The translations under genes and the position numbers were made by a program. A stretch of 64,000 nucleotides of DNA from an uncultured Verrucomicrobiota bacterium (GTDB lineage Bacteria; Verrucomicrobiota; Kiritimatiellia; RZYC01): positions 4,786 to 68,785 of the forward strand of contig CAZISY010000005.1 in assembly GCA_964542025.1 (NCBI GenBank), read 5' to 3'. Shown here one piece after another: positions 1-64,000 of the stretch. How positions within the stretch are numbered: the first letter of the stretch is position 1; each line of letters opens with the position of its first letter. The notes under the pieces are model-generated. The model was given only the letters and a program-made list of their open reading frames with translations. It had not been told where the DNA came from and did no database searches.

Positions 1-5
1 AACCC

Positions 6-1688
6 GTGCAGGCGCTCCTGTTCCTGCTGAGTGCCGTTCCGGTGATCAGCCTGGGGCTGTTTTGCTTACGCCGCCGCTTTGCCATTCGTGTACACTTTCC
101 TTACTGGGCCAAACTACTCGCCTTTTTTATTCCGCTGGCCGTGATGGTGGTTCTCGTAACCGGGCAGCGCGTCGAGCATGTTTTCCGGCGCGATAATCAG
201 AATGAGTATCTGCTGCGGCTGGCCAATCTGGCGCGCGCGGTGGTCAACTGCGTGCCATCGGAACGGCTGGAGCGTCTTTGCAATCCCACTGATCGCGACA
301 GCACGGAATATGAGGCCATCTATGATCAGGTCACCCGCATCGTGGACCGCGCGCATGTCGATGGCACCCCGAAGTGGATCATTCACAAGATACGCGATGG
401 AAAGTATTACTTCGGCATCAATATCTGGCGCGGAGCACTGTACGAACCCTATATCGTGCCTTCCGACCGCCGCATGTTTTTTGATGTGTTGGAGCAGAAA
501 GCGCCGCAGTACGGCCGCTATTTTGATGAGCAGGGCGAATGGTTCAGTTATCTCTTTCCCATTACGAATGCCCAGGGTCGTGCAGATCATGTTATCGAAC
601 TCTATCGGGTGGCCGAGGAGATGGATCGCGCCGGGGATGCCGCGCGGGCGCAGATGCTGCGCATCCTCAGCGTCGTGATTCTGGTGACCGTTGTACTGGT
701 TTTTCTCTTTGCCCGAATCCTGGTACGTCCTCTGGAGCGTCTGACCCAGGCCGTGCATTCCGTGAGCCGCGGTGATTTCGAGCATCGGGTTGATGTGCGA
801 AGCCGCGATGAAATCGGCGAGCTTTCGCACGATTTCAATCAGATGACCCGTGAGTTGAAGGCGTATATGGAGGATCTGAAAACCACGACGGCCGCCAAGG
901 AGCGCATGGAAGGGGATATCCGCCTCGCGCGCGAAGTTCAGCAGGGCATTATCCCGAAAGTGTTTCCGCCGTTTCCCGATCTGCCCGGCATCGAAATTTA
1001 TGCGCGCATTGATCCGGCGCGGGAAGTGGGCGGGGATTTCTATGATTTCTTTGAAGTGGATGCGCATCACTTCGGCGTTGTGGTGGCGGATGTCTCCGGA
1101 AAAGGGGTTCCGGCCGGATTATTCATGATGGTGGCCCGTACCGTACTGCGCGGCAACGCCCGGTTTCGTCTGGATACCGCCGAGACGCTGACCTGGGTGA
1201 ACCGGCTTCTTTCCACCGACAATCCTTCGCTCATGTTTGTCACCATGTTCTACATGATTTGCGATACGCGCACCGGCCATGTCCGGTACTGTAATGCCGG
1301 ACACAATGCGCCGTTCCTGCTCCGGCACGGGGAACACGGCATTTGCGCGGAACCGCTGCCGGACGCCCCGAACGTGGTGATCGGCGTCGAATTTAATGCC
1401 GCCTTCACCGAGCAGACGTTTGAGTTGGCTCCGGGCGACGGGATCGCCATCTATACCGATGGCGTAACCGAACCAATTAATCCTGACGAACAGATGTACG
1501 GTGAAGAACGGCTCCGGCTGGCGCTCGAACGCAACGGCCTGAGCCATTTGCAAACCACATGCGACGCCATTTACAATGAAGTCTGCGCCTATCAGCAGGG
1601 CCTGGAGCAGTTCGACGATTTCACCCTGCTGCTTTTCCGGTATTTACGCGGCGAAGAAACGGCGGATAACACAAAGGAGAACGCATGA
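6..1688 (+). CDS. Membrane sensor phosphatase: two TM segments flanking a periplasmic domain, a HAMP linker and a C-terminal PP2C/SpoIIE (RsbU-like) serine phosphatase. The N-terminus may extend upstream of the window (GTG at 6).
   Basis: HAMP-like segment (LVRPLERLTQAVHSVSRGDFEHRVDV...IGELSHDFNQMTRELK) followed by PP2C signatures (AREVGGDFYDFF, VVVADVSGKGVPAGLFM, IYTDGVTE). Hydrophobic segments at residues about 1-20 and 210-235. Confidence 0.75.
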   Translation: MQALLFLLSAVPVISLGLFCLRRRFAIRVHFPYWAKLLAFFIPLAVMVVLVTGQRVEHVFRRDNQNEYLLRLANLARAVVNCVPSERLERLCNPTDRDSTEYEAIYDQVTRIVDRAHVDGTPKWIIHKIRDGKYYFGINIWRGALYEPYIVPSDRRMFFDVLEQKAPQYGRYFDEQGEWFSYLFPITNAQGRADHVIELYRVAEEMDRAGDAARAQMLRILSVVILVTVVLVFLFARILVRPLERLTQAVHSVSRGDFEHRVDVRSRDEIGELSHDFNQMTRELKAYMEDLKTTTAAKERMEGDIRLAREVQQGIIPKVFPPFPDLPGIEIYARIDPAREVGGDFYDFFEVDAHHFGVVVADVSGKGVPAGLFMMVARTVLRGNARFRLDTAETLTWVNRLLSTDNPSLMFVTMFYMICDTRTGHVRYCNAGHNAPFLLRHGEHGICAEPLPDAPNVVIGVEFNAAFTEQTFELAPGDGIAIYTDGVTEPINPDEQMYGEERLRLALERNGLSHLQTTCDAIYNEVCAYQQGLEQFDDFTLLLFRYLRGEETADNTKENA

Positions 1689-2047
1689 AGCTGGAAATGC
1701 GGATGGAGAAAAATGCCGGCGGACTGTGGCATTGCGCGCTGAACGGAGCCCTGAAAACCGATACCTTTCGGGACTGTGAAAACCGCTTTGATGCCTCTCC
1801 GTGGGCGGACATTTCCGTGCTGATTCTGGATTTGCGCGGGCTCGCCTACATCAGCAGCAGCGGGGTTCGCCTGCTTTTTAAGGTACGCAGAAATCTGAAT
1901 GATCACGGTGGAATGCTGCTGATAGTGCGTCCGCCGGAAATGGTTTTCAACATTCTGCGCATCACCAATGTGTTCGCCAAAGACCGTTTTTTCGATACGC
2001 CCGAAGCCGCCGAACAGTTTGCGGCCGGACCGGAGCGCCCTCAATAA
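1685..2047 (+). CDS. STAS-domain anti-sigma factor antagonist (SpoIIAA/RsbV-like). The likely substrate of the upstream PP2C phosphatase.
   Basis: The ATG overlaps the upstream stop (ATGA). Motif ...DISVLILDLRGLAYISSSGVRLLFKVRRNLNDHGGMLLIVRPPEMVFNILRITNVFAKDRFF is typical of STAS anti-anti-sigma factors, with a phosphorylatable Ser in the ISSSG motif. Confidence 0.75.
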   Translation: MKLEMRMEKNAGGLWHCALNGALKTDTFRDCENRFDASPWADISVLILDLRGLAYISSSGVRLLFKVRRNLNDHGGMLLIVRPPEMVFNILRITNVFAKDRFFDTPEAAEQFAAGPERPQ

Positions 2048-2169
2048 TTTTGCACATTTTTCATCCATGATCCGTCGGGTTGGCGTATATTTCTTCCCAT
2101 TGGCCGGTGGGTTGCCGTCCCCGGTTCCGGTTCAGGAGCCGCACAACGAACTGCTAGCAGGAGAAGGAA

Positions 2170-3381
2170 ATGAGTGTTGATTTCAATGCCATTCTGAAAA
2201 AGGCCGAAGCCTACAAACCCCAAATGTCCAAATTCCTCCGCGACATGATCGCCATTCCGAGCGAAAGCGGAAAAGAACGCGAAGTGATCCAGCGCATCAA
2301 ACAGGAAATGGAAACGGTGGGCTTTGACCGCATCGAAATTGACGGAATGGGCAACATCCTCGGATGGATCGGCAAAGGCAAACATCTCGTCGCCCTCGAT
2401 GCGCACATTGATACGGTCGGCATCGGCGATCGCGGTCTCTGGAAATTTGATCCATACAAAGGCATGGAAAATGATGAAGTGATCGGCGGACGCGGCGGGT
2501 CCGACCAGGAAGGCGGCATGGCCTCCATGGTATATGCCGGGAAAATCATCAGGGATTTGAAACTCGAAAATGATTTCACGCTGTTGGTGACCGGCACCGT
2601 GATGGAAGAAGATTGCGACGGACTCTGCTGGCAGTACATCATCAAAGAAAGCGGGATACGCCCGGAATTTGTGGTCTCCACCGAACCAACCTCCTGCCGG
2701 ATTTACCGCGGGCACCGCGGGCGCATGGAAATCACCGTCACCATCAAAGGGCTTTCCTGCCACGGCTCCGCGCCCGAACGCGGCGATAACGCCATCTACA
2801 AAATGGCGCGCATTGCCCTGGAAATCGAAAAGCTGAACGAACGCCTTGCCTATGACGCATTTCTGGGCAAAGGCACCGTCACAGCCACGCAGTTCTTCTT
2901 CTCGTCGCCCTCGCAATGCGCCGTCCCCGACTCCGCCACCATTCAGGTCGACCGCCGGCTGACCGTGGGCGAGACCGAGGAAATTGCCTGTGCCGAACTC
3001 AAAGATGCCGCCGCGCGTGCCGGATATCCGGATGCCGTAGTCGAGGTGCTGACCTACAGCCAGCCTGCGTTTACCGGTCTCGTGTATCCCACGAAAAAAT
3101 ACTATCCCACCTGGGTCATTCCGGAAACCGCCGCTCCCACGCAAACACTGGTAACCGCGTACAAGGGACTTTTCAATAAAGAGCCGGTGGTGGATAAATG
3201 GACGTTCTCAACAAACGGCGTGGCCATCATGGGCATGCACGGCATTCCGGTGGTTGGATTTGGACCGGGACACGAAGATCAGGCGCATGCGCCCAATGAA
3301 TTGACGTGGAAATCCGAACTGGTTCAGGCCGCCGCCATGTATGCCGCCATCCCGGCGCTCTACTGCGAACGCATGAAATAA
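2170..3381 (+). CDS. M20-family metallopeptidase/deacylase (ArgE/DapE/YgeY-like)
   Basis: M20 hallmarks: [29 protein letters not shown], and a dimerisation-domain insert. An SD (GGAGAAGGA) precedes the ATG. Confidence 0.7.
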
Positions 3382-3624
3382 CGGGCGATCCGGCGAGGCC
3401 GACTTTCCAACGGATGGAAACTCCGACGAAAAGAAATGCCGCACACCAAAGCGTTTTGTCGGTGGCATTCATCGTGGGAGATAAGGCTGCGTGTTGCAGG
3501 TATTGTGGTACCTCCTGCTTGACGCCGCAAAATATGGTATGTTAGGTTTCGCACCACTGGTTATTTACAGGGTGATGATTCTATTAGCGTGGTCGCTGAT
3601 CCATATTTGGAGTAGGGAGGTTGG

Positions 3625-4080
3625 ATGCGTTGTCCCAAATGCTCACACACGGATGATAAAGTGATCGATAGCCGTACCGTACGCAATGGCGACGTAATCC
3701 GCAGGCGGCGGGTCTGTTTGGAATGCGGTCATCGTTTTACCACCTACGAGGAAGTCATTAAATCCGCTCTGCGCGTGATCAAGCGCGATGGACGGCATGA
3801 AGACCTGGATCGGAATAAAATGCTGGCCGGGGTGACGCGTGCCTGTGAAAAACGCCCAATCAGCAGTATTCAGATTGAAACGCTTATTGACACCGTACTG
3901 AATGAAATTGATACGGAGTTTGAACGGGAAGTGCCGACCACTGTCATTGGCAAGAAGGTGATGGACAAGTTGGAAAGTCTGGACGAAGTCGCTTACGTGC
4001 GATTTGCTTCGGTGTACAGGCGCTTCAAGGACGTGAATCAATTCCTCAGTGAGGTGGAAGGATTGATTGAACGGGGATGA
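3625..4080 (+). CDS. nrdR: Transcriptional repressor NrdR (zinc ribbon plus ATP-cone)
   Basis: N-terminus MRCPKCSHTDDKVIDSRTVRNGDVIRRRRVCLECGHRFTTYEEV is the canonical NrdR Zn-ribbon. The ATP-cone motif (KRDGRHEDLDRNKMLAGVTRAC) follows. Confidence 0.9.
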   Translation: MRCPKCSHTDDKVIDSRTVRNGDVIRRRRVCLECGHRFTTYEEVIKSALRVIKRDGRHEDLDRNKMLAGVTRACEKRPISSIQIETLIDTVLNEIDTEFEREVPTTVIGKKVMDKLESLDEVAYVRFASVYRRFKDVNQFLSEVEGLIERG

Positions 4081-4754
4081 TCTGGGACCTGCAAACGGAA
4101 AATGCTCCTGCACAACGTTTCCGACGGGCTGCTGAAGTGGAACTATCGAAACGGTGTCCTGATTTGGCCGAACAAAGCGACTGGTTGTACGAAACATCGG
4201 AAATGCTTACGGAGCTTTGCGGGAGATGGTATCCGACCTATCAGGTTCCGGCTAATCATTATGGTATTTTACTGGCCCAATTGCTCTGGATGATGAACCG
4301 CAAGGCGGAGGCGGAGGCCGCTCTTCAGCAGTGGTGTTCTCCGGAGGTGGCTCTTTTATGCCGTCCGGGTGTAGGCATGGAGGCCTGCCGAGGGCGCCTA
4401 ATCCTTCATGAGGCTGGGGTGGTCCGGGGAGCGTCGTGGGCTTTTATGGGCACGGGTCGCGGGTGGATCATTGATTTGTCGCGTATTTCTCCCGACCGTT
4501 CCATATTGCTGGAACTTACCATCAGCGCCCTTTTGAGAAAAATGATCAGCGAATTGGCTTCGGTTTGGGATGCTTCTTCCGGGGATGGATGGCTTGGCTT
4601 GAGCGGTACGGATCGCTTCGTTACAAAGCGTTCGTGGCGCGGCAGGGGAACTGATGGGCAGGATCTGTGCGGGTATTCGGAGCGCATATTGAGGCATCTG
4701 GCATCGCAACGCGGTTGGGCCCGAGTGCCTGATGTGAAGAAACTGACGATTTAA
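4077..4754 (+). CDS. Hypothetical protein (Trp/Arg-rich, no recognisable domain), translationally coupled to nrdR
   Basis: The ATG overlaps the nrdR stop (ATGA). It is a long ORF in a coding-dense region, and the opposite-strand ORFs look like junk. No motif recognised. Confidence 0.4.
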   Translation: MIWDLQTENAPAQRFRRAAEVELSKRCPDLAEQSDWLYETSEMLTELCGRWYPTYQVPANHYGILLAQLLWMMNRKAEAEAALQQWCSPEVALLCRPGVGMEACRGRLILHEAGVVRGASWAFMGTGRGWIIDLSRISPDRSILLELTISALLRKMISELASVWDASSGDGWLGLSGTDRFVTKRSWRGRGTDGQDLCGYSERILRHLASQRGWARVPDVKKLTI

Positions 4755-4833
4755 GCCATTGACTTTTCATTCAGTTCTGCTACAAAGCGCCTCTCATTCA
4801 AATGGGGTTTATCTACGAATTCTGGAGTTTTAT

Positions 4834-4989
4834 ATGTCCAAGCATCCGAGTCTGAAGGGATCCAATAAAATTCAAGCCAAGCGCAACGTGTTGAAACGGT
4901 TTGAGCGTATTGATGTGTTGACGGACAATGGCAAATGGAAAGAGGGAGACCGTGCAACAGGACTCCCAAAAACGAAGCCCGTTGAATAA
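4834..4989 (+). CDS. Possible small basic protein (51 aa; MSKHPSLKGSNKIQAKRNVLKRFERIDVL...)
   Basis: A short ORF with a basic, ribosome-associated-protein-like composition. Its stop overlaps a possible alternative TTG start of the downstream pseudouridine synthase at 4982. No family recognised. Confidence 0.2.
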   Translation: MSKHPSLKGSNKIQAKRNVLKRFERIDVLTDNGKWKEGDRATGLPKTKPVE

Positions 4990-5734
4990 TACGGCCGCTG
5001 TTCGTTTGCAGAAATACCTGGCGGAGTGCGGGGTGGGTTCACGCCGTGCCTGTGAGAGGCTGATAGCATCCGGCGCGGTGAGCGTGGATGGTGATTCCGT
5101 TTTGGACCAGGGGGTTCGGGTGGTACCCGGGCGTCAGCGCATCTGTGTGAGCGGTCGGGAAGTGGGGGCTCAGCGGCTGGTGTATCTCCTTATAAACAAG
5201 CCCGTCGATGTGTTATGTACCTCATCGGATGAAGCGGGCCGGCGTACTATCCACGCACTGCTGCCCGATTTGGGGATCCGAGTTTACAATGTAGGCCGCC
5301 TGGATCGGCAGAGCGAGGGGTTGCTGCTTGTTACGAATGACGGGGATTTGGCAGCACGCCTGATGCATCCCCGTTATCATGTGGGCAAGGAATACCTGGT
5401 GTGGTGTACGAAAACGCTATCCGATGGAGAGTTGCAATCCATGCGGGATGGTCTCGTATGCCAGGGCGATTGCTTGCGCGCCAGTGAAATACATCTCGAC
5501 CACACGGCTGACGATACCTATTGTTACTCCGTTCTGCTCCACGAGGGAAAAAACCGGCAAATCCGCCGGATGTTTGCCGCATTGTACGTTCCGGTTGTGC
5601 GTTTGCTTCGAGTGGCAATCGGCCCGCTTCGTCTTGAGGATTTAAAGCCGGGAGAATGGAGGCATATGGCCGAGGCGGAAATCAGGGAACTGTATGCTCT
5701 AACGAACGAACTGCGGGATCGGGCATCTGACTGA
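4928..5734 (+). CDS. RsuA/RluB-family rRNA pseudouridine synthase (S4 domain plus PseudoU_synth_2). An alternative start at TTG 4982 is possible.
   Basis: S4 domain (VRLQKYLAECGVGSRRACERLIASGAVSVDG) and the catalytic motif VGRLDRQSEGLLLVTNDGDLAARLMHP. Confidence 0.8.
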   Translation: MANGKRETVQQDSQKRSPLNNTAAVRLQKYLAECGVGSRRACERLIASGAVSVDGDSVLDQGVRVVPGRQRICVSGREVGAQRLVYLLINKPVDVLCTSSDEAGRRTIHALLPDLGIRVYNVGRLDRQSEGLLLVTNDGDLAARLMHPRYHVGKEYLVWCTKTLSDGELQSMRDGLVCQGDCLRASEIHLDHTADDTYCYSVLLHEGKNRQIRRMFAALYVPVVRLLRVAIGPLRLEDLKPGEWRHMAEAEIRELYALTNELRDRASD

Positions 5735-5802
5735 AGGGCTTGGGCCTGTTCTCGTCAGATAAATGTAAAAGCCGGGGCCTCAAGCCGCAGTGAAAGGGAA
5801 AA

Positions 5803-6279
5803 ATGGCGCGAAGATACGATATACAAGGCACGAATAACTACATCATTGCTGCGTCCGTTTTTCTTCTGATTGGAGCATGGCATTTTATTGATGGATGGTT
5901 CCCGAGGCAATCGGTTCGGGATATTCATCCCAAAGAAGTGGTTGTCAAAGCCTCGGCTGCCGGCGTGGTTGCGAAAATAGAAATTGCGCTTCAACAGGAA
6001 GTTGCTGATGCGGTCCCTCTAATCAGGCTGAAAACCGTTGAAACGCCGGCCAAAGAGATCACGCTGAGTATGCAGGATGAACTGAATCCGAAAGCCAAGG
6101 TGCATAGCGGCGAGGTGGCGGAAATTCATGTTCAGGAGAAAGCTCAAGTCTCTATAGGTCAGCCGTTGGTTACGTTGAAAGCCACGCGCGACAGTTACTA
6201 TCTGTACAACAAGACTACGGCTGTCATCACGTTGCTTGGCGCCCTGATTTGCGGGATCATCCACCGGCTCGTTCGGTAA
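5803..6279 (+). CDS. Hypothetical membrane protein with a biotinyl/lipoyl-like barrel-sandwich segment
   Basis: N- and C-terminal hydrophobic helices. The central SGEVAEIHVQEKAQVSIGQPLVTLKA resembles a lipoyl/HlyD barrel-sandwich hybrid motif. Confidence 0.4.
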   Translation: MARRYDIQGTNNYIIAASVFLLIGAWHFIDGWFPRQSVRDIHPKEVVVKASAAGVVAKIEIALQQEVADAVPLIRLKTVETPAKEITLSMQDELNPKAKVHSGEVAEIHVQEKAQVSIGQPLVTLKATRDSYYLYNKTTAVITLLGALICGIIHRLVR

Positions 6280-6427
6280 TTACGTAACATCTTGAGAAGA
6301 AAAGCGTTATTTAAACTTGACGATTTTTCGCTTAATCGTACCATTTCACATTATCACTGTTAGGCGGAACAAGTTGTAACAAACGGGAACGAGTACTTCG
6401 CTGGTACGGGATTGAAGGAGCTGAGTT

Positions 6428-6781
6428 ATGACCTTGACGAAAAGAGATTTAGTAATGCGCATTTCGGAAGAAACAAATCTCATTCAACAGGATGTCTACG
6501 TCGTGCTCCAGAAATCGTTGGATTACATCATGGAAGCCCTGGCTCGGGGAGAAAATGTGGAGTTTCGCAATTTTGGTGTTTTTGAAGTCCAGGAACGCAA
6601 GGCGCGAATTGGACGTAATCCAAATAAACCCAGTGATGTGGTGACTATTCCGCCGCGGAAAGTGGTGAAGTTCAAATCCGGGAAGGTGATGAAAGATATG
6701 ATCACCTCGCAAAAACCGATCAGCAGCATTCGGCAATCTCCGGTTCCTGATTTCAACGTTGCTGAGTCGGAATCCCTGTAA
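6428..6781 (+). CDS. HU/IHF-family nucleoid-associated DNA-binding protein
   Basis: MTLTKRDLVMRISEETNLIQQDVYVVLQKSLDYIMEALARGENVEFRNFGVFEVQERKARIGRNPNKPSDVVTIPPRKVVKFKSGK has the HU/IHF fold signature (GFG.F, R.GRNP.T). Confidence 0.85.
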   Translation: MTLTKRDLVMRISEETNLIQQDVYVVLQKSLDYIMEALARGENVEFRNFGVFEVQERKARIGRNPNKPSDVVTIPPRKVVKFKSGKVMKDMITSQKPISSIRQSPVPDFNVAESESL

Positions 6782-6860
6782 CGGCCGGCGAGTCGACCGG
6801 CTTGAAAAATCCTCTTGTTTTTTAAGTTAGCGAGTGTGTGATAGTTTTTGGAGAGCGCTT

Positions 6861-8135
6861 ATGCCTTCCGATGATGTTCTGCCTGTAAAGGGCATGTCTG
6901 ATATTTCAAATCCAGAAGTGGCCCTCTGGCAGCAGATTGAAGCGCAGGCGCGGAGCGTGTTTCATTGTTTTGGCCTTTCGGAAATTCGTACGCCTATTCT
7001 GGAGCGGGAAGAATTGTTCATCCACTCGCTGGGCAATACCACGGATGTGGTCCAAAAAGAAATGTTCACGTTGGACTATCAGGGCAAAATGCGGTTGACG
7101 CTGCGGCCGGAGGGAACAGCCGGCGTCATTCGAGCGCTGGCCGGAAGCGGCCCGGATGGACGACAGGCGCGCGTTTATTATATGGGTCCCATGTTCCGGG
7201 CGGAACGACCGCAGGCGGGCCGGCGCAGGCAGTTCCATCAAATCGGTGCGGAGCTGACCGGGGAACCCAATCCTCTGGCTGATGCTGAATGTATTGCCAT
7301 GCAGGCTCAGTTGCTGAAAGCCTGGGGGTTGACGAAGTGTAAGATAAAAATCAATACGCGCGGCACACCGGAAGACCGCAACGTGGTTGCGGAAGGCTTG
7401 AGGAATGCCTTGAGCCCGTATCTTCCAATGCTTTGCGAAGATTGTCAAAGGCGCTACACGCAGAATGTATTGCGTGTATTGGATTGTAAAAATCCGAACT
7501 GCGGCAAGGTGGTGGATGGGTTGCCCCCCGTGACGTCGTTTATGACAGAGGCCTCGCGTAACTATTTTCAGCAGGTGATGGACACCCTCAAATACCTGAA
7601 TTTGGATATTGAGGAAACCCCGCGTTTGGTGCGCGGATTGGATTATTATGTGCATACCGTGTGGGAAATTGCTCATCCGGGACTTGGTGCGCAGGATGCG
7701 CTTTCGGGCGGTGGCCGTTATCAAATTATGACAAACGGGAAACCCCTGGATGGCGTGGGCTTTGCGCTGGGGATGGAGCGGGTGATTGCGGCGCTGGGTT
7801 CCGAAGGGATTCGTCCGGAAGATGTGGTGAATTACCCCAGGGCATGGCTGGTTTCCCTCGGTGAGGCGGCGCTCAAAGAGAATCTGATTTTGGCGCTTAC
7901 GCTGCGCCAGCGGAATGTCTCGTGCGGCATGGATCTCAACGGCCGAAGCATGAAGGCTCAGATGCGGGAAGCCGGAAAAGCCAATGCCTGTTATGTGATT
8001 ATTCGGGGCGATACGGAAATGGAAAACGGCGTCTTTCAAGTGAAAAAAATGGCGACCGCGGAGCAGCAGGAAATGGCGCTTCCTGAACTGATGAAACTTC
8101 TGTTGCCCGATATAGCGCCCCGTGAAGGGGTGTGA
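6861..8135 (+). CDS. hisS: Histidine--tRNA ligase (class II)
   Basis: Motifs GMSDI...ALWQ, RYYMGPMFRAERPQAGRRRQFHQIG and GGGRYQIMTNGKPLDGVGFALGMERV. The start at 6861 has a GGAGAG SD; the longer 6834 start is less likely. Confidence 0.9.
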   Translation: MPSDDVLPVKGMSDISNPEVALWQQIEAQARSVFHCFGLSEIRTPILEREELFIHSLGNTTDVVQKEMFTLDYQGKMRLTLRPEGTAGVIRALAGSGPDGRQARVYYMGPMFRAERPQAGRRRQFHQIGAELTGEPNPLADAECIAMQAQLLKAWGLTKCKIKINTRGTPEDRNVVAEGLRNALSPYLPMLCEDCQRRYTQNVLRVLDCKNPNCGKVVDGLPPVTSFMTEASRNYFQQVMDTLKYLNLDIEETPRLVRGLDYYVHTVWEIAHPGLGAQDALSGGGRYQIMTNGKPLDGVGFALGMERVIAALGSEGIRPEDVVNYPRAWLVSLGEAALKENLILALTLRQRNVSCGMDLNGRSMKAQMREAGKANACYVIIRGDTEMENGVFQVKKMATAEQQEMALPELMKLLLPDIAPREGV

Positions 8136-8193
8136 TGTCAACGTGTTACAACCAGGCGTCCGTTGAAACGCAGCGAACAGGGAGAACCATCCG

Positions 8194-8709
8194 ATGAAAA
8201 TTGCCGTGGCCGCAATGGGTGACACCTTGGAGGATCAGGTTGCTTTTCGTATGGGGCGCAATGCGTACTACCTGATTGTGGACACGGAATCCATGGAAGT
8301 GGAGCCCATAGAAAATCCGGATAAAATCGCCGGGTTTGAAGCCAGTGATGTGAGTGCCGGCCTGATGGCGGATCGGGGCGTTCAGGTGGTGCTGGCGGGG
8401 CATTGCGGACCGGAAGCGCACAAAATTTTCGGAGCGGTGCGCATTGCCGTTCTGCCGGGCATCACGGGGTCGGTGAGTGAGCTGGTACACGAGCTGCAGC
8501 AGGATTCTGAATGGTCGCGTCTGATCGCTACGGCATTAGAACCGTTTCCAGCCGATGGTGGAACTCCGACGCTCAAAAAGACAAAAGAAAAGCGGGCTGT
8601 GGTAGGCTATGAGGATCTCCTGCAGATGAAGGCGGAGATGGTGGTTATGCAGCGGAAGCTGCTGGAACTGCACCGGCGCGTCGCGGAGCTGGAGAAATCC
8701 AATGGCTGA
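8194..8709 (+). CDS. NifX/NifB-like dinitrogenase FeMo-cofactor-binding domain protein (MTH1175-like) with a C-terminal coiled-coil tail
   Basis: MKIAVAAMGDTLEDQVAFRMGRNAYYLIVDTESMEVEPIENP...ASDVSAGLMADRGVQVVLAGHCGPEAHKIFGAVRIAV matches the Nitro_FeMo-Co family pattern. The SD is GGGAGA. Confidence 0.6.
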   Translation: MKIAVAAMGDTLEDQVAFRMGRNAYYLIVDTESMEVEPIENPDKIAGFEASDVSAGLMADRGVQVVLAGHCGPEAHKIFGAVRIAVLPGITGSVSELVHELQQDSEWSRLIATALEPFPADGGTPTLKKTKEKRAVVGYEDLLQMKAEMVVMQRKLLELHRRVAELEKSNG

Positions 8710-9664
8710 ATACCGGTACCTGTTTGGTCCGGTGCCCTCGCGCCGCCTCGGGCGATCATTGGGCGTTGATTTGATTCCTTTTAAAACCTGTACGTTCAAC
8801 TGCGTCTATTGTCAGTTGGGACGCACACCCCATGTAACCCTGGAGCGTAAAGCCTATGTGCCGATTGAAGCGGTGCTGGGTGAATTGGCGGACTGGAAGA
8901 GCGCAGGCGGCCAGGCTGATGTGGTCACACTGGCCGGCTCGGGCGAGCCTACGCTGCACACGGAATTTGGACGTGTATTGGTCTGCGCGCGCGAAGAACT
9001 CCATTTGCCTTCGGTACTGCTGACGAATGGAACGCTGCTTCATCTGGAGGATGTCTGCGACCAGGCGTCTCGGGCGGATATTGTAAAAGTCACGCTCAGT
9101 GCCTGGGATGATGGTTCGCTGCAGACCTTGCACCACCCTCATTTATCCATTCGTTTTCGGGATATTTATGAGGGAGAGAAAAAGCTTCGGCACCGGATGA
9201 AGGGGCAGTTTTGGGTGGAGGTGTTTCTCGTGGGGGGTGTAAATACAGATCCGTATTCGCTCGCGGTATTGAGTCGCCTGGTGAAGGAATTGCATCCAGA
9301 CCGCATTCATGTCAATACGGCGGTGAGGCCGGCCGCCGAACGGGATGTGACAGCCGTTACACATGAAGTGTTGGAAAAAGCAGCCAATATACTGGGTCCC
9401 GCGGCGGAGATTGTTGCATCAACCGTCATAACCGAAACGTCAAGTGAAGGAATCACGGTTGAGGCAGTCTACCGATTGATTGAACGGCATCCCTGTTCCG
9501 CGCAGGATTTGGAGTGTGTGTTTAATGCCTCATCAGAGCCGGTGGAGGAGTGTCTGAACGAACTGCTGCAGGTCGGGCGGATTATTCGAGTTGAGCGCGG
9601 TAATACCGTGTATTACGGACTTCCGACGCTGAATGGGGAACGTTTTTGCGGGGAGCGGAGTTGA
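8702..9664 (+). CDS. Radical SAM enzyme (COG0731-like Fe-S oxidoreductase)
   Basis: CTFNCVYCQLG is the CxxxCxxC motif, preceded by the FGPVPSRRLGRSLGVDL motif typical of this rSAM subfamily. It overlaps the upstream gene by 8 nt. Confidence 0.75.
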   Translation: MAEYRYLFGPVPSRRLGRSLGVDLIPFKTCTFNCVYCQLGRTPHVTLERKAYVPIEAVLGELADWKSAGGQADVVTLAGSGEPTLHTEFGRVLVCAREELHLPSVLLTNGTLLHLEDVCDQASRADIVKVTLSAWDDGSLQTLHHPHLSIRFRDIYEGEKKLRHRMKGQFWVEVFLVGGVNTDPYSLAVLSRLVKELHPDRIHVNTAVRPAAERDVTAVTHEVLEKAANILGPAAEIVASTVITETSSEGITVEAVYRLIERHPCSAQDLECVFNASSEPVEECLNELLQVGRIIRVERGNTVYYGLPTLNGERFCGERS

Positions 9665-10677
9665 TGAATCGAAACACATGGATACTGGGGGTGGATATCG
9701 GCGGGACAAAAACGGCCGTTTGTTTGGGCCATCGCGACGGGACGATTCCTCATGAACTCCGGATGCCGTCCTGTCCGGAACGTGGCCCCGAGGACTGGTT
9801 GGAACGATGCCGAACGCTGATTTTCCAGTTGTTGGAAAAAGCGGGTGTGAGCCTGGATGAAATCGCTATAACGGGGATTTCAGCGCCGGGGCCACTTTCT
9901 GCGAAAGCGGGCACTCTGCTCAATGCGCCAAACATGACCGGCTGGGAAGAAGTACCGGTGGTGGACATGTTTCAACGATTCATTCCGAGTCCGATCATCA
10001 TGAACAATGATGCCAACGCCGCCGCTCTTGCGGAGTGGATGTTCGGTACCTATCGGGGCGCTGATGGGCTGATCTATCTGACGATGAGCACCGGTCTGGG
10101 GGCGGGGATTATCGCCAACGGCCGGCTCCTTCAGGGTGTTACGGATACCGCCGGTGAAGTGGGGTATCATGTGCTGGATTTGAATGGCCCGCAGTCGCCA
10201 TGCGGTCACCGCGGAAGTTTTGAGGCTTTTTGCGGCGGGAAAAACATGGCCGACCAATTGAGAGAACGGTTGGCCCGCGACCGCATATCTACGCGCATAC
10301 TGGATCATGCGGGCGGCGATTTGAGTCGAGTCGATTTTCGGTGCTTGGCGGAAGCCGTGCGCGAAAAGGATGCGTTTGCCGGTGAGGTGTGGGAGCACTA
10401 TCTGCTTAGGCTTGGACAGGGGATTGGCAATCTGATTATGATTCTTAACCCGCAGGTGATCATGCTGGGGACGATTGGTATTCATGCGGCAGATATTTTG
10501 CTCGAGCCGCTCAAAAATTTATTACCGCGGTTTGTGTTGAAACCGGCATTGGATGCCTGTGTGATTGAGCCTAGTTCTCTGGGTAGTCGAATCGGGAATC
10601 TGGCGGCGGTTGCGCTTGCGGTGGAGTCATTGGAAAAAGAAATAAACGACGGAGATGGGATTATATGGAACGCATAA
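9664..10677 (+). CDS. ROK-family sugar kinase (glucokinase/NagK-like, no HTH)
   Basis: ILGVDIGGTKTAV phosphate-1 motif, the NDANAAALAE motif, and a ROK Zn motif (CGHRGSFEAFCGG). The ATG overlaps the rSAM stop (TGATG). Confidence 0.7.
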   Translation: MNRNTWILGVDIGGTKTAVCLGHRDGTIPHELRMPSCPERGPEDWLERCRTLIFQLLEKAGVSLDEIAITGISAPGPLSAKAGTLLNAPNMTGWEEVPVVDMFQRFIPSPIIMNNDANAAALAEWMFGTYRGADGLIYLTMSTGLGAGIIANGRLLQGVTDTAGEVGYHVLDLNGPQSPCGHRGSFEAFCGGKNMADQLRERLARDRISTRILDHAGGDLSRVDFRCLAEAVREKDAFAGEVWEHYLLRLGQGIGNLIMILNPQVIMLGTIGIHAADILLEPLKNLLPRFVLKPALDACVIEPSSLGSRIGNLAAVALAVESLEKEINDGDGIIWNA

Positions 10678-11078
10678 AAAAACACTTTAAAGAACATGAC
10701 CTGTTTGCCGCGCACAACGGCATTGAACTCATTGAAATCCGGGAAGGATATGCGATGGCCCGCATGCCTGTGAAGCCCTTTCATCAGAACGGTGCAGGGA
10801 TTGTTCACGGCGCCGCGATCTTCACGCTGGGCGATCTGGCGTTTGCCGCCGCCTCCAATTCGAGGGGATCCGTGGCTGTTGGAATTAACGTGAGCATTTC
10901 CTACATGAAAGCGGCCGCGTCTGGCGTATTGTGTGCAGAAGCCGTCGAAGAAATCACCAGCAACAGGTTGGGTCAATACACCGTCCGCATTACGGAAGAG
11001 ACCGGCGGATTGATCGCCCTCATGAGCGGTATGGTGTATCGGAAAAAGGAGCCGTTGGTGGCGGATGAGGAGTCCTGA
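10665..11078 (+). CDS. PaaI/YbgC-type hotdog-fold thioesterase
   Basis: GIVHGAAIFTLGDLAFAAASNS is a hotdog thioesterase (4HBT) motif. It overlaps the ROK gene end by 13 nt. Confidence 0.7.
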   Translation: MERIKKHFKEHDLFAAHNGIELIEIREGYAMARMPVKPFHQNGAGIVHGAAIFTLGDLAFAAASNSRGSVAVGINVSISYMKAAASGVLCAEAVEEITSNRLGQYTVRITEETGGLIALMSGMVYRKKEPLVADEES

Positions 11079-11106
11079 CTCCATGCGCTGAAAACCGGCG
11101 CACGAG

Positions 11107-12036
11107 TTATTTTTCTTCTCGGAAGTAGGGGTGTCCCATTTCGGCAGGGCCCAGGCTGCCGCGTGATTTGCGGATGGATGACACCACCAGAATGAAAATG
11201 GTGACCAGATACGGCAGCATGTCGATGACGTATTGAGAAATGGGGATGTTGAATCGCTGCAATCGGAAGCCGATGATATCGAGACCGCCGAAAAGATAGG
11301 CGCCCAGAAAAACCATCCACGGATTCCATTTGCAGAAGATGACCAGCGCAATGGCGATCCATCCGCGTCCGGCGGTGATATTATCCTGCCAGGCCGGAAC
11401 GTCCACGAGTGAAAGGTAGGCCCCGCCCAGGCCGCAGAGTATGCCGCCCAGTATCACATGGATGTATTGATAGAGAGTGACCCGTATGCCGGCGGCATCG
11501 GCGGCCGCCGTATTTTCGCCCACCGCGCGCAGATGAAGTCCGCATCGGGTGTGATACAGATAAATAGAGCCGAAAATTACAGCGGCGTAGCCGCCGTAGA
11601 CCAACCGGTCGCGACAGAAAAAGACGGGGCCCAGAAAGGGAATTTCGCACAGCAACGGGAGCGGGTAGGGTTGAAAGAATTGTTTCATGTTTTCAGGGAG
11701 CGCCATCCCCACAAGGTCTTTCCCGATGAAGCTTGAAAAGCCCATGCCGAAAATGGTGAGCGCCAGGCCGGTGACCACCTGATTGGCCCGCAGGCTGATG
11801 GTCAGCAAGCCGAAGATCAGCGCCCCAAGCCCGCCGGAGAGCATGGCAGCCAGCAGCGCCAGGGATACGCTGGATGTGTGCATGCCGACCTGGAAGCCGA
11901 TCACGGCGCCCATCAGCATCATGCCTTCGAGTCCAAGATTCAATTTTCCGCTTCGCTCGACGAAAATTTCACCCAGCACCGCAAAAAGCAATGGAGTTCC
12001 CGCCACGATAGCCGCCACCAGCAGATCACTCAGCAT
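11107..12036 (-). CDS. ABC transporter permease (BMP/nucleoside-type, second permease)
   Basis: Multi-TM protein with a conserved ABC type-2 permease architecture. It lies in an operon with the ATPase and the BMP lipoprotein. Confidence 0.8.
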   Translation of the reverse strand: MLSDLLVAAIVAGTPLLFAVLGEIFVERSGKLNLGLEGMMLMGAVIGFQVGMHTSSVSLALLAAMLSGGLGALIFGLLTISLRANQVVTGLALTIFGMGFSSFIGKDLVGMALPENMKQFFQPYPLPLLCEIPFLGPVFFCRDRLVYGGYAAVIFGSIYLYHTRCGLHLRAVGENTAAADAAGIRVTLYQYIHVILGGILCGLGGAYLSLVDVPAWQDNITAGRGWIAIALVIFCKWNPWMVFLGAYLFGGLDIIGFRLQRFNIPISQYVIDMLPYLVTIFILVVSSIRKSRGSLGPAEMGHPYFREEK

Positions 12037-12057
12037 GCGTACGCTCCTTCCGGAAAA

Positions 12058-13104
12058 TCACCGTTTGAAAACCAGTTTGTAACGGATGAAAAACTCGCTG
12101 CCCAAGACAAAGAAAAGAATGATCGCCTGTAGTAGATTGGCGGCGGCCTGCGGAATGTTGTGCGCCATTTGGATATAGGTTCCGCCCTGAATCATGATGG
12201 CAAAAAGAAAGCATACGACGACCATTACCGGGGCACTCAATCCAGAGAGCCAGGCGGTGATGATGGCGGTGAATCCGACGCCGCCTGAAACATGGACCGA
12301 TAGGGTGCGGCTGACCGCCGAGGCCTCAACCATACCGGCCAGACCGCAGATGGCGCCGCTGATAGCCATGGTCAGCATGATGATTCGTCCCACCTTCATG
12401 CCGGCGTAACGGGCCGTGTTCTCGCTTTCGCCCACCACGGAAATTTCATACCCCTTCTTCGTATGCCGCATGAAAACATACATGGCCAAGGCGATAGCCA
12501 GCGCAATGATCCAGCCTATGTGTACGTTCCACACTTTAGGCAGAACCGCCACCTTGGCAAACGTGGGAATTTTTGGGAATCCCATGGCCCCCGGATCACG
12601 CCAGGGACCATATTGCAAGTAGGTGATGATATTAAAGGCCACATAATTCATCATCAGCGTAAAGATGGTCTCATTGGTTTTAAAACGGGCGCGAAAATAC
12701 GCCGGGATGATTCCCCATATGCCGCCGGCGATCATTCCCGCCACGCCCATGGTTACGAGCAGCAGCGGCCGGGGCCAGTCGGTAAAATTCAATGCAAAGA
12801 AAGTGGCGGCAATGGCCCCTACCATCAGCTGCCCCTCCGCGCCGATATTCCAGAATTTCATGCGGAACGCCGCGGCGATACCCAGCGAACAGAGGAGGAG
12901 TGGAACGGTTTTAACCACGGTTTCCGAAACCCGGTATTTGGTGCCCAGCGCGCCCTGAATCATTGCCCAATAGACCTCCAGCGGGTTCTGCTTGATGATC
13001 AGAACAAAAACCGAGGCGGTGAGAAGCGCCAGCAGAACGGCTCCCACGCGTACGGCGAACAGATACCACCCGGAACAATGGGTTCTGGTTTGCATTTGAA
13101 TCAT
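12058..13104 (-). CDS. ABC transporter permease (BMP/nucleoside-type, first permease)
   Basis: Multi-TM permease. Its likely start (MIQMQ...) overlaps the ATPase stop (ATGA). Confidence 0.8.
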   Translation of the reverse strand: MIQMQTRTHCSGWYLFAVRVGAVLLALLTASVFVLIIKQNPLEVYWAMIQGALGTKYRVSETVVKTVPLLLCSLGIAAAFRMKFWNIGAEGQLMVGAIAATFFALNFTDWPRPLLLVTMGVAGMIAGGIWGIIPAYFRARFKTNETIFTLMMNYVAFNIITYLQYGPWRDPGAMGFPKIPTFAKVAVLPKVWNVHIGWIIALAIALAMYVFMRHTKKGYEISVVGESENTARYAGMKVGRIIMLTMAISGAICGLAGMVEASAVSRTLSVHVSGGVGFTAIITAWLSGLSAPVMVVVCFLFAIMIQGGTYIQMAHNIPQAAANLLQAIILFFVLGSEFFIRYKLVFKR

Positions 13105-14654
13105 ACCCAATCCTCCCGGGCTATGGACCGCGCTCCGGACATCAGAAAGCCCAGCGCTTCCTTGTCCACTTTTTTGGGGGAAACAATACCGGCAATCTTT
13201 CCGGCGCACAGCACCATGATTCGATCGCTGAGTTCCAGAAGGACGTCGAGATCCTCTCCGAAATAAAGGATGGCAACCCCCTTGCTCTTTTGCTGATTCA
13301 GAAGCTCATAAACCACATGTGAAGAACCCACGTCTAGCCCACGCGTGGCATAAGCGGTAATGATCACATTGGGTTCGCAGGCGATTTCACGGCCCAGCAG
13401 CACTTTCTGAATATTGCCGCCGGAAAGTTTTTTTACGGCATGATGAACGCCGGGCGTTTGGATGTTCAGTGCGGTAACCATGTTTTCCGCGCGTTTTTCC
13501 GAGGGCCCCCGATGCAACAGGAAACTTTTTTGGCGGTAGTAATCTCGAAGAATGACGTTATCCACCATATCCATGTTGGCAACGAGGCCCATGCCGAGGC
13601 GATCCTCCGGAATGAAGCTCATGGAGATGCCGTGCAGGCTGATCTCGCGGGGTGAGAGCCCGGCCATTTCGCGGCCCCGGTAGAGAATGCTCCCGGTTTC
13701 CAACGGCTGCAGGCCCGTCAGGGCTTCGCATAGTTCCTTCTGACCGCTCCCGGCCACTCCGGCCACACCGAGAATTTCTCCGCCGTGCATTTCGAACCCA
13801 ACATGGTCAAGGCGGAGGACTCCTTCATTGTCCCTTACGCTCAAGTTGTCGACCTTGAAAATACCGGGATCCTTTTTGGCTTCGGGCCGCTGTATGGAAA
13901 GACTGACCGTCTTCCCGACCATCATATTGGTCAGTTCCGTGGGATTGGTTTCGGCGGTTTTCACCGTGCCTACGGTTTCGCCTTTTCGCATCACAGTGAC
14001 CCAGTCGCTGATTTCCATCACTTCATGGAGCTTATGGGTGATGATCACAATGGCGCACCCCTGTTCTTTCATGGCGCGCATGACGGCAAAAAGTTTTTGT
14101 GTTTCCTGTGGGGTCAGGACGGCGGTGGGTTCGTCCAGAATCAGGATGTCGGCGCCGCGGTAGAGTACCTTGAGAATTTCCACGGTTTGTTTTTCACTGA
14201 CCGACATGTCGTAGGCCTGTTTATCGGGATCAATGGCAAATCCATAGCGGTCCGCCAGAGCCTGTATTTTTTTGCGCAGGGCGCGTCGATTGAGGAAAAA
14301 ATGACCCTGCTGTCCAAGAATAATGTTTTCCGTGGCGGTGAGGGGATCAACCAGCTTGAAATGCTGATAGATCATCCCGATCCCCGCTTCAATGGATTGG
14401 CTGGGGGCGGTGAAATGTTTTTCTTCGCCGTGTACGAAAATTTTTCCGCTGTCCGGCGTGTAGATGCCGGAGAGAATGTTCATCAGGGTACTTTTGCCTG
14501 CGCCGTTTTCTCCAAGCAGCGCATAAATCTCGCCGCGACGCACCTCGAACGAGATATTGTGATTGGCGCGTACCTCGCCGAACGTTTTGCAGATGTCCTG
14601 CATTTTGACGTAGATATCGTTTTCGATGGCCGTTCTCCTGAATAGTTCGTTCAT
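13101..14654 (-). CDS. ABC transporter ATP-binding protein with duplicated NBDs (sugar/nucleoside type)
   Basis: Two Walker A motifs (GENGAGKST, GVAGSGQ), LSGG signature motifs and Walker B (ILILDEPT). Confidence 0.85.
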   Translation of the reverse strand: MNELFRRTAIENDIYVKMQDICKTFGEVRANHNISFEVRRGEIYALLGENGAGKSTLMNILSGIYTPDSGKIFVHGEEKHFTAPSQSIEAGIGMIYQHFKLVDPLTATENIILGQQGHFFLNRRALRKKIQALADRYGFAIDPDKQAYDMSVSEKQTVEILKVLYRGADILILDEPTAVLTPQETQKLFAVMRAMKEQGCAIVIITHKLHEVMEISDWVTVMRKGETVGTVKTAETNPTELTNMMVGKTVSLSIQRPEAKKDPGIFKVDNLSVRDNEGVLRLDHVGFEMHGGEILGVAGVAGSGQKELCEALTGLQPLETGSILYRGREMAGLSPREISLHGISMSFIPEDRLGMGLVANMDMVDNVILRDYYRQKSFLLHRGPSEKRAENMVTALNIQTPGVHHAVKKLSGGNIQKVLLGREIACEPNVIITAYATRGLDVGSSHVVYELLNQQKSKGVAILYFGEDLDVLLELSDRIMVLCAGKIAGIVSPKKVDKEALGFLMSGARSIAREDWV

Positions 14655-14730
14655 GGTTACGCGGTCCCGGTCGCCCGATGCACTCAATGTAGCACGCAAT
14701 ATAGAGAAAAGACGGGTATTAATAAACAGA

Positions 14731-14757
14731 AAAGGCGGGCTTTCGCCCGCCTTTTTA
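14731..14757 (-). terminator. Bidirectional rho-independent hairpin between the substrate-binding-protein gene and the ATPase gene (an intra-operon attenuator)
   Basis: AAAAGGCGGGC-TTTC-GCCCGCCTTTTT: a 7-bp GC stem and 4-nt loop, flanked by an A-run and a T-run. Confidence 0.5.
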
Positions 14758-14778
14758 ATTCATTCGTCCGGTTCTGAT

Positions 14779-15858
14779 TTATTTCAGCGTACCGACCACA
14801 CCTTTGACGAACCAGTTGAAGCTCAGCATTTCTTTATCGGTCATGGACGTGCCTTCCGGAACGCGGACTTTACCTTCCTGATCCTGGATGGGGCCCGCGA
14901 ACACGAAGAGCGAGCCGTCGAGTATTTTCTGTTTGGCTTCGTCCACTTTGGCCTGGGCGCCTTCGGGCGCTATGGCGGTGAGGGGAGCCAGGCGGACGAT
15001 ATCATCCTTCATGCCGCCCCAGTATGCGCTGGATTTCCAGGTTCCATCCAACACCATACGGGCCTGGGCAACGTAGTAGGGGCCCCAGTTCCAAATGGGG
15101 GAAGTCATATTGGATTTCGGCGCCATTTTGCTCATGTCGGAGTCATAACCGATGGCCCATTTGCCGCGTTCTTCGGCAGCCTGCTGCGGGCCTGCGGTAT
15201 CCTGATGCTGGGCGATCACATCGCAACCTTCATCCAGCAGCGCAATGGCAGCGGCTTTTTCCTTGGCGGGGTCATACCAGGTATGCGTCCAGCGGACAAT
15301 GACTTGGGCATCCGGGCAGATGGACTGTACGCCGAGCGTGAATGCGTTAATGCCGCGCACGACTTCCGGGATTTCAAACGCGGCCACGTAGCCGATTTTT
15401 TTGGATTCGGTTTTCATGCCCGCCACGATACCGGAGAGGTAGCGCGGTTCGTAGATGCGGCCGAAATAATTGGCCATGTTTTCCGACTGTTTATAGCCCG
15501 AGCAGTGGAGAAACTTGACCTCCGGGTAGTCCTGCGCGATTTCTTCCATGTAGTCCATGTAGCCGAAGCTGGTCGCTGCGATAATGTTGCAGCCCTGATC
15601 GATCATGTTGCGCATGATTTCCTTCACTTCAGGACCTTCGGGGCAATTTTCTTTGTAGATCGTCTTAACGCCCAATTCCTTCTCCAGGAACAGGCGACCC
15701 TTATCGTGCTCATACGTCCATCCGCCATCTCCCACGGGGCCAATGTAGATGAAGCCCATTTTCACGTCCTGCTTGTCAGCTGCCTGCGTATTCCCGGCGC
15801 TGAAGCAAAACGCCAGAATGGCCAGGGCCATCGAAAACAACGTCCATACTTTTCTCAT
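14779..15858 (-). CDS. BMP-family (basic membrane protein, Med/PnrA-like) ABC substrate-binding lipoprotein, probably for purine nucleosides
   Basis: Signal peptide plus lipobox (ILAFC), then the BMP family pattern (GFIYIGPVGDGGWTYEHD...). It is adjacent to xpt. Confidence 0.8.
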   Translation of the reverse strand: MRKVWTLFSMALAILAFCFSAGNTQAADKQDVKMGFIYIGPVGDGGWTYEHDKGRLFLEKELGVKTIYKENCPEGPEVKEIMRNMIDQGCNIIAATSFGYMDYMEEIAQDYPEVKFLHCSGYKQSENMANYFGRIYEPRYLSGIVAGMKTESKKIGYVAAFEIPEVVRGINAFTLGVQSICPDAQVIVRWTHTWYDPAKEKAAAIALLDEGCDVIAQHQDTAGPQQAAEERGKWAIGYDSDMSKMAPKSNMTSPIWNWGPYYVAQARMVLDGTWKSSAYWGGMKDDIVRLAPLTAIAPEGAQAKVDEAKQKILDGSLFVFAGPIQDQEGKVRVPEGTSMTDKEMLSFNWFVKGVVGTLK

Positions 15859-15926
15859 ACGGGTTCCTTTCTTCGTGATGCCATTAACGACGTATATCTC
15901 GTGCGATCCATTGCCTTCCGCCGCCG

Positions 15927-16499
15927 TTATTCACGGAAAACAATGGAATTGTTCTGCAGGCTGTCCACGATGGCCAGTGATTCCACGCGAACACCCCGAT
16001 CCCTTAAAAGACGTCCACCTTCCTGAAATCCCTTTTCGATGACGATCCCGATTCCCACGAGACGCGCCCCGGCCTGATCCAGCATTTCCATCAAGCCGCA
16101 CACAGCATGTCCGCCGGCCAGGAAATCATCCACGATGAGCACATGCTCGTCCCGGCCGATATACTCCGAGGAGATCACCACGTCGTGATGAGTGCCCTTG
16201 GTGAATGATTGAACTCTGGCGGTGTAACTTCCGGCCATCATTGTGGACGGCTTGGCTTTTTTGGCAAAGACCACCGGAACGCCCATAGCCAGACCCGTCA
16301 GTATGGCCACGGCAATTCCCGATGCTTCGATGGTCAGAATTTTATCGATGTGCTGCCCGGCAAAACGCTGCGCGAATTCATCCGCTGCTTTTTTCATGAG
16401 GAGGGGATCGATCTGATGATTGAGAAAACTGTCCACTTTGAGGATGTTGTCACCAATGATTTTGGCATCGCGCAATATCCGCTCTTTCATTTCTTTCAT
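15927..16499 (-). CDS. xpt: Xanthine phosphoribosyltransferase
   Basis: Near full-length match to the XPRT pattern: LKVDSFLNHQIDPLLM...ILTIEASGIA...GVPVVFAKK...VLIVDDFLAGGHA...GIGIVIEKGFQ. Confidence 0.9.
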   Translation of the reverse strand: MKEMKERILRDAKIIGDNILKVDSFLNHQIDPLLMKKAADEFAQRFAGQHIDKILTIEASGIAVAILTGLAMGVPVVFAKKAKPSTMMAGSYTARVQSFTKGTHHDVVISSEYIGRDEHVLIVDDFLAGGHAVCGLMEMLDQAGARLVGIGIVIEKGFQEGGRLLRDRGVRVESLAIVDSLQNNSIVFRE

Positions 16500-16732
16500 G
16501 AAACAATCCCGGTTAACGATTCATTGGAACTGGTTGCTGCCTCTGAGAACTGGGACAGCATAAACAAAAGCGCAGAAAGGCACAGTCTTTTTCTGAAAGT
16601 ATTGTACCAGGCGAAATCGGATGTCGCCGTTTCCAACGGTTGGAAAAACGGCCTCAAAAAGTTCCAACGATTGGGAAAACGCGTTTTTCCGTTGGGGCCG
16701 TCGGCAGACGGAGTGTGTGGGGAGGGGAAAGA

Positions 16733-16807
16733 TGGCTCCGGCGACAGGGCTCGAACCTGTAACATCCTGGTTAACAGCCAAGCGCTCTACCATTGAGCTA
16801 CGCCGGA
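16733..16807 (-). tRNA. tRNA-Asn (anticodon GTT)
   Basis: Reverse complement TCCGGCG-TA-GCTC-AATGGTA-GAGC-G-CTTGG-CTGTTAA-CCAGG-ATGTT-ACAGG-TTCGAGC-CCTGT-CGCCGGA-G-CCA folds as a 75-nt cloverleaf. The T-loop is TTCGAGC, the anticodon loop is CTGTTAA, and CCA is encoded. Confidence 0.9.
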
Positions 16808-16881
16808 ACCTTTGAATGGAAAACAGTGCGGTAACATAGAGAAGAATGCGGATAAGTCAAGCGGCATTTTGCACAAACACA

Positions 16882-17502
16882 TCAGTTTTCACCGGGGTGG
16901 GGCTGGTTGTACTTATCATAGTGCTTTTCGAGGCAGTCCGGGCACAGGCTGTGGCTGAAGTCAATGGAGAACTGCCGTTTCATATATGTTTCGATGTCCA
17001 CCCAATTTTCGTGCGCGTCCCGAATTTTTTTGCACACGGAACAGATGGGCAGCACTTCGCCGGTGTGGTTGCGCGGAGAGATCCCGGGGGAGGTTTGCGC
17101 GATGCGCTCCGCCAGGGCGAGTTGCAATTCAAGAATGCGTTTTCCGATGGCGATGCGCGCTTTCAGCTCTTCGTTGTCAAAGGGTTTGGTGATGTAATCC
17201 TGGGCGCCGCTCTGAAGTCCGCGGACCACATCCTCCATATCCGTTTTTGAGGTAACCATGATAATATAGGATGGGACGGTTTGTCCTTTTTCCTTTTCTG
17301 CAATTTGCCGGCATAGATCGAGCCCGGAAATGCCGGGCATCATCCAGTCGAGGATTAATAAGCGGGGCGCGTTCTCTTTTTGAATTTCGTTCCACGCCTC
17401 ATTACCGTCTGCGGCCTCCACGACCGTATATTCGGCACTCTGGAGAATGGTTTTCAGCATTCTCCGTGAGAACAGATTGTCTTCCGCCACTAACACTTTC
17501 AT
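16882..17502 (-). CDS. Response regulator: CheY-like receiver plus a Cys-rich (putative zinc-binding) C-terminal domain
   Basis: Receiver motifs (VLVAEDN, phospho-acceptor LILDWMMPG, VTSK). The C-terminal domain has CSVCKK...CPDC Cys pairs. Confidence 0.75.
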   Translation of the reverse strand: MKVLVAEDNLFSRRMLKTILQSAEYTVVEAADGNEAWNEIQKENAPRLLILDWMMPGISGLDLCRQIAEKEKGQTVPSYIIMVTSKTDMEDVVRGLQSGAQDYITKPFDNEELKARIAIGKRILELQLALAERIAQTSPGISPRNHTGEVLPICSVCKKIRDAHENWVDIETYMKRQFSIDFSHSLCPDCLEKHYDKYNQPHPGEN

Positions 17503-17591
17503 GAATAAGCACCCCGCCCCGAAAAACCTGTCACGTTATGAAAGCGGAGATGCTAATTATCTCTTATTTGCATGTAAAGCTCTATTCGTAA

Positions 17592-17620
17592 ATTGACTTT
17601 GTCCCGGTGTTTTTCTATTT
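17592..17620 (+). promoter_or_regulatory. Sigma-70-like promoter for ugd (TTGACT-17 nt-TATTTT)
   Basis: -35 TTGACT and -10 TATTTT with a 17-nt spacer, about 35 nt upstream of the ATG at 17654. Confidence 0.35.
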
Positions 17621-17653
17621 TGCACACTTTAATCAAACGAAGGGATAAGCTGC

Positions 17654-18958
17654 ATGAAAATTACGGTTGTGGGCACTGGATATGTGGGTCTGGTCACGGG
17701 CGCCTGCTTTTCAGAGGTGGGGCATGAGGTGTTGTGTGTAGACAACAATGAGAAGAAAGTGGCCATGCTGAACCGTCTGGAAATGCCGATCTATGAGGAC
17801 GGTCTTGAGCCGATGGTGCGTAAAAATGTGGCGTCAGGACGTTTGCGTTTTACCAGCAGCATTAAGGAAGGCACCGATTTCGCCGAAGTGATCTTTGTGG
17901 CTGTGGGAACTCCGCCGGGGCGCAGCGGCGAGGCCAATCTTTCCTACGTGGAACAGGTCGGGCGGGAAGTGGCTCAGCACATGACCTCCTATCGGCTGCT
18001 GGTGGAAAAAAGTACCGTACCGGTGAATACCAGCGAACAGCTGAAGCGGACCATGACGAAATATTTGCGGGCAGATGTGAATTTTGACGTGGCTTCGAAT
18101 CCCGAATTTCTGCGGGAAGGCCGCGCGATTCCCGATGCGTTGAATCCTTCCCGCATTGTGGTTGGGGTGGAATCCAAGAGGGCCTCGAAGCTGCTGCAGG
18201 GCATCTATCAGCCCATTACGGAGCGCAGCGGCTGCAAGCTGCTGGAAATGGATATCGCCAGTGCCGAGCTGACGAAGCATGCGTCCAACTCATTTCTGGC
18301 CATGAAAATTTCCTACATCAATGCCGTCAGCCGTATTTGCGAGCTCACCGGCGCCAACGTGGAAAAGGTGGCGGAAGGCATGGGGCTGGATTCCCGGATT
18401 GGTCCGGAATTTCTGAAGGCCGGCGTGGGGTACGGTGGTTCGTGCTTCCCGAAAGATGTGGATGCGTTTGTGCATATTTCCGAAAAGCTGGGCTACAGTT
18501 TTGACCTGCTGAAGGATGTGCAGCGCATCAATCGCGAGCAGCGGGAACACGTTTTCTCGAAGATCAAAAAGGAACTGTGGGTCATTGAGAACAAAGACAT
18601 TGCCATTCTTGGTATTGCGTTCAAACCCGGCACGGATGATTACCGCGAAGCGCCGGCGCTCTATTTTGTGAACGAGTTGGAAGAACACGGCGCCCGCCTG
18701 AAACTCTGGGACCCGATTGCGGCGCCTCATTTCAAAAAAGAATTTCCGCAGCACACCTATTGTGAAAACCTGATGGACTGTATTCAGGGCACCGATTTGG
18801 TCCTGGTGTTGACGGAGTGGCAGGAAATCAAACAGCTGAACATTCAGGATGTTAAATCAGCCATGAAAAGTCCGGTGGTGATTGATGCCCGAAATGTGTT
18901 CGATCCGGAAGTCCTTCGCGCCGCCGGATTCGTTTATCATTCCGTGGGGCGCCAATAA
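17654..18958 (+). CDS. ugd: UDP-glucose 6-dehydrogenase (UDP-glucose/GDP-mannose dehydrogenase family)
   Basis: N-terminal Rossmann motif MKITVVGTGYVGLV and the catalytic GGSCFPKD motif. Confidence 0.85.
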   Translation: MKITVVGTGYVGLVTGACFSEVGHEVLCVDNNEKKVAMLNRLEMPIYEDGLEPMVRKNVASGRLRFTSSIKEGTDFAEVIFVAVGTPPGRSGEANLSYVEQVGREVAQHMTSYRLLVEKSTVPVNTSEQLKRTMTKYLRADVNFDVASNPEFLREGRAIPDALNPSRIVVGVESKRASKLLQGIYQPITERSGCKLLEMDIASAELTKHASNSFLAMKISYINAVSRICELTGANVEKVAEGMGLDSRIGPEFLKAGVGYGGSCFPKDVDAFVHISEKLGYSFDLLKDVQRINREQREHVFSKIKKELWVIENKDIAILGIAFKPGTDDYREAPALYFVNELEEHGARLKLWDPIAAPHFKKEFPQHTYCENLMDCIQGTDLVLVLTEWQEIKQLNIQDVKSAMKSPVVIDARNVFDPEVLRAAGFVYHSVGRQ

Positions 18959-19095
18959 CGGAACGCGGGCGCAGGGTCCCATCCATCCTGAGTAGCTGGC
19001 TGCACAGAAATTAAAAAGGTGATGCGGACGTACCGAATTCCCGGCACGGAGCCGGAGCCGGCCGGGACGTTTGGCAGGAGCCGAAGGAGGAGACC

Positions 19096-20331
19096 ATGCA
19101 CGCAGCGGAGCTGATATCCACGGGAACTGAATTGCTGAACGGAAAGACCATCAATGCTCATGCCTGCACATTGGCCAGAGCATTGAAAATGATCGGCGTT
19201 CCCCTGATGCGCGATACGACGGTTCCTGATGATCCGGAAGCCATTCGATCCGCCGTGATGGATGCCGCAAGGCGCGTGGACCTGGTTTTTATCAGCGGGG
19301 GGCTTGGGCCGACGTGTGATGACCTGACCCGCGAAGTGATGCAATCCCTGCTCGGCGGCGAATTGATTTATGACAACGTTGCCCTGGAGCGGCTTCGGGT
19401 GTTTTGCGAACGGGAAGAGCATTCTTTTTCGGAGGAGCGGAAACGGCAGACCCTGGTACTTTCACAGGCAGAGGTTTTGGCCAACAGCGCGGGTGCCGCT
19501 CCGGGTGAAATGATATGGCGGGACGGTGTTTGCTACATTCTGCTTCCCGGTCCGCCTGCTGAGTTCGCGCACGTCCTCGAAACCCAGGTTCTGTCCAGAC
19601 TCAAGCATTATTGCTGTGGCAGCAATCATCCTGTTTACGAGCGGATATTTCAGGTGGACATGGGTGAGGCAGATATTGTGGAGGAGCTGGCGCGGGAGCA
19701 GTTCTCGTGGGCAGAGATCGACGTAGCCTACTGTCTTTCAGAACAGGGCGTTGAGCTGCGGCTGAGCGGCGCCGACGAGACTCAGATTGAGGCGGCCGCA
19801 AACGCCGTTCGCGAAGCCCTGGGAAAACACATTTTTACGGAAGGGCGAAAGACGCTGGAAGCAGTGATTGGGGAGATGCTCGTCGGGCGCAAAGCCACCC
19901 TCGCCACGGCGGAGTCCTGTACGGGCGGGTTACTGGGGGACTGCATCACCGGAGTGCCCGGCAGTTCAGCTTATTATTTGGGGGGGATTGTGGCCTATGA
20001 CAACAGCATCAAAACGGGGTTGCTGGGGGTTGAGCGCGATTTGCTGAAGCAGTATGGCGCCGTGAGCGCCGAGGTGGCCGGGCGTATGGCCGAAAAAGTG
20101 CGTGAACGGTTTTCGTCGACTTACGGAATCGGCATCACCGGTATTGCCGGACCGGATGGCGGCAGCGAGCAAAAGCCGGTTGGTCTGGTGTATGTGGCCG
20201 TTGCGTCCGCTGCGGAAGTGCGCATACAGCGCTATGTGTTCAATCGAGAGCGCCGCCGGGTGAAAATGAATGCCGCACACAAAGCACTGGACTTACTGCG
20301 AAGTATGCTGGATGCCGTTTCTGCCGGATAA
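19096..20331 (+). CDS. cinA: CinA-family protein (MoCF-like N-domain plus PncC NMN deamidase C-domain)
   Basis: ELISTGTELLNGKTINAHA is the CinA N-terminus. The C-terminal ATAESCTGGLLG motif is the PncC signature. Confidence 0.85.
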   Translation: MHAAELISTGTELLNGKTINAHACTLARALKMIGVPLMRDTTVPDDPEAIRSAVMDAARRVDLVFISGGLGPTCDDLTREVMQSLLGGELIYDNVALERLRVFCEREEHSFSEERKRQTLVLSQAEVLANSAGAAPGEMIWRDGVCYILLPGPPAEFAHVLETQVLSRLKHYCCGSNHPVYERIFQVDMGEADIVEELAREQFSWAEIDVAYCLSEQGVELRLSGADETQIEAAANAVREALGKHIFTEGRKTLEAVIGEMLVGRKATLATAESCTGGLLGDCITGVPGSSAYYLGGIVAYDNSIKTGLLGVERDLLKQYGAVSAEVAGRMAEKVRERFSSTYGIGITGIAGPDGGSEQKPVGLVYVAVASAAEVRIQRYVFNRERRRVKMNAAHKALDLLRSMLDAVSAG

Positions 20332-20494
20332 AGCAGGGGTGCGAATTGACAATTGCGGAATGCTGGGCTAAAAAGACGGGTCTTAATGGGTTTGCGCGGG
20401 AAGCGAATAAGTTCGCATGAGCGACACAGCCGTCTTTACAGGGGACCGTTCGAGAAGTTCGATACAATTTATCACTAAAAAAGGAGAATAACAC

Positions 20495-21535
20495 ATGGCA
20501 GCTAAAGCATCTTCCAAAGCAGAACAGAAAGAAAACGACAAAAATTTGCCGGAGGCCCTGAGCGCAGTTTTGGCGCAGATTCAGAAAGAATATGGCGATG
20601 GGGCCATCATGCGTTTGGGATCGGAAGAGGCGGATAAGAGCGTGGCATGCATTTCCACCGGTGCGTTGACGCTGGATTTGGCTCTGGGCATCGGCGGCGT
20701 TCCCCGTGGACGCGTGATTGAAATTTTTGGGCCGGAGTCATCGGGTAAAACCACTCTGGTGCTGCACATCATTGCCAATGCCCAGAAGACCGGCGGGATG
20801 TGCGCGTTTATTGATACGGAGCATGCCCTGGACCCGAAATACGCCAGGCAAATCGGCGTGAATCTGGATCAATTGCTGGTTTCACAGCCGGATTCCGGAG
20901 AAGAGGCGCTGAACATTGCGGAGCAACTGGTCAAAAGCAACGCACTGGAAGTCGTGGTGGTGGATTCCGTGGCCGCGCTGGCTCCCAAAGCCGAATTGGA
21001 AGGCGAAATGGGGGATTCCCATGTCGGTTTACAGGCGCGGCTCATGTCGCAGGCCCTTCGGAAATTGACGGCGAGCATTAATCGCTCGAAGACCTGCTGT
21101 ATTTTCACCAACCAAATCCGGGAAAAAATCGGGGTGATGTTCGGAAGTCCCGAAACGACGCCGGGCGGGCGTGCTCTGAAATTTTACGCATCGGTGCGCC
21201 TTGATGTGCGCCGTATTTCCACGATGAAGGATACGGCCGGACATGCCACCGGAAACCGTACCCGGGTGAAGGTGGTGAAGAATAAGGTTGCCGCGCCATT
21301 CCGCGAGGCAGAGTTTGACATTCTGTATGCGGAAGGCATTTCGTGGTATGGATCGATTATTGATGCGGCCATCGAACGTAACCTGGTGGAAAAGCGCGGC
21401 TCATGGCTTTCGCTGGACGGCAAACAGCTGGGGCAGGGGCGCGATTCGGTGCGCGACAATCTGAAGACCGATCCGGAAATGGCCAATCTCCTTCTTCAGC
21501 GCATCAAGGAAAAAGAAGCCGAAAGCAAGGCGTAA
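20495..21535 (+). CDS. recA: Recombinase RecA
   Basis: [22 protein letters not shown], Walker [10 protein letters not shown], and [10 protein letters not shown] are canonical RecA motifs. Confidence 0.95.
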
Positions 21536-21551
21536 GTATTCGCCAGTATGC

Positions 21552-24368
21552 CTAGTGGGGGAGCAACTGATTTTGCCGGAGGTATTCGGATAAATCCTCA
21601 AAGGCGTCAATCAACTTGCTGAGCAGATTCATGACTTCGCCCGGGTTGGTGCGTCCCGAAAGGCAGAGTTCTTCCAGTTGCTTGGAACAGATCGCCACAG
21701 GCATCGCACGGAGATTGCCCGCTGCACCGGCGATTTTGTGGGCCTCTTTCATGACATAGTCCGCGTCGAGATCCTGACAGGCTTTTCGCATTTCAGGCAG
21801 CAGATGGCGGACATCGTTCATGAAATGCTGAAGGGCCTCCACCACCAGATCTTCCCGATTGGCAAATTCGTGGATAGCCAGTTTGTAGTCGATCGGCGGT
21901 AGATTTTCGATATGGTTCGCGGAAAGCGATGGATCTGCGGGCTGCCTGGCTTTTATTCTGGGTGCCGGCGAGATTTCATTAATGGTCAACCAGTGATCTA
22001 CCTGCTGCAGGAAAGAAGAGCGATGGATCGGCTTGATGATGATATCGTTCATGCCGGCTTCAATACATTGACTTCGCACATGATCCCCGGCGTGCGCACT
22101 CAGCGCTAAAATGGGTATTTTGGCATTTTGGGTGTGGCTGGATCGAATCATGCGGGTCGCTTCATAGCCATCCAGGACCGGCATGGAAATGTCCATCAGA
22201 ATCAGATCGAAATTCTCTACTTCGCAGATGTCCACGGCTTCGCGGCCATTATCGGCGATGCGGCAGGTGTACCCGGCGTTTTGCAGGTGGATGCGTACCA
22301 CGCTTTGGTTGGAGGGGTAATCATCCGCGATAAGAATATGCGCCTGCTTGTGGACGGGAAACTGGCTGAGGTTGACATGCACGGGTGCAAGCATGGCTAA
22401 TTTTTCAGGGGGCATTTCTTTGGAGACCGGAAGCCGGATTTCAAACCAAAACGTGGACCCGGCGCCGACGGTGCTGTCCACTTGAAGGCGTCCACCCATC
22501 AATTGCACCAGTCCGTAAGCGATGGCGGTTCCAAGGCCGGTTCCCCCGTATTTGCGGGCGGTGCTTCGATCAGCCTGGCTGAATTGTTTGAATATTTCCT
22601 GAAGCCGGTCCGTCGGAATTCCTACGCCGGTATCGGTCACTGAAAAACGAAACAGCGCCGGTGCGCTTTCGCCCGGGATAACCTGCACCTGAAGTTTCAC
22701 CCCGCCGGCCTCGGTGAATTTGACGGCATTGGTCAGCAGATTCAGAAGGATCTGGCGTATGCGCAACGGATCGCCCACGACGTATTGCGGCGCATCGCGG
22801 TATAAAAATTCGAGATTCAGATTTTTTTGGATTGCATGCTGGCGGAGGGACTTCATGAGCGAAAGCAGCAACTGGTGCAAATCAAAGGCTTTCGTTTCCA
22901 ACTCGATTTTTCCCGATTCGATACGGGCGTGATCCAGCAGTTGGTTGATGATGGAGAGCAGATGTTCGGTTTCATTCAGAATGGTTTGGCTTTGCTGGTG
23001 GATGAAGTCGATGGATTTGGAATACATGATGATTTCGGCAAATCCGATGATGGCATTCAGCGGGGTGCGTACTTCATGAGAGATGTGAGCGAGAAACTGC
23101 GACTTGTATTCATTGGCCCGCTTGAGTTCGCCGGCACGCTGCTCAAGCCATGCCCGCGCATTTTCAAGCTTTTGCGTACGCTCCACCACCAGATGTTCCA
23201 AATGCTCCCGGTGCCTCGCCAGCTCACGCTCCACTTTCTTCCGTTTGATGCTGTTTCGAAGCAGAAAGAAGACGAGGGCTACCAGAAGCAGCGAGATTAA
23301 AAAATTAATGAAAAAGAAGGCTGGATTCTGTGACGCATAATTTGTCACGGGCTTGTTGATGATGCTGCTGCGCGGCGGCAGGTGGGCGGCGCTCAGGTTG
23401 AAGGCATCAAGTTCTCTGGCGTTAAAAACAAGACGAAACGGTCCCGGTGCGGCCTGTGGCAGCATATCAAGAGGCGTTCCGCTCAGAAGGTGTACCGCCA
23501 GTTTGGCGGCTTCCTCGCCCTGGGCCTGCGGAAGATTCATCGCCCCGCCGATGCCGCCCCCTTCGAACGTGGTTTCACTGGTATTGAAAAGCGGGGCGAT
23601 GGAGTACTCGCGAATCTTTCTTGCAGTTTCAGCGGGATCGTAAAATGCGCCGTTGGCGTCCACTAAATAGACATCCAGCAGAATGGCCGTTTGATCATCC
23701 AGATGCGAGACATCTTCCAGCAACTCGGCCAGCGGGATGTTTTCGTTGTATTGAAACTGGAGTCGGGGAGTGTATTCGGATTCAAGGGATTTTAACACCC
23801 GGTCACTTGCGCGTCCGGTTTCGGTGTAGTCGTTTATTACATAAAGTCTCTTGATCCAGGGGCACAGGCTTATAACGGCCTCAATCGTTTCTTTCGCCCA
23901 GGTGGTCTCAATGATACCGACGATATTCGACGAGCCCTGAAGCAGGTCGGGCGTGTATCCATTCAAACCGCAAAAAACCATGGACGCCTGAGGCGCGAAG
24001 GTCGCGCGGTATGTGAGCGCAAAGTCGAAAGCGGCATTGTCACAGGTAATTAATACCCGGATTGGAAGTTGAGCATACTTTCGAGCCAGAAATCGGCTCA
24101 GTTCATCCAGGAGCGCCGGTTCGGGGTGGCGTTTGTTGTCCAGGTATTCAACGTAAACCGGCAGGCGGCTGTCGTATTCGGCGAAAACCCGCTGAATGGC
24201 TTCGCATTCGCGATCTGACCAGGAATAGCCGGGATGGTAGGAGTTAAGGACCAGAACAGACCGGTCAGTATTTGTTGCGGTAATGGCACGGCACGGGAGC
24301 AGCGTCATATGGAGCAGAAACAGCAAAACAAAAAGAAAACGACACCGATAGACTGAGAATAAGTTCAT
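21552..24368 (-). CDS. Hybrid sensor histidine kinase/response regulator with a periplasmic ABC-substrate-binding-like sensor domain, HisKA, HATPase, receiver and HPt domains
   Basis: Signal/TM segment, then a PBP-like domain and TM. H-box (ISHEVRTPLNAI), G-boxes (DTGVGIP, GGTGLGTAI), receiver (ILIADD...LILMDISMP) and a C-terminal Hpt helix bundle. Confidence 0.85.
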   Translation of the reverse strand: MNLFSVYRCRFLFVLLFLLHMTLLPCRAITATNTDRSVLVLNSYHPGYSWSDRECEAIQRVFAEYDSRLPVYVEYLDNKRHPEPALLDELSRFLARKYAQLPIRVLITCDNAAFDFALTYRATFAPQASMVFCGLNGYTPDLLQGSSNIVGIIETTWAKETIEAVISLCPWIKRLYVINDYTETGRASDRVLKSLESEYTPRLQFQYNENIPLAELLEDVSHLDDQTAILLDVYLVDANGAFYDPAETARKIREYSIAPLFNTSETTFEGGGIGGAMNLPQAQGEEAAKLAVHLLSGTPLDMLPQAAPGPFRLVFNARELDAFNLSAAHLPPRSSIINKPVTNYASQNPAFFFINFLISLLLVALVFFLLRNSIKRKKVERELARHREHLEHLVVERTQKLENARAWLEQRAGELKRANEYKSQFLAHISHEVRTPLNAIIGFAEIIMYSKSIDFIHQQSQTILNETEHLLSIINQLLDHARIESGKIELETKAFDLHQLLLSLMKSLRQHAIQKNLNLEFLYRDAPQYVVGDPLRIRQILLNLLTNAVKFTEAGGVKLQVQVIPGESAPALFRFSVTDTGVGIPTDRLQEIFKQFSQADRSTARKYGGTGLGTAIAYGLVQLMGGRLQVDSTVGAGSTFWFEIRLPVSKEMPPEKLAMLAPVHVNLSQFPVHKQAHILIADDYPSNQSVVRIHLQNAGYTCRIADNGREAVDICEVENFDLILMDISMPVLDGYEATRMIRSSHTQNAKIPILALSAHAGDHVRSQCIEAGMNDIIIKPIHRSSFLQQVDHWLTINEISPAPRIKARQPADPSLSANHIENLPPIDYKLAIHEFANREDLVVEALQHFMNDVRHLLPEMRKACQDLDADYVMKEAHKIAGAAGNLRAMPVAICSKQLEELCLSGRTNPGEVMNLLSKLIDAFEDLSEYLRQNQLLPH

Positions 24369-24623
24369 GCACAACCTTGGACCAGGGGTGTTTGAGAAGC
24401 GCCTGTCGCGGCCCTGATCATGAGGCGGATACTAGCCCGGATAAGAATAAACGGCAACAGCAAAACCTGTTTGCAAAAGGACGAAATGTGCGTGCGCAGC
24501 GAAGGACGGCGTGCTTACGGAGAAAAAACAAAATCTGTTTAGAATATTTTCGGGTTTCTTACGTCTATATAGATGTGCGCGGCGAAAGAGTTCTTCCCGC
24601 GCCAATCATTAAGGGAGGATGTC

Positions 24624-25085
24624 ATGAAGAGGAGATGCGTGGTAGGGGTTGTGTTGCTGATTGCTGCGGGTCTGATCAGAAGCGGGAACGTGATGGCAGG
24701 CGGACATGGCGGGCCGGGCGGATCGAGGCACCGGGGGCCATCGCACGAGCGATGCGGCTGCGGACCTCAGAACGATCTCTGGTGTACTGCGGGTGGTTTT
24801 GTTACGGGCGTATTGCTGGGCCAGGCCTTGAGCCCTCAGACAGAGACCACTTATGTGACCACAAGGGAGGTGATCTATACGCCTGCGCCGCAAGTCGTCA
24901 TTCAGAATCCGCCCGTACGCACCGTGTATTATGCGCCTCAACCGGTGGTTCAGACGGTAGTGGTACCGGCCGGACAGCCGGCTCCAATCTATTACCAGAC
25001 CAGTGTGCCGATGATGACGACCTATGTTCAGCAGTGGAATGGGTACAGCTGGGAGACCGTGGCCATTCAGCAACCCTGCCGATAA
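24624..25085 (+). CDS. Small secreted Pro/Gln/Val-rich repeat protein (signal peptide)
   Basis: SD AAGGGAGG. An N-terminal signal peptide, then degenerate repeats (YTPAPQVVIQNPPV, YYAPQPVVQTVVVPAGQPAPIYYQTSVP). It is divergent from the hybrid kinase. Confidence 0.45.
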   Translation: MKRRCVVGVVLLIAAGLIRSGNVMAGGHGGPGGSRHRGPSHERCGCGPQNDLWCTAGGFVTGVLLGQALSPQTETTYVTTREVIYTPAPQVVIQNPPVRTVYYAPQPVVQTVVVPAGQPAPIYYQTSVPMMTTYVQQWNGYSWETVAIQQPCR

Positions 25086-25112
25086 CGGTGGCCTATTTTC
25101 GGACTGAATGCC

Positions 25113-25720
25113 TCACACATCAATTCCAGACTGGCATCGCAGAAGGAAGGAATCCCGCTCTTTTCGGCGCACAAAAGCCGTGAAAAAGCTGATCGACGAG
25201 GGCGTGAATCTTGTTTCCGGTGGCGGTGCAAAAGAACACCGGCAATCCCGAGTAGATCGAGCGAATCGGTACTGGCTTTTGTGTTCTCGCGATGCAGCTT
25301 GGCCCGGTGGGCATTGACCGAATAGACTGTGTAGCCATGTCCAATGGCCGCATGAAAACGTTATCCGCAAAGGTGCCGTACTCCTCCCCGCCCAAAATCA
25401 CATGGCATTTGGTAATAAAATGCGTCTTGCGGATACTCTCCAGCACCGTGAGCAGATGCGTCACCCCCTCCGGCGTATTGTCCACGGGAAAGAATTATTT
25501 CAGGATCATTCCCAAGCCATTGCAATAGAGTGCGACTTTTTTTTCTTTGGCGTAGTCCATCGGTACGCACAAGACCTTTTCGGGTTGACCCCGCATGCGC
25601 AAATAGACGAATCAATTCTGGACTCTGCGTGCTGAATATGTTCATAGATGTGCTCAAGGTACCGGAAGTTTTGGAAGGGCGTTTCCCAATCGTTGGAAAA
25701 AATGCAATGGAGCAGGGCAT
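25113..25720 (-). pseudogene. Degraded, frameshifted ORF fragments (three overlapping frames). Possibly the remnant of a gene.
   Basis: A 620 bp stretch without an intact ORF on either strand, in an otherwise compact region. The minus-strand fragments are contiguous in three frames, and there is an A8 homopolymer at about 25545-25552. Confidence 0.25.
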
Positions 25721-26459
25721 GAGTGAATCTTTTCCAGAGACTGCGGATATTGAAACCTCGTCGGAGGGGTATGCGTCACGTTTTTCCGGGCCGGTTGGGG
25801 CGTGGATGCTGAGTGTTCAGAGCCGGATCACACTGAATCTGCTGGCGGCCGCAGGCGCGCGTACGGTGCTGGATGTGGGAGGCGGGCATGCGCAGTTGGC
25901 AAAACCGCTGCTGGATGCGGGATATCAAGTGACGGTGCTGGGCAGCGCCTCATCATGCCGAAAGCGGATTGAACCAATGCTCTCGTCCGGGCGAATGGAG
26001 TTTGTGGTTGGCAATGTGATTGCGCTGCCGTTTCAGGATCGTTCTTTCGATGCCGTAATTTCTTTTCGTCTGCTTCCTCACTGTGAAAGCTGGGAGAAGC
26101 TGATTGCAGAAATGTGCAGGGTGGCCGGGCGGGTAATGGTGGCGGATTATCCCACGACGCAAAGCCTGAATGCCGTGGCGCCGTTGTTTTTCGGGGCGAA
26201 GAAAAGAATGGAAGGCAACACGCGCACCTGGCGGGCATTTTCGCATCAGGAAATAAAAGCAGCCGTTGAGGGGCAGGAGTATCGGGTGACGGCAAGGCAG
26301 GGGCAGTTTTTTTGGCCGATGGTCATTCACCGCATGATGAAGGCCCCCTGGGTTTCGCGGATGTTGGAAGGCGCGGCGGGCGCGGCGGGGGTGCGGAGCC
26401 GCTGGGGATCGCCGGTCATTTTCAGCGCCAAACGGGCGGCCAGTACGGCAGTGGCATAA
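25707..26459 (+). CDS. Class I SAM-dependent methyltransferase (Methyltransf_11-like)
   Basis: TVLDVGGGHAQLA (motif I), the acidic loop DAGYQVTVLGS and motif IV FDAVISFRLL. The start is uncertain; 25638 is an alternative. Confidence 0.7.
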   Translation: MEQGMSESFPETADIETSSEGYASRFSGPVGAWMLSVQSRITLNLLAAAGARTVLDVGGGHAQLAKPLLDAGYQVTVLGSASSCRKRIEPMLSSGRMEFVVGNVIALPFQDRSFDAVISFRLLPHCESWEKLIAEMCRVAGRVMVADYPTTQSLNAVAPLFFGAKKRMEGNTRTWRAFSHQEIKAAVEGQEYRVTARQGQFFWPMVIHRMMKAPWVSRMLEGAAGAAGVRSRWGSPVIFSAKRAASTAVA

Positions 26460-26590
26460 ATGCGGTCCTGCCGTGCTATTAATAGACGCTCAGGTCATCC
26501 GGGCATTCAAAGGCGACATTTCTTCTTCATTTGTCATTTTGCACAAATCGCCGGTTGCAATCGATTCGCGGCAGTGTTATGCATTTATGC

Positions 26591-26824
26591 ATGAGAACAA
26601 CGATAGATTTGGATGATGATTTGGCCATTCAGGCGAAGAAGGAAGCCATTGAGCGAAGGAGCTCGCTGCGGGCGCTGGTGGAGGAGGGATTGCATTTGGT
26701 GTTGGCCCATCCGACGGATCACGAGGCGGCGCCTCTGGATCTGCTTGCCGGGATGGATCGCAAGCTGTGGGAAGGGGTCAATGCGGAGCATTTCATTCGG
26801 GATGCGCGAAGAGGATGGAAATGA
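26591..26824 (+). CDS. vapB: VapB-type (RHH/Rv0623-like) antitoxin
   Basis: MRTTIDLDDDLAIQAKKEA... is a typical N-terminus of VapB-family antitoxins. Its stop overlaps the downstream PIN gene start (ATGA). Confidence 0.6.
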   Translation: MRTTIDLDDDLAIQAKKEAIERRSSLRALVEEGLHLVLAHPTDHEAAPLDLLAGMDRKLWEGVNAEHFIRDARRGWK

Positions 26825-27258
26825 ATAATAAAAAAGCATTTTGGGATACGGAAATTCTACTGTACTGGATTGAACAGGAAAACGCGCACCTTCCGCAAAT
26901 ACAGGCGCTGGTGAATTGGCAGAAAACGGAGGGAATTGAAACGGTGACGTCCGCCTATTCGCTGGCTGAAATTCTGGTACGGCCGATTTCAAAGGGAAAT
27001 GATGAGGCGGCACGCAAGTACAGCAATCTGGTGAAGAAGATGGGGTGCATTGAGTTTGGAGCGAATGAGGCACTGGCTTATGCGTGTATTCATGCCGATC
27101 ATCCGGAAATACGCCCGCCGGAGTGCATGCAGCTGGCCTGCGCAGTGGCCCATGGCGTGGATTATTTCTTTACCAATGACCGGAAATTGAGCCGCATCAA
27201 TATTGATGGTATTGGCGAAATCATCTATCTCAAAAGCTGGTATGAGGCCAGACATTGA
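26821..27258 (+). CDS. vapC: PIN-domain toxin VapC
   Basis: Conserved PIN acidic residues are placed correctly (FWDTEILL near the N-terminus, E in AYSLAEIL, and the distal FFTNDRKL). It is 145 aa and coupled to the antitoxin. Confidence 0.7.
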   Translation: MNNKKAFWDTEILLYWIEQENAHLPQIQALVNWQKTEGIETVTSAYSLAEILVRPISKGNDEAARKYSNLVKKMGCIEFGANEALAYACIHADHPEIRPPECMQLACAVAHGVDYFFTNDRKLSRINIDGIGEIIYLKSWYEARH

Positions 27259-27326
27259 GGTAGACAGACGGTCCACTTTATTGTTTGCCTATACTTCACC
27301 ACGACGAACCACAAGGAGTCCTGTTA

Positions 27327-28234
27327 TGACGGAGAATCAACCTTTTATATTTATCAAACCGCACGCTTTCGGCAATCAGTCCGCGCTGGAATTCATTTGG
27401 AGGCTGTTTGAAGAAAAGGGCATACGAGCCATAAAGAAAGGCACCATCACCGGCGCGGAAATCCGGCGCGGAGGATTGGTGGATCGGCATTATTCGGTGA
27501 ATGCCCGGGTGGGGACCACGCGGCATCCGGAAACGCTGGATATCGGCGAAGCCGGACGCCAAAAGTTTGCAGCGTTTTCCGTGGAGGACTGGGATCAAGT
27601 CATTGCGCAGGGACGCCTCGTGAGCGGATTGGTCGTGCAGGAGCGTCTCGGCGGAAGCGCCGTAAAAGCCGATGAGGCGTGGAGCAGCGCAGAGAAGCGG
27701 ACCAAGGTGGCGGGCGGACATTATGTGGCTTATTCCAAAAAGCTGGATCTTTATATTCTGAATGGCTTCTATCCGGTGGTGCGCGAGCGGTATATGGCGG
27801 ATGAGGCTTCCATCCTGTATGGGATTTTCTGTTTTTCGGCGCCGGCCCTGACCTGGAAGCAATTCCGGCAGGAAGTGATTGGAGCGACCAATCCGGCGGA
27901 AGCGCATCCCGGTTCAGTGCGGGGCTATCTCTTTGCCCATGCGGCGGAGTTCGGGTTAACGGTGAACAACGGTGATAATGTGATTCATGCAAGCGCCTCG
28001 CCGTTTGAAGCGCTGATCGAAAAAAATCTTTGGCTCAAAGGGTTCGACTCGGGCACGGATCCGCTTTATGCGCTGCTGCACAAAAGTGGAATGGATATTG
28101 CGTTCATTCAAAAACAGTACGACAGCAATCCGGTGGTAACGTTGAAAAACGGAAGGACGGGTACGCTGCTGGATGTGCTGGAAGATAGTGACACCAATCG
28201 CGTCGCAGAAATACTGCTTGAATTGTTTCAATGA
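27327..28234 (+). CDS. Nucleoside-diphosphate-kinase-fold protein with a large (about 110 aa) internal insertion and a C-terminal extension
   Basis: PFIFIKPHAF...FEEKGIRA matches the NDK N-terminal beta-alpha-beta element. IGATNPAEAHPGSVRGYLF corresponds to the NDK GATNP...G(T/S)IRGD(F) motif, and NGDNVIHASAS to the NIIHGSDS catalytic-His motif. The SD is AAGGAG. Confidence 0.6.
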
Positions 28235-28253
28235 GATTACCACGGAGAATCTG

Positions 28254-29276
28254 ATGATTGTTATTTTAAAACCCCATCCCACTGATCAGGACGTGCAGCA
28301 TATTGAGGCGCGTATTCGCGAGTTGGGATACGAACCGCATACCATTCGCGGCGAGGTGCGCACCGTTGTGGCCGCCGTAGGCGATGAAACAACACACAAA
28401 TCGCTGGAGGCTTTGCTGAGTATTCCCGCCGTCGAGCGGGTCATGCCTGTACAGCAAAAATATAAATTGATCAGCAGGGAGGCGCATCCGGATAATGCTG
28501 AAGTGAATGTGGGCGGTGTAATGCTGGGCGGTAATACATTTCAGGTGATTGCCGGCCCGTGTGCCGTGGAGTCGCAAGAACAGGTTTCAGCAGTGGCTCG
28601 GCACGTGAAAGAGCAGGGGGCCACCCTGCTGCGCGGGGGCGCCTATAAGCCCCGTACGTCGCCGTATGATTTTCAGGGACTCGGAAAGCCGGCGCTTAAA
28701 ATGATGGGCCAGGCTTTCACGGAAACCGGCTTGCCCGTGGTGACCGAAGTGGTGCGGGAATCCGATGTTAAAATTGTGGCTGAATATGCCGACATGCTCC
28801 AGATTGGCGCACGCAACGCGCTGAATTATTCTCTGTTGGAAGCTGTGGCGGATACCGGAAAACCGGTTCTGCTTAAACGGGGTATGGCGTCCACTGTCAA
28901 CGAATGGCTGCTTGCGGCGGAATATATTGTGAAAAAAGGGAACCGAAATGTAGTGCTGTGCGAGCGTGGTATCCGCACGTTCGAAACAGCCACGCGCAAC
29001 ATGCTGGATATTGGCGCGGTAGCTATTGCGAAAAAGGAAACCTGCCTGCCGGTTGTGGTGGATCCCAGTCATGCGGCCGGGCGCGTGGATTTGGTGGAAC
29101 CTCTGGCTAAGGCGGCCATCGCGGCTGGTGCCGATGGTTTGATTGTTGAAGTTCACCCGTGCCCGGAAGAAGCTTTGAGCGATCAGGCACAGCAGTTTGA
29201 TTTTTCCGGATTCGCGGAGTTCATGCAGCATATCGCTCCATATGTCCGGCTGGCCGGAAAGAAATTTTCGCGATAG
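28254..29276 (+). CDS. 3-deoxy-7-phosphoheptulonate (DAHP) synthase, Thermotoga-type, with an N-terminal ferredoxin-like regulatory domain
   Basis: N-terminal ACT/FL-like domain (MIVILKPHPTDQDVQHIEARIRELGYEP), then a KDO8PS/DAHPS I-beta TIM barrel (FQVIAGPCAVES, LLRGGAYKPRTSPYDFQG, KRGMA). Confidence 0.85.
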   Translation: MIVILKPHPTDQDVQHIEARIRELGYEPHTIRGEVRTVVAAVGDETTHKSLEALLSIPAVERVMPVQQKYKLISREAHPDNAEVNVGGVMLGGNTFQVIAGPCAVESQEQVSAVARHVKEQGATLLRGGAYKPRTSPYDFQGLGKPALKMMGQAFTETGLPVVTEVVRESDVKIVAEYADMLQIGARNALNYSLLEAVADTGKPVLLKRGMASTVNEWLLAAEYIVKKGNRNVVLCERGIRTFETATRNMLDIGAVAIAKKETCLPVVVDPSHAAGRVDLVEPLAKAAIAAGADGLIVEVHPCPEEALSDQAQQFDFSGFAEFMQHIAPYVRLAGKKFSR

Positions 29277-29406
29277 CTGGGCAGGGGGAGGTCAAATTTT
29301 GGGATGTGCGGCGAGTTGGGCCGAATACAGGCCGATTTCCATGAAAAATGACACTTTTACATGGCTATTAAGCCGTAATTTTGTTGAAATTCCGGTCTTT
29401 GCATAA

Positions 29407-30540
<1,134 letters not shown>

Positions 30541-30550
30541 AGGAGCACGT

Positions 30551-30919
30551 ATGACGATGAGTGGTATATGGCTGACACTGGCAATGGCTGCACCCGGAGG
30601 AAACGCGGCAGGCGGCGGAGCAAATCAGCAATCCCCGATGTTTATGTTCGGCTGGATTGCCATCATGATTGCGATCTTTTACTTTCTGATGATCCGCCCT
30701 CAACAGAAGCGCGCCAAGGAGCGTCAAAAACTGCTGGACGCCATAAAGAGTGGGGATCGGATCGTCTTCGGCGGCGGCATACTCGGTACGGTTACTAATG
30801 TAAAAGAGAAAACCATTCTCGTAAAAATCGCCGATAACGTAAAAATCGAAGTCAGCCGCGGAGCCGTATCCCAGGTGTTGGAAAAAGGCGACACCCCGGA
30901 AGATGAACAACAGAAATAA
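30551..30919 (+). CDS. yajC: Preprotein translocase subunit YajC
   Basis: A single TM, then MIRPQQKRAKERQKLLDAIKSGDRIVFGGGILGTV, matching the YajC consensus. It immediately precedes secDF. Confidence 0.85.
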   Translation: MTMSGIWLTLAMAAPGGNAAGGGANQQSPMFMFGWIAIMIAIFYFLMIRPQQKRAKERQKLLDAIKSGDRIVFGGGILGTVTNVKEKTILVKIADNVKIEVSRGAVSQVLEKGDTPEDEQQK

Positions 30920-30961
30920 TCACTATTAGATCATCAACGAAGTAAAACAAGGAATGGAATC

Positions 30962-33493
30962 ATGGACAAGAGTGCTGTGTGGAAATGGCTGATTTTAGTG
31001 GCGATGATATGCGGATCACTGGCGCTGGTTTATCCACCAAAAGAAAAAGTTACCCTGGGATTGGATTTGCAGGGTGGCACAAGCTTTATTGTGGAAATTG
31101 ATCAGGACCAGCTGCGGGAAGAAATTCAATCCCGCGAACCCGGGTTGACCCCCGAGGAAGTCAATGCCCAAGTCAAGCAGAACATTGAACGCGGGCGTGA
31201 AATTGCACTGGAAGTGATTCGTAACCGTGTAGACGGTCTCGGAATAGCAGAGCCGATCATTTATTCAGCCAGTTACCGGGATCAGGAACGCATTATCGTT
31301 CAGCTTCCAGGGATTGATGCAGAAAAGCGCCAGTCGGCCCGCGAGTCGATTGAAAGCGTGGCATTCCTGGAGTTTCGTCTCGTTCATGAGAAAAGCGATG
31401 AGTGGACCGGCGAGTTATTTACGAAGAATAAAGCGCCCCGCGGGTTCAAAATCAGCGAACAGGGAAAGTATTTTGTGCGTGACGGTGAAACCGTCAAAGA
31501 TGAAGAGATGGATCGGGCGTTTTTCAATCAATTGAAAAAATTCGAGTATCACGCGGGCTGTGATTTGCTCTTCGAAAAAGAAGCGGATAAAAACGGACGC
31601 GAACTTTATTCCCCGTTTTATGTCGAAGTGCGCCCGCTCCTCAAAGGTGACGCGGTTAAGGCTGCTAATGTGGATTACAACAGCATGACCATGGCGCCTT
31701 ACGTTTCTATGGAGTTCAATGCGGAAGGAGCCACAAAATTCGCTAACATTACCAAAAATTACGCTCCGCGCGGCCCCAAGAATCCTAACAGCGACGAAGG
31801 CCGTCAATTAGCCATCGTGTTGGACGGCACCTTGTATTCGGCCCCGTCCATTCGCGAAGAAATTCCCAGCGGACGCGCCCAGATCACCGGAAATTTCACA
31901 ATCCAGGAATCGACGCGGCTGGCCAATGTCTTAAGTACGGGCAGCCTGCCGGTTCCCGTGCGAATTGTTCAAACGCAGTCCGTGGATCCGACCCTCGGAC
32001 GCGATTCCATTCAAAGCGGCATACGTGCGTCAGCTGCCGGATTTCTAATGGTCGTTATATTCATGCTGATCTACTACCGGAAATCCGGACTGGTCGCGGA
32101 TTTCGCGTTACTGCTGGATATTCTTCTTCTCCCGCTGGGATTGGTGGTGGCGTCCGGATTCCTGGGGTTGGTGACCAATGGCAGCAACTTTACCGGAGCT
32201 TCGGTGGGATTGCCCACGCTAACGCTTCCTGGTATAGCCGGTATTGCATTGACGTTCGGTATGGCGGTCGACGCCAATGTGCTTATTTTTGAACGCATCC
32301 GTGAGGAACTGGCTGCCGGAAAGAAGCTGGCCCCGGCCATCGCCGCAGGCTATGAGCGTGCATTCAGCGCCATTTTCGACTCCAACCTGACGACGGTCAT
32401 TTCTGCGGTGATTCTGTTTGCACTGGGGTCCGGAGCTATCCGCGGATTTGCCATCACTCTGACGGCCGGTATCGTGGTCAGCATGATCACGGCGCTGATC
32501 TATACGCGCCTGATTTTTGCGGTCATTGTGCGCTTATTCAGCCAAACAAAATTAACCATGATGACGTTCGTACGGCACACGAATATTGATTTTATCCGTA
32601 TGAGACATGTAGCGATCAGTCTTTCACTGATAATCATTGCATGCACCTGGGTGATGTTTTTCACGCGTGGCGTGAGCAATAATTTCGGCGTCGATTTTAC
32701 CGGAGGTACATCGCTGTTGTATTCCTATGATCAGAAACAGCCCATCGAAGTCATCCGGCAAACGCTGGACAATGCCGGTGTTTCCGCGACGATTCAGTAT
32801 CAATCCGAAATGGTTGGCGCAGTGGAAAGCGGAAGTGGCCTGTTGGATGTCCGCGTCGGCGAAGACGAAGGCGAGAAGACAAAGGTCGCCATGGAGAGCA
32901 GCCTGTCCCAACATGGATATAAGCTGCTTAAAGAAGACCAGGTGCGTGGCCAGGTCGGCAGTGAATTGCGGCGGAAAGGGATTATGGCGATGTTCTTTTC
33001 GCTGTTGGGAATCGTCATTTATTTAACCTTCCGATTTGAGTTTTCCTTTGCAGTTGGCGCGTTTGTCGCCCTGCTTCATGACGTACTGATTACCGTTGGG
33101 ATTTATTGTCTCCTGGGCGAACGCCTGAACCTCACGGTGGTGGCCGCGTTGCTGACCATCATTGGGTATTCCGTCAATGATACCATTGTCATATTCGACC
33201 GTGTTCGCGAAGACCTGAAGCTCGTTAAAGGAAAAACGTTCAAGGAAATCGCCAACCTGAGTATCAATCAAACGCTGAATAGAACGATTCTGACTTCGTT
33301 GACCTCTCTATTTGGTGTCGTGGCCCTTTTGCTGTTCGGAGGAGGTGCCATCTATGAATTCGCATTGACGCTCTTCATTGGTATGATAGCCGGCGTGTAT
33401 TCCACCGTCTTCATTGCCGCGCCGGTTACCATGTTCCTCCATCGCGATACCAAAGCAAAACCGGTTGTGGATGGAGAGCGTTCACGCGCATGA
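30962..33493 (+). CDS. secDF: Protein translocase SecD/SecF fusion
   Basis: An 843 aa protein with two 6-TM SecD/SecF-family membrane domains and periplasmic loops. It lies between yajC and recJ. Confidence 0.9.
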   Translation: MDKSAVWKWLILVAMICGSLALVYPPKEKVTLGLDLQGGTSFIVEIDQDQLREEIQSREPGLTPEEVNAQVKQNIERGREIALEVIRNRVDGLGIAEPIIYSASYRDQERIIVQLPGIDAEKRQSARESIESVAFLEFRLVHEKSDEWTGELFTKNKAPRGFKISEQGKYFVRDGETVKDEEMDRAFFNQLKKFEYHAGCDLLFEKEADKNGRELYSPFYVEVRPLLKGDAVKAANVDYNSMTMAPYVSMEFNAEGATKFANITKNYAPRGPKNPNSDEGRQLAIVLDGTLYSAPSIREEIPSGRAQITGNFTIQESTRLANVLSTGSLPVPVRIVQTQSVDPTLGRDSIQSGIRASAAGFLMVVIFMLIYYRKSGLVADFALLLDILLLPLGLVVASGFLGLVTNGSNFTGASVGLPTLTLPGIAGIALTFGMAVDANVLIFERIREELAAGKKLAPAIAAGYERAFSAIFDSNLTTVISAVILFALGSGAIRGFAITLTAGIVVSMITALIYTRLIFAVIVRLFSQTKLTMMTFVRHTNIDFIRMRHVAISLSLIIIACTWVMFFTRGVSNNFGVDFTGGTSLLYSYDQKQPIEVIRQTLDNAGVSATIQYQSEMVGAVESGSGLLDVRVGEDEGEKTKVAMESSLSQHGYKLLKEDQVRGQVGSELRRKGIMAMFFSLLGIVIYLTFRFEFSFAVGAFVALLHDVLITVGIYCLLGERLNLTVVAALLTIIGYSVNDTIVIFDRVREDLKLVKGKTFKEIANLSINQTLNRTILTSLTSLFGVVALLLFGGGAIYEFALTLFIGMIAGVYSTVFIAAPVTMFLHRDTKAKPVVDGERSRA

Positions 33494-33547
33494 TAACGGC
33501 TCGGGAAATTTTCCCGTGCATGCACCTGAATCCATAAATCAGTCGCC

Positions 33548-35266
33548 ATGATGAAGCGCTGGATAACGGTGCCATACAATAGTGAGGCGGCAGACCATCT
33601 GGAAAAATCCGGAGGTCTGCCGCCTGCCGTATCCAGACTGTTTTCCGCTCGTGGTTTTCAAACAATCCATCAGATCAATTCTTTCTGTGAGTCACGGTTA
33701 AGCGGATTGACAGACCCGTTTTTACTGAATGGCGTCGAACAGGCCTCGTTACGACTGATTCAGGCACTGAAGAATCATGAACGCGTCACTGTCTTTGGGG
33801 ATTATGATGTTGATGGAATCACCAGCACGGTACTCTTAACCCGTTGCCTTAACGAGTTGGGAATTCAGACAACACCTTTCATCCCTAGTCGCATCGAAGA
33901 GGGGTATGGTGTAAGCACAGAAGCGATGAAACGGTGTGTGGAAGATACTGCACCCAACTTGATCGTAACGGTGGACTGCGGAGTCTCTGCCGTTAAACAG
34001 GTGAAAGAAGCGAACGACCTCGGAATTGATGTCATTATTACCGATCATCATGAACCGGGCGATGAGGTTCCCGATGCAGTTGCCGTAATTAATCCTAAAC
34101 TTCAATCCGCATCACCATTCAGTGACATTGCCGGCGTTGGTGTTGCTTTTAAGCTTCTTCACGGTTTAGTCAAGTACGGACGACTGGCGAAACTTCCGTT
34201 GTTTGATTCCTTCGATCTGCGGCATCGGCTGGACTTCGTGGCCGTTGGCTCCATATGTGACGTAGTTCCTCTCACCGACGAAAATAGAGTTTTCGCTAAG
34301 CAGGGATTAAACTACCTGAAAAAGACTCAAATTCCCGGCTTTGTCGCATTGGCGGAATGTGCCGGACTATCTCTTGAAACTATAGGCAGTTATCAAGTGG
34401 GCTTTCATCTTGGACCACGTCTTAATGCTGCAGGAAGAATTGCAGAAGCTGAAACATCGTTGAAGCTCCTGCTGACCGATGATTTTGACGAAGCCAGGAA
34501 AAATGCTGAATTATTGAATGCGTTTAACTTGGAACGTCGAAAAATGGAGGAAAGGATACTAAATGAAGCGTGTGAACAAATAGAAATGTCAAAAACCGCT
34601 AAAGAACGAATTTTTCTGATTGTCCAATCAAAGAATTGGCATCCCGGCGTAATCGGAATAGTGGCTTCAAGACTTGTGCAGAAATACTATCGGCCAACGG
34701 CGGTTATTTCATTTGATGAGAATGGATTGGGCAGGGGATCGGCCCGTAGTATTGAAAGCTTTAACCTTGTTGAATCCATTGAGGCTTTTTCTTATTGTCT
34801 GGAGAAATTTGGCGGACATCCAATGGCGGCTGGATTCAGTATAAAAGAAGCTAAACTTGAGGAGTTTTCTGAGTTAATCAACACCTACGCATCCCAAAAA
34901 CTGGGTCAGCATGATCTTCATCCAGTCGTTCATGTAGATTGTACTCTTTTTATGAGAGAATTTGATGAGGTACTGTACCAATGGGTGGAACAATTAGAAC
35001 CTTTCGGGACAAAAAACAGCAAACCTGTTTTTGCCTTCTGCGATGAACAAGTTTTCGTCACAGAAAAAAAACTGGTTGGACAAAAACATACCCGAGTCAC
35101 GATAACGGATGGCTCCCACTTTGTTCGCGGGATATATTTTAACCATCAGCCTCACGAGATTCCCGAGCAGCATCAGCACGTTAAGATTGCTTTCAGTGCC
35201 CAGCTCAACACTTTTCGGGATACGGCTCAGCTGGAAATGCAAATAGTTGATATTCAGCCTGCATGA
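33548..35266 (+). CDS. recJ: Single-stranded-DNA-specific exonuclease RecJ
   Basis: DHH motifs (VFGDYDVDGITS, ITDHHE) and the DHHA1 motif (GGHPMAAG). Confidence 0.9.
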   Translation: MMKRWITVPYNSEAADHLEKSGGLPPAVSRLFSARGFQTIHQINSFCESRLSGLTDPFLLNGVEQASLRLIQALKNHERVTVFGDYDVDGITSTVLLTRCLNELGIQTTPFIPSRIEEGYGVSTEAMKRCVEDTAPNLIVTVDCGVSAVKQVKEANDLGIDVIITDHHEPGDEVPDAVAVINPKLQSASPFSDIAGVGVAFKLLHGLVKYGRLAKLPLFDSFDLRHRLDFVAVGSICDVVPLTDENRVFAKQGLNYLKKTQIPGFVALAECAGLSLETIGSYQVGFHLGPRLNAAGRIAEAETSLKLLLTDDFDEARKNAELLNAFNLERRKMEERILNEACEQIEMSKTAKERIFLIVQSKNWHPGVIGIVASRLVQKYYRPTAVISFDENGLGRGSARSIESFNLVESIEAFSYCLEKFGGHPMAAGFSIKEAKLEEFSELINTYASQKLGQHDLHPVVHVDCTLFMREFDEVLYQWVEQLEPFGTKNSKPVFAFCDEQVFVTEKKLVGQKHTRVTITDGSHFVRGIYFNHQPHEIPEQHQHVKIAFSAQLNTFRDTAQLEMQIVDIQPA

Positions 35267-35503
35267 GAAATAATAATGGGGTGTGCGTGCCTAAACGCCA
35301 TTGCATTTTCTTCGAAGCAAGTAACGTCGCATAATATAGGTTATGCGCATATTATGGCTGCGGGCCGTACAATATATGGTGTTTTTGCTTATTAACAGCC
35401 TGTTTAAATCACATACGTCAGGCGGGAGTACTGTATAACAATGAACTGGGGAGTTCGAGTGAGACTAGAGCTTAATTACACGGGATACGGCAATATAAGA
35501 AAA

Positions 35504-36967
35504 CTAAGACTTCAACGCTTTTTCATAGACGGCAATATAGTCACGCGCAGCAGTACTCCACGAGTGTTCCTCACGCATGATTCTCGATCTCAAGAGGCTC
35601 CAAAAAGTTTTGTTGCGATACTTTTCAAGTGCTAATTCCAGCGTTTGAAGCAGAGCCGCCCCGGAATACTCATTAAAAACAAAGCCATTTCCGACCGGCG
35701 GCAATTCCCCTTGGGACACACTGTCGTCACAATTGTGAATAGTATCCTTTAAACCACCTGTTGCATGTACTATGGGGACCGTTCCATAGCGAAGACTGTA
35801 CATTTGGTTCAGCCCGCAGGGTTCAAACCGTGACGGCATGAGGAACATATCCGACCCGGCTTCAATTTTATGAGATAACCCCGAATTGAACTCCAGTCGA
35901 ACAGCGAACTTCCCAGGCCAACGCTTGGCCCACTCCAAACACAAATCATGGTATTTCTGCTGACCGGTCCCCAGTACAACCAGAGATAGGTCATGCTGCA
36001 TTATTCGTTCAATACTCTGGGCTAAAATATCCAACCCTTTTTGTTCGGCCAAACGCGTCACCATCCCGATGAGCGGTCGCGATGGTTCAAAATCAAGCCC
36101 CATCTCTTTTAGTAGCGCCGTTTTACAAAAGTGTTTACCATCAATTTTATTGTCGCTGAATTGTGCGGCAATATAAGGATCAGTTTCTGGATTCCACTCG
36201 TCACAGTTCACACCATTTAATATGCCGACGAGGCGTTCACCCTTATCCATCAAAACGCCGTGCAAACCACAACCGTGTTCTTCGGTGCGTATTTCAGACG
36301 CGTAAGATTGGCTTACGGTAGTTGCATATTGGGACACCACAATTCCAGCCTTCATGCAGTTGAGCTGATTGTAATACTCAATTTCATACATGTTATAGCA
36401 AGAAAAAGGCAAATTCGATATGGGGAAAGAACTGCCTGGATAGACCCCCTGGTACGCCAAATTATGAATGGTAAAAACTGTTTTTTCTGTTTGCTGCCTC
36501 CCCCCTCCATGAATGCCGTGCCGCAGAAATAGAGGAAGCAATCCGGTTTGCCAATCATTCGCATGAACCAGGTCTGGACGCATTTTTAACGCGTCAATCA
36601 ATGCAACGACGGCCTTTTGAAAAAAAGTAAACCGCTCAAAGTTGTCATCATAATCCCGCGTGGATAACCCATAGAGATAGGTGCGATCAAAAAATTCATC
36701 ACGACGAATGTAGTAGGTTTTCGGAAAGTCTACTTCGTCAATCCAAACCTCTGCGGTGTGATTGCTTAGTCCAACAGGTATTTGCAGCCGCATTTGCGTA
36801 TCACGCAGATTACTATTTTTCTCAATAATCTGCCGGTAACAAGGAACTACGCGTACCACGTCGACGCCAAGAGATTGAAGGGCATCAGGGAGCGCTTTAG
36901 CTATATCGGCAAGCCCCCCTGTTGATGCGTACGGACTGATCTCACTTGCTGCAAAAAGTACTTTCAT
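35504..36967 (-). CDS. glgA: Glycogen synthase (ADP-glucose type, GT5)
   Basis: N-terminus MKVLFAASEISPYASTGGLADIA is the GlgA K-x-G-G-L motif. The C-terminal GT-B domain has the EPCGLNQMYSLRYGT motif. Confidence 0.85.
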   Translation of the reverse strand: MKVLFAASEISPYASTGGLADIAKALPDALQSLGVDVVRVVPCYRQIIEKNSNLRDTQMRLQIPVGLSNHTAEVWIDEVDFPKTYYIRRDEFFDRTYLYGLSTRDYDDNFERFTFFQKAVVALIDALKMRPDLVHANDWQTGLLPLFLRHGIHGGGRQQTEKTVFTIHNLAYQGVYPGSSFPISNLPFSCYNMYEIEYYNQLNCMKAGIVVSQYATTVSQSYASEIRTEEHGCGLHGVLMDKGERLVGILNGVNCDEWNPETDPYIAAQFSDNKIDGKHFCKTALLKEMGLDFEPSRPLIGMVTRLAEQKGLDILAQSIERIMQHDLSLVVLGTGQQKYHDLCLEWAKRWPGKFAVRLEFNSGLSHKIEAGSDMFLMPSRFEPCGLNQMYSLRYGTVPIVHATGGLKDTIHNCDDSVSQGELPPVGNGFVFNEYSGAALLQTLELALEKYRNKTFWSLLRSRIMREEHSWSTAARDYIAVYEKALKS

Positions 36968-37019
36968 CGGAGTAGTTACCAACAGAACACCAACACAAAT
37001 TTTTTGAATGCTAAAGGAT

Positions 37020-37964
37020 TCAGCGGACAAGGTAAATCATTTTCTTGAGTACATTGTCTCGTTCAACGTCCAGTACAATAGCACTTAGACGATTGTTGAC
37101 AAATTCTTTTAAAAAATACTCCCCCCGCGTCTGACTGGTCATGTTCATGGAGTTCACTTTGCGAATGCGATCCCCCTGTTCCAGTCCCATTTCTTTAAAA
37201 AAAGTTTTTTCACCAACCATATCCAACTCATAACCTGTTATTTTTTTGTCAGGATTGTAATCCGGCTTAAGCGAGATGTATATCGAAGCAAGTCGCTCGG
37301 GATCATCCAGTAGCTCGGAATAGTAATCCATCAACACTTTCCGGTTAAGAATCCACCGATTTTCACCGATTTGTTTGGCCATAAAGGACGCATCCTTCCC
37401 TTGTTCCGTTTCGTTTCGTTCGGAAGAACCGAATGGGGTTCCCCCTTCCGCACGATCATGAAAAGCAATCAGAAGAACTCGCTCCTCGTCCCCTTTTTTC
37501 AGTCGAATGCGATCCCGGTCGATACTGACAACCTGATACTCCTGGAGAAACATTTGCTCCTGCAGAACAAGTTGTTCACCTGTTTGCAGGTGATCAATGA
37601 TGGCCGCTCTGATCACATGACCGTTTCGATGATCACCGGAAAAAAAAGTGCCTGCCAAGCGATACAAAGCGTCTAGCTGGTTGTCCGACGTTGTTATGGG
37701 TTGCCCTAAAGATTTCAATGGAGACCATATGAAACGTACGGTATCTGTGGCACCATAATCAGAATGCAATTCGCACGATTGCATGCTGGATGACGGGGCG
37801 GATATCGAGTGAGACACTCGTCTGGACCAAAGCCCTCCATACAGCAGGCCGGCCGATAATAAGGCCAGTACAAGCAGTACCTGAATTTTGTTACGAATGA
37901 CTCTGTTCATGATGAAAAAAAAGGCGAAAGGACTTGTAAGCCGGATTTTGTATCGTTTTTTCAA
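37020..37964 (-). CDS. Hypothetical membrane-anchored protein with a C-terminal PDZ-like segment (GspC/PilP-like?)
   Basis: N-terminal TM (IQVLLVLALLSAGLLYGG). The C-terminus has a PDZ-like pattern. No confident family assignment. Confidence 0.4.
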   Translation of the reverse strand: MKKRYKIRLTSPFAFFFIMNRVIRNKIQVLLVLALLSAGLLYGGLWSRRVSHSISAPSSSMQSCELHSDYGATDTVRFIWSPLKSLGQPITTSDNQLDALYRLAGTFFSGDHRNGHVIRAAIIDHLQTGEQLVLQEQMFLQEYQVVSIDRDRIRLKKGDEERVLLIAFHDRAEGGTPFGSSERNETEQGKDASFMAKQIGENRWILNRKVLMDYYSELLDDPERLASIYISLKPDYNPDKKITGYELDMVGEKTFFKEMGLEQGDRIRKVNSMNMTSQTRGEYFLKEFVNNRLSAIVLDVERDNVLKKMIYLVR

Positions 37965-38303
37965 ACGATCCTGGTCATTTATCTAATGCGATCAACCCGG
38001 AACTTTTCCGGTTTTTACACCGGATTGAAGCGGGCCGCTTCTTGTTCCCTATTTGATCTTGCTCCGGATGGGGTTTGCCCTGCCCCCGCCATTACTGTCG
38101 GGGCGGTGGTCTCTTACACCACCATTTCACCCTTATCCCGTTACCGGGACGGTATATTTTCTGTGGCACTTTCCATCTCACACGTTATGACATGTGAGTC
38201 CCAGGCTTTCACCGGGGCATCCTGCCCTATGGAGTCCGGACTTTCCTCTCCGCAACCAGCGGTTGCGCAGCGACCAAGCCATCCTTTCGCCATTTAATCG
38301 TTT
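37964..38303 (-). ncRNA. rnpB: RNase P RNA (bacterial type A), rnpB
   Basis: The minus strand carries GGAGAGGAAAGUCCGGACUCCAUAGGGCAGGAUGCC (the P4 region), AUAAGGGUGAAAUGGUGGUGUAAGAGACCACC, and CCAUCCGGAGCAAGAUCAAAUAGGGAACA...AGUUCCGGGUUGAUCG, matching the conserved RNase P RNA cores. The ends are approximate. Confidence 0.85.
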
Positions 38304-39001
38304 CTATATACAATTCTTCCGCAATAAGAACACACCGTCAGCGAATCATTGCGCTTAGCATTATTCACCAATTGGGGCGGTAAATTCATGTGACAGCCTC
38401 CGCATGATCCATTTTCGATCGGTACTACAGCTCCGGTTTTTACATGCTTCATGATACGATCATAACGGCCGAGTACATCTACGGGGACTGGTGTAATGAA
38501 TTGACTTCTTTCATTGTTTACGGTTTCTATCTGTTCTTTCAAGAACGACGCACGCTCATCCATTTTTTTCAACGCTTCAGCAATATGCTCCTCGTCGGCC
38601 TTCATGCCAATTTGAATGTCCTGGAGGCGTTTTTTCGTCTCTTCCACTTTTCCCATCAGCAGTAATTCTCTGTCTTCGAGAGCTGCGATCTCCTGTTTAG
38701 CCTTTGCAATTTCCTGTTCCAATGCGCGATATTCGTCGTTGTTTTTTATCTGAAACTGCTGTTCCCGATACTTTCGTATTCTGGCATTGATCTGTTCAAT
38801 CTCTGTTTCCGTATCCTTGACAGCGACCATGGTTGCCTTCAATTCATCGTTAGCGTTTTGCAGTGAACATCGATGAGCATTAAGGCGACTGTCGAGTTCT
38901 TTTTTTCTCTGGGGAATATCCTTGGCTTCCTGTACCAGCCTTCCCAGTTTGACATCTTTCTCCTGAACGATCAGTAGACTTTCAATCATTGTTGTTGCCA
39001 C
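38294..39001 (-). CDS. COG1579/DUF164-family coiled-coil protein with a C-terminal C4 zinc ribbon
   Basis: A long coiled coil, then CGGCHMNLPPQ...CSYCGRIVY, a Zn ribbon characteristic of the HP0958/YqiC-like family. Confidence 0.65.
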   Translation of the reverse strand: MATTMIESLLIVQEKDVKLGRLVQEAKDIPQRKKELDSRLNAHRCSLQNANDELKATMVAVKDTETEIEQINARIRKYREQQFQIKNNDEYRALEQEIAKAKQEIAALEDRELLLMGKVEETKKRLQDIQIGMKADEEHIAEALKKMDERASFLKEQIETVNNERSQFITPVPVDVLGRYDRIMKHVKTGAVVPIENGSCGGCHMNLPPQLVNNAKRNDSLTVCSYCGRIVYRND

Positions 39002-39040
39002 GATATTCCTTTCCCCTCTACGATATGTTGCGTGTCCTAG

Positions 39041-39403
39041 TCATTCGGTTTTTTTACTCATCAGGCGGTTACGTTCATCCACATGAATAATGCAGGGGCG
39101 GTGTTTTCCCAATTCGGCCTCATCCAGTTGGCAGTACGTAATGATAATCACCTGATCGCCAACCATTCCCTGCCTGGCTGCCGGTCCATTAAGCATCACT
39201 TCCCCTGTGTTACGGGCCCCCTCAATGGCATAAGTAATCAGCCGCTCGCCGTTGTTCACATTCAAAACATGAACCTGTTCTCCGGGAAGAATACCCGCTG
39301 CTTCAATGAGCACCGGATCAATGCTGATGCTACCTTCATAGTGTAATTCAAGTCCGGTTAAAGCCGCTCGGTGGATTTTAGATTTCAGCATGATTCTTTG
39401 CAT
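39041..39403 (-). CDS. panD: Aspartate 1-decarboxylase
   Basis: MLKSKIHRA...GSISID (pyruvoyl-forming Gly-Ser) ...YAIEG is the canonical PanD pattern. Confidence 0.9.
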   Translation of the reverse strand: MQRIMLKSKIHRAALTGLELHYEGSISIDPVLIEAAGILPGEQVHVLNVNNGERLITYAIEGARNTGEVMLNGPAARQGMVGDQVIIITYCQLDEAELGKHRPCIIHVDERNRLMSKKTE

Positions 39404-39415
39404 GGTCGAGCCGTC

Positions 39416-40066
39416 CTATTCACAAATCAGACCTGTTTCGCGCAGAGATTCCCAAGTAACCATTCCGGGAATGCTTCCCCGTTCGAGTAATCTCCTAACA
39501 TATTTGCCCAAGAGGTCAATTTCAAGATTAACGAGCATCCCTTTTTTGAGCTCGCCAAACGTGGTATGCTCGAACGTGAACGGAATAATATGTACACAAA
39601 AGGAACTCTTTTTCAGTTCTGCAACAGTCAGGCTTACGCCGTCAATACTCACAGACCCTTTGTAGACAACTCCGTCCATCATCTCCTTTGAGCAGGAAAA
39701 CTCGAAAGCCCAATCGCGGCCAACCTGCTGAATGGACTCTACAACCGCAGTACCATCAACATGCCCAACAACAATATGCCCCCCCATCTCCTGTCCCCAT
39801 CGCAGTGATCGCTCCATATTAATACATTGTGAAACTTTTTTCTGGCCCAGTGTCGTTCGATCAAACGTTTCGCGCAAAACATCAAAATGCAGGGCGTTTT
39901 GTTCGATGCGTGTAACAGTCAGACAAATTCCCGAAACAGCCACACTTTCACCGGCTTCCAGGGGGTGATCCCACGGGGTTTGCGGATCAATAACGATGTG
40001 CCCCCACTTTTCCTTCAAATCCAATGACTGAATGATCCCCTTCTTTTCCACAATGCCACTAAACAT
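39416..40066 (-). CDS. ribE: Riboflavin synthase (alpha subunit)
   Basis: N-terminal MFSGIVE...G, and the duplicated lumazine-binding domain motifs GxSxxxxGVxLT. Confidence 0.85.
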   Translation of the reverse strand: MFSGIVEKKGIIQSLDLKEKWGHIVIDPQTPWDHPLEAGESVAVSGICLTVTRIEQNALHFDVLRETFDRTTLGQKKVSQCINMERSLRWGQEMGGHIVVGHVDGTAVVESIQQVGRDWAFEFSCSKEMMDGVVYKGSVSIDGVSLTVAELKKSSFCVHIIPFTFEHTTFGELKKGMLVNLEIDLLGKYVRRLLERGSIPGMVTWESLRETGLICE

Positions 40067-40068
40067 AG

Positions 40069-41175
40069 TTATCTCCTGTGATTAATCTGCGACGAAAGCA
40101 ACACATCACCACCGACTCGGCGTACTTCATCCCATGCAAAGCCTGGTTTGTTGGTCATGCTCCAAAACACGCCATCCAGGGCCGGTACACCCGAGGAGCC
40201 CAGAAGCGTGGGGGCAATGAAGAGGAAGAGTCGATCCACAAGATTCTCCTGCATCAGGGTTCCTGCCAAACGCCCGCCTCCTTCGCATAACACATGCAGT
40301 ATACCCATTTCCCCCAACCTGCTCAGAAGATCATGAAGATCAACCCGCTCATTGTCGGCTCGGCACGTAATCACGGTCACTCCACGCTCCCTAATGCGTT
40401 TTAATTTACGACCCGCAGCGAGCTCCGTTGTTGCCACAATTGTCTGATCCGCGTGCTCGGCAATGACGCGCGAAGCACAGGATATTTTCGCCTGTGAATC
40501 TACAATCACACGCCAGGGGTTACGTCCGCAGGCAGGTGAAGGAAGAAGGCACGGGTCATCTGATTGAACAGTATTGATTCCAACCATCACGGCATCCGCA
40601 GTGCGTCTTAACCGCTGCACTTCCCGGCGAGAATCCGCCCCGGTAATCCATCGCGACTTACCCGTTCCGTCTGCAATTCTTCCGTCTGCCGTCATTGCAA
40701 GCTTGAGACTCAACAGGGGCCTTTTATCAAGTACCCACCGTGAAAAAGGTGCCAGTAACGCTTCCGCTTCTTTTCGGCAGACCCCGGTCGCCACTTCAAC
40801 GCCTGCATGGCGCAGGAGGGCAAACCCCTTGTTATGATGTTTTGGATTTGGATCGGGAATCGCCGCGACGACACGCTTGATGCCGCATTCAATGATTCGG
40901 TCGGTGCATGGCGGCGTTCTTCCCGTTGTGCAACAGGGCTCCAGAGTAACATATAATGTGGCACCACATGCCGCTGCACCGGCTCGACGCAAGGCGACTT
41001 TTTCAGCATGTTCCAATCCAGCCCGCTTATGATAGCCCTCAGCGACGATTCGATCACCGCGTACAACGACCGCACCCACCGGCGGATTGGGTCTGGTCAG
41101 GCCGACTCCTCGACTTGCCTGTGCAAGGGCCCTTTGCATCCAATACGCATCTGAATTATTTATGGATTCAGTCAT
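40069..41175 (-). CDS. ribD: Bifunctional diaminohydroxyphosphoribosylaminopyrimidine deaminase / 5-amino-6-(5-phosphoribosylamino)uracil reductase
   Basis: CDA zinc motif HAEKVALRRAG...PCCTTGRTPPC, and the reductase-domain motif LLLFIAPTLLGSSGVP. Confidence 0.9.
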   Translation of the reverse strand: MTESINNSDAYWMQRALAQASRGVGLTRPNPPVGAVVVRGDRIVAEGYHKRAGLEHAEKVALRRAGAAACGATLYVTLEPCCTTGRTPPCTDRIIECGIKRVVAAIPDPNPKHHNKGFALLRHAGVEVATGVCRKEAEALLAPFSRWVLDKRPLLSLKLAMTADGRIADGTGKSRWITGADSRREVQRLRRTADAVMVGINTVQSDDPCLLPSPACGRNPWRVIVDSQAKISCASRVIAEHADQTIVATTELAAGRKLKRIRERGVTVITCRADNERVDLHDLLSRLGEMGILHVLCEGGGRLAGTLMQENLVDRLFLFIAPTLLGSSGVPALDGVFWSMTNKPGFAWDEVRRVGGDVLLSSQINHRR

Positions 41176-42085
41176 GCAGGTTTACGTCTTCTTTTTCATC
41201 CTGATTCAGCAGCGCATGAATGAACTGACGGCTGTCGAAAACTTCGAGGTCCTCTGCGCTTTCTCCCAGACCGATCAGCCGCACGGGTATCCCCAGTTCC
41301 CGATAAACAGAAAAAATGAAACCGCCCCTTGATGAACCATCAAGCTTGGTGACGATTGCGCCCGTCAGTGAAATGCTCTCATGAAAAACGCGTGCCTGAG
41401 CAATCGCATTTTGTCCCAGCGAAGCATCCAGCACGATCCATACTTCCTGCGGCGCATTGGCTTTCACCTTTGCCAGGGAGCGTTTCACTTTTTGAAGCTC
41501 TGTCATCAATGGCAGTTTTGTGTGCATGCGCCCTGCCGTGTCAATGAACAGATAATCATATCCGCGTTTGACGGCGGCCTCAACGGCATCATAAGCGACA
41601 GCGGCCGCATCCGCACCCTGTCGTCCCGCCACAATATCGCATCCGAGACGATCCGCCCAAATTCGTAATTGATCGGTCCCGGCGGCGCGAAACGTATCGG
41701 CCCCGGCCAAGAGTGTCTGCCGTCCATTATTTTTTGCACAGAAGCCAAGCTTTGCGCAGCTGGTTGTTTTTCCTGAACCATTGGTTCCGACCAGTAGGAC
41801 AACTATCGGCTTTTCCTGAACTTCCCAAGTCCACGGCGCCGCAGCCCCCAGCGATTGAAGCATCGCTTCGGTCAGGGCCGTTATAAACTGACCGCGTGAT
41901 TTGGCAGAACCTATGGATGCAAGCCACTCCGCAGCCAACGTCGGCGCCACATCCGCACTGATCAGATGCTTTTCCATCTGCTCAAAATCGGGTACACCAT
42001 CGACTGACGATTCTTTAAAAAGACGCGCCGCGCCCCCGAAAAGAGCCCGTCTTGTCAAACGCAATGCGTTTAGCCATGAAGCCAT
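41168..42085 (-). CDS. ftsY: Signal recognition particle receptor FtsY (NG domain)
   Basis: GTPase motifs LLVGTNGSGKTTSCAKLG, DTFRAAG, DTAGRMHTK, and TKLDGSSRGG. Confidence 0.9.
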   Translation of the reverse strand: MASWLNALRLTRRALFGGAARLFKESSVDGVPDFEQMEKHLISADVAPTLAAEWLASIGSAKSRGQFITALTEAMLQSLGAAAPWTWEVQEKPIVVLLVGTNGSGKTTSCAKLGFCAKNNGRQTLLAGADTFRAAGTDQLRIWADRLGCDIVAGRQGADAAAVAYDAVEAAVKRGYDYLFIDTAGRMHTKLPLMTELQKVKRSLAKVKANAPQEVWIVLDASLGQNAIAQARVFHESISLTGAIVTKLDGSSRGGFIFSVYRELGIPVRLIGLGESAEDLEVFDSRQFIHALLNQDEKEDVNLHD

Positions 42086-42097
42086 GGTTGTGCTCCA

Positions 42098-42547
42098 CTA
42101 GTCATTGTTTTCGTTGTTCTTTGCCTTTTTCATTCCGCGCGGTATTGAGCGAAGAAGCTTGTCCAACACACCATTTACAAACCGTCCGGACTCCGGATTA
42201 CTGAGATCTTTTACCAAATCAATGGCTTCATTGATTGAAACCACAGGCGGAATGTCCTCGCAAAACAGCATTTCATAAACGGCCACTCTCAGCACATTCC
42301 GATCCACCGCGCCCATACGACCCAATTCCCAGTTATCCGCGCAGGCCATGATTCGCCGATCAATTTCTTCTTTGTTGCGGAGCACGCCATAAACAATTTG
42401 TTCAGCAAAAGAAATGATCTTGGGTGATGCTGGATGCTCCTGTTGTTCCCAGAAGACTTGCAGGGCTTCTTCGGGTGGATTCGGATTAAAGTCCATTTGG
42501 AAAAGAAACTGAGCGGCCCGTTCCCGGGCGGTGTGACGTACGGACAT
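42098..42547 (-). CDS. nusB: Transcription antitermination factor NusB
   Basis: RERAAQFLFQMDF and the ...AVDRNVLRVAVYE NusB fold signature, adjacent to ribH. Confidence 0.9.
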   Translation of the reverse strand: MSVRHTARERAAQFLFQMDFNPNPPEEALQVFWEQQEHPASPKIISFAEQIVYGVLRNKEEIDRRIMACADNWELGRMGAVDRNVLRVAVYEMLFCEDIPPVVSINEAIDLVKDLSNPESGRFVNGVLDKLLRSIPRGMKKAKNNENND

Positions 42548-42548
42548 A

Positions 42549-43067
42549 TTAGTTCCTTATTCTCTTGAGCGTTTCAATCATTTCCAGGGCGGCCAGGGCA
42601 GCATAACGGCCCCGGCTGTTTTCCCCTGTACAGCGTTCGACAGCCTGTTCTATCGACTGTGCCGATATGACTTCGTAAATAATAGGCAGGGCGTAATCCA
42701 ACGACAAACGGCCCAGTGATAGGGCGATGTGCTGGTTGATCAACTGAGCATGCTGCGTTTCACCCTGAATAACCACACCCAATGCGATGATGGCGTCAAA
42801 CGCTCTTTTCCGTGCAAGTTCGTTGACCACAGTTGGAATTTCATAGGCTCCCGGAACCCATGCGACATTTATATCGGACGCCTTGACGCCGTGATTGAGC
42901 AGGGAGCGCACGGCGGCATCAGCCAGAGCCGTTGTCAACTCCATGTTGAAGCGGCTCACCACCACGGCACAACGGACTCCATTTCCCTGTAATGATCCAG
43001 CTATCTGAACGGTGCCTTCATACTGCGGCACTTCCGAAAGATTATCCAAAACAAGTGCTTTTTTCAT
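42549..43067 (-). CDS. ribH: 6,7-dimethyl-8-ribityllumazine synthase
   Basis: RFNMELTTALADAA, VAWVPGAYEIP and ALGVVIQGETQHAQ motifs. Confidence 0.9.
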   Translation of the reverse strand: MKKALVLDNLSEVPQYEGTVQIAGSLQGNGVRCAVVVSRFNMELTTALADAAVRSLLNHGVKASDINVAWVPGAYEIPTVVNELARKRAFDAIIALGVVIQGETQHAQLINQHIALSLGRLSLDYALPIIYEVISAQSIEQAVERCTGENSRGRYAALAALEMIETLKRIRN

Positions 43068-43076
43068 GCGGTACTC

Positions 43077-44303
43077 TCAGAGCATGTGTCCCATTTTATT
43101 TTTTTTAGTTTCCAAATACTTTTTGTTGTGAACGGTGCAGCCGACGTTTATGGGAATACGCTTTTCGATGAGTAATCCGAACTGCTCCAACCCTTCGACT
43201 TTTCGGGGATTGTTGGTCATCAACTGAATTTTGTGCAGACCGAGGTCAGCCAGTATCTGTGCTCCGCTTCCGTAGTCCCGAAGGTCTGCATCGAATCCCA
43301 AATGAATATTGGCCTCGACAGTGTCCATTCCTTTTTCCTGCAGAGCATAAGCGTGCAGTTTATGAACCAGGCCGATCCCCCGGCCCTCCTGGCGCATATA
43401 CAAAATGACGCCATGTCCGACTCCGGCCACTTCCTTCATGGCGTAGTCCAGCTGCCGGCCACAGTCGCAGCGTTCAGAATGAAATACATCCCCGGTCAGG
43501 CATTCACTGTGAATCCGCACCAGTGCCGCTGATTGTTTCTCCGGCTCCCCCATCACGAGGGCCAGATGATCAAGATTGTCCAAACGCGAATGATACAGTT
43601 TTAATGTAAACCGCCCGTATGACGTGGGCATATCCACCGTCTGCAGGAGTTGAACCAGCTTCTCGTTCCGGCGTCGGTATTTAATCAGTGAGGCAACCGA
43701 CACAATGGGGAGTTTGTGCTTTTTAGAAAACGCCATCAATTCGGGGAGACGGGCCATTTGACCATCATCCCGAAGGATCTCGCAGATGACGCCAGATGGA
43801 TTCAGACCGGCCAGTCGCGAAAGATCCACGGCAGCTTCGGTATGCCCCGGGCGGCGCAACACGCCATCTGCAACCGCTTCCAGAGGGAAAATATGTCCCG
43901 GGCGGCGAAGGTCGCCCGCTGTACTTTGGGGATCAATCAACACTTGGATCGTAGACGCGCGGTCCTGCGCACTGATTCCAGTGGTGACGCCCCGCACGGT
44001 GGCGTCCACCGAGTCCATAAAGGCAGTTCCAAAGAGATCATGTTCACCGCGCGGAACCATCCGAGAGAGGCCCAGTTTTCGCAAGGGCTCTTTTTCCATC
44101 GGAACGCAAATCAGTCCTCTGCCATACGTCACCATGAAATTAATAATTTCAGGAGTGACTTTTTCAGCAGAGCAAACCAGATCGCCTTCGTTTTCCCGCT
44201 GCTCGTCATCCGTGACGATAACCATGCATCCGCCGCGCAGTGTTTCAAGCGCCTTTTCAATGGTGTCAAACCCGTCTTCAACCGCATCCGTATTCTTTTT
44301 CAT
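43077..44303 (-). CDS. ribBA: Bifunctional 3,4-dihydroxy-2-butanone-4-phosphate synthase / GTP cyclohydrolase II
   Basis: The DHBP synthase domain (RENEGDLV) is followed by the GCHII Zn motif (CLTGD...CDCG) and RHEGRGIGL. Confidence 0.9.
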   Translation of the reverse strand: MKKNTDAVEDGFDTIEKALETLRGGCMVIVTDDEQRENEGDLVCSAEKVTPEIINFMVTYGRGLICVPMEKEPLRKLGLSRMVPRGEHDLFGTAFMDSVDATVRGVTTGISAQDRASTIQVLIDPQSTAGDLRRPGHIFPLEAVADGVLRRPGHTEAAVDLSRLAGLNPSGVICEILRDDGQMARLPELMAFSKKHKLPIVSVASLIKYRRRNEKLVQLLQTVDMPTSYGRFTLKLYHSRLDNLDHLALVMGEPEKQSAALVRIHSECLTGDVFHSERCDCGRQLDYAMKEVAGVGHGVILYMRQEGRGIGLVHKLHAYALQEKGMDTVEANIHLGFDADLRDYGSGAQILADLGLHKIQLMTNNPRKVEGLEQFGLLIEKRIPINVGCTVHNKKYLETKKNKMGHML

Positions 44304-44529
44304 AAAAAAACCCCGAGAGACTATTCATCTTCGGGATAGATTTCACCTAACGGTTATACTGTATCTTTTTCCATCCAGACTGTTACTGTCGGCTATGGAT
44401 GATCCGTTAAAGTCACATGTTCTTTTAACGGACGACCATATCAGTTCGCTGCCTTCAGCAAACTCGCGGGCTTCACCGCCGGTCAGGAATTTCTTTCCAC
44501 GACAGGAAAGGCACCATGTCCCAAAGATT
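44304..44529 (-). promoter_or_regulatory. FMN riboswitch (RFN element) with a terminator hairpin and U-run, leading the ribBA operon
   Basis: The minus strand carries ...GGAAAGAAAUUCCUGACCGGCGGUGAAGCCCGCGAG...GCCGACAGUAACAGUCUGGAUGGAAAAAGAU, matching the conserved RFN cores. The P1 halves are AUCUUU and AAAGAU. It is followed by CCCGAAGA...UCUCUCGGGG plus U7, directly before the ribBA ATG. Confidence 0.8.
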
Positions 44530-44637
44530 GCTGCATTCATATTATTATTTTTGTTATTCACGCAAGGGATAATATGATTTATCTTCTGAATTCATTTCGT
44601 TTTAAAAACTATCGGCATTCACCGAGAGAAAAGAGGG

Positions 44638-45747
44638 ATGGGCATGGCTTTTGAAAGCGGCAGTATTGGATTTCGTATGTATTGGGTTCCCAAACCGTTC
44701 ACGCGTGATGCTGTTGACCGTTTTGCGGAACACGCCGCTGTTCCGCTTTCTGCTATCAAGGATGACGAGCTGCGCGGCTGGGTAACCGGGCGGCACTTGC
44801 TTGATCGTCATATTACTGAAGAAACGGCTTTTCGAGGTCAGTATTTCCACCTGGCTATGCAGCAGGCTGCCCGCAAAATCCCAGCGTCCCTGCTGCGCGC
44901 GGAATGCAAAATGGAAGAGATGGCCATGCTCGCCGCCGAGGAAAAACCTTTTTTAAACAGACAGGAGCGTGCCGCGATTCGGAAAACGGTGTCTGAGAAA
45001 CTGCTGCCGCAAATGCCTCCGCAGATCAAGGGAACGCCGTTTGTCTATGCGCCGGAATCATCGTTTCTCTATGCTTCGGCCCAGTCGGCCAAGCAAAGCG
45101 ATCTGTTTGTTGCTCTGATTCAACAAACGCTGGGTGTTACGATTATACCCTGTACGCCGGACTTCACCGCCTTACAGCAAACCAACACCGACATCCACCA
45201 ATGGAATGCCGTTTCCTTTTCACCCAAGGTTTCAAGCGATTTGATGGAACTCACCACCGGGCGGGATTTTCTGACCTGGCTTCTTTTCTATACGGAAGCC
45301 TGCGGAGGGACCTTCTCCAGCGAAGCACTGGGAGATATTCAGCTTATGCTGGAAGGGCCGCTTCTGTTTACCCATGAGGGAGCCGGAGCCTACGAAATTG
45401 TGTTGCGCAAAGGAGAACCGCTACTCAGCATGGAGGCGAAGTCCTGTTTACTCAATGGCAAGAAACTGCGCCAGGCCAAAGTGACGTTCACCATCGGCGA
45501 AGAGATATGGGCATTTACCCTGGATGCCGATGAGTGGATATTCCGAAATCTGACCCTTCCGAAAATTGAAGAGGTCATGGACGAAACCAGTTACTTTGAA
45601 GAACGAATCCGCCGACTCGAACGCTTCCTGGAAATGTTCCTTTTCATTTTCGGTCAATTCACGGCGGCACGCAGTGATAAACCGCGTTGGAACAAAATGC
45701 AAAAAGACATATTCAAATGGGTTGACGAACGGGTGGGACGTATCTAG
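44638..45747 (+). CDS. Distant RdgC-like (recombination-associated protein RdgC family) protein
   Basis: The N-terminal F.MYWVPKP...T block and the central SEKLLPQMPPQIKGTPFVYAPESSFLYASAQSAKQSDLFVALIQQTLGVTIIPCTP block parallel the RdgC core. The match is remote. Confidence 0.45.
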   Translation: MGMAFESGSIGFRMYWVPKPFTRDAVDRFAEHAAVPLSAIKDDELRGWVTGRHLLDRHITEETAFRGQYFHLAMQQAARKIPASLLRAECKMEEMAMLAAEEKPFLNRQERAAIRKTVSEKLLPQMPPQIKGTPFVYAPESSFLYASAQSAKQSDLFVALIQQTLGVTIIPCTPDFTALQQTNTDIHQWNAVSFSPKVSSDLMELTTGRDFLTWLLFYTEACGGTFSSEALGDIQLMLEGPLLFTHEGAGAYEIVLRKGEPLLSMEAKSCLLNGKKLRQAKVTFTIGEEIWAFTLDADEWIFRNLTLPKIEEVMDETSYFEERIRRLERFLEMFLFIFGQFTAARSDKPRWNKMQKDIFKWVDERVGRI

Positions 45748-45749
45748 CC

Positions 45750-46697
45750 GTGTCCATATTCAACAAAACGGGAATCTATCTTCTGGCTGGACTGATCCTG
45801 GGCGTTTTTTCCGCCACGCTGATCATCGTTCTTAAGCCTGCGTTGTCAATACATGGCCATTCCCCTACCCTGTCGATTGATCGCACGGGGCATTCCGATG
45901 AGACTGGCGGCACCGCACCATCGTCCAATACGTTCCATGCACTGATCCCGGGGAGGCCGGATTCTTCCGCCGCGCTAACAACTTCGTCGGCGAGCTCTTC
46001 AGACCGACTTCCTGAAGAGGGTTCAGCTGCGCAGGCGGAAATGGATCGCCTTCGCAAGTTGAACGTTCAGCTTCAATCGCAGTTGGCTGAAATACTTTCC
46101 TGGATGCTGGCGAACTACAAAGGACGTTATCCATTGGCCGAACATCAAATCACCAACCTCAGTTTTCATGCGATGACCGACACTTTTGACCTGAATCCAG
46201 CCGTAGCGGAATTTATGCATCTTCAAAGCAACGAAGTGCTCATGATCAACGACTTGCTTTCATATGGCGGAACCCTTGCAAATGATCTTGTGGCGGAAAA
46301 CATTTCAGTCACAGAATCGGAAAACGGAAAGGTTGTGCTGCACATTCCCCCCTTTCAAGAGGAGGGCGCCGTACTTCGGGAGGACGTCTACTCGGCGCTT
46401 GAGGCAACATTGGGCCCCTATCGTTTTGATCGTTTCATGGATATAACGGCCGGGAAAATGGATGAGGACTTCAACTATTTTGGCGACGCCAGTCATACCA
46501 TTATTATTGAGCCGATTTATTCCGAAACCGAGGACGGACTTCAGTGGCGAATTCGCGACGGATGGATCATTCTGGAAGAAGATTCGTCCAAAACAATTAA
46601 GGCCACAGAAACCGTCGTCCGCACCCTTCCTGAAGAATACGATAAATACGTCAACTACCTGCCGGCTTATTTATATTCAGACGCTGCACAGGAATAG
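45750..46697 (+). CDS. Hypothetical membrane-anchored protein (N-terminal TM, Ser/Thr-rich linker, coiled coil, C-terminal globular domain)
   Basis: GTG start 3 nt after the RdgC-like stop, so the two are coupled. No recognisable domain. Confidence 0.45.
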   Translation: MSIFNKTGIYLLAGLILGVFSATLIIVLKPALSIHGHSPTLSIDRTGHSDETGGTAPSSNTFHALIPGRPDSSAALTTSSASSSDRLPEEGSAAQAEMDRLRKLNVQLQSQLAEILSWMLANYKGRYPLAEHQITNLSFHAMTDTFDLNPAVAEFMHLQSNEVLMINDLLSYGGTLANDLVAENISVTESENGKVVLHIPPFQEEGAVLREDVYSALEATLGPYRFDRFMDITAGKMDEDFNYFGDASHTIIIEPIYSETEDGLQWRIRDGWIILEEDSSKTIKATETVVRTLPEEYDKYVNYLPAYLYSDAAQE

Positions 46698-46716
46698 CCT
46701 GTCTGTGCAGAGAACG

Positions 46717-47400
46717 TTATGAGGGTTTGGCCGTCCGCGTGTTTTGCCGTTCATTGATCAGTGACAACAAATACGTATTTGACCGGAAGACCTCCTGGCA
46801 ATACGGGCAGGTCTGTTCGTCCTGCAATTTCAGTGCATCATAAGGCAGTTGACGGCCGCAGCTTGGACACCGGACCACTGTTTTATCAGGTTGATGTGAA
46901 TCCGGCTTCCTGGAGTCATCACGCCTGGTTGCGGCTTCCGGGTCAGGTTCCAACGTAATTTGAACTTCCGGAATTTGCGTTTCCGGTTCCTCGACGGATT
47001 TTTCTTCTGCGGGCTCAAGGGGCTGATTCGGGCGTGGCGGAATCGTTTTGATCACCGTTCCTGCATGCCATTCATCCAGATGTTCAGTCCACAATGCAGC
47101 CAATTCATCCAGATGGCTTTCAAGCCTCTTCAGCTGCTCAACGATCCGGGCAGTTTCAGCGCTTTGCGCGAGAGACGTTTCATTCGGTTTGCCGCCGGAC
47201 GATGCAGCCTGTTTCTGTTCATCCATCCGCTCAATAATCTGCGCCGTGACTGACGATTGCGCTTTAACCTGCTTCCGAAGAATGCTGCCAATGGCCTTTA
47301 GCTCGCGGCTCATGGCATTGTAACGAAACGCCACCATAAAAAGGGATACAATCAGCGCGCAAAACACCGTTCCGATGATTATGGCGCTCATCATGTCCAT
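46717..47400 (-). CDS. Hypothetical single-pass membrane protein with a coiled coil and a C-terminal CxxC...CxxC zinc ribbon
   Basis: TM (IIIGTVFCALIVSLFMVAF), a coiled coil, then RCPSCGRQ...CPYCQ. Its start overlaps the stop of the upstream response regulator (TAATG). Confidence 0.5.
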   Translation of the reverse strand: MDMMSAIIIGTVFCALIVSLFMVAFRYNAMSRELKAIGSILRKQVKAQSSVTAQIIERMDEQKQAASSGGKPNETSLAQSAETARIVEQLKRLESHLDELAALWTEHLDEWHAGTVIKTIPPRPNQPLEPAEEKSVEEPETQIPEVQITLEPDPEAATRRDDSRKPDSHQPDKTVVRCPSCGRQLPYDALKLQDEQTCPYCQEVFRSNTYLLSLINERQNTRTAKPS

Positions 47401-47816
47401 TACCTGTCTCCTGTGGCATTATTCTGCTTCATTTTGCGAACCGTCTCGGCGGTTTCCTGAAGAATTTTTTGTATCTGCTCAATCGGTGTCACCTTCAATA
47501 TAAAGTTCAACGCGCCCAGTTTGAAACACTTTTTCACGACTTCTTCATCCACATACGCCGACATCATGATCACTTTGGCATCAGGATGCGCCTCCATTAA
47601 CTCCGTTAACGCATCCAATCCGTTTTTCATCGGCATATCGATATCCATCAGCACGATGTCTGGTTTGTATCGGCTGAAATAGGTGATTGCGGCGGCTCCT
47701 GTGGCGGCCATGCCCACCAGTTTCATGCCTGCCCGCTCGATAACCATTTTGAGCAGGAAGCGAATATTCGCTTCATCATCCACAATTAAAACTGTGGGTA
47801 CATCCAAAGCCATCAT
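47400..47816 (-). CDS. Stand-alone CheY-like response regulator receiver
   Basis: VLIVDDE, the phospho-acceptor IVLMDIDMP and KVIMMSA motifs. 138 aa with no output domain. Its start overlaps the lpxA stop. Confidence 0.8.
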   Translation of the reverse strand: MMALDVPTVLIVDDEANIRFLLKMVIERAGMKLVGMAATGAAAITYFSRYKPDIVLMDIDMPMKNGLDALTELMEAHPDAKVIMMSAYVDEEVVKKCFKLGALNFILKVTPIEQIQKILQETAETVRKMKQNNATGDR

Positions 47817-48602
47817 TTACTCCCTGATCGTGCTGCAAAGCCCGCGTTCCGATTGTTCGGCGAACTGCCACAGCTCCGCGGCCGGACCGGTTGGAAACTC
47901 CGCCTTCATTTTTTCCACGGCCTGCCCGATATTCAAGCCGCTCCGGTAGAGGGCATCAAAAGCCTGTTTGATGGCCTTGCGGTCTTCCGGTCCAATCCCT
48001 GCCCGTTTCAGCCCGACCAGGTTAAGTCCCGCAATTCGATTTCGCTCTGCGCTTTCTGTCATGCAAAACGGCGGAATATCCTTACCAATTCCGCTTTGCC
48101 CGCCCAGCATGGCCAAACGTCCGATTTTTACAAATTGATGGATTACCACAGAACCACTGATGAAGGCATTATCGCCCACCTCCACATAGCCTGCCAACAA
48201 AGCGGCGTTGGCTACGATCACCTTGCGCCCGAGTCGAACATTATGCGCAAAATGAGAAAACGCCATGAGGAAGCATTGATCCCCGATCACTGTGCGCGTA
48301 TCTGGTTTGGTACCCCGATGGATGGTGACCCCTTCCCGAATCACACAATCATCGCCGATATCCACATAACTGGTCGCTCCAGAAAATGATAAATCCTGAG
48401 GAAAATCGCCCAGAACAGCCGTGGCATGCACCCGGCAACGCTTTCCGAGTGTTGTAAACGGATGAATCACCACATGAGGTCCGATCATACATCCATCCCC
48501 CAGTGTTACGTCATCGCCGATCACTGAATAGGGGCCTATCACCACATTTTCGCCAATCACCGTCTTTTTGCCAACAATCGCCGTGGGATGTATTTCCGAC
48601 AT
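47817..48602 (-). CDS. lpxA: Acyl-ACP--UDP-N-acetylglucosamine O-acyltransferase
   Basis: N-terminal hexapeptide repeats (IHPTAIVGKKTVIGENVVIGPYSVIGDDVTLG). The C-terminal helical domain carries the LpxA pattern ...NRIAGLNLVGLKRAG.... Confidence 0.85.
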   Translation of the reverse strand: MSEIHPTAIVGKKTVIGENVVIGPYSVIGDDVTLGDGCMIGPHVVIHPFTTLGKRCRVHATAVLGDFPQDLSFSGATSYVDIGDDCVIREGVTIHRGTKPDTRTVIGDQCFLMAFSHFAHNVRLGRKVIVANAALLAGYVEVGDNAFISGSVVIHQFVKIGRLAMLGGQSGIGKDIPPFCMTESAERNRIAGLNLVGLKRAGIGPEDRKAIKQAFDALYRSGLNIGQAVEKMKAEFPTGPAAELWQFAEQSERGLCSTIRE

Positions 48603-48611
48603 TTCATTCTC

Positions 48612-49370
48612 CTAAAAAGGCGCCAATCCATCTTCACGCATGCTGATGTAGCGCAAGGCATCGGTCTGCGGGTCACAGCCGAGGATTATATGGTCCAATA
48701 CCCGGATATCAACGATTTTACCGCATTCAATTAAGGTCCGCGTTACCCGAATATCATCGGGCGACGGCGCGGGATCACCGGAAGGATGGTTATGCACAAG
48801 GATAACTGCTGCACCGGCCGTCCGGACTGCTTCTCGAAACACTTCCCGGGGATGAACCAGACTTGCATCCAATGTGCCGCGCGATATCTCCAGCGGACGC
48901 TGCTTCATCCGGTTTTTCACATCCAGAATGAGGAGCCAAAAGGATTCTTCTTCCCGAAGGCGGATTAAGGCATGCATGACGTCAGCCACATCAGACGGCG
49001 TGGTGATTCGTTTACCGGCGGACGACGGACCTCCCTTCACCCGAAGTCCTATTTCAAGTGCCGCTTTCAACACCTGCGCCCTCACCCGCCCAACCCCCGC
49101 CTGCTGAGCCAGTTCATCCGTCGATACCCGTGCCAGTGCCTGCAAGGAACCGTATTTTCGGAGCAATTCTTCTGCAATCTGAATGACGTTTCTCCCCCGA
49201 ACTCCGCTGCGCAGGATCAGGGCGATCAGCACATGATCCGAAACGTTTTCCACGCCGACCCGATCTGCAAGCTCACGCGGGCGCTCCTGTTCAGGAATGT
49301 CACGAACACGAAAACAGGTTTGGCTTATGGGATACTGCCCACCTTCGGATGATTCTTGTTCCGTTTTCAT
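48612..49370 (-). CDS. radC: RadC-like JAB-domain protein (UPF0758)
   Basis: The N-terminal HhH region and the JAMM motif HNHPSGDPAPSPDDIRVT. Confidence 0.8.
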   Translation of the reverse strand: MKTEQESSEGGQYPISQTCFRVRDIPEQERPRELADRVGVENVSDHVLIALILRSGVRGRNVIQIAEELLRKYGSLQALARVSTDELAQQAGVGRVRAQVLKAALEIGLRVKGGPSSAGKRITTPSDVADVMHALIRLREEESFWLLILDVKNRMKQRPLEISRGTLDASLVHPREVFREAVRTAGAAVILVHNHPSGDPAPSPDDIRVTRTLIECGKIVDIRVLDHIILGCDPQTDALRYISMREDGLAPF

Positions 49371-50701
49371 GATTGCGCTGTATCTACGGCCGAGGCTGCA
49401 CACTGTCTGTATTGCTGCTCGTTAATGAGGTATTGCGCATAACGGTGCAAAACCTGGGTTGGCATACGTGCATAAACGGCAAGAGCAGTTTCTCCGGCGC
49501 TTTTCTCCAGGATAACCCCGTCATGGTGAACGGACGCCTGCATTTTTGCATCGGAAAAAGGTATGGATAAATAGACTTCCTGAAAGGAGGATTTAAGTTG
49601 TTCGGAGAGCATATTCAGCAGTTCCCCAACCCCCTCGCCTGTAGTAGCAGAAATAGGAACGGAGAGTCGGTTCAGGCGGGCGAGTCGTCCGGCATTCTGG
49701 CGGCCGGAAGACAAATCAATTTTATTCAACGCCATAATCACCGTCCGATCACCGATACCCAATTCATCAAGAACCTGATTGACCGCGCTGATTTGCTCCT
49801 CCACCTGCTCACTGGATGCGTCCACCACATGAATGAGCACATCCGCCTGGGTCACTTCTTCCAATGTGGCGTGAAAGGCTTCAATCAGATGATGCGGCAA
49901 TTTGTTAATGAATCCCACGGTATCATTCAGGAGGGCCGGCTGGCGGTTGGGCAATTCCACTTTACGGGTCGTGGTGTCCAGCGTCACAAATAACGCATCT
50001 TTGGCTTCCACCGAGGCATCGGTCAGACAATTCAGCAGCGTGGATTTCCCGGCATTGGTGTAGCCAACCAGCGAAATGGACGCCCATCCGTGTCTGCGCC
50101 GCCCTCTTCTCAATTCGTTTCGATGCCGCTGAACATCTTTCAATTCATCCTGAATTTTTGCGATCTTTTCCCTGATTCTTCTCCGGTCCACTTCAATCTG
50201 CTGTTCGCCCGGACCGCCCCGCACGCCGATGCCCCCCGTTTGCCGTTCCAGATGCGTCCAGAGGCGCCTCAGGCGGGGCAACTGATAATTCAACAGCGCC
50301 AACTCCACCTGCAAGATGCCCTCCCGGCTTTTCGCATGCCTGGCAAATATGTCCAGAATCACCTGGGTTCGATCAATCACACACACCTGCAGCATCAATT
50401 CCAGATTTCGTCCCTGGGCCGGCGAAATTTCATCGTTGAAAACTACGGCATCACATTGCTTTTCCCGAACAGTTTCAGCCAAATGTTCCGCAGTCCCCTT
50501 GCCAATATAATGACCGGGATGAATGGACTTCTGCTTCAGGATCAGCTGGTCAACCACCGTGCCGCCAAGCGTATCCACCAGGCGCGCCAGTTCGGAAAGG
50601 GAATCCTTGATGCGCCATTCCTCATCAGCATGGTTCATTACGCACACCAGCAAACAGCGTTCGCCCGGAGGGGTTGTTTCGTATCCTTTTTTTTCTTTCA
50701 T
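49367..50701 (-). CDS. hflX: GTPase HflX
   Basis: The HflX N-domain, then G-motifs GYTNAGKSTLLN, DTVGF and NKID. Confidence 0.9.
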   Translation of the reverse strand: MKEKKGYETTPPGERCLLVCVMNHADEEWRIKDSLSELARLVDTLGGTVVDQLILKQKSIHPGHYIGKGTAEHLAETVREKQCDAVVFNDEISPAQGRNLELMLQVCVIDRTQVILDIFARHAKSREGILQVELALLNYQLPRLRRLWTHLERQTGGIGVRGGPGEQQIEVDRRRIREKIAKIQDELKDVQRHRNELRRGRRRHGWASISLVGYTNAGKSTLLNCLTDASVEAKDALFVTLDTTTRKVELPNRQPALLNDTVGFINKLPHHLIEAFHATLEEVTQADVLIHVVDASSEQVEEQISAVNQVLDELGIGDRTVIMALNKIDLSSGRQNAGRLARLNRLSVPISATTGEGVGELLNMLSEQLKSSFQEVYLSIPFSDAKMQASVHHDGVILEKSAGETALAVYARMPTQVLHRYAQYLINEQQYRQCAASAVDTAQS

Positions 50702-50713
50702 CGTTTCTCCCTC

Positions 50714-51652
50714 TCATTCGTATAGAAACGCCGGGAACTGATTCCACAGGGACCATACGCTTTCCGCCGTATTCGCGAGTTCGGAAACTGCGGTCATATC
50801 TATCCACTGCATATCAAACTGTCGATTGTACCAGGTCATTTGACGTTTGGCAAATTGTCTGGATCGCAACGCGGTTTGGCGGATGGCCTCCTCACGCGAC
50901 AGCTCACCCCTCAACACGGCGAATGCTTCCCGGTACCCAATAGACTGCATGGCCGTAGATGAAAGCTCCCCGTAACGGCACAACAATACTTCGGCCTCCT
51001 CCAGCAGGCCGTCGGCATACATTTTTTCAACACGCTGATCGATTCGCCGCACCAGTTCTTCCCGTTCCCAGCGAAGCCCAATCAGTTTTAGCAACGTGCA
51101 ATCCCGCCCCGTTACGGATACCGCAGGTGACTGCGGCGCACGGGCTTTTTCCAACGCCCGGATAATTCTGCGCGGATTGTTTTTATCCTGAAGTTGACGA
51201 TACGCCTCGGGAGCATGGCTGAGGGCATATTTTTGCAGGGCTTCCACGCCCGATTCATGCAGCAGGCGATTCATTTCCTCTCGAAACCCGGGATCCGCCG
51301 GCGGACTGGGCTCCAGCCCCGTAAGAAGGCACTTGATGTACAGTCCGGATCCGCCACTCACAATAAACACCGGGTCACGCACATGCTGATTCACATAGGC
51401 CAGATAATCTCCGACGCTGTAGGTTTGATCCGGTGAAACCAGATCAATGCCGTAATAACAAATATCCTTTTGCTCGCGGGCAGTCGGTTTAGCCGTTCCG
51501 ATATCCATTCCCGAATAAACGGCCATGGAATCTGCGGAGAGTACGGCCAGGCCATTCTGTTGAGCAAGATAATGGGCAATTGCGGATTTTCCCGCGGCGG
51601 TGGGTCCCGCAAGAATTAAGATTTGCGGCTTGTTACGCTGGCTCCTCTTCAT
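50714..51652 (-). CDS. miaA: tRNA dimethylallyltransferase
   Basis: ILILAGPTAAGKS P-loop, SADSMAVYSGMDIGTAKP, and the ...IGYRE motif. Confidence 0.85.
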   Translation of the reverse strand: MKRSQRNKPQILILAGPTAAGKSAIAHYLAQQNGLAVLSADSMAVYSGMDIGTAKPTAREQKDICYYGIDLVSPDQTYSVGDYLAYVNQHVRDPVFIVSGGSGLYIKCLLTGLEPSPPADPGFREEMNRLLHESGVEALQKYALSHAPEAYRQLQDKNNPRRIIRALEKARAPQSPAVSVTGRDCTLLKLIGLRWEREELVRRIDQRVEKMYADGLLEEAEVLLCRYGELSSTAMQSIGYREAFAVLRGELSREEAIRQTALRSRQFAKRQMTWYNRQFDMQWIDMTAVSELANTAESVWSLWNQFPAFLYE

Positions 51653-52115
51653 GCTTGTTCCGGTGCGCATCGGCGTATGAGGCGAACAGGTACATTCCCA
51701 CTCCAATGCAAATGGCAGAATCGGCCACATTGAACGATGGCCAATGCCAATTGGCAATATAGAAATCCAGAAAATCCGTCACGGCACCCTGCCGCACCCG
51801 ATCAATCAAGTTTCCTATTATGCCTCCGGTAAGCAGCCCGAATGCTATTCGGTGGATTTTTATCCAGGACGTCGTGTGAAGAAAAAAACGCCGAAAGATA
51901 ATTAATAAGACCAGCATGACGATGGATAGCAGCGAGAGCAGTATATTCTGCGAGCCCAGCATACCCCACGCCGCCCCGGTATTGCGCAGATGGGTCAGAT
52001 TCATGAACCCCGGGATAATTTCATGCACGGATCCGAGCAAATAGTTTTCCCGTATGAGCAGCTTCGTGACCTGATCCAATACGACAATGCCCATGCAAAT
52101 GAGCAATATCATCAT
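51633..52115 (-). CDS. lspA: Lipoprotein signal peptidase II
   Basis: A four-TM protein with the NTGAAWG and FNVAD motifs. It lies downstream of ileS, the classic ileS-lspA arrangement. Confidence 0.85.
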   Translation of the reverse strand: MMILLICMGIVVLDQVTKLLIRENYLLGSVHEIIPGFMNLTHLRNTGAAWGMLGSQNILLSLLSIVMLVLLIIFRRFFLHTTSWIKIHRIAFGLLTGGIIGNLIDRVRQGAVTDFLDFYIANWHWPSFNVADSAICIGVGMYLFASYADAHRNKHEEEPA

Positions 52116-52146
52116 AAAAGCTTCTTTCTGACGCAAAACCCCCGGT

Positions 52147-52932
52147 TCAACTCCGAGTGGAGAGCGTCGGGCCGAGCGGACGATACTTGACGGACCCTTT
52201 TTCTTTTTCTGATTTGCAGCGCACGCAAAGCCGCGCGAAGGGTAACGCCTCAAGCCGCGCCTTTTCAACCTGACAACCGCATTCCTCACAGATTCCATAG
52301 GTGGCTTCGTCGATTCGCCGAAGGGCATCATCGATTTCGTAAAGCACGTCATGTTCGGCGCTCACCAGATTCAGCGCAAACTCCCGGTCAAAATTATCCG
52401 TACCATGATCCGCCATGTGCATGCCGTGCATGGTCATGTCGCCGGCCGTGTCTTTCATCGATTTGTTCAGGCTGTCATCCGTCAGAAACTCAATTTCGCC
52501 CACTACGCGGTCGCGCAGCGTCTGAAGTTCCTTTTTCAACGCTTTACGATCATTCACGGAAAGCTTGGCAAACCCTTTTTTGTGCGCTTCGTTCAGCGTT
52601 TTTTTGAAGGAATCCATCGCATCTTTGCTGTTCTTCACGGTGAAGGCCTTCATAGGCGCAGAGGCCGTCTTGACAGCCGCTTTTTTCGCAGGTGCCGGCT
52701 TTGAGGCTTTTGTCACGGGTTTCGGGCTGGAAATTGACGTTTTAGCCGGTTTTACCGCCGGTTTTTTGGCCGGAATGGGCTTTTTGTCGGCTTTTTCCTG
52801 TTTTAGGGGGACAATCGCGCGCTTTTTAACCGTTTTTTCCGTTTTTACCGCTTTTTTAGGGGCACTTTTTGTTGGTTTTGAAGGGGATTTTGATGTTGGT
52901 TTTGTTTCTGCGGCGGTTTTCTTTTTTACCAT
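52147..52932 (-). CDS. DksA/TraR-family C4 zinc-finger regulator with an about 90 aa histone-H1-like Lys/Ala/Pro-rich N-terminal extension
   Basis: The C-terminal CEECGCQVEKARLEALPFARLCVRC and the central DksA coiled coil. The N-terminus is KKPAVKPAKTS...KPAPAKKAAVK low-complexity basic repeats. Confidence 0.75.
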   Translation of the reverse strand: MVKKKTAAETKPTSKSPSKPTKSAPKKAVKTEKTVKKRAIVPLKQEKADKKPIPAKKPAVKPAKTSISSPKPVTKASKPAPAKKAAVKTASAPMKAFTVKNSKDAMDSFKKTLNEAHKKGFAKLSVNDRKALKKELQTLRDRVVGEIEFLTDDSLNKSMKDTAGDMTMHGMHMADHGTDNFDREFALNLVSAEHDVLYEIDDALRRIDEATYGICEECGCQVEKARLEALPFARLCVRCKSEKEKGSVKYRPLGPTLSTRS

Positions 52933-53041
52933 GATTATACCCTTGGTTTATCTGTCCCTTGTCGCGGCCGTTTCCTGAAAAACCCATTCCCTAAAAAAAA
53001 GGTTGCCGTCTTTATCACAGGACAAAGAATGTGTCAACGGA

Positions 53042-56000
53042 TTATACACAGTGAATTTTCAGCACACACGACAGGCCGTTTACATCCCACTGCATACCCT
53101 GATCCGGAGTGGTTTCGCACCGTTGTATATCCATGGCCAACGTTTCATTTTTAATGTATTCCGCGTGTTTCAGCAGGGCATCCCACAGCGAATCTTCGGT
53201 ATGTATTTCGATGCGAATACGCTGAATAACCGCAAAATCGGCTTCTTTACGCATGTTCTGAATTTTGTTAACAACTTCCCTTGCATACCCCTCCATGACA
53301 AGGTCTTTCGTTAATTCCGTCTCCAGGGCTACAACCAATCCGCCCTCCGAAGCCACGGCCAGATTTTCCTTAGGCAGGCGCTCAATCGACAAATCTTCAC
53401 CGGTTAGCGTGAATGAATTTTCATCAATGAGAATAGATGCCCCCCGTCCATCCAGCGCACGGCTCAGTTCTTCCTGCGACAGTTTTTGTATAGCCGCACC
53501 GGCTTTTTTGACGGATGGTCCCAGCCGCGGCCCCAATACCTTGAAGTTGGGCTTGGCCACCAGAGTAACCAATTCCGTTTCCTGATCGCTGAACAACACA
53601 TCCTTCACATTCAGTTCATCCGCCAGAATATGCTTCAACTCTTCCATATCAGTGAGCGTTCGGGCATCCCGGCTGACTATATGAATGGCCCGGAGCGGCT
53701 GTCGGACTTTGAGATTGTGTTCCGAGCGAATCTGACGGCCCAGGCTCACCGCGGTCATGATCATTTCCATCCGCTGCTCCAATTCATAGTCGCGGCGCGA
53801 TTCATCACTGACCGGATAATCGCACAGGTGAATGGATTCAGGCATATCCTCCGTTTTCAGATTCTGATAAATGGACTCACTGATAAACGGAACAAAGGGC
53901 GCCGCCACGGTGCTCAAACGAATCAGCACCTGGTACAGCGTCTCGTAAGCTTCCGCCTTGTCGCGGTCATCCGATGACTTCCAAAACCGGCGGCGGCTCC
54001 GGCGGATGTACCAATTCGTCAGATCTTCAATGAACCGCACAAAGGGACGCACCGACTTCTGCAAATCATAGTCGTCCATCGCACTCATGACTTCCAGCGT
54101 CATACGCTCTACCGAACTGATAATCCACCGGTCCAGCAGATTGTTTTTTCCGCCCGCGCCCGCGTTCGTTTTCCCCGGACACCATCCATCAATCCGCGCA
54201 TACGTTACAAAGAACGTATAGGCATTCCACCATGGGATCAGCAGATGCCGCAGCGCATGCTTGACCCCTTCCTCCGAGAAACACAAATCCTCGGCGCGAA
54301 CCACCGGGGAATAAATCATGTAAAGCCGCAGGGCATCGGCCCCATACGCATTCAGCATATATTTCGGGTCGGGATAATTCTTCAGCCGCTTGCTCATTTT
54401 CCGTCCGTCTTCGGCGAGAATCAACCCATTCACCACAACATGCCGAAAGGCCGGCTTGTCGAAGAGCGCAGTGGAAAGAACCATCAGCGTATAAAACCAG
54501 CCGCGGGTCTGATCCAATCCCTCGGCAATAAAGTCGGCCGGAAAGTGCTGTTCAAATTCCGCCTTGTTCTCAAAGGGATAATGATTCTGCGCATACGGCA
54601 TCGCTCCGCTTTCAAACCAGCAGTCCAACACCTCCGGGATGCGACGGAGGACGCCCTTTCCGTCGGACGACGGAATCACCAGATCATCCACATAATGCTT
54701 GTGCAGATCCGTCACTTTCTTTCCGGTGCGCCGTTCAAGTTCCTCCACGGAACCGATGCAGACCACTTCTGAGCCATCCTCGCTTTTCCAAATGGGGAGC
54801 GGAGTGCCCCAATACCGGTTTCGCGAAATCGCCCAATCGCGGGCTCCTTCAAGCCATTTTCCAAACCGACCTTCTTTCAGGTGAGCCGGCAGCCATTGAG
54901 TCGAACGATTAGCCTCAATAATCCGATCACGGATCTGCTCAACCCGAACGAACCACGTCGATATGCCTCGGTAAATCAGAGGCGAGTCGCATCGCCAGCA
55001 GTGCGGATAACTGTGGACAATGGTGCTTCGGTGAACCAGTTTCCCCTCTTCTTTCAGGCGCTTGATGATGTCTGAATCACACTCTTTGACTGATCGCCCC
55101 GCGTAGTCCGGCACTTCCGGCGTGAAGCGTCCCTCATCATCCACCGGACACAGCATGGGAAGCCCCATTTGACGTCCCAATTGCGCGTCATCTTCGCCGA
55201 ACCCCGGAGCGATGTGCACCACCCCGGTTCCATCTTCTGTGGAAACAAAGTCTGCGCTTCCCACCTTAAACGCGCCCTGCGATGCGAGCTCGGTAAAATA
55301 GCTAAACAGCGGCTGATAGCTCAGGCCGACCAGTCGGGATCCGGGCATTTCTTCGACCAACGCATAGTCATCGGTTTTTTTGTAATAAACACCGAGCCGG
55401 TCCTTTGCCAGAATATAAAAGGTCTTGCCATCTTTCACTTTAACGTAGGTGATTTTTTCGCCCACCGCCAGGGCCAGATTGGACGGCAGTGTCCAGGGCG
55501 TCGTCGTCCAGGCCAGAATATAGGTGTCGGGCTGGTCGTTGAGCCGAAACCGAATGGTGATGGCCGGGTCCTGCACTTCTTTGTAGCCCTGATTCGTCTC
55601 GAAGTTGGAAAGCGGCGTGGCGCACCGCGGGCAGTAGGGAAGGATTTTTTTCCCTTCATACACCAACCCCTTGTCCCAAAGCGTCTTGAACACCCACCAA
55701 ATGGACTCCATGTAATCGGGGGCCATGGTTTTGTAATCATGATCAAAGTCCACCCAGCGTCCCATCCGGGTGACAATCTGACGCCACTCGTTCGTGTAGC
55801 GAAGCACAATGCTCCGGCATTTTTCGTTGAATACCCCAACCCCCATTTTTTCAATGTCACGCTTGCCGCTGATATTCAGCTCCTGCTCCATCTCATATTC
55901 CACCGGAAGCCCATGACAATCCCAACCGAACCGGCGACTCACATGATTGCCGCGCATGGTCTGATAACGCGGAACGATGTCCTTGATGGTTCCCGCGAGC

Positions 56001-56188
56001 AAATGCCCGTAATGCGGGAGCCCTGTGGCAAATGGAGGCCCGTCATAAAATAAGTACTCGGGCGCGCCTTCACGCTGCTGCAGAGACTTTTCAAAAATGT
56101 GTTTATTCGCCCAGAATTCGAGAATGGTCTCTTCCATTTCCGGGAAACTCGTTTTATTGGAAACAGGATCCAGCATGACGTGCTCCAT
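53042..56188 (-). CDS. ileS: Isoleucine--tRNA ligase
   Basis: HIGH motif (PFATGLPHYGHLL), KMSKS (KMSKRLKN), and the CP1 editing domain. 1048 aa. Confidence 0.95.
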   Translation of the reverse strand: MEHVMLDPVSNKTSFPEMEETILEFWANKHIFEKSLQQREGAPEYLFYDGPPFATGLPHYGHLLAGTIKDIVPRYQTMRGNHVSRRFGWDCHGLPVEYEMEQELNISGKRDIEKMGVGVFNEKCRSIVLRYTNEWRQIVTRMGRWVDFDHDYKTMAPDYMESIWWVFKTLWDKGLVYEGKKILPYCPRCATPLSNFETNQGYKEVQDPAITIRFRLNDQPDTYILAWTTTPWTLPSNLALAVGEKITYVKVKDGKTFYILAKDRLGVYYKKTDDYALVEEMPGSRLVGLSYQPLFSYFTELASQGAFKVGSADFVSTEDGTGVVHIAPGFGEDDAQLGRQMGLPMLCPVDDEGRFTPEVPDYAGRSVKECDSDIIKRLKEEGKLVHRSTIVHSYPHCWRCDSPLIYRGISTWFVRVEQIRDRIIEANRSTQWLPAHLKEGRFGKWLEGARDWAISRNRYWGTPLPIWKSEDGSEVVCIGSVEELERRTGKKVTDLHKHYVDDLVIPSSDGKGVLRRIPEVLDCWFESGAMPYAQNHYPFENKAEFEQHFPADFIAEGLDQTRGWFYTLMVLSTALFDKPAFRHVVVNGLILAEDGRKMSKRLKNYPDPKYMLNAYGADALRLYMIYSPVVRAEDLCFSEEGVKHALRHLLIPWWNAYTFFVTYARIDGWCPGKTNAGAGGKNNLLDRWIISSVERMTLEVMSAMDDYDLQKSVRPFVRFIEDLTNWYIRRSRRRFWKSSDDRDKAEAYETLYQVLIRLSTVAAPFVPFISESIYQNLKTEDMPESIHLCDYPVSDESRRDYELEQRMEMIMTAVSLGRQIRSEHNLKVRQPLRAIHIVSRDARTLTDMEELKHILADELNVKDVLFSDQETELVTLVAKPNFKVLGPRLGPSVKKAGAAIQKLSQEELSRALDGRGASILIDENSFTLTGEDLSIERLPKENLAVASEGGLVVALETELTKDLVMEGYAREVVNKIQNMRKEADFAVIQRIRIEIHTEDSLWDALLKHAEYIKNETLAMDIQRCETTPDQGMQWDVNGLSCVLKIHCV

Positions 56189-56255
56189 TCATTGCGTGGT
56201 CAATAATGAGCGCGATGTTATGGCAACATCGTCGCAGTTCAAGTTTTTGATGCAG

Positions 56256-57323
56256 TTATTTTGATATCACGGGGCCGCGCTGCTGGAAAATAATGTCCAT
56301 CTGCAACTCCAGCGAAAGCACCGGATCGTAATCCCGATCATGCGGGAACTCAACCTCGGGCTTGATTTCCAGAAACAGCCAGTCCCATTTCAGGCGGCGC
56401 CGGAATTTTACATTCAAGGTGTAATTATCCAGGCAGGCGTTCCCACTGACGTGCCCATCCACGGCGAACGATGCGGAATAACCGGCTTCATCCAGACCAA
56501 TGTTTTTCATCGAATAGAAGGAAAATGTCTGGTTCATTTCATACCCGTTGGATTCCTGTCCCCAGACACCACTGGTATCTGAACGCAGCATCCGGTTTTT
56601 GGAAAGTTTGCGATTGGCGGTAAACCCGGTCGTTTCCTCCCAGCCGTCATCCGTCCTGAACAGCAATTCCTGAGAAGGCTCCAGCATCCAGGGCCCCCTT
56701 TCCCACCGCGCCGTTATCGTATAGCGGGCGTAGGGGTAATATACCTTCCGGGTGCCGAACGTAAGGTGGGTTTCCAACCATTCCGAGTCGTACAGTTTCA
56801 AAAGAACCCCGAAGGCATTTTCCGAGTTTTTGTTCTTGGCCGGACTGGGCATGCCGTTGGGATTGATCATCTCACCATCAATATTATCAAAAAACAGATG
56901 AAAACGCTCCTCCGCCAACGGAAGTTCCAAATTAGCCCCGAACGATACATTGGGCTCAATGCCTTCATCCTGCTTGATCAGAATGGACGGACTCACCTGC
57001 ACCCGCGTCGTGTTCATGCGCGTGAAGACGCTGGGAGAACCGAAAAAATTGTCGATTTGATCGGATGTGGCAATCGTTCCGGGTTCGTTCGTTTCCGCGA
57101 TTCGATCAATCGTTGAATTTAATCGCTCATCCAACCAATCCGCCTGCTGTGAAATGATGCCTTCCGTCCGATCATGCAGCGCTTCAATGCGCTCCAACAT
57201 GTCCACGTCGTTGGTTTCTTCCGCTTCGGAGGAAGGACTTTGCGCCGAAACATACCCTGCGGACAGCGCCAGCATTAAGCCCAGCAGGTTAAACGATAGT
57301 CCGTGTAATGCCTGTTTTCGCAT
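56256..57323 (-). CDS. Hypothetical secreted/outer-membrane protein (signal peptide, beta-rich)
   Basis: Signal peptide LLGLMLALSAGYVSAQS. It has an alternating hydrophobic pattern, and the C-terminal residue is aromatic or near it. No family recognised. Confidence 0.5.
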   Translation of the reverse strand: MRKQALHGLSFNLLGLMLALSAGYVSAQSPSSEAEETNDVDMLERIEALHDRTEGIISQQADWLDERLNSTIDRIAETNEPGTIATSDQIDNFFGSPSVFTRMNTTRVQVSPSILIKQDEGIEPNVSFGANLELPLAEERFHLFFDNIDGEMINPNGMPSPAKNKNSENAFGVLLKLYDSEWLETHLTFGTRKVYYPYARYTITARWERGPWMLEPSQELLFRTDDGWEETTGFTANRKLSKNRMLRSDTSGVWGQESNGYEMNQTFSFYSMKNIGLDEAGYSASFAVDGHVSGNACLDNYTLNVKFRRRLKWDWLFLEIKPEVEFPHDRDYDPVLSLELQMDIIFQQRGPVISK

Positions 57324-57421
57324 TGGATTCATCCCGTTTGGTTTTTTGCTGTACAAAAAGAATAAATGCGGATTTTATTCGATGCCTTGCTGCAACACAA
57401 ACCACTAATCAGGGATTTCTC

Positions 57422-58489
57422 ATGAATCTTGGACTTATCGGATTGCCCCGCGTCGGCAAAAAAACCATTTTCGAGCTGCTGACCGGCGTATCCGCCCACA
57501 AAGCCCCTTCCCGGGACGGCATTTCCTACGCCATGGCCTCGGTACGCGATCCGCGTGTTGATCGGCTCTCCTCGCTCTTCAATCCAAAGCGCACTAAATA
57601 TGCTGAAATTGAGATAGCCCTCCCGCCGGATATTCAGCAGGACGCCACACGCAATGCCTCCTGGCTGGCTCCCCTGCGAAATGTGGATGGACTGATTCAT
57701 GTGGTTCGGGATTTTGATTCTCCGCAGGTTTTTCATGATCTGCAAACCGTGGATGCCGCGCGGGATATCTCGCTGGTTGAAGTCGAACTGCTCCTGGCCG
57801 ATCTCGCCATGGTGGAAACACGCCTGACTCGCCTGGAGAAAGAATCTCGTCACAAATCTCCCGCCGAAACCGCCAGGGAAAAGGAATTGCTGCTTCGTTT
57901 CAAAGAACAGTTGGAAAACGAAAAACCACTCAGCGGCCTGGAGTTATCCGCGGAAGAATTGAAAATGGTTTCGAGTTTGCAGCTGCTTTCCATGAAACCG
58001 CTGGTGACGGTTTTTAACGTGGGCGAAGATCTGAAGGAAGCCGAAACCCGCCTGGCAGAAACGGCCGCCAAGCATCGGGGAACAGGGGCAGCCACGGTGT
58101 TTCTCAGCGCCGCCATCGAATCGGAAATCCGCGATCTCGAACCCGAAGAACGCAAGGCCTTTATGGATGACCTCGGTTTGCAGGAACCGGCCGCTCACCG
58201 GCTTTCACGGGCCGTTTATGAGGCCCTGGGCCTGATCAGCTTTTTCACGGTTGGCCCCGACGAAGTGCGTGCCTGGTCCGTTCGTCGCGGCGCAAAGGCT
58301 CCCGAGGCGGCCGGGAAAATTCACTCCGATCTGGAGCGCGGGTTCATCCGTGCCTCCACCATTCGCTGCGAAACGCTGCTTGAGGCGGGCTCGGAACGCG
58401 CCGCCACGGACGCCAAATTGTATGTGCTGAACGGCAAGGAATACATTGTTCAGGATGGCGATATTCTGGAAATACGGTTCAACGTCTGA
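57422..58489 (+). CDS. ychF: Ribosome-binding ATPase YchF (Obg family)
   Basis: MNLGLIGLPRVGKKT P-loop, and the C-terminal TGS domain (...YIVQDGDILEIRFNV). Confidence 0.9.
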   Translation: MNLGLIGLPRVGKKTIFELLTGVSAHKAPSRDGISYAMASVRDPRVDRLSSLFNPKRTKYAEIEIALPPDIQQDATRNASWLAPLRNVDGLIHVVRDFDSPQVFHDLQTVDAARDISLVEVELLLADLAMVETRLTRLEKESRHKSPAETAREKELLLRFKEQLENEKPLSGLELSAEELKMVSSLQLLSMKPLVTVFNVGEDLKEAETRLAETAAKHRGTGAATVFLSAAIESEIRDLEPEERKAFMDDLGLQEPAAHRLSRAVYEALGLISFFTVGPDEVRAWSVRRGAKAPEAAGKIHSDLERGFIRASTIRCETLLEAGSERAATDAKLYVLNGKEYIVQDGDILEIRFNV

Positions 58490-58510
58490 TTCGACTCAAC
58501 CGGGGCCCGC

Positions 58511-59863
58511 TCAGACCTTGGCTTTTGAGGCCGGTACAGACAGTGTCCCGTTGAAAAATTCAATCACATGCCCCCGCTCCACCAGCCAGCGCAGCGGCGT
58601 GATCACTTCCGCGACTTCGTCGGGACGTCCCGCCGCACCGGGGCGAAGCCCTTCAATCATCTGCTGCCGCGTACACCCGGGATTAGCCTGCAGGTAAGCA
58701 ATCACCTCGCGAATCGAGTCAATGGTGTGTTCCATATTCAGTGGGTTCGGTTTGATGGAAGTGACAAAGGTCATCCCTTCTCCCACCTTAAACAAGTGCA
58801 GTCCCATGTGCTTGAAAGCCGGCCTCAGCGCAATGGCCAGCGTAAAAGGATGCTTGCTTTCGCGGTTCCAGGCCCGACGCATGGTGTGCATCACGGCCTC
58901 GTCTCCGCAACTGCGCGCGGAACCCGCCGGAATCATCACTTTCGAGGTACCGTGAATATACGAGCCCGCCTTGTTCTGCATGAACCATTGCTGGGCCTGG
59001 GTGCGGGTCATCGTGAACTCCCCCTCTTCCCCTTTTATGCGATAACGCCTCTGCTTGCGGCACGACGCCTTCCACTGTTCAATCTGCTCTGCATCATGCA
59101 CCATCTCCACCTTGGCGCGGTATTCCTCATACGGCATGTGCACGAACCGCGTCCGATGAAGAGTCCGTACAGCTTCCTCAAATCCGTGATAATTCGGCGG
59201 CGCAATCAATGTGCCGCTCAAACCGCATCGTCCCACACAGATGAAATTTCCGGATGGCGCTTCCAGTTCCACGTCCTGCGAATCAAACAGCTCCGCTTCG
59301 TGTTCCTGCAGCAGGTGATCCTGAAGGCGCGACGGCTCCAGAAAAACCGCCTTGCAAATGGAGCACTGATAAAAACGATACGAATTTGCCTCCGGAACGT
59401 TTGGCTCCTTTCGGATGGCCATTTTTATCAGATAGTTTTCCGGATTGTTTAAAAATAAGACCGCCATATCCATGAATGGATAGGCGCGCCCGGTATCTCG
59501 TATCAACCGCACCACAGCCCCGAGCCGCTTCTTCTCCGGTATAAAATGAACGTCAGCCGGCAGGTCCGGTTCCACACGCTGCTCGCGAAATGGTTGCCGG
59601 GCCGGGCGACTCTCCTGACTGTCTCGCGATTCACGGCGGCGGTCCGGCGTGCGGCCCGCATGCTCCCGTTTCCCATCTCCAAAACGCTCGCGCCTTCGGT
59701 GCTGTGAGCGGTCGCCGTGATGCTCATGCGCGCTTTTTTCATAGGAACTTCCTGCCCCTGCTGTCAGGTAGGGATTGACGCTTGGCGGCTGGCGCGCCCA
59801 GGTTGGTATGAAATTCAACTCCAGCAGAATATCGTTTTTTTGCTGCGTCTGCTCTGATTCCAT
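58511..59863 (-). CDS. Hypothetical protein with an Arg/Glu/Asp-rich disordered N-terminus, a C2H2-like zinc-finger motif and a C-terminal winged-helix-like segment
   Basis: Residues about 40-120 are HRRRERFGDGKREHAGRTPDRRRESRDSQESRPARQ. The motif YQCSICKAVFLEPSRLQDHLLQEH is CxxC...HxxxxH. The antisense ORF looks like junk. Confidence 0.55.
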   Translation of the reverse strand: MESEQTQQKNDILLELNFIPTWARQPPSVNPYLTAGAGSSYEKSAHEHHGDRSQHRRRERFGDGKREHAGRTPDRRRESRDSQESRPARQPFREQRVEPDLPADVHFIPEKKRLGAVVRLIRDTGRAYPFMDMAVLFLNNPENYLIKMAIRKEPNVPEANSYRFYQCSICKAVFLEPSRLQDHLLQEHEAELFDSQDVELEAPSGNFICVGRCGLSGTLIAPPNYHGFEEAVRTLHRTRFVHMPYEEYRAKVEMVHDAEQIEQWKASCRKQRRYRIKGEEGEFTMTRTQAQQWFMQNKAGSYIHGTSKVMIPAGSARSCGDEAVMHTMRRAWNRESKHPFTLAIALRPAFKHMGLHLFKVGEGMTFVTSIKPNPLNMEHTIDSIREVIAYLQANPGCTRQQMIEGLRPGAAGRPDEVAEVITPLRWLVERGHVIEFFNGTLSVPASKAKV

Positions 59864-59971
59864 AGTTGCCCACCTCGTAACCCGACCTGAACGGGTTTTG
59901 TTGCGCGTTTATCCAGAATTTTAAGCGCCTGCGATCTTCGTCATTTCGCGCTGAATTTTCAATCTTGGGCA

Positions 59972-59985
59972 GGGATTGTAATCCC
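59972..59985. promoter_or_regulatory. Perfect palindrome GGGATTGTAATCCC, a candidate operator upstream of the 58511..59863 gene
   Basis: Two 6-bp inverted half-sites with a 2-bp spacer, flanked by partial TTGGG/CCCAA symmetry, about 110 bp upstream of the start codon at 59863. Confidence 0.25.
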
Positions 59986-60103
59986 AATATTCTTCAAATC
60001 AATGAAATAGCTTCGATTTATATGCGTCTGGCCAGGCTTATCATGCGGGGGAAGTCATTGCCTGGCCCACTGACGTATCGCGGGCTCGCTGACGCCGGCC
60101 GTT

Positions 60104-61033
60104 TCACGCGGAGGCTGCATTCAGGTGGAGAACGCCTGATTCTTCCGCGCCCGGTGCCAACCAACGCGCCCCATCCACGGTGTTGAGCGTATTGGGGGCC
60201 CCCATCCAGGGTTCAATGCAAAAAAACGGATGCTCTTTCTGCGTAAACAGCTGAATAAATGGAAACATGGACGCATCTTCGCGACCGTAAACAGACATGG
60301 TAACCGCATATGCCCCGGGAATAATCAGGCGCGATTCATTGATGCCCTGCGGGAGCCGATGCAATTGTTCGTTGATGGCCGGTTCCGTAACCGCACAGGG
60401 AAATTTCAACACCGGCGCGCTGCCGGTCAAATCTGTTAACCGCTCATTATAGAGGTAGCGATGCTCGGGATTGAACTCCACGCGGCATTGTTCTTTGCCT
60501 TCTCCGCTGCGGGGTGTTGCAAAATAGGGATGAAATCCCGCGTAGTACGGCATCGGATGCTCTCCGGTATTACGATAGGTTTGTTCGCAAGTCAGCCCCT
60601 CCCCGGTGAGCCGATAAGCCAATGACACTTCAAACGAAAACGGATACTCATGCCGCGTCTGCCCGCTATCGGTCAATACCAGCCGAATGGAATGAGCATC
60701 CTCCGAGGCAACGCGCCAGGCTTGTCGACAGGCCACCCCGTGTATCGGCATCAGGTAGCGATCTCCGCGATAGAGATAGGCCCCCGCAATGCCATCCCGT
60801 TCGAGCCTGCCGCAAATGGGAAACAGAAATGGCCAGCCCCCATACCGGCAGGCGTCCCCTCCCTGCCAGAATTTTTCGTGCATCCACAGCATTTCTTTTT
60901 CGCCGTGCGCCGTTTTGTATACCAGCGAAACTCCGATGCCACCGAGCTCCGGCACAAACGTCATGCGAAACCGACCCTCTTCGGATTGGATTTCATGAAA
61001 TTCAAAGCCGAATTTTGTATATACGCGCGCCAT
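60104..61033 (-). CDS. Aldose 1-epimerase family protein (galactose-mutarotase-like)
   Basis: The Aldose_epim fold pattern (GFHPYF..., the catalytic His/Glu context). It is adjacent to glycoside hydrolases. Confidence 0.7.
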   Translation of the reverse strand: MARVYTKFGFEFHEIQSEEGRFRMTFVPELGGIGVSLVYKTAHGEKEMLWMHEKFWQGGDACRYGGWPFLFPICGRLERDGIAGAYLYRGDRYLMPIHGVACRQAWRVASEDAHSIRLVLTDSGQTRHEYPFSFEVSLAYRLTGEGLTCEQTYRNTGEHPMPYYAGFHPYFATPRSGEGKEQCRVEFNPEHRYLYNERLTDLTGSAPVLKFPCAVTEPAINEQLHRLPQGINESRLIIPGAYAVTMSVYGREDASMFPFIQLFTQKEHPFFCIEPWMGAPNTLNTVDGARWLAPGAEESGVLHLNAASA

Positions 61034-61049
61034 CCCGGCCCCTCCCCCG

Positions 61050-62420
61050 TTACTGATTCATCCATCGCACCGCGGCGACCGTTTTTCCGGGTATCATTGG
61101 AGTGATCTGTTTATCGCCGCATTGGATCTCAATATGGCGGCCTCCGTCATTCTGATTCACCAGCACCGCCACAATGCTGTGGTCCGGGTTTTCAAAAGCA
61201 GCAGCCGTCACAAAGGATTTGGAACCATAGTTGCATTCGATGCGCCGGGCTCCGCGCCGGACAAGTGCCGACAACTGTCCAATCAAATACACTTCCGGAA
61301 TGAAAAAGTACGACCCGGGTTTTGACGGATCGTAATTAACGAACGGGGCGTCCGCACCGTGACAGCCGCGGTTCGGCTGGCGGTTGACGTCCAGGCAGGT
61401 CACCCAGGCGACATAGCACTGAGCCCAGTTGCACAAATACTGGATGATCCGGTCCATCCCGCGCGTACCCCACACGGAACGCTCGGTCAGATAGATCGGC
61501 AGATCGGGATATCGCGCATGCAGCTTGCTCATCTCTGTCGGCTCATCCAGATAATCGTGAAAAGCAAAACCGTCAATGGCCGCCAAAGCTTCACGGTCCT
61601 CCGCAATCCTGGCCCCATAGCTCATGGCCATATTGAAATTATGATCAATCGGCCATAGTTTTGCTTTCACCCCATGCGCGCGAAATTCTTTTTTGATCTC
61701 TTTTAAAAAATCGCGCAGCTCCGGCCAGGTGAAACGGCAGGTGGGATAACTCCCGTTATCCATGAGTGGCTCGTTTTGCAGCGTAAAGGCATAAATCGGT
61801 ATGTCCAGCGCTTCATAGGCCTGAATCGCCATTCGATAATACTGAGCCGCCACCGTATAATACTCCGGCAGCAGGCGCCCCCCGCACATGCTCTTGGAAT
61901 CCTTCATCCAGGCGGGTGGACTCCATGGAGACGCAAAAATCAGCACATCGGGATTCACATCCATGACCCGCTTGATGTATTCCACAATCCGATAATCAAT
62001 GTCTTTCTGAATACTGAACCGCTTCAATTCCAAATCCGTTTCACCGGCGGGCACATCATCATAGGAATAGTAATCCCGCGCCGTAAAGTCCGAGGACCCG
62101 AAACAGATGCGCAGCATGTTCCATCCATTGCCATTCACCGGATGGAAAAGCCGCTCCAGAATTTCGTCGCGCGACGTTTCCGGCATTTGGCAGAAATTGT
62201 AGACGCTGGCTTCATCCATGGAGGTGCCGAACCCCGTTATCCCCTGATAGGAAATAGAGGGATCCACATAGATTTTCTGATCCCCGCGGCCGAGTTCGCC
62301 AAACACCAGATCGGCCTGCTTTGCCTGAATATAGCGCAATCCATCCTCTGAACTGTACCACAGCTCCGCCGTTTTTTTCATTTCGCCAAATCCTTTCGTT
62401 ACGACACGATATTCCCGCAT
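61050..62420 (-). CDS. Glycoside hydrolase family 30 (glucosylceramidase/O-glycosyl hydrolase-like)
   Basis: GFGTSMDEAS near the N-terminus, and the catalytic acid/base motif AFTLQNEPLMD (the GH30 N-E-P signature). Confidence 0.75.
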   Translation of the reverse strand: MREYRVVTKGFGEMKKTAELWYSSEDGLRYIQAKQADLVFGELGRGDQKIYVDPSISYQGITGFGTSMDEASVYNFCQMPETSRDEILERLFHPVNGNGWNMLRICFGSSDFTARDYYSYDDVPAGETDLELKRFSIQKDIDYRIVEYIKRVMDVNPDVLIFASPWSPPAWMKDSKSMCGGRLLPEYYTVAAQYYRMAIQAYEALDIPIYAFTLQNEPLMDNGSYPTCRFTWPELRDFLKEIKKEFRAHGVKAKLWPIDHNFNMAMSYGARIAEDREALAAIDGFAFHDYLDEPTEMSKLHARYPDLPIYLTERSVWGTRGMDRIIQYLCNWAQCYVAWVTCLDVNRQPNRGCHGADAPFVNYDPSKPGSYFFIPEVYLIGQLSALVRRGARRIECNYGSKSFVTAAAFENPDHSIVAVLVNQNDGGRHIEIQCGDKQITPMIPGKTVAAVRWMNQ

Positions 62421-62438
62421 CGATTCCGAAATCGGTTC

Positions 62439-64000
62439 TTATCCGTTCATCACACACGTCATCTCAATCGTGTCATAAAACGTACTCAATACCGGTTCCG
62501 TCAGGAATCCTCCATGCCCATCCACCAACAGCGTCAATACGTTTTCTTTTTTCAAAAACGGTTCCGGTATGTAGAAATCATGCTGCGGCCCAACCGACTC
62601 AAACCATCCCACCGGATTCCCGTTTACATAAATGAAGCATCGACGTTCCGCGCGGGGAATGGTCAGCTTCACCGCGCTTTGCACCCCGGCCTTCACGTCC
62701 ATGTTAAACGCGCGCCGCATCCACAGCAGTTCGCCTTCGCGTTTGTCCAGCAGATATTTCGCCCCCGGCTGGATGGTCATCCAGGATGCGTCATCGTACC
62801 CGGATTCCATGTACCGCTCGCGGACGCCGGTTAAATCCTTTCGCAGGGCCCATTTTTCAATAACCACCGCCTCGCGCTTTTCGGGTTCCTCGCCAATAAT
62901 CTGCACAGGCTTCAAGATCCCGCTGTGTTTAATGATGGCCCCCTCATGCGGATGCGATTTGTTGTGGAAGAAGTTTTGATACAACACGGCAATGCTGTTT
63001 TCGCCGGCATGCAGCACCCCTTTCAGATTCACGCGAACCTGTTCGGCAATACCGGCCCAAACCAGGTTCCCATTGATATAAATGTACTGTCGATCCGTGT
63101 TGTTGCCGGTATACAGCATTTTCGCATGGTCCCACCCATTCGGTGCGGTGAATGTGCTGCGATACCAGAAATAGCCGTGTCCGAAGAGCCCCAGCCGCTC
63201 AAGCGACTCCGGCTTGTCAATGACCTGCCAGGCCGCGTCATCAAATCCGGGAAGCCGTTCTGCAGCGTCATATCGGGCTTTCCAGTCGCCCGCCCATTGA
63301 AGCCGGGTTTGGCAAGATGCCGGCACGGCAAATTCGAACACCGACTTTTTCCCCAGCTTCTTTACGGGAACCGTGCGGGCTCGCGGGCCCGTTGTGGAAA
63401 GACTCACTGTTTTACCCGCTTTCCCATACACCTCAAAACGGTTTCGGGCTTTGCAGCGCGCATGAATAGTGGCTTCAAACCCGTTTTTCGTTTCGGCGAT
63501 GCGCTGCACCGAATAGGTATCCGCCGTAAGCAGCCCCGCATTCAGGCATTCCACTTTTCCCGCCAAATCCAGCGGAATCAGATACACCGTGGCCTCTCCC
63601 ACCTGCACCACATGAATGCCGTCATGCGCGTACCGCAGGCGCGTATTCTCCCCATCGGCAATTATTTTTACCTCTCCGGAGATTACGCGCACCTGCTTTT
63701 TCGGCACATTGAAAACCGCCTCGCCGTCGCGATGCGGGCGACCATAAAGACCCAACTGTTTCGTTGCACCATCCGGACGGTAAAACAGCAACTCCGATGT
63801 CGAGGAAAGCACTATGACTTTCGATCCTTTCAAACGAACGCCCACCGGCAGAATCAGCACTTCCCTCGGTTGCAGAATTAATCCATTGAAAAGGACCACT
63901 CCGCTTTTTGAAAAACCAATATCCACCGTGTGAGCTTCGTCGGAAAGATTCCGCACGCAAACCAGATATTCTTTTCCGCGTTTCCGGGTAATCACATCCA
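62439..64000 (-). CDS. C-terminal beta-sandwich/galactose-binding-like domains of a large glycoside hydrolase (beta-galactosidase-like, GH35/GH2-type). The 5' catalytic part lies beyond the window end.
   Basis: Two copies of a sugar-binding jelly-roll motif (YFWYRSTF...YIYINGNLVWAG and LLWMRRAFN...FIYVNGNPVGWF). The ORF is open to position 64000. Confidence 0.5.
   Translation of the reverse strand, partial: DVITRKRGKEYLVCVRNLSDEAHTVDIGFSKSGVVLFNGLILQPREVLILPVGVRLKGSKVIVLSSTSELLFYRPDGATKQLGLYGRPHRDGEAVFNVPKKQVRVISGEVKIIADGENTRLRYAHDGIHVVQVGEATVYLIPLDLAGKVECLNAGLLTADTYSVQRIAETKNGFEATIHARCKARNRFEVYGKAGKTVSLSTTGPRARTVPVKKLGKKSVFEFAVPASCQTRLQWAGDWKARYDAAERLPGFDDAAWQVIDKPESLERLGLFGHGYFWYRSTFTAPNGWDHAKMLYTGNNTDRQYIYINGNLVWAGIAEQVRVNLKGVLHAGENSIAVLYQNFFHNKSHPHEGAIIKHSGILKPVQIIGEEPEKREAVVIEKWALRKDLTGVRERYMESGYDDASWMTIQPGAKYLLDKREGELLWMRRAFNMDVKAGVQSAVKLTIPRAERRCFIYVNGNPVGWFESVGPQHDFYIPEPFLKKENVLTLLVDGHGGFLTEPVLSTFYDTIEMTCVMNG

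Follow-up and report, generated by a model that had tools for sequence, protein, structure and literature searches.

A NifX-like protein and an uncharacterized radical SAM enzyme are encoded by a gene pair conserved across anaerobic bacteria

Introduction

We show herein that genes for a NifX-like carrier and a radical SAM enzyme form a pair that is conserved across anaerobic bacteria, mostly in "orange protein" (orp)-type Fe-S gene clusters. The pair was studied in a stretch of 64,000 nucleotides (nt) from an uncultured Verrucomicrobiota bacterium of the Kiritimatiellia, referred to below as the window, where it is followed by genes for a ROK kinase and a hotdog thioesterase. On balance we lean, if only slightly, toward reading the four genes as two separate modules, that is, a NifX-radical SAM pair for Fe-S or metallocluster handling and a kinase and a thioesterase that are passengers.

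The orp gene set comprises a NifX-like orange protein (ORP), an Mrp/NBP35-NifX protein and two CbiA+Fer4 ATPases under sigma54/OrpR control (PMC6345978, PMC8359166), and its role in anaerobes is still called unclear (PMC8359166). NifX-like proteins of solved structure bind metal-sulfur species, as exemplified by ORP (2wfb) and by IssA, which binds thioferrate (PMC5524996). [quoted passage not shown] A radical SAM gene is unmentioned in the ORP papers (PMC6345978, PMC8359166), and literature searches found no description of the present radical SAM family or of its link to NifX or orp genes, nor any experiment or described family tying the enzyme to a substrate.

Results

Organization of the four genes

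The genes and the sites around them are listed below (positions in the window).

6428-6781, plus strand: HU, upstream housekeeping gene (Pfam)
6834-8135 (start uncertain), plus strand: histidyl-tRNA synthetase (HisRS), upstream housekeeping gene (Pfam)
8194-8709, plus strand: ORF1, NifX-like protein, 171 aa
8194-8535, plus strand: NifX fold of ORF1, about residues 1-114 (AF2 secondary structure)
Residues 117-137 of ORF1, plus strand: disordered linker (AF2 model)
8608-8700, plus strand: C-terminal helix of ORF1, residues 139-169 (AF2 model)
8702-9664, plus strand: ORF2, radical SAM enzyme, 320 aa
8789-8812, plus strand: CxxxCxxC cluster motif of ORF2, C30/C34/C37
Within ORF2, plus strand: SAM motif GSGEPTLH
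9449-9634, plus strand: C-terminal winged helix of ORF2, about residues 250-311
9664-10677, plus strand: ORF3, ROK protein, 337 aa from the ATG (longest possible start, TTG at 9646)
10665-11078, plus strand: ORF4, hotdog thioesterase, 137 aa
11084-11102, plus strand: terminator-like hairpin, 6 nt past the ORF4 stop (consensus scan)

As the initial annotation had stated, all four co-directional ORFs overlap at their junctions: by 8 nt between ORF1 and ORF2 (8702/8709; ATGGCTGA), by 1 nt in the TGATG at 9662-9666 between ORF2 and ORF3, and by 13 nt between ORF3 and ORF4 (10665/10677). A GGAG-type Shine-Dalgarno element can be read 5-15 nt before every one of the four starts, and the same four genes were returned when genes were called independently on a Logan contig of identical sequence. 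The genes thus constitute a tightly packed run that is probably co-transcribed. The further claim that the overlaps imply stoichiometric co-expression could not be upheld. Overlaps indicate tight packing and probable co-transcription, and 12 of the 39 same-strand neighbor pairs in the window overlap while 11 more lie 0-30 nt apart, according to a crude gene call whose longest-ORF starts somewhat inflate the overlap count. Because overlaps are this common, three in succession are ordinary for the genome.

HU and HisRS are co-directional with ORF1, and the promoter scan found no sigma70-like site in the 58-nt gap between HisRS and ORF1. The hairpin at 11084-11102 sits between ORF4 and a convergent ABC permease gene (11107-12036, minus strand) and probably marks the 3' end of the transcript, although it provides weak evidence, because the promoter and terminator scan of the region yielded no more sites than shuffled sequence did. 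Rfam disclosed no riboswitch near the four genes.

The NifX-like protein and its tail

All four domain assignments of the initial annotation (PF02579, PF04055, PF00480 and PF03061) scored above their cut-offs. ORF1 belongs to the Nitro_FeMo-Co/NifX-like family (PF02579, IPR003731; 45.6 bits against a cut-off of 26.3, E 9e-12). By sequence, it matched MTH1175 (2.5e-8) and Desulfovibrio gigas ORP (2wfb; 2.3e-6) in the PDB, along with TM1290-like 1rdu and PH0822. The AF2 model, whose pLDDT is moderate (69.7 overall), alternates beta and alpha elements over residues 1-114 and ends in a tail made of a short disordered linker and one amphipathic, strongly conserved helix. ORF1 is best read as a protein of the ORP/IssA/MTH1175 type, small and non-enzymatic, whose cargo would be an anionic Fe-S or heterometal-sulfide species.

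The tail had previously been described as an unusual coiled coil. Its helical nature is borne out by the model, as a single C-terminal helix, but it is not unusual: next to members of this radical SAM family, NifX domains repeatedly carry a Gly-rich linker and then a helix of the DUF5320 type. For example, in a Desulfobacterales locus (L020) that encodes three NifX paralogues, the DUF5320-fused paralogue is 47% identical to the NifX domain of ORF1, another is 34% identical, and the third gave no tblastn match. The orthologous paralogue itself has a sub-threshold DUF5320 match (E 3.6e-4). Pfam DUF5320 (PF17253) found nothing significant in the ORF1 tail alone, and hhalign aligned the tails of the window clade with standalone DUF5320 over 30 C-terminal columns (E 3e-4, with a probability of only 38%); the N-terminal DUF5320 motif MPxxDxTGP...C and the Gly-rich middle are absent from the window ORF1. 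The helix of ORF1 occupies the place that the DUF5320 tail has in orthologous NifX proteins, and the two may be homologous. In the window clade the Gly/Arg-rich linker is gone, and so is one of two Cys residues that the Desulfobacterota orthologues conserve (RFGRC to RMGRN), so the cargo of the window protein may differ. A word-indexed search for ORF1 homologues returned 10 proteins, among which P0250 (40% identity, Gly-rich tail) was the only bridge toward the origin of the tail.

The radical SAM enzyme

ORF2 is a member of the radical SAM superfamily (PF04055; 47.0 bits against 29.5), with a CxxxCxxC motif, a Gly-rich SAM-binding motif and a partial TIM-barrel core. Its N-terminus reads MAEYRYLFGPVPSRRLGRSLGVDLIPFKTCTFNCVYCQ, and its C-terminal extension is an ArsR/SmtB-like winged helix. 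The COG0731-type assignment made earlier agrees with the JGI name of its homologues, "wyosine synthetase (radical SAM superfamily)". A search of 72 homologues for SPASM or auxiliary-cluster Cys residues found none, only the three Cys of the radical SAM cluster being invariant. ORF2 is best regarded as a single-[4Fe-4S] enzyme of an uncharacterized COG0731-type family, which comprises 755 clusters at 50% identity.

The proviso that the enzyme might fall into a well-characterized family such as PflA or NrdG did not apply, as every NCBIfam match was far below its cut-off and no PDB match was better than generic. Glycyl-radical activases were rejected on this ground (TIGR02493, 25.6 against 231.75 bits; TIGR02495, 18.6 against 131.15), and no glycyl radical enzyme gene occurs in the neighborhoods examined; even so, the core most resembles PFL-AE in fold. 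NifB was likewise rejected, with no NifB model match at E<=0.01 and no extra ligands in the family. Prokaryotic viperin (pVip), which has a nucleotide-binding C-terminal extension, scored 24.2 against 180 bits (NF038283), and the C-terminus of ORF2 is a winged helix; a role in defense was discarded as well, PADLOC having returned only a weak pVip similarity of 32 bits.

An alternative that deserves consideration is that the enzyme modifies RNA, DNA or nucleotides in the manner of TYW1, RlmN or viperin, guided by its winged helix, and that the role of the NifX-like protein is confined to supplying or repairing the [4Fe-4S] cluster, a service that recalls the in vitro activity of IssA. The wyosine synthetase name, the weak sequence matches to TYW1, viperin and pVip, the presence of viperin, RlmN and TYW1 among the top structural matches, and the many invariant Arg residues of the family all favor it. 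Nucleotides or nucleic acids are also suggested as substrates by the winged helix and by the rare proteins in which the radical SAM enzyme is fused to a class-I methyltransferase or to the nucleotide pyrophosphatase Maf. However, the TYW1 score is 18.3 against 317.95 bits (TIGR03972), no further invariant Cys is available for the second TYW1 cluster, and winged helices also mediate protein-protein contacts. The neighbors, too, are mostly orp-type Fe-S genes, RNA-modification genes recurring only as a minor TsaA/TrmO-like cluster identified by eye (6 of 84 loci). We therefore consider this alternative unlikely.

Linkage of NifX-like and radical SAM genes

Linkage was assessed in 80 species-level radical SAM loci from PVC bacteria, Desulfobacterota and one Methanosarcinales MAG. 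NifX-like or DUF5320 domains were encoded within 6 kb of the radical SAM gene at 41 loci, and within 400 nt on the same strand at 26. The NifX matches fell off with distance, numbering 30, 9, 8, 1, 3 and 2 in successive 1-kb bins. Unbiased clustering of neighbors gave NifX as the top real partner (43/84 loci), followed by PAS/sigma54-type regulators (24/84). About half of the loci, some of them on truncated contigs, have no NifX or DUF5320 gene within 6 kb, and the linkage is therefore facultative. The two domains are occasionally fused in one protein (P0116 and P0251), and the junction between the two genes is tight in every member of the window clade (-11, 0, -4 and -8 nt).

Two loci illustrate the wider context. 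The Desulfobacterales locus L020 reads DUF134 - NifX - Mrp/NBP35 - NifX - radical SAM - NifX::DUF5320 - two CbiA+Fer4 ATPases, a layout that covers the orp gene set except for a regulator of the OrpR type; regulator genes are found at other loci. In the cultured Pontiella sulfatireligans the order is Rrf2 - radical SAM - HD - DUF134 - DUF5320 - Fer4. No nitrogenase or nif genes were seen in the neighborhoods examined.

The ROK kinase and the thioesterase

ORF3 is a ROK protein (PF00480; 178.8 bits against 22.9, E 2e-52) that scored below the cut-off of the ROK glucokinase subfamily (TIGR00744; 145.2 against 260.35). Its best PDB matches are glucokinases (2qm1, 3vgk and 3vov), and it is best read as a glucokinase-like sugar kinase. 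ORF4 matched 4HBT (PF03061; 41.0 bits against 20.6) and the hotdog thioesterase domain (TIGR00369; 71.6 against 36.6) and fell short of PaaI proper (TIGR02286; 91.9 against 118.9). Its best PDB matches are PaaI proteins, no paa genes or operon lie near it, and it is a PaaI-like thioesterase of the hotdog fold.

The initial annotation had combined the four proteins into a single pathway. In a pathway of this kind the kinase would activate a sugar-like substrate, the radical SAM enzyme rearrange it, the thioesterase release an acyl intermediate, and the NifX-like protein carry a cofactor. The overlapping junctions suit such a scheme, and sugar-acting radical SAM enzymes do exist, DesII and BlsE being among the structural matches. 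The block is also kept in the relatives L002, L003/L012 and L094, the last of which is more distant (50% identity for the radical SAM enzyme, 69% for ROK) and has all four genes between flanks that differ on both sides; in L096, ROK and an orthologous 4HBT gene are again adjacent. Nonetheless, the block did not survive a survey of gene neighborhoods beyond this narrow Kiritimatiellia clade. Only 1 of the 80 loci has ROK or 4HBT near the radical SAM gene, which Pontiella, Tichowtungia and several MAGs among the other Kiritimatiellota carry without either, and orthologues of ROK (64% and 54% identical) occur in unrelated contexts. Even within the clade L092 is without the thioesterase, and in the relatives 3-62 nt separate the genes at the ROK and 4HBT junctions, with no overlap. 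In L096 the adjacency comes without the radical SAM gene, and ROK and 4HBT are not co-transcribed, because they are convergent. Finally, L002 and L003, the closest relatives, also conserve the upstream HU-HisS genes in the same order; their ROK, 4HBT, HisRS and HU are 78-85% identical, so that a shared gene order is to be expected, and ROK and 4HBT have diverged in step with the adjacent housekeeping genes, the radical SAM enzyme being 61% identical. Overlapping junctions, too, are commonplace in the window. A single four-protein pathway is improbable, although some functional tie of ROK and 4HBT with the first two genes may exist, given the L094 block and the L096 adjacency. Peptide deformylase, which adjoins the module in L094 and L008, was rejected as a wider partner, as it does so in only 3 lineages.

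Discussion

Under the two-module reading, ORF1 and ORF2 (8194-9664) would be a reduced version of an anaerobe-specific orp-type gene cluster, and ORF3 and ORF4 (9664-11078) ordinary metabolic genes that became neighbors of it in one Kiritimatiellia lineage. The NifX-like protein may present or receive a metal-sulfur species, or dock through its helix in a presumed physical interaction with the radical SAM enzyme, whose 5'-deoxyadenosyl radical could modify the NifX cargo or a partner. The logic would be akin to that of NifB, a radical SAM domain with a NifX domain, minus the extra cluster sites of NifB. It counts against this reading that the family lacks further conserved Cys residues by which a substrate cluster could be bound, as it is in NifB.

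A bolder version holds that the NifX-like protein and the winged-helix radical SAM enzyme make up a widespread, unrecognized two-component system of anaerobes that contains the missing orp catalyst and performs NifB-like metal-sulfur chemistry outside nitrogen fixation, the window representing its minimal form. We offer it tentatively and think the chances are against it. We give very little credence to an activase or maturase that post-translationally modifies a NifX::DUF5320-type protein or another Orp component, as no glycyl-radical enzyme or RiPP-like precursor lies nearby, the PFL-AE score is far below cut-off, and the window clade does not have the Gly-rich region that could be the substrate in Desulfobacterota orthologues.

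No enzyme with an obvious chemistry has so far been tied to orp clusters in the literature consulted. The radical SAM family, a frequent neighbor of these clusters that is sometimes fused to NifX, provides a concrete catalytic candidate. The window clade has a minimal version of two genes, and Pontiella sulfatireligans and Desulfosarcina variabilis are hosts available in culture. As to the four-gene run, overlapping junctions and an attractive set of domains did not mean a four-enzyme pathway.

Comparison with known systems

The best solved relatives of ORF3 and ORF4 are ROK glucokinases and PaaI thioesterases, yet both proteins score below the equivalog or subfamily cut-offs. The wyosine enzymes (TYW1/COG0731) differ from the ORF2 family, which has no second cluster motif, is bacterial in distribution and has orp-type neighbors.

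NifB consists of a radical SAM domain and a C-terminal NifX-like domain, whereas here NifX is N-terminal or a separate protein. NifB also has K1/K2 substrate-cluster ligands that have no counterpart among the invariant Cys of the ORF2 family, and ORF2, unlike NifB, ends in a winged helix. What the two share is a NifX-like partner, adjacent in the window and fused in P0116 and P0251.

The thioferrate storage proteins IssA and "IssX" (Pyrococcus furiosus PF2025; PMC5524996) resemble ORF1 in having an IPR003731/NifX-like globular domain and then a C-terminal tail. The Desulfobacterota orthologues come closer still, with cationic Gly/Arg/Met-rich tails and GMGRG-type repeats. The tail of the window ORF1, in contrast, has no Gly-rich repeats and places the protein outside the IssA type, and no radical SAM partner has been reported for IssA.

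The orp clusters are the nearest known system. As described, the Desulfovibrio orp operons (Orp3, Orp4, Orp5, Orp8/ORP, Orp9/MrpORP and OrpR) are without a radical SAM gene, and the window locus is not an orp cluster: the NifX-like gene is all it has of the set, tblastn with orp-type proteins of L020 having found no other orp genes (ATPases, DUF134, OrpR) in the 64 kb. In sequence, ORF1 nevertheless resembles both the C-terminal domain of MrpORP and the ORP of D. gigas (2wfb). Regulator genes of the PAS/sigma54 type are recurrent neighbors of the radical SAM gene, and the orp gene set is restricted to anaerobes. In Desulfobacterales the radical SAM gene sits among those for Mrp/NBP35, CbiA+Fer4 ATPases, NifX paralogues and DUF5320, and the gene set of L020 matches the described Orp3/4/8/9 (PMC6345978).

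Organization of the gene run

An independent gene call on the public contig of identical sequence gave the same four genes as were found in the window, and they are followed by a terminator-like hairpin:

8194-8709, + strand: ORF1, NifX-like protein, 171 aa
8702-9664, + strand: ORF2, radical SAM enzyme (rSAM), 320 aa
9664-10677, + strand: ORF3, ROK kinase, 337 aa counted from ATG
10665-11078, + strand: ORF4, hotdog (4HBT) thioesterase, 137 aa
11084-11102: terminator-like hairpin, 3' of ORF4 and ahead of a convergent ABC-transporter operon

The overlapping junctions are present exactly as the initial annotation had them, with 8 nt shared by ORF1 and ORF2 (ATGGCTGA), 1 nt by ORF2 and ORF3 (TGATG at 9662-9666), and 13 nt by ORF3 and ORF4; GGAG, a Shine-Dalgarno-like sequence, precedes every one of the four starts. 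Its four domain assignments were borne out as well, since the Pfam matches to Nitro_FeMo-Co, Radical_SAM, ROK and 4HBT (ORF1-4, respectively) each exceeded the gathering score. The overlaps, which it had read as implying stoichiometric co-expression, are ordinary here: 12 of 39 same-strand neighbor pairs in the window overlap, and 11 further pairs lie within 30 nt, as judged from a crude gene call. On the 5' side of ORF1, the same strand carries genes for a pseudouridine synthase, a small unknown ORF, HU, and histidyl-tRNA synthetase (HisRS), the last separated from ORF1 by only 58 nt. The small ORF (5803-6279, + strand, 158 aa), between the pseudouridine synthase and HU genes, is hydrophobic at both its N- and C-terminus and has only sub-threshold similarity to biotin-lipoyl/HlyD-like proteins.

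Elsewhere in the window, a bacterial class A RNase P RNA gene (37921-38289, - strand, 247.8 bits) lies within a stretch of lower GC (about 45-47% at 34-40 kb) in which the remaining genes have housekeeping roles (RecJ, glycogen synthase, and a CT398-like protein). A mechanically called ORF (37020-37964, 314 aa, no Pfam match) overlaps the 3' part of the RNA gene; the ORF may be partly spurious, or its start may be called too far upstream. The only tRNA gene of the window is tRNA-Asn (GTT; 16733-16807, - strand).

Conservation of the four genes in relatives

The order HU-HisRS-NifX-rSAM-ROK-4HBT is kept in the closest relatives, the Kiritimatiellia MAGs L002 and L003/L012, where the rSAM is about 61% identical. 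At 78-85% identity to their window counterparts, the HU, HisRS, ROK, and 4HBT proteins mark these MAGs as close relatives, whose common gene order says little about function. The strongest support for linkage among all four genes comes from L094/L095 (rSAM 50%, ROK 69% identity), in which all four genes are kept with changed flanks, peptide deformylase on the upstream side and pilMN/secretin on the downstream side. Contig L092 (rSAM 59%) has NifX-rSAM-ROK and no thioesterase homologue, an absence to be taken with some caution because the contig appears frameshifted: its ROK gene (1864-2996) is split into calls of 99 and 278 aa, and its NifX-like gene (475-996) has out-of-frame sequence after "KAP" in place of the C-terminal helix.

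Outside this narrow Kiritimatiellia group (the window clade), the four-gene block dissolves. The 80 best rSAM loci in a scan limited to a single genome for each GTDB species include just one (L012) in which ROK and 4HBT adjoin the rSAM gene. In contig L096, a ROK orthologue (57% identity) lies beside a convergent 4HBT orthologue, with NifX and rSAM absent, and ROK orthologues at 64% and 54% identity have entirely different neighbors. The only persistently tight junction is that of NifX and rSAM (-8 nt in the window, -11 in L002, 0 in L003, -4 in L092, and -8 in L094); the rSAM/ROK and ROK/4HBT gaps in relatives are 3-62 nt. ORF3 and ORF4 evolve at the rate of the neighboring housekeeping genes. 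The best solved relatives of ORF3 are glucokinases, and it falls under the TIGR00744 cut-off; ORF4 is PaaI-like and passes a generic hotdog thioesterase model, but it stays below the cut-off of the PaaI equivalog model, and its context holds no paa genes.

Peptide deformylase occurs in the NifX-rSAM gene run of two distant lineages, directly upstream of NifX in L094 (4958-5518) and after a ferredoxin gene in L008 (7191-7691). Because a broader survey showed it in just three lineages, the link is probably a coincidence.

NifX-rSAM pairing across anaerobes

Homologues of the rSAM number in the thousands (755 clusters at E<=1e-30 in a 50%-identity representative library). The best 80 species loci belong to Kiritimatiellota, Verrucomicrobiota, Lentisphaerota, Desulfobacterota, and one Methanosarcinales MAG. 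Using HMMs made from the window proteins and locus ORFs, NifX-like and/or DUF5320 domains were detected within 6 kb of the rSAM in 41 of the 80 loci, and on the same strand within 400 nt in 26. NifX matches fell steeply with distance (30, 9, 8, 1, 3, and 2 per successive kb). Unbiased clustering of all neighboring ORFs likewise placed NifX as the top genuine partner (43/84 non-redundant loci), followed by a cluster of PAS-containing sigma54 activators and histidine kinases (24/84), and then by DUF5320, HD-domain, ARMT1-like, and DUF134 proteins. Two homologues, P0116 and P0251, have an N-terminal NifX-like domain fused to the rSAM. In the cultured Kiritimatiellota species Pontiella sulfatireligans, genes for an Rrf2 regulator, an HD protein, DUF134, DUF5320, and a ferredoxin surround the rSAM; ROK and 4HBT are not among them. 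The Rrf2-family gene (IscR-like, iron/Fe-S-responsive; strain F21, L078 5454-5990) lies directly 5' of the rSAM and abuts its start, which suggests control by Fe-S status in this organism.

Features of ORF2 and ORF1

A check of the rSAM for SPASM or auxiliary-cluster cysteines found none: C30, C34, and C37 are the sole invariant cysteines in 72 homologues, so a SPASM, twitch, or NifB-type auxiliary site is absent. As features of its own, the family conserves an N-terminal beta-hairpin (YLFGPVPSRRxGxSLG), W65, W135, R209-P210, R262, and Y304-Y305. No NCBIfam model came near its cut-off, and PADLOC gave only weak pVip similarity. Two rare fusions occur in the representative library: P0309 (503 aa) ends in a Maf nucleotide pyrophosphatase domain, and P0322 (528 aa) carries a class-I SAM methyltransferase domain. 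They may point to a substrate that is a nucleotide or small molecule, or may reflect gene-call read-through.

The NifX-like domain of ORF1 resembles MTH1175, TM1290-type proteins, D. gigas ORP, and the C-terminal domain of MrpORP. In the AF2 prediction, residues 1-114 adopt a NifX fold and residues 139-169 form one helix, with a disordered linker joining the two. The combination of NifX domain, linker, and C-terminal helix is found in 13 locus ORFs, of which four are the proteins of the window clade. In Desulfobacterota the linker is Gly/Met/Arg-rich, and can be likened to the tails of the IssA/"IssX" thioferrate-storage proteins (PMC5524996); the Gly-rich part is missing from the window clade, where conservation along the protein peaks in the terminal helix (YEDxLQMKAEMVVMQRKLLELHRRVAxLEK). 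Pfam gave no match to the ORF1 tail alone. Aligned with DUF5320 by hhalign, the clade helix scored E 3e-4 and a probability of 38% over 30 in-register C-terminal columns, which is only suggestive of homology.

Throughout the window clade, Asn or Ser (RMGRN; residue 23, window 8260-8265) replaces the first of two Cys that the NifX::DUF5320 proteins of Desulfobacterota conserve (RFGRC), as an alignment of ORF1 homologues shows. The second, in GHCGP (C71), is invariant and kept in the clade. Given the lost Cys and the lost Gly/Arg-rich linker, the cargo or binding mode of the window-clade carrier may have changed.

Discussion

The best-supported reading is one of two modules, ORF1+ORF2 and ORF3+ORF4. 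Persistent adjacency, a tight junction, and occasional fusion indicate that NifX and rSAM work together. The first module would be a reduced orp-type system, in which ORF1 would carry an anionic metal-sulfur species and ORF2, an uncharacterized single-cluster radical SAM enzyme, would work with it. The analogy with NifB, which combines rSAM and NifX domains, suggests radical chemistry on the carrier's cargo or delivered to it.

A nucleotide- or RNA-directed rSAM, or a protein-directed one, is still a live alternative, because extra cluster ligands are absent, a winged helix is present, and Maf/methyltransferase fusions occur. The undescribed four-part rSAM pathway of the initial annotation was largely not upheld, as the block dissolves beyond one Kiritimatiellia clade; a true four-enzyme pathway is improbable, and keeps a small chance because L094 retains the block despite new flanks. 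ORF3 and ORF4 are most simply a metabolic gene pair that became part of this transcription unit in a single Kiritimatiellia lineage.

What is left of the initial proposal is a conserved, unstudied NifX-rSAM pairing tied to orange-protein (orp) clusters. The Desulfobacterales locus L020 reads DUF134 - NifX - Mrp/NBP35 - NifX - rSAM - NifX::DUF5320, followed by two CbiA+Fer4 ATPases, DnaJ, and ArsP_2. Of its three NifX paralogues, the DUF5320-fused one is 47% identical to ORF1, the second 34%, and the third gave no tblastn match. Desulfovibrio orp operons encode Orp3, Orp4, Orp8, and Orp9/MrpORP (PMC6345978), and are under the control of OrpR, a sigma54 activator that has an Fe-S PAS domain (PMC8359166). 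The available ORP papers describe the part played by Orp proteins as unclear and name no partner of the radical SAM type, and no description of the pairing was found in the searchable literature, whose coverage is incomplete. The gene set of L020 matches that of these operons; the difference is the radical SAM gene in the middle of the cluster. The pairing represents NifB-like domain logic in an ORP-type context and, if the rSAM is truly the catalytic component of ORP systems, that would be of greater interest than the pairing alone.

Follow-up and report, generated by a model that had tools for sequence, protein, structure and literature searches.

Does a gene for a remote RdgC homolog, lying directly ahead of a gene for a membrane-anchored protein, form a single module with its neighbors, or do unrelated units abut here? 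The question is raised by 3.2 kb of a 64,000-nucleotide stretch of DNA (the window) from an uncultured Kiritimatiellia bacterium. The first-pass annotation had proposed that an RdgC-like DNA binder is tethered to the membrane there and that the genes may make up one DNA-handling or envelope-signaling module.

Tightly packed genes on two strands

The locus and its flanks are laid out as follows, with every ORF lying where the first-pass annotation had placed it:

44359..44532, minus strand: FMN riboswitch leader (Rfam RF00050, full model 1-138 covered)
44551..44578, plus strand: promoter-like site upstream of rdgC (TTGTTA-16-TATGAT; weak evidence)
44638..45747, plus strand: ORF1, rdgC, 369 aa (367 aa if the start is 44644)
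45750..46697, plus strand: ORF2, GTG start, 315 aa
46717..47400, minus strand: ORF3, 227 aa
47400..47816, minus strand: stand-alone receiver (REC), 138 aa
47817..48602, minus strand: lpxA
48612-49403, minus strand: radC (RadC domains by Pfam)
49367-50701, minus strand: hflX

The tight junctions could be read directly from the sequence. ORF1 ends in a TAG that is followed by 2 nt and then by the GTG of ORF2, which places ORF2 immediately downstream as described before, with a gap of 2 nt and not 3. On the other strand, the receiver stop and the ORF3 ATG overlap by 1 nt (TAATG) and the TAA of lpxA directly abuts the receiver ATG, bearing out the coupling of the receiver to both of its neighbors. 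ORF2 and ORF3 are convergent, with 19 nt between their stops. Since ORF1, ORF2, ORF3 and the receiver each have full-length homologs carrying conserved blocks, sequence conservation marks all four as real genes and not chance ORFs. Domain searches found no catalytic domain in the three hypothetical proteins, in agreement with the first reading, and a cluster look-up attached no name to any protein of the window.

Upstream of rdgC, the FMN riboswitch match falls just below the gathering threshold (65.0 bits against 66.2, E=1.4e-14). It leads the divergent ribBA-ribH-nusB-ftsY-ribD-ribE operon and leaves about 105 nt for an rdgC promoter. Scans of the region for promoters and terminators gave counts that were not above those of shuffled sequence.

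ORF1 is predicted to be a divergent RdgC over its full length

ORF1 matched the RdgC family in Pfam (PF04381) with 38.5 bits (gathering score 25), its residues 28-168 aligning to positions 25-159 of the 298 in the profile; only the N-terminal half is visible to sequence profiles. The structure provided the rest. An AF2 model of ORF1 (pLDDT 89.6, pTM 0.85) searched against the PDB with Foldseek retrieved RdgC of E. coli (2owl_B, E=2.1e-15) and of P. aeruginosa (2owy_A, E=4.1e-15), both with probability 1.00, in alignments of 351-352 columns with a TM of 0.70-0.75 on the target, while the next unrelated match came at E=9e-3. A profile of the ORF1 family also detected 2owl (E=9e-4). The RdgC relationship suspected for 44638..45747 is thus confirmed at the level of the fold. 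ORF1 does not reach the NCBIfam RdgC equivalog cut-offs (37 bits versus 330); since it satisfies the Pfam cut-off and not the NCBIfam ones, we assign it to RdgC at the family level and not as the proteobacterial equivalog.

ORF1 shares with the characterized proteins the fold over its full length and an LLP motif ahead of the gate. It differs from them in being about 65 aa longer (366-369 versus ~303 aa), in showing only 14-17% identity and in belonging to a PVC lineage, not to Proteobacteria. The gate is also altered. In E. coli RdgC, the gate-interface residues are R118 and F120 (PMC2965237). In an HMM alignment to 2OWL, these correspond to Q125 and P127 of ORF1, inside a family-invariant motif, L122-P124-M126-P127-P128 (LLPxMPP). 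From the alignment, the gate position appears conserved in the ORF1 family with a different chemistry and, as R118 and F120 are missing, ring closure may differ. ORF1 as a whole carries a net charge of -5.

The search returned 705 homologs, and the family is represented in the genomes of at least 571 species of Kiritimatiellota and Lentisphaerota. Relatives across the phylum share 40-50% identity, and NCBI already names some of the close ones RdgC. The homologs listed span 355-398 aa, and no fusion of RdgC to ORF2 occurs among them. Those of 365-368 aa begin with MAFESG, so translation of ORF1 probably starts at the second ATG, at 44644. Searches of ORF1 and ORF2 against PHROGs gave nothing except a phage RdgC-like PHROG. 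Altogether, the profile matches and the predicted structure identify ORF1 as a true, divergent and full-length RdgC and as a core gene of Kiritimatiellota/Lentisphaerota. [quoted passage not shown]

ORF2 belongs to an undescribed family of predicted envelope proteins

ORF2 has the following parts:

45774-45830, plus strand: membrane helix, residues ~9-27
Residues 28-95: Ser/Thr-rich disordered linker
Residues ~90-123: helix/coil
Residues ~124-315: conserved acidic alpha/beta domain

The GTG start, the membrane helix and the Ser/Thr-rich linker noted at first are all borne out, Ser and Thr making up 31% of the linker against 16% of the whole protein. A public gene call (P0122) shortens ORF2 to 218 aa; the conservation of the N-terminal membrane helix in its homologs supports the long GTG form. 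A word-indexed homology search returned 7 matches only, which suggested an orphan gene. This reading was overturned by an exhaustive HMMER profile search, which delineated an undescribed family of ~300-aa proteins with 229 cluster representatives. A metagenome scan with a narrow ORF2 alignment found 5 loci. Pfam has no entry for the conserved domain, and no relative of solved structure could be detected: profile searches of both ORF2 and ORF3 against PDB and Pfam gave only coiled-coil or zinc-finger noise, and the structure model of ORF2 is poor (pLDDT 56).

We then considered on which side of the membrane this domain lies. About 8 residues precede the single helix of ORF2, and a soluble region of ~290 residues follows it. 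Across the family the segment ahead of the helix spans ~3-15 residues and its flank is positive; charge bias gives an N-in/C-out topology for 18 of 25 members, ties included. The C-terminal domain has a net charge of -22. In seven distant relatives, an ECF sigma factor is joined through one membrane helix to an ORF2-type domain. Topology, acidity and fusions together indicate that the ORF2 domain is most likely periplasmic and would be unable to hold a cytoplasmic RdgC, so the membrane tethering of an RdgC-like binder proposed by the first-pass annotation is not upheld.

ECF sigma factors can be fused to a membrane helix and an extracytoplasmic regulatory domain, as in IutY/ECF243 and SCO4117/ECF52, and activation of such fusions by proteolysis has been described (PMC8999054); the seven relatives of this architecture carry the ORF2 domain as their extracytoplasmic C-terminal part. 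ORF2 differs from them in that it has neither a sigma nor an anti-sigma domain, its cytoplasmic tail is only ~8 residues long, and no ECF sigma gene is adjacent within the window. We also considered ORF2 as an ECF anti-sigma factor and rejected this reading: the stretch ahead of the helix is no more than 8 residues long, rdgC and not an ECF sigma gene lies upstream, and what the sigma-fusion proteins share with ORF2 is the extracytoplasmic domain only. ORF2 would instead be a type-II membrane-anchored periplasmic protein, in which a flexible Ser/Thr-rich stalk and a helical segment carry the acidic alpha/beta domain. Because this domain is the extracytoplasmic part of ECF sigma/membrane-helix fusions in remote relatives, its most likely role is in sensing or binding something within the envelope.

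The receiver and ORF3 close an hflX-radC-lpxA operon

The facing strand carries the receiver and ORF3, in which two conserved parts stand out:

47326-47382, minus strand: ORF3 N-terminal helix, residues 7-25, nearly invariant in the alignment
46750-46887, minus strand: ORF3 C-terminal CPxC...CPYC zinc ribbon, residues 172-217, conserved

The receiver scored 92.4 bits against PF00072 (gathering score 30.2) and stays under every NCBIfam CheY/CheB equivalog cut-off. Its translation contains the canonical residues D13, D14, D58, S86, F105 and K108. The lpxA product was assigned by two NCBIfam models (NF003657, 311.3 bits versus 226; TIGR01852, 308 versus 231). ORF3 has 7 homologs and gave only sub-threshold zinc-ribbon matches in Pfam and NCBIfam; charge bias predicts an N-out/C-in topology in 7 of 7 family members. 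Its motifs, CPSC at residue 178 and CPYC at residue 198, are separated from the helix by a variable Pro/Glu-rich linker. A zinc-binding (ZAS) anti-sigma factor with an HxxxCxxC motif was considered and rejected: the cysteines C178xxC181 and C198xxC201 sit C-terminally and not N-terminally, no His is found three residues upstream (VVRCPSC), and no anti-sigma Pfam entry was matched.

The order hflX-radC-lpxA-REC-ORF3 is shared by the window and by loci L001, L002 and L084, and in each of these REC-ORF3 follows lpxA. REC-ORF3 is the tail of the hflX-radC-lpxA operon. In L084, a gene for a YaeI/LpxG-like phosphoesterase follows ORF3; the window has no homolog of it.

The receiver resembles CheY-like single-domain regulators that act by docking: it stands alone, none of the phospho-acceptor and switch residues is missing, and translational coupling ties it to a partner that is not an enzyme. 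Unlike them, it is embedded in the hflX-radC-lpxA operon with no histidine kinase nearby, and its presumed partner is an uncharacterized membrane zinc-ribbon protein. The zinc ribbon of ORF3 is predicted to face the cytoplasm, and the translational coupling suggests that the two proteins interact. Most likely, the phosphorylated receiver would dock at the membrane, onto the portion of ORF3 that lies in the cytoplasm, and REC-ORF3 would make up a minor output arm of a two-component pathway inside a lipid-A/envelope operon.

The rdgC-ORF2 pair is restricted to one clade

We further investigated how often these genes occur together, by searching for ORF2-family genes within 10 kb of rdgC in 80 species-level rdgC loci. 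They were absent from 77 of the 80, and no single gene family was found near rdgC in more than 13. BLASTP with the window proteins revealed synteny in L001 and L002 only, to which profile and six-frame searches added L004. In all, the loci in which rdgC is immediately followed by a member of the ORF2 family are the window, L001, L002, L004, L081-83, L087, L090, L091 and L097, and no others. The eight pair-bearing loci with a usable full-length RdgC, a count that leaves out L082 and L083 (repeats of L081) and L091 (RdgC cut off), form a single clade in a neighbor-joining tree of RdgC, and the operon was found in none of ~60 other loci outside that clade. Conversely, six loci (L088, L092-L096) have ORF2-family genes and no rdgC with them. 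The first-pass annotation had held that its reading would fall if the RdgC relationship failed and the genes were scattered in relatives: the fold is confirmed, and the scattering was found in part, co-localization being clade-restricted.

Within the clade, the genes flanking the pair differ from locus to locus (in L087 they are tyrS and a BCCT transporter gene) and the gap between rdgC and ORF2 ranges from 2 to 60 nt. The pair has been kept through several rearrangements of its flanks, which is more than passive adjacency would give; a functional link may lie behind it. ORF2 would be part of the rdgC transcript in one sub-clade only, and we see no sign of contact between ORF1 and ORF2.

Probably two convergent units rather than one module

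The window, L001 and L002 have the four genes rdgC, ORF2, ORF3 and REC side by side. Elsewhere they come apart. L081 carries rdgC-ORF2 and L084 carries lpxA-REC-ORF3 on different contigs of one sample; given this common origin and their similar divergence from the window, the two contigs presumably belong to one genome. In L097, rdgC-ORF2 faces lpxA-radC-hflX across a repeat-rich non-coding gap, and both REC and ORF3 are absent. We therefore consider it likely that the 3.2 kb hold two independent convergent units, rdgC-ORF2 and the tail of hflX-radC-lpxA-REC-ORF3, which abut because gene order has been inherited in this Kiritimatiellia lineage. These same loci, together with the 77 of 80 rdgC loci without ORF2, speak against the single module first proposed. 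A signaling chain from envelope to DNA, in which ORF2 senses, ORF3 and REC transduce and RdgC acts on DNA, would fit the adjacency in three loci and the complementary topologies of ORF2 and ORF3. Beyond the separate contigs and L097, however, it has to face the L087 pair in its different surroundings and a REC-ORF3 pair that travels always with lpxA and never with rdgC, and we regard it as highly improbable.

Two further readings concern rdgC-ORF2 itself. A DNA-handling module in which ORF2 fixes the RdgC ring, and with it DNA, at the inner membrane would account for the tight spacing of the pair and for its having stayed together in one clade while the flanks changed. This is very unlikely given the short, positively flanked segment ahead of the helix, the charge of the conserved domain, the seven relatives that place this domain across the membrane from a cytoplasmic sigma factor, the occurrence of each gene without the other, and the lack of any fusion among the homologs listed. 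A phage exclusion system is brought to mind by lambda RexA, a DNA-binding protein and structural homolog of RdgC whose partner is the membrane protein RexB (PMC11077077); ORF1 and ORF2 likewise place an RdgC-fold protein, here the DNA sensor, beside a membrane protein that would be signaled to abort infection. We consider this extremely improbable. ORF1 is much nearer to RdgC proper, with no RexA entry among the top 50 matches of the PDB fold search, and its phylum-wide distribution is that of a core gene and not patchy as is usual for defense genes. RexB is a polytopic membrane protein, whereas ORF2 is single-pass with a large predicted periplasmic domain. PADLOC models match neither ORF1 nor ORF2, and composition shows no anomaly around 44-48 kb.

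A last possibility is that the domain of ORF2 represents a novel type of extracytoplasmic sensor in the PVC group, occurring both free-standing and in ECF sigma fusions, and that its stable operon with rdgC in one Kiritimatiellia clade reflects a coupling of envelope status to the control of recombination or DNA uptake. We consider this very improbable; if real, such coupling would depend on the membrane helix or on co-regulation and would not involve direct tethering.

Significance

These results do not overturn current understanding, and their value lies mainly in annotation: a public gene call that cuts ORF2 short is corrected, and a receiver and membrane zinc-ribbon pair inserted in a lipid-A operon is brought to attention. 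PVC proteins of ~366 aa are confirmed at the fold level as true relatives of RdgC, which extends to PVC a family whose study has been confined almost entirely to Proteobacteria, with a gate motif, LLPxMPP, that differs. The extracytoplasmic domain of ORF2 defines an undescribed family that recurs behind ECF sigma factors and could merit a Pfam entry.

Two convergent operon ends around rdgC

The open reading frames that the first-pass annotation had described were all recovered at their positions:

44638..45747, + strand: ORF1, rdgC, 369 aa
45750..46697, + strand: ORF2, membrane protein with a GTG start, 315 aa
46717..47400, - strand: ORF3, membrane zinc-ribbon protein, 227 aa
47400..47816, - strand: stand-alone receiver (REC), 138 aa
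47817..48602, - strand: lpxA

Read directly from the sequence, the ORF1/ORF2 junction consists of TAG, two bases and GTG. On the other strand, the receiver ATG immediately follows the lpxA TAA, and one base is common to the receiver stop and the ORF3 ATG (TAATG). ORF2 and ORF3 are convergent, their stops 19 nt apart. The second ATG of ORF1, at 44644, is the likelier start because homologues are 365-368 aa long and begin MAFESG. Metagenome-assembled genomes supplied the closest homologues; their labels read Kiritimatiellae/Kiritimatiellia or, less precisely, "Verrucomicrobiota" or "Lentisphaerota".

Other features of the window were also recorded. A full-length FMN riboswitch (RF00050, 44359-44532, - strand, E=1.4e-14) sits in the ribBA leader and occupies most of the 334-nt ribBA-rdgC gap; at 65.0 bits against a gathering score of 66.2, it was missed by the default gathering-threshold scan. 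In a mechanical ORF listing, hflX (49367-50701) and radC (48612-49403) share 37 nt (49367-49403); the true radC start is probably further downstream, since radC homologues in the related loci L001 and L002 align only from residue 11-23 onward. GC content is 0.45-0.475 at 34001-40000, a stretch that contains the RNase P RNA gene (37921-38289, - strand), vs 0.50-0.57 elsewhere. A tRNA lies at 16736-16807 (- strand).

ORF1 has the fold of RdgC and an altered gate motif

ORF1 matches Pfam PF04381 at 38.5 bits (gathering score 25) over its N-terminal half only, and scores far under the equivalog cut-offs of the NCBIfam RdgC models. A profile built from 28 family members detects the solved RdgC structures 2OWL (E=9e-4) and 2OWY (E=5e-3), again within the N-terminal half. 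The AlphaFold2 model built from the same alignment is confident (pLDDT 89.6, pTM 0.85), and Foldseek against the PDB aligns it over about 350 columns with 2owl_B (E=2.1e-15) and 2owy_A (E=4.1e-15), at probability 1.00 and a TM of 0.70-0.75 on the target; nothing else in that search was significant, the next match being a kinetochore CCAN subunit (E=9e-3). The proposed RdgC relationship is thus borne out by Pfam, family profile and structure comparison, and the predicted model identifies ORF1 as a real, PVC-type RdgC at fold level.

RdgC encircles DNA as a dimeric ring and holds RecA in check (PMC2965237, PMC1885664), and by homology ORF1 may do the same. In the HMM alignment, R118 and F120, the gate residues of E. 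coli RdgC (PMC2965237), correspond to ORF1 Q125 and P127, which fall within an LLPxMPP motif invariant across the family. The gate is thus a conserved region, yet chemically different from that of E. coli RdgC.

A word-index search returned 705 family matches, nearly all of 365-368 aa, and the family occurs in at least 571 species-representative genomes; several members already carry the NCBI name RdgC. When every ORF lying up to 4 kb from rdgC was clustered for the best 80 species loci, no companion gene family recurred in more than 13 loci. Among the genes immediately 3' of rdgC are glycosyltransferase-like ones and those for large secreted proteins. In 12 of the 80 loci (L051, 9482-9973, + strand, and 11 others), rdgC is immediately preceded, in the same orientation, by a conserved ORF of ~163 aa (MQLNDEQKALVAQWVTEGCGLSEIQRRL...); this ORF is a different lineage-specific rdgC partner, in another sub-clade.

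The rdgC-ORF2 pair marks one RdgC clade

An ORF2-family gene follows rdgC after 2-60 nt in the window and in L001, L002, L004 (where it is interrupted by the contig end), L081-83, L087, L090, L091 and L097. The flanks of the pair vary: the window has the rib operon, L081 has V-type ATPase and an AMP-binding gene, L087 has tyrS and a BCCT transporter, and L097 has rlmN. In a neighbour-joining tree of RdgC, a single clade unites the eight paired loci whose RdgC is full-length and usable (L082 and L083 repeat L081; the L091 RdgC is cut off). No ORF2-family gene was found within 10 kb at the remaining rdgC loci, about 60 of which are covered for at least 1.5 kb downstream. The converse is also seen, ORF2-family genes without rdgC, in L088, L092, L093 (adjoining a tail-specific protease), L094 (adjoining a PEGA-domain gene and smc), L095 (downstream of a PhoU-like gene identified by reading the translation) and L096 (between guaA, before it, and fliOP, after it). 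The pair therefore holds as a unit within one clade despite its differing flanks, but not across rdgC loci at large, and the operon is a derived trait of that sub-clade.

ORF2 is predicted to place its domain outside the cytoplasm

A word-indexed search found seven close ORF2 homologues; aligned with these, the N-terminal helix is kept, the linker (residues 28-95; 31% Ser+Thr in ORF2) is variable and the C-terminal 220 residues are strongly conserved. An exhaustive HMMER profile search gave 229 cluster representatives (73 at E<=1e-30), mostly of ~300 aa, and ORF2 is therefore part of a sizeable undescribed family. We found no Pfam model, no sequence relative in the PDB and no convincing fold match (structure model poor, pLDDT 56), and its function is putative. 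A public gene call for the same sequence, P0122 (218 aa), begins at an internal Met and omits the conserved helix and linker. Every full-length homologue has the helix, and there is also a call of 315 aa, P0283; both support the long, GTG-started form.

In 18 of 25 family members, positive charge is stronger on the N-terminal side of the helix, and the ORF2 domain carries a net charge of -22. Remote members P0232, P0256, P0260, P0261, P0266 and P0267 carry N-terminal ECF sigma regions 2 and 4, and P0249 region 4 only; the three of these seven fusions whose sequences were read run from ECF sigma through one membrane helix to the ORF2-like domain. Fusion of extracytoplasmic regulatory domains to sigma factors is a known architecture (PMC8999054). 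Together, flank charge, net charge and fusions predict an extracytoplasmic ORF2 domain. The seven fusions hold one or more copies of the domain (three matched stretches in P0232); in P0246 the domain occurs twice, with no Pfam sigma match.

The first-pass annotation had suggested that ORF2 tethers an RdgC-like DNA binder to the membrane. With an acidic domain predicted to be periplasmic and a cytoplasmic tail of only 8 residues, ORF2 could therefore not tether a cytoplasmic DNA ring. We also considered a Rex-like exclusion pair, since λ RexA is structurally RdgC-like and acts with the membrane protein RexB (PMC11077077). The evidence is against ORF1 and ORF2 as their counterparts: no PADLOC model matches, the ORF1 fold search is dominated by RdgC and not RexA, ORF1 belongs to the core genes of the phylum, ORF2 is single-pass, and base composition reveals no island at 44-48 kb.

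REC and ORF3 extend the lpxA operon

The receiver matches PF00072 at 92 bits, has D13, D14, D58, S86, F105 and K108, and is canonical. ORF3, with only seven detectable homologues and a putative function, combines a nearly invariant N-terminal helix, a variable Pro/Glu-rich linker and an invariant CPxC...CPYC ribbon (CPSC at 178, CPYC at 198). Charge bias predicts N-out/C-in in 7/7, which would place the zinc ribbon in the cytoplasm, on the same side as the receiver.

The order hflX-radC-lpxA-REC-ORF3 recurs in L001, L002 and L084. A single module of rdgC, ORF2, ORF3 and REC, as first proposed, is contradicted by three cases: the sample of L084 has its rdgC-ORF2 pair on a separate contig, L081, both contigs being similarly diverged from the window; L087; and L097, where rdgC-ORF2 and lpxA-radC-hflX converge as they do in the window, but across a non-coding gap of 1.3 kb that lacks REC and ORF3. 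REC-ORF3 is thus part of a different operon from rdgC-ORF2, and the supposed module is two adjacent operon ends, inherited independently. In the simplest history, rdgC-ORF2 convergent on the lpxA operon would be ancestral for the clade, a sub-lineage would have gained REC-ORF3 behind lpxA, and later rearrangements would have parted the units in some genomes.

The L097 gap (4967-6280) is packed with direct repeats and also contains a 21-nt palindrome, CGACCGCCGTCTCGGCGGTCG, in three copies (one with a single-base difference); these look REP-like and sit at the place of the window's REC and ORF3. In L084, a 259-aa metallophosphoesterase (10876-11655, + strand) overlaps the stop of the ORF3 homologue; its similarity to YaeI and to LpxG, a lipid-A enzyme of chlamydiae, is below cut-off in both cases. 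This hints that REC-ORF3 lies inside a lipid-A gene cluster, although no homologue of the phosphoesterase was found in the window.

Altogether, the novelty is modest: a PVC-type RdgC, confirmed at fold level, whose gate motif is altered; an undescribed, predicted extracytoplasmic domain family common to ORF2 and ECF sigma fusions; and a lipid-A operon with an appended pair of receiver and membrane zinc-ribbon protein.
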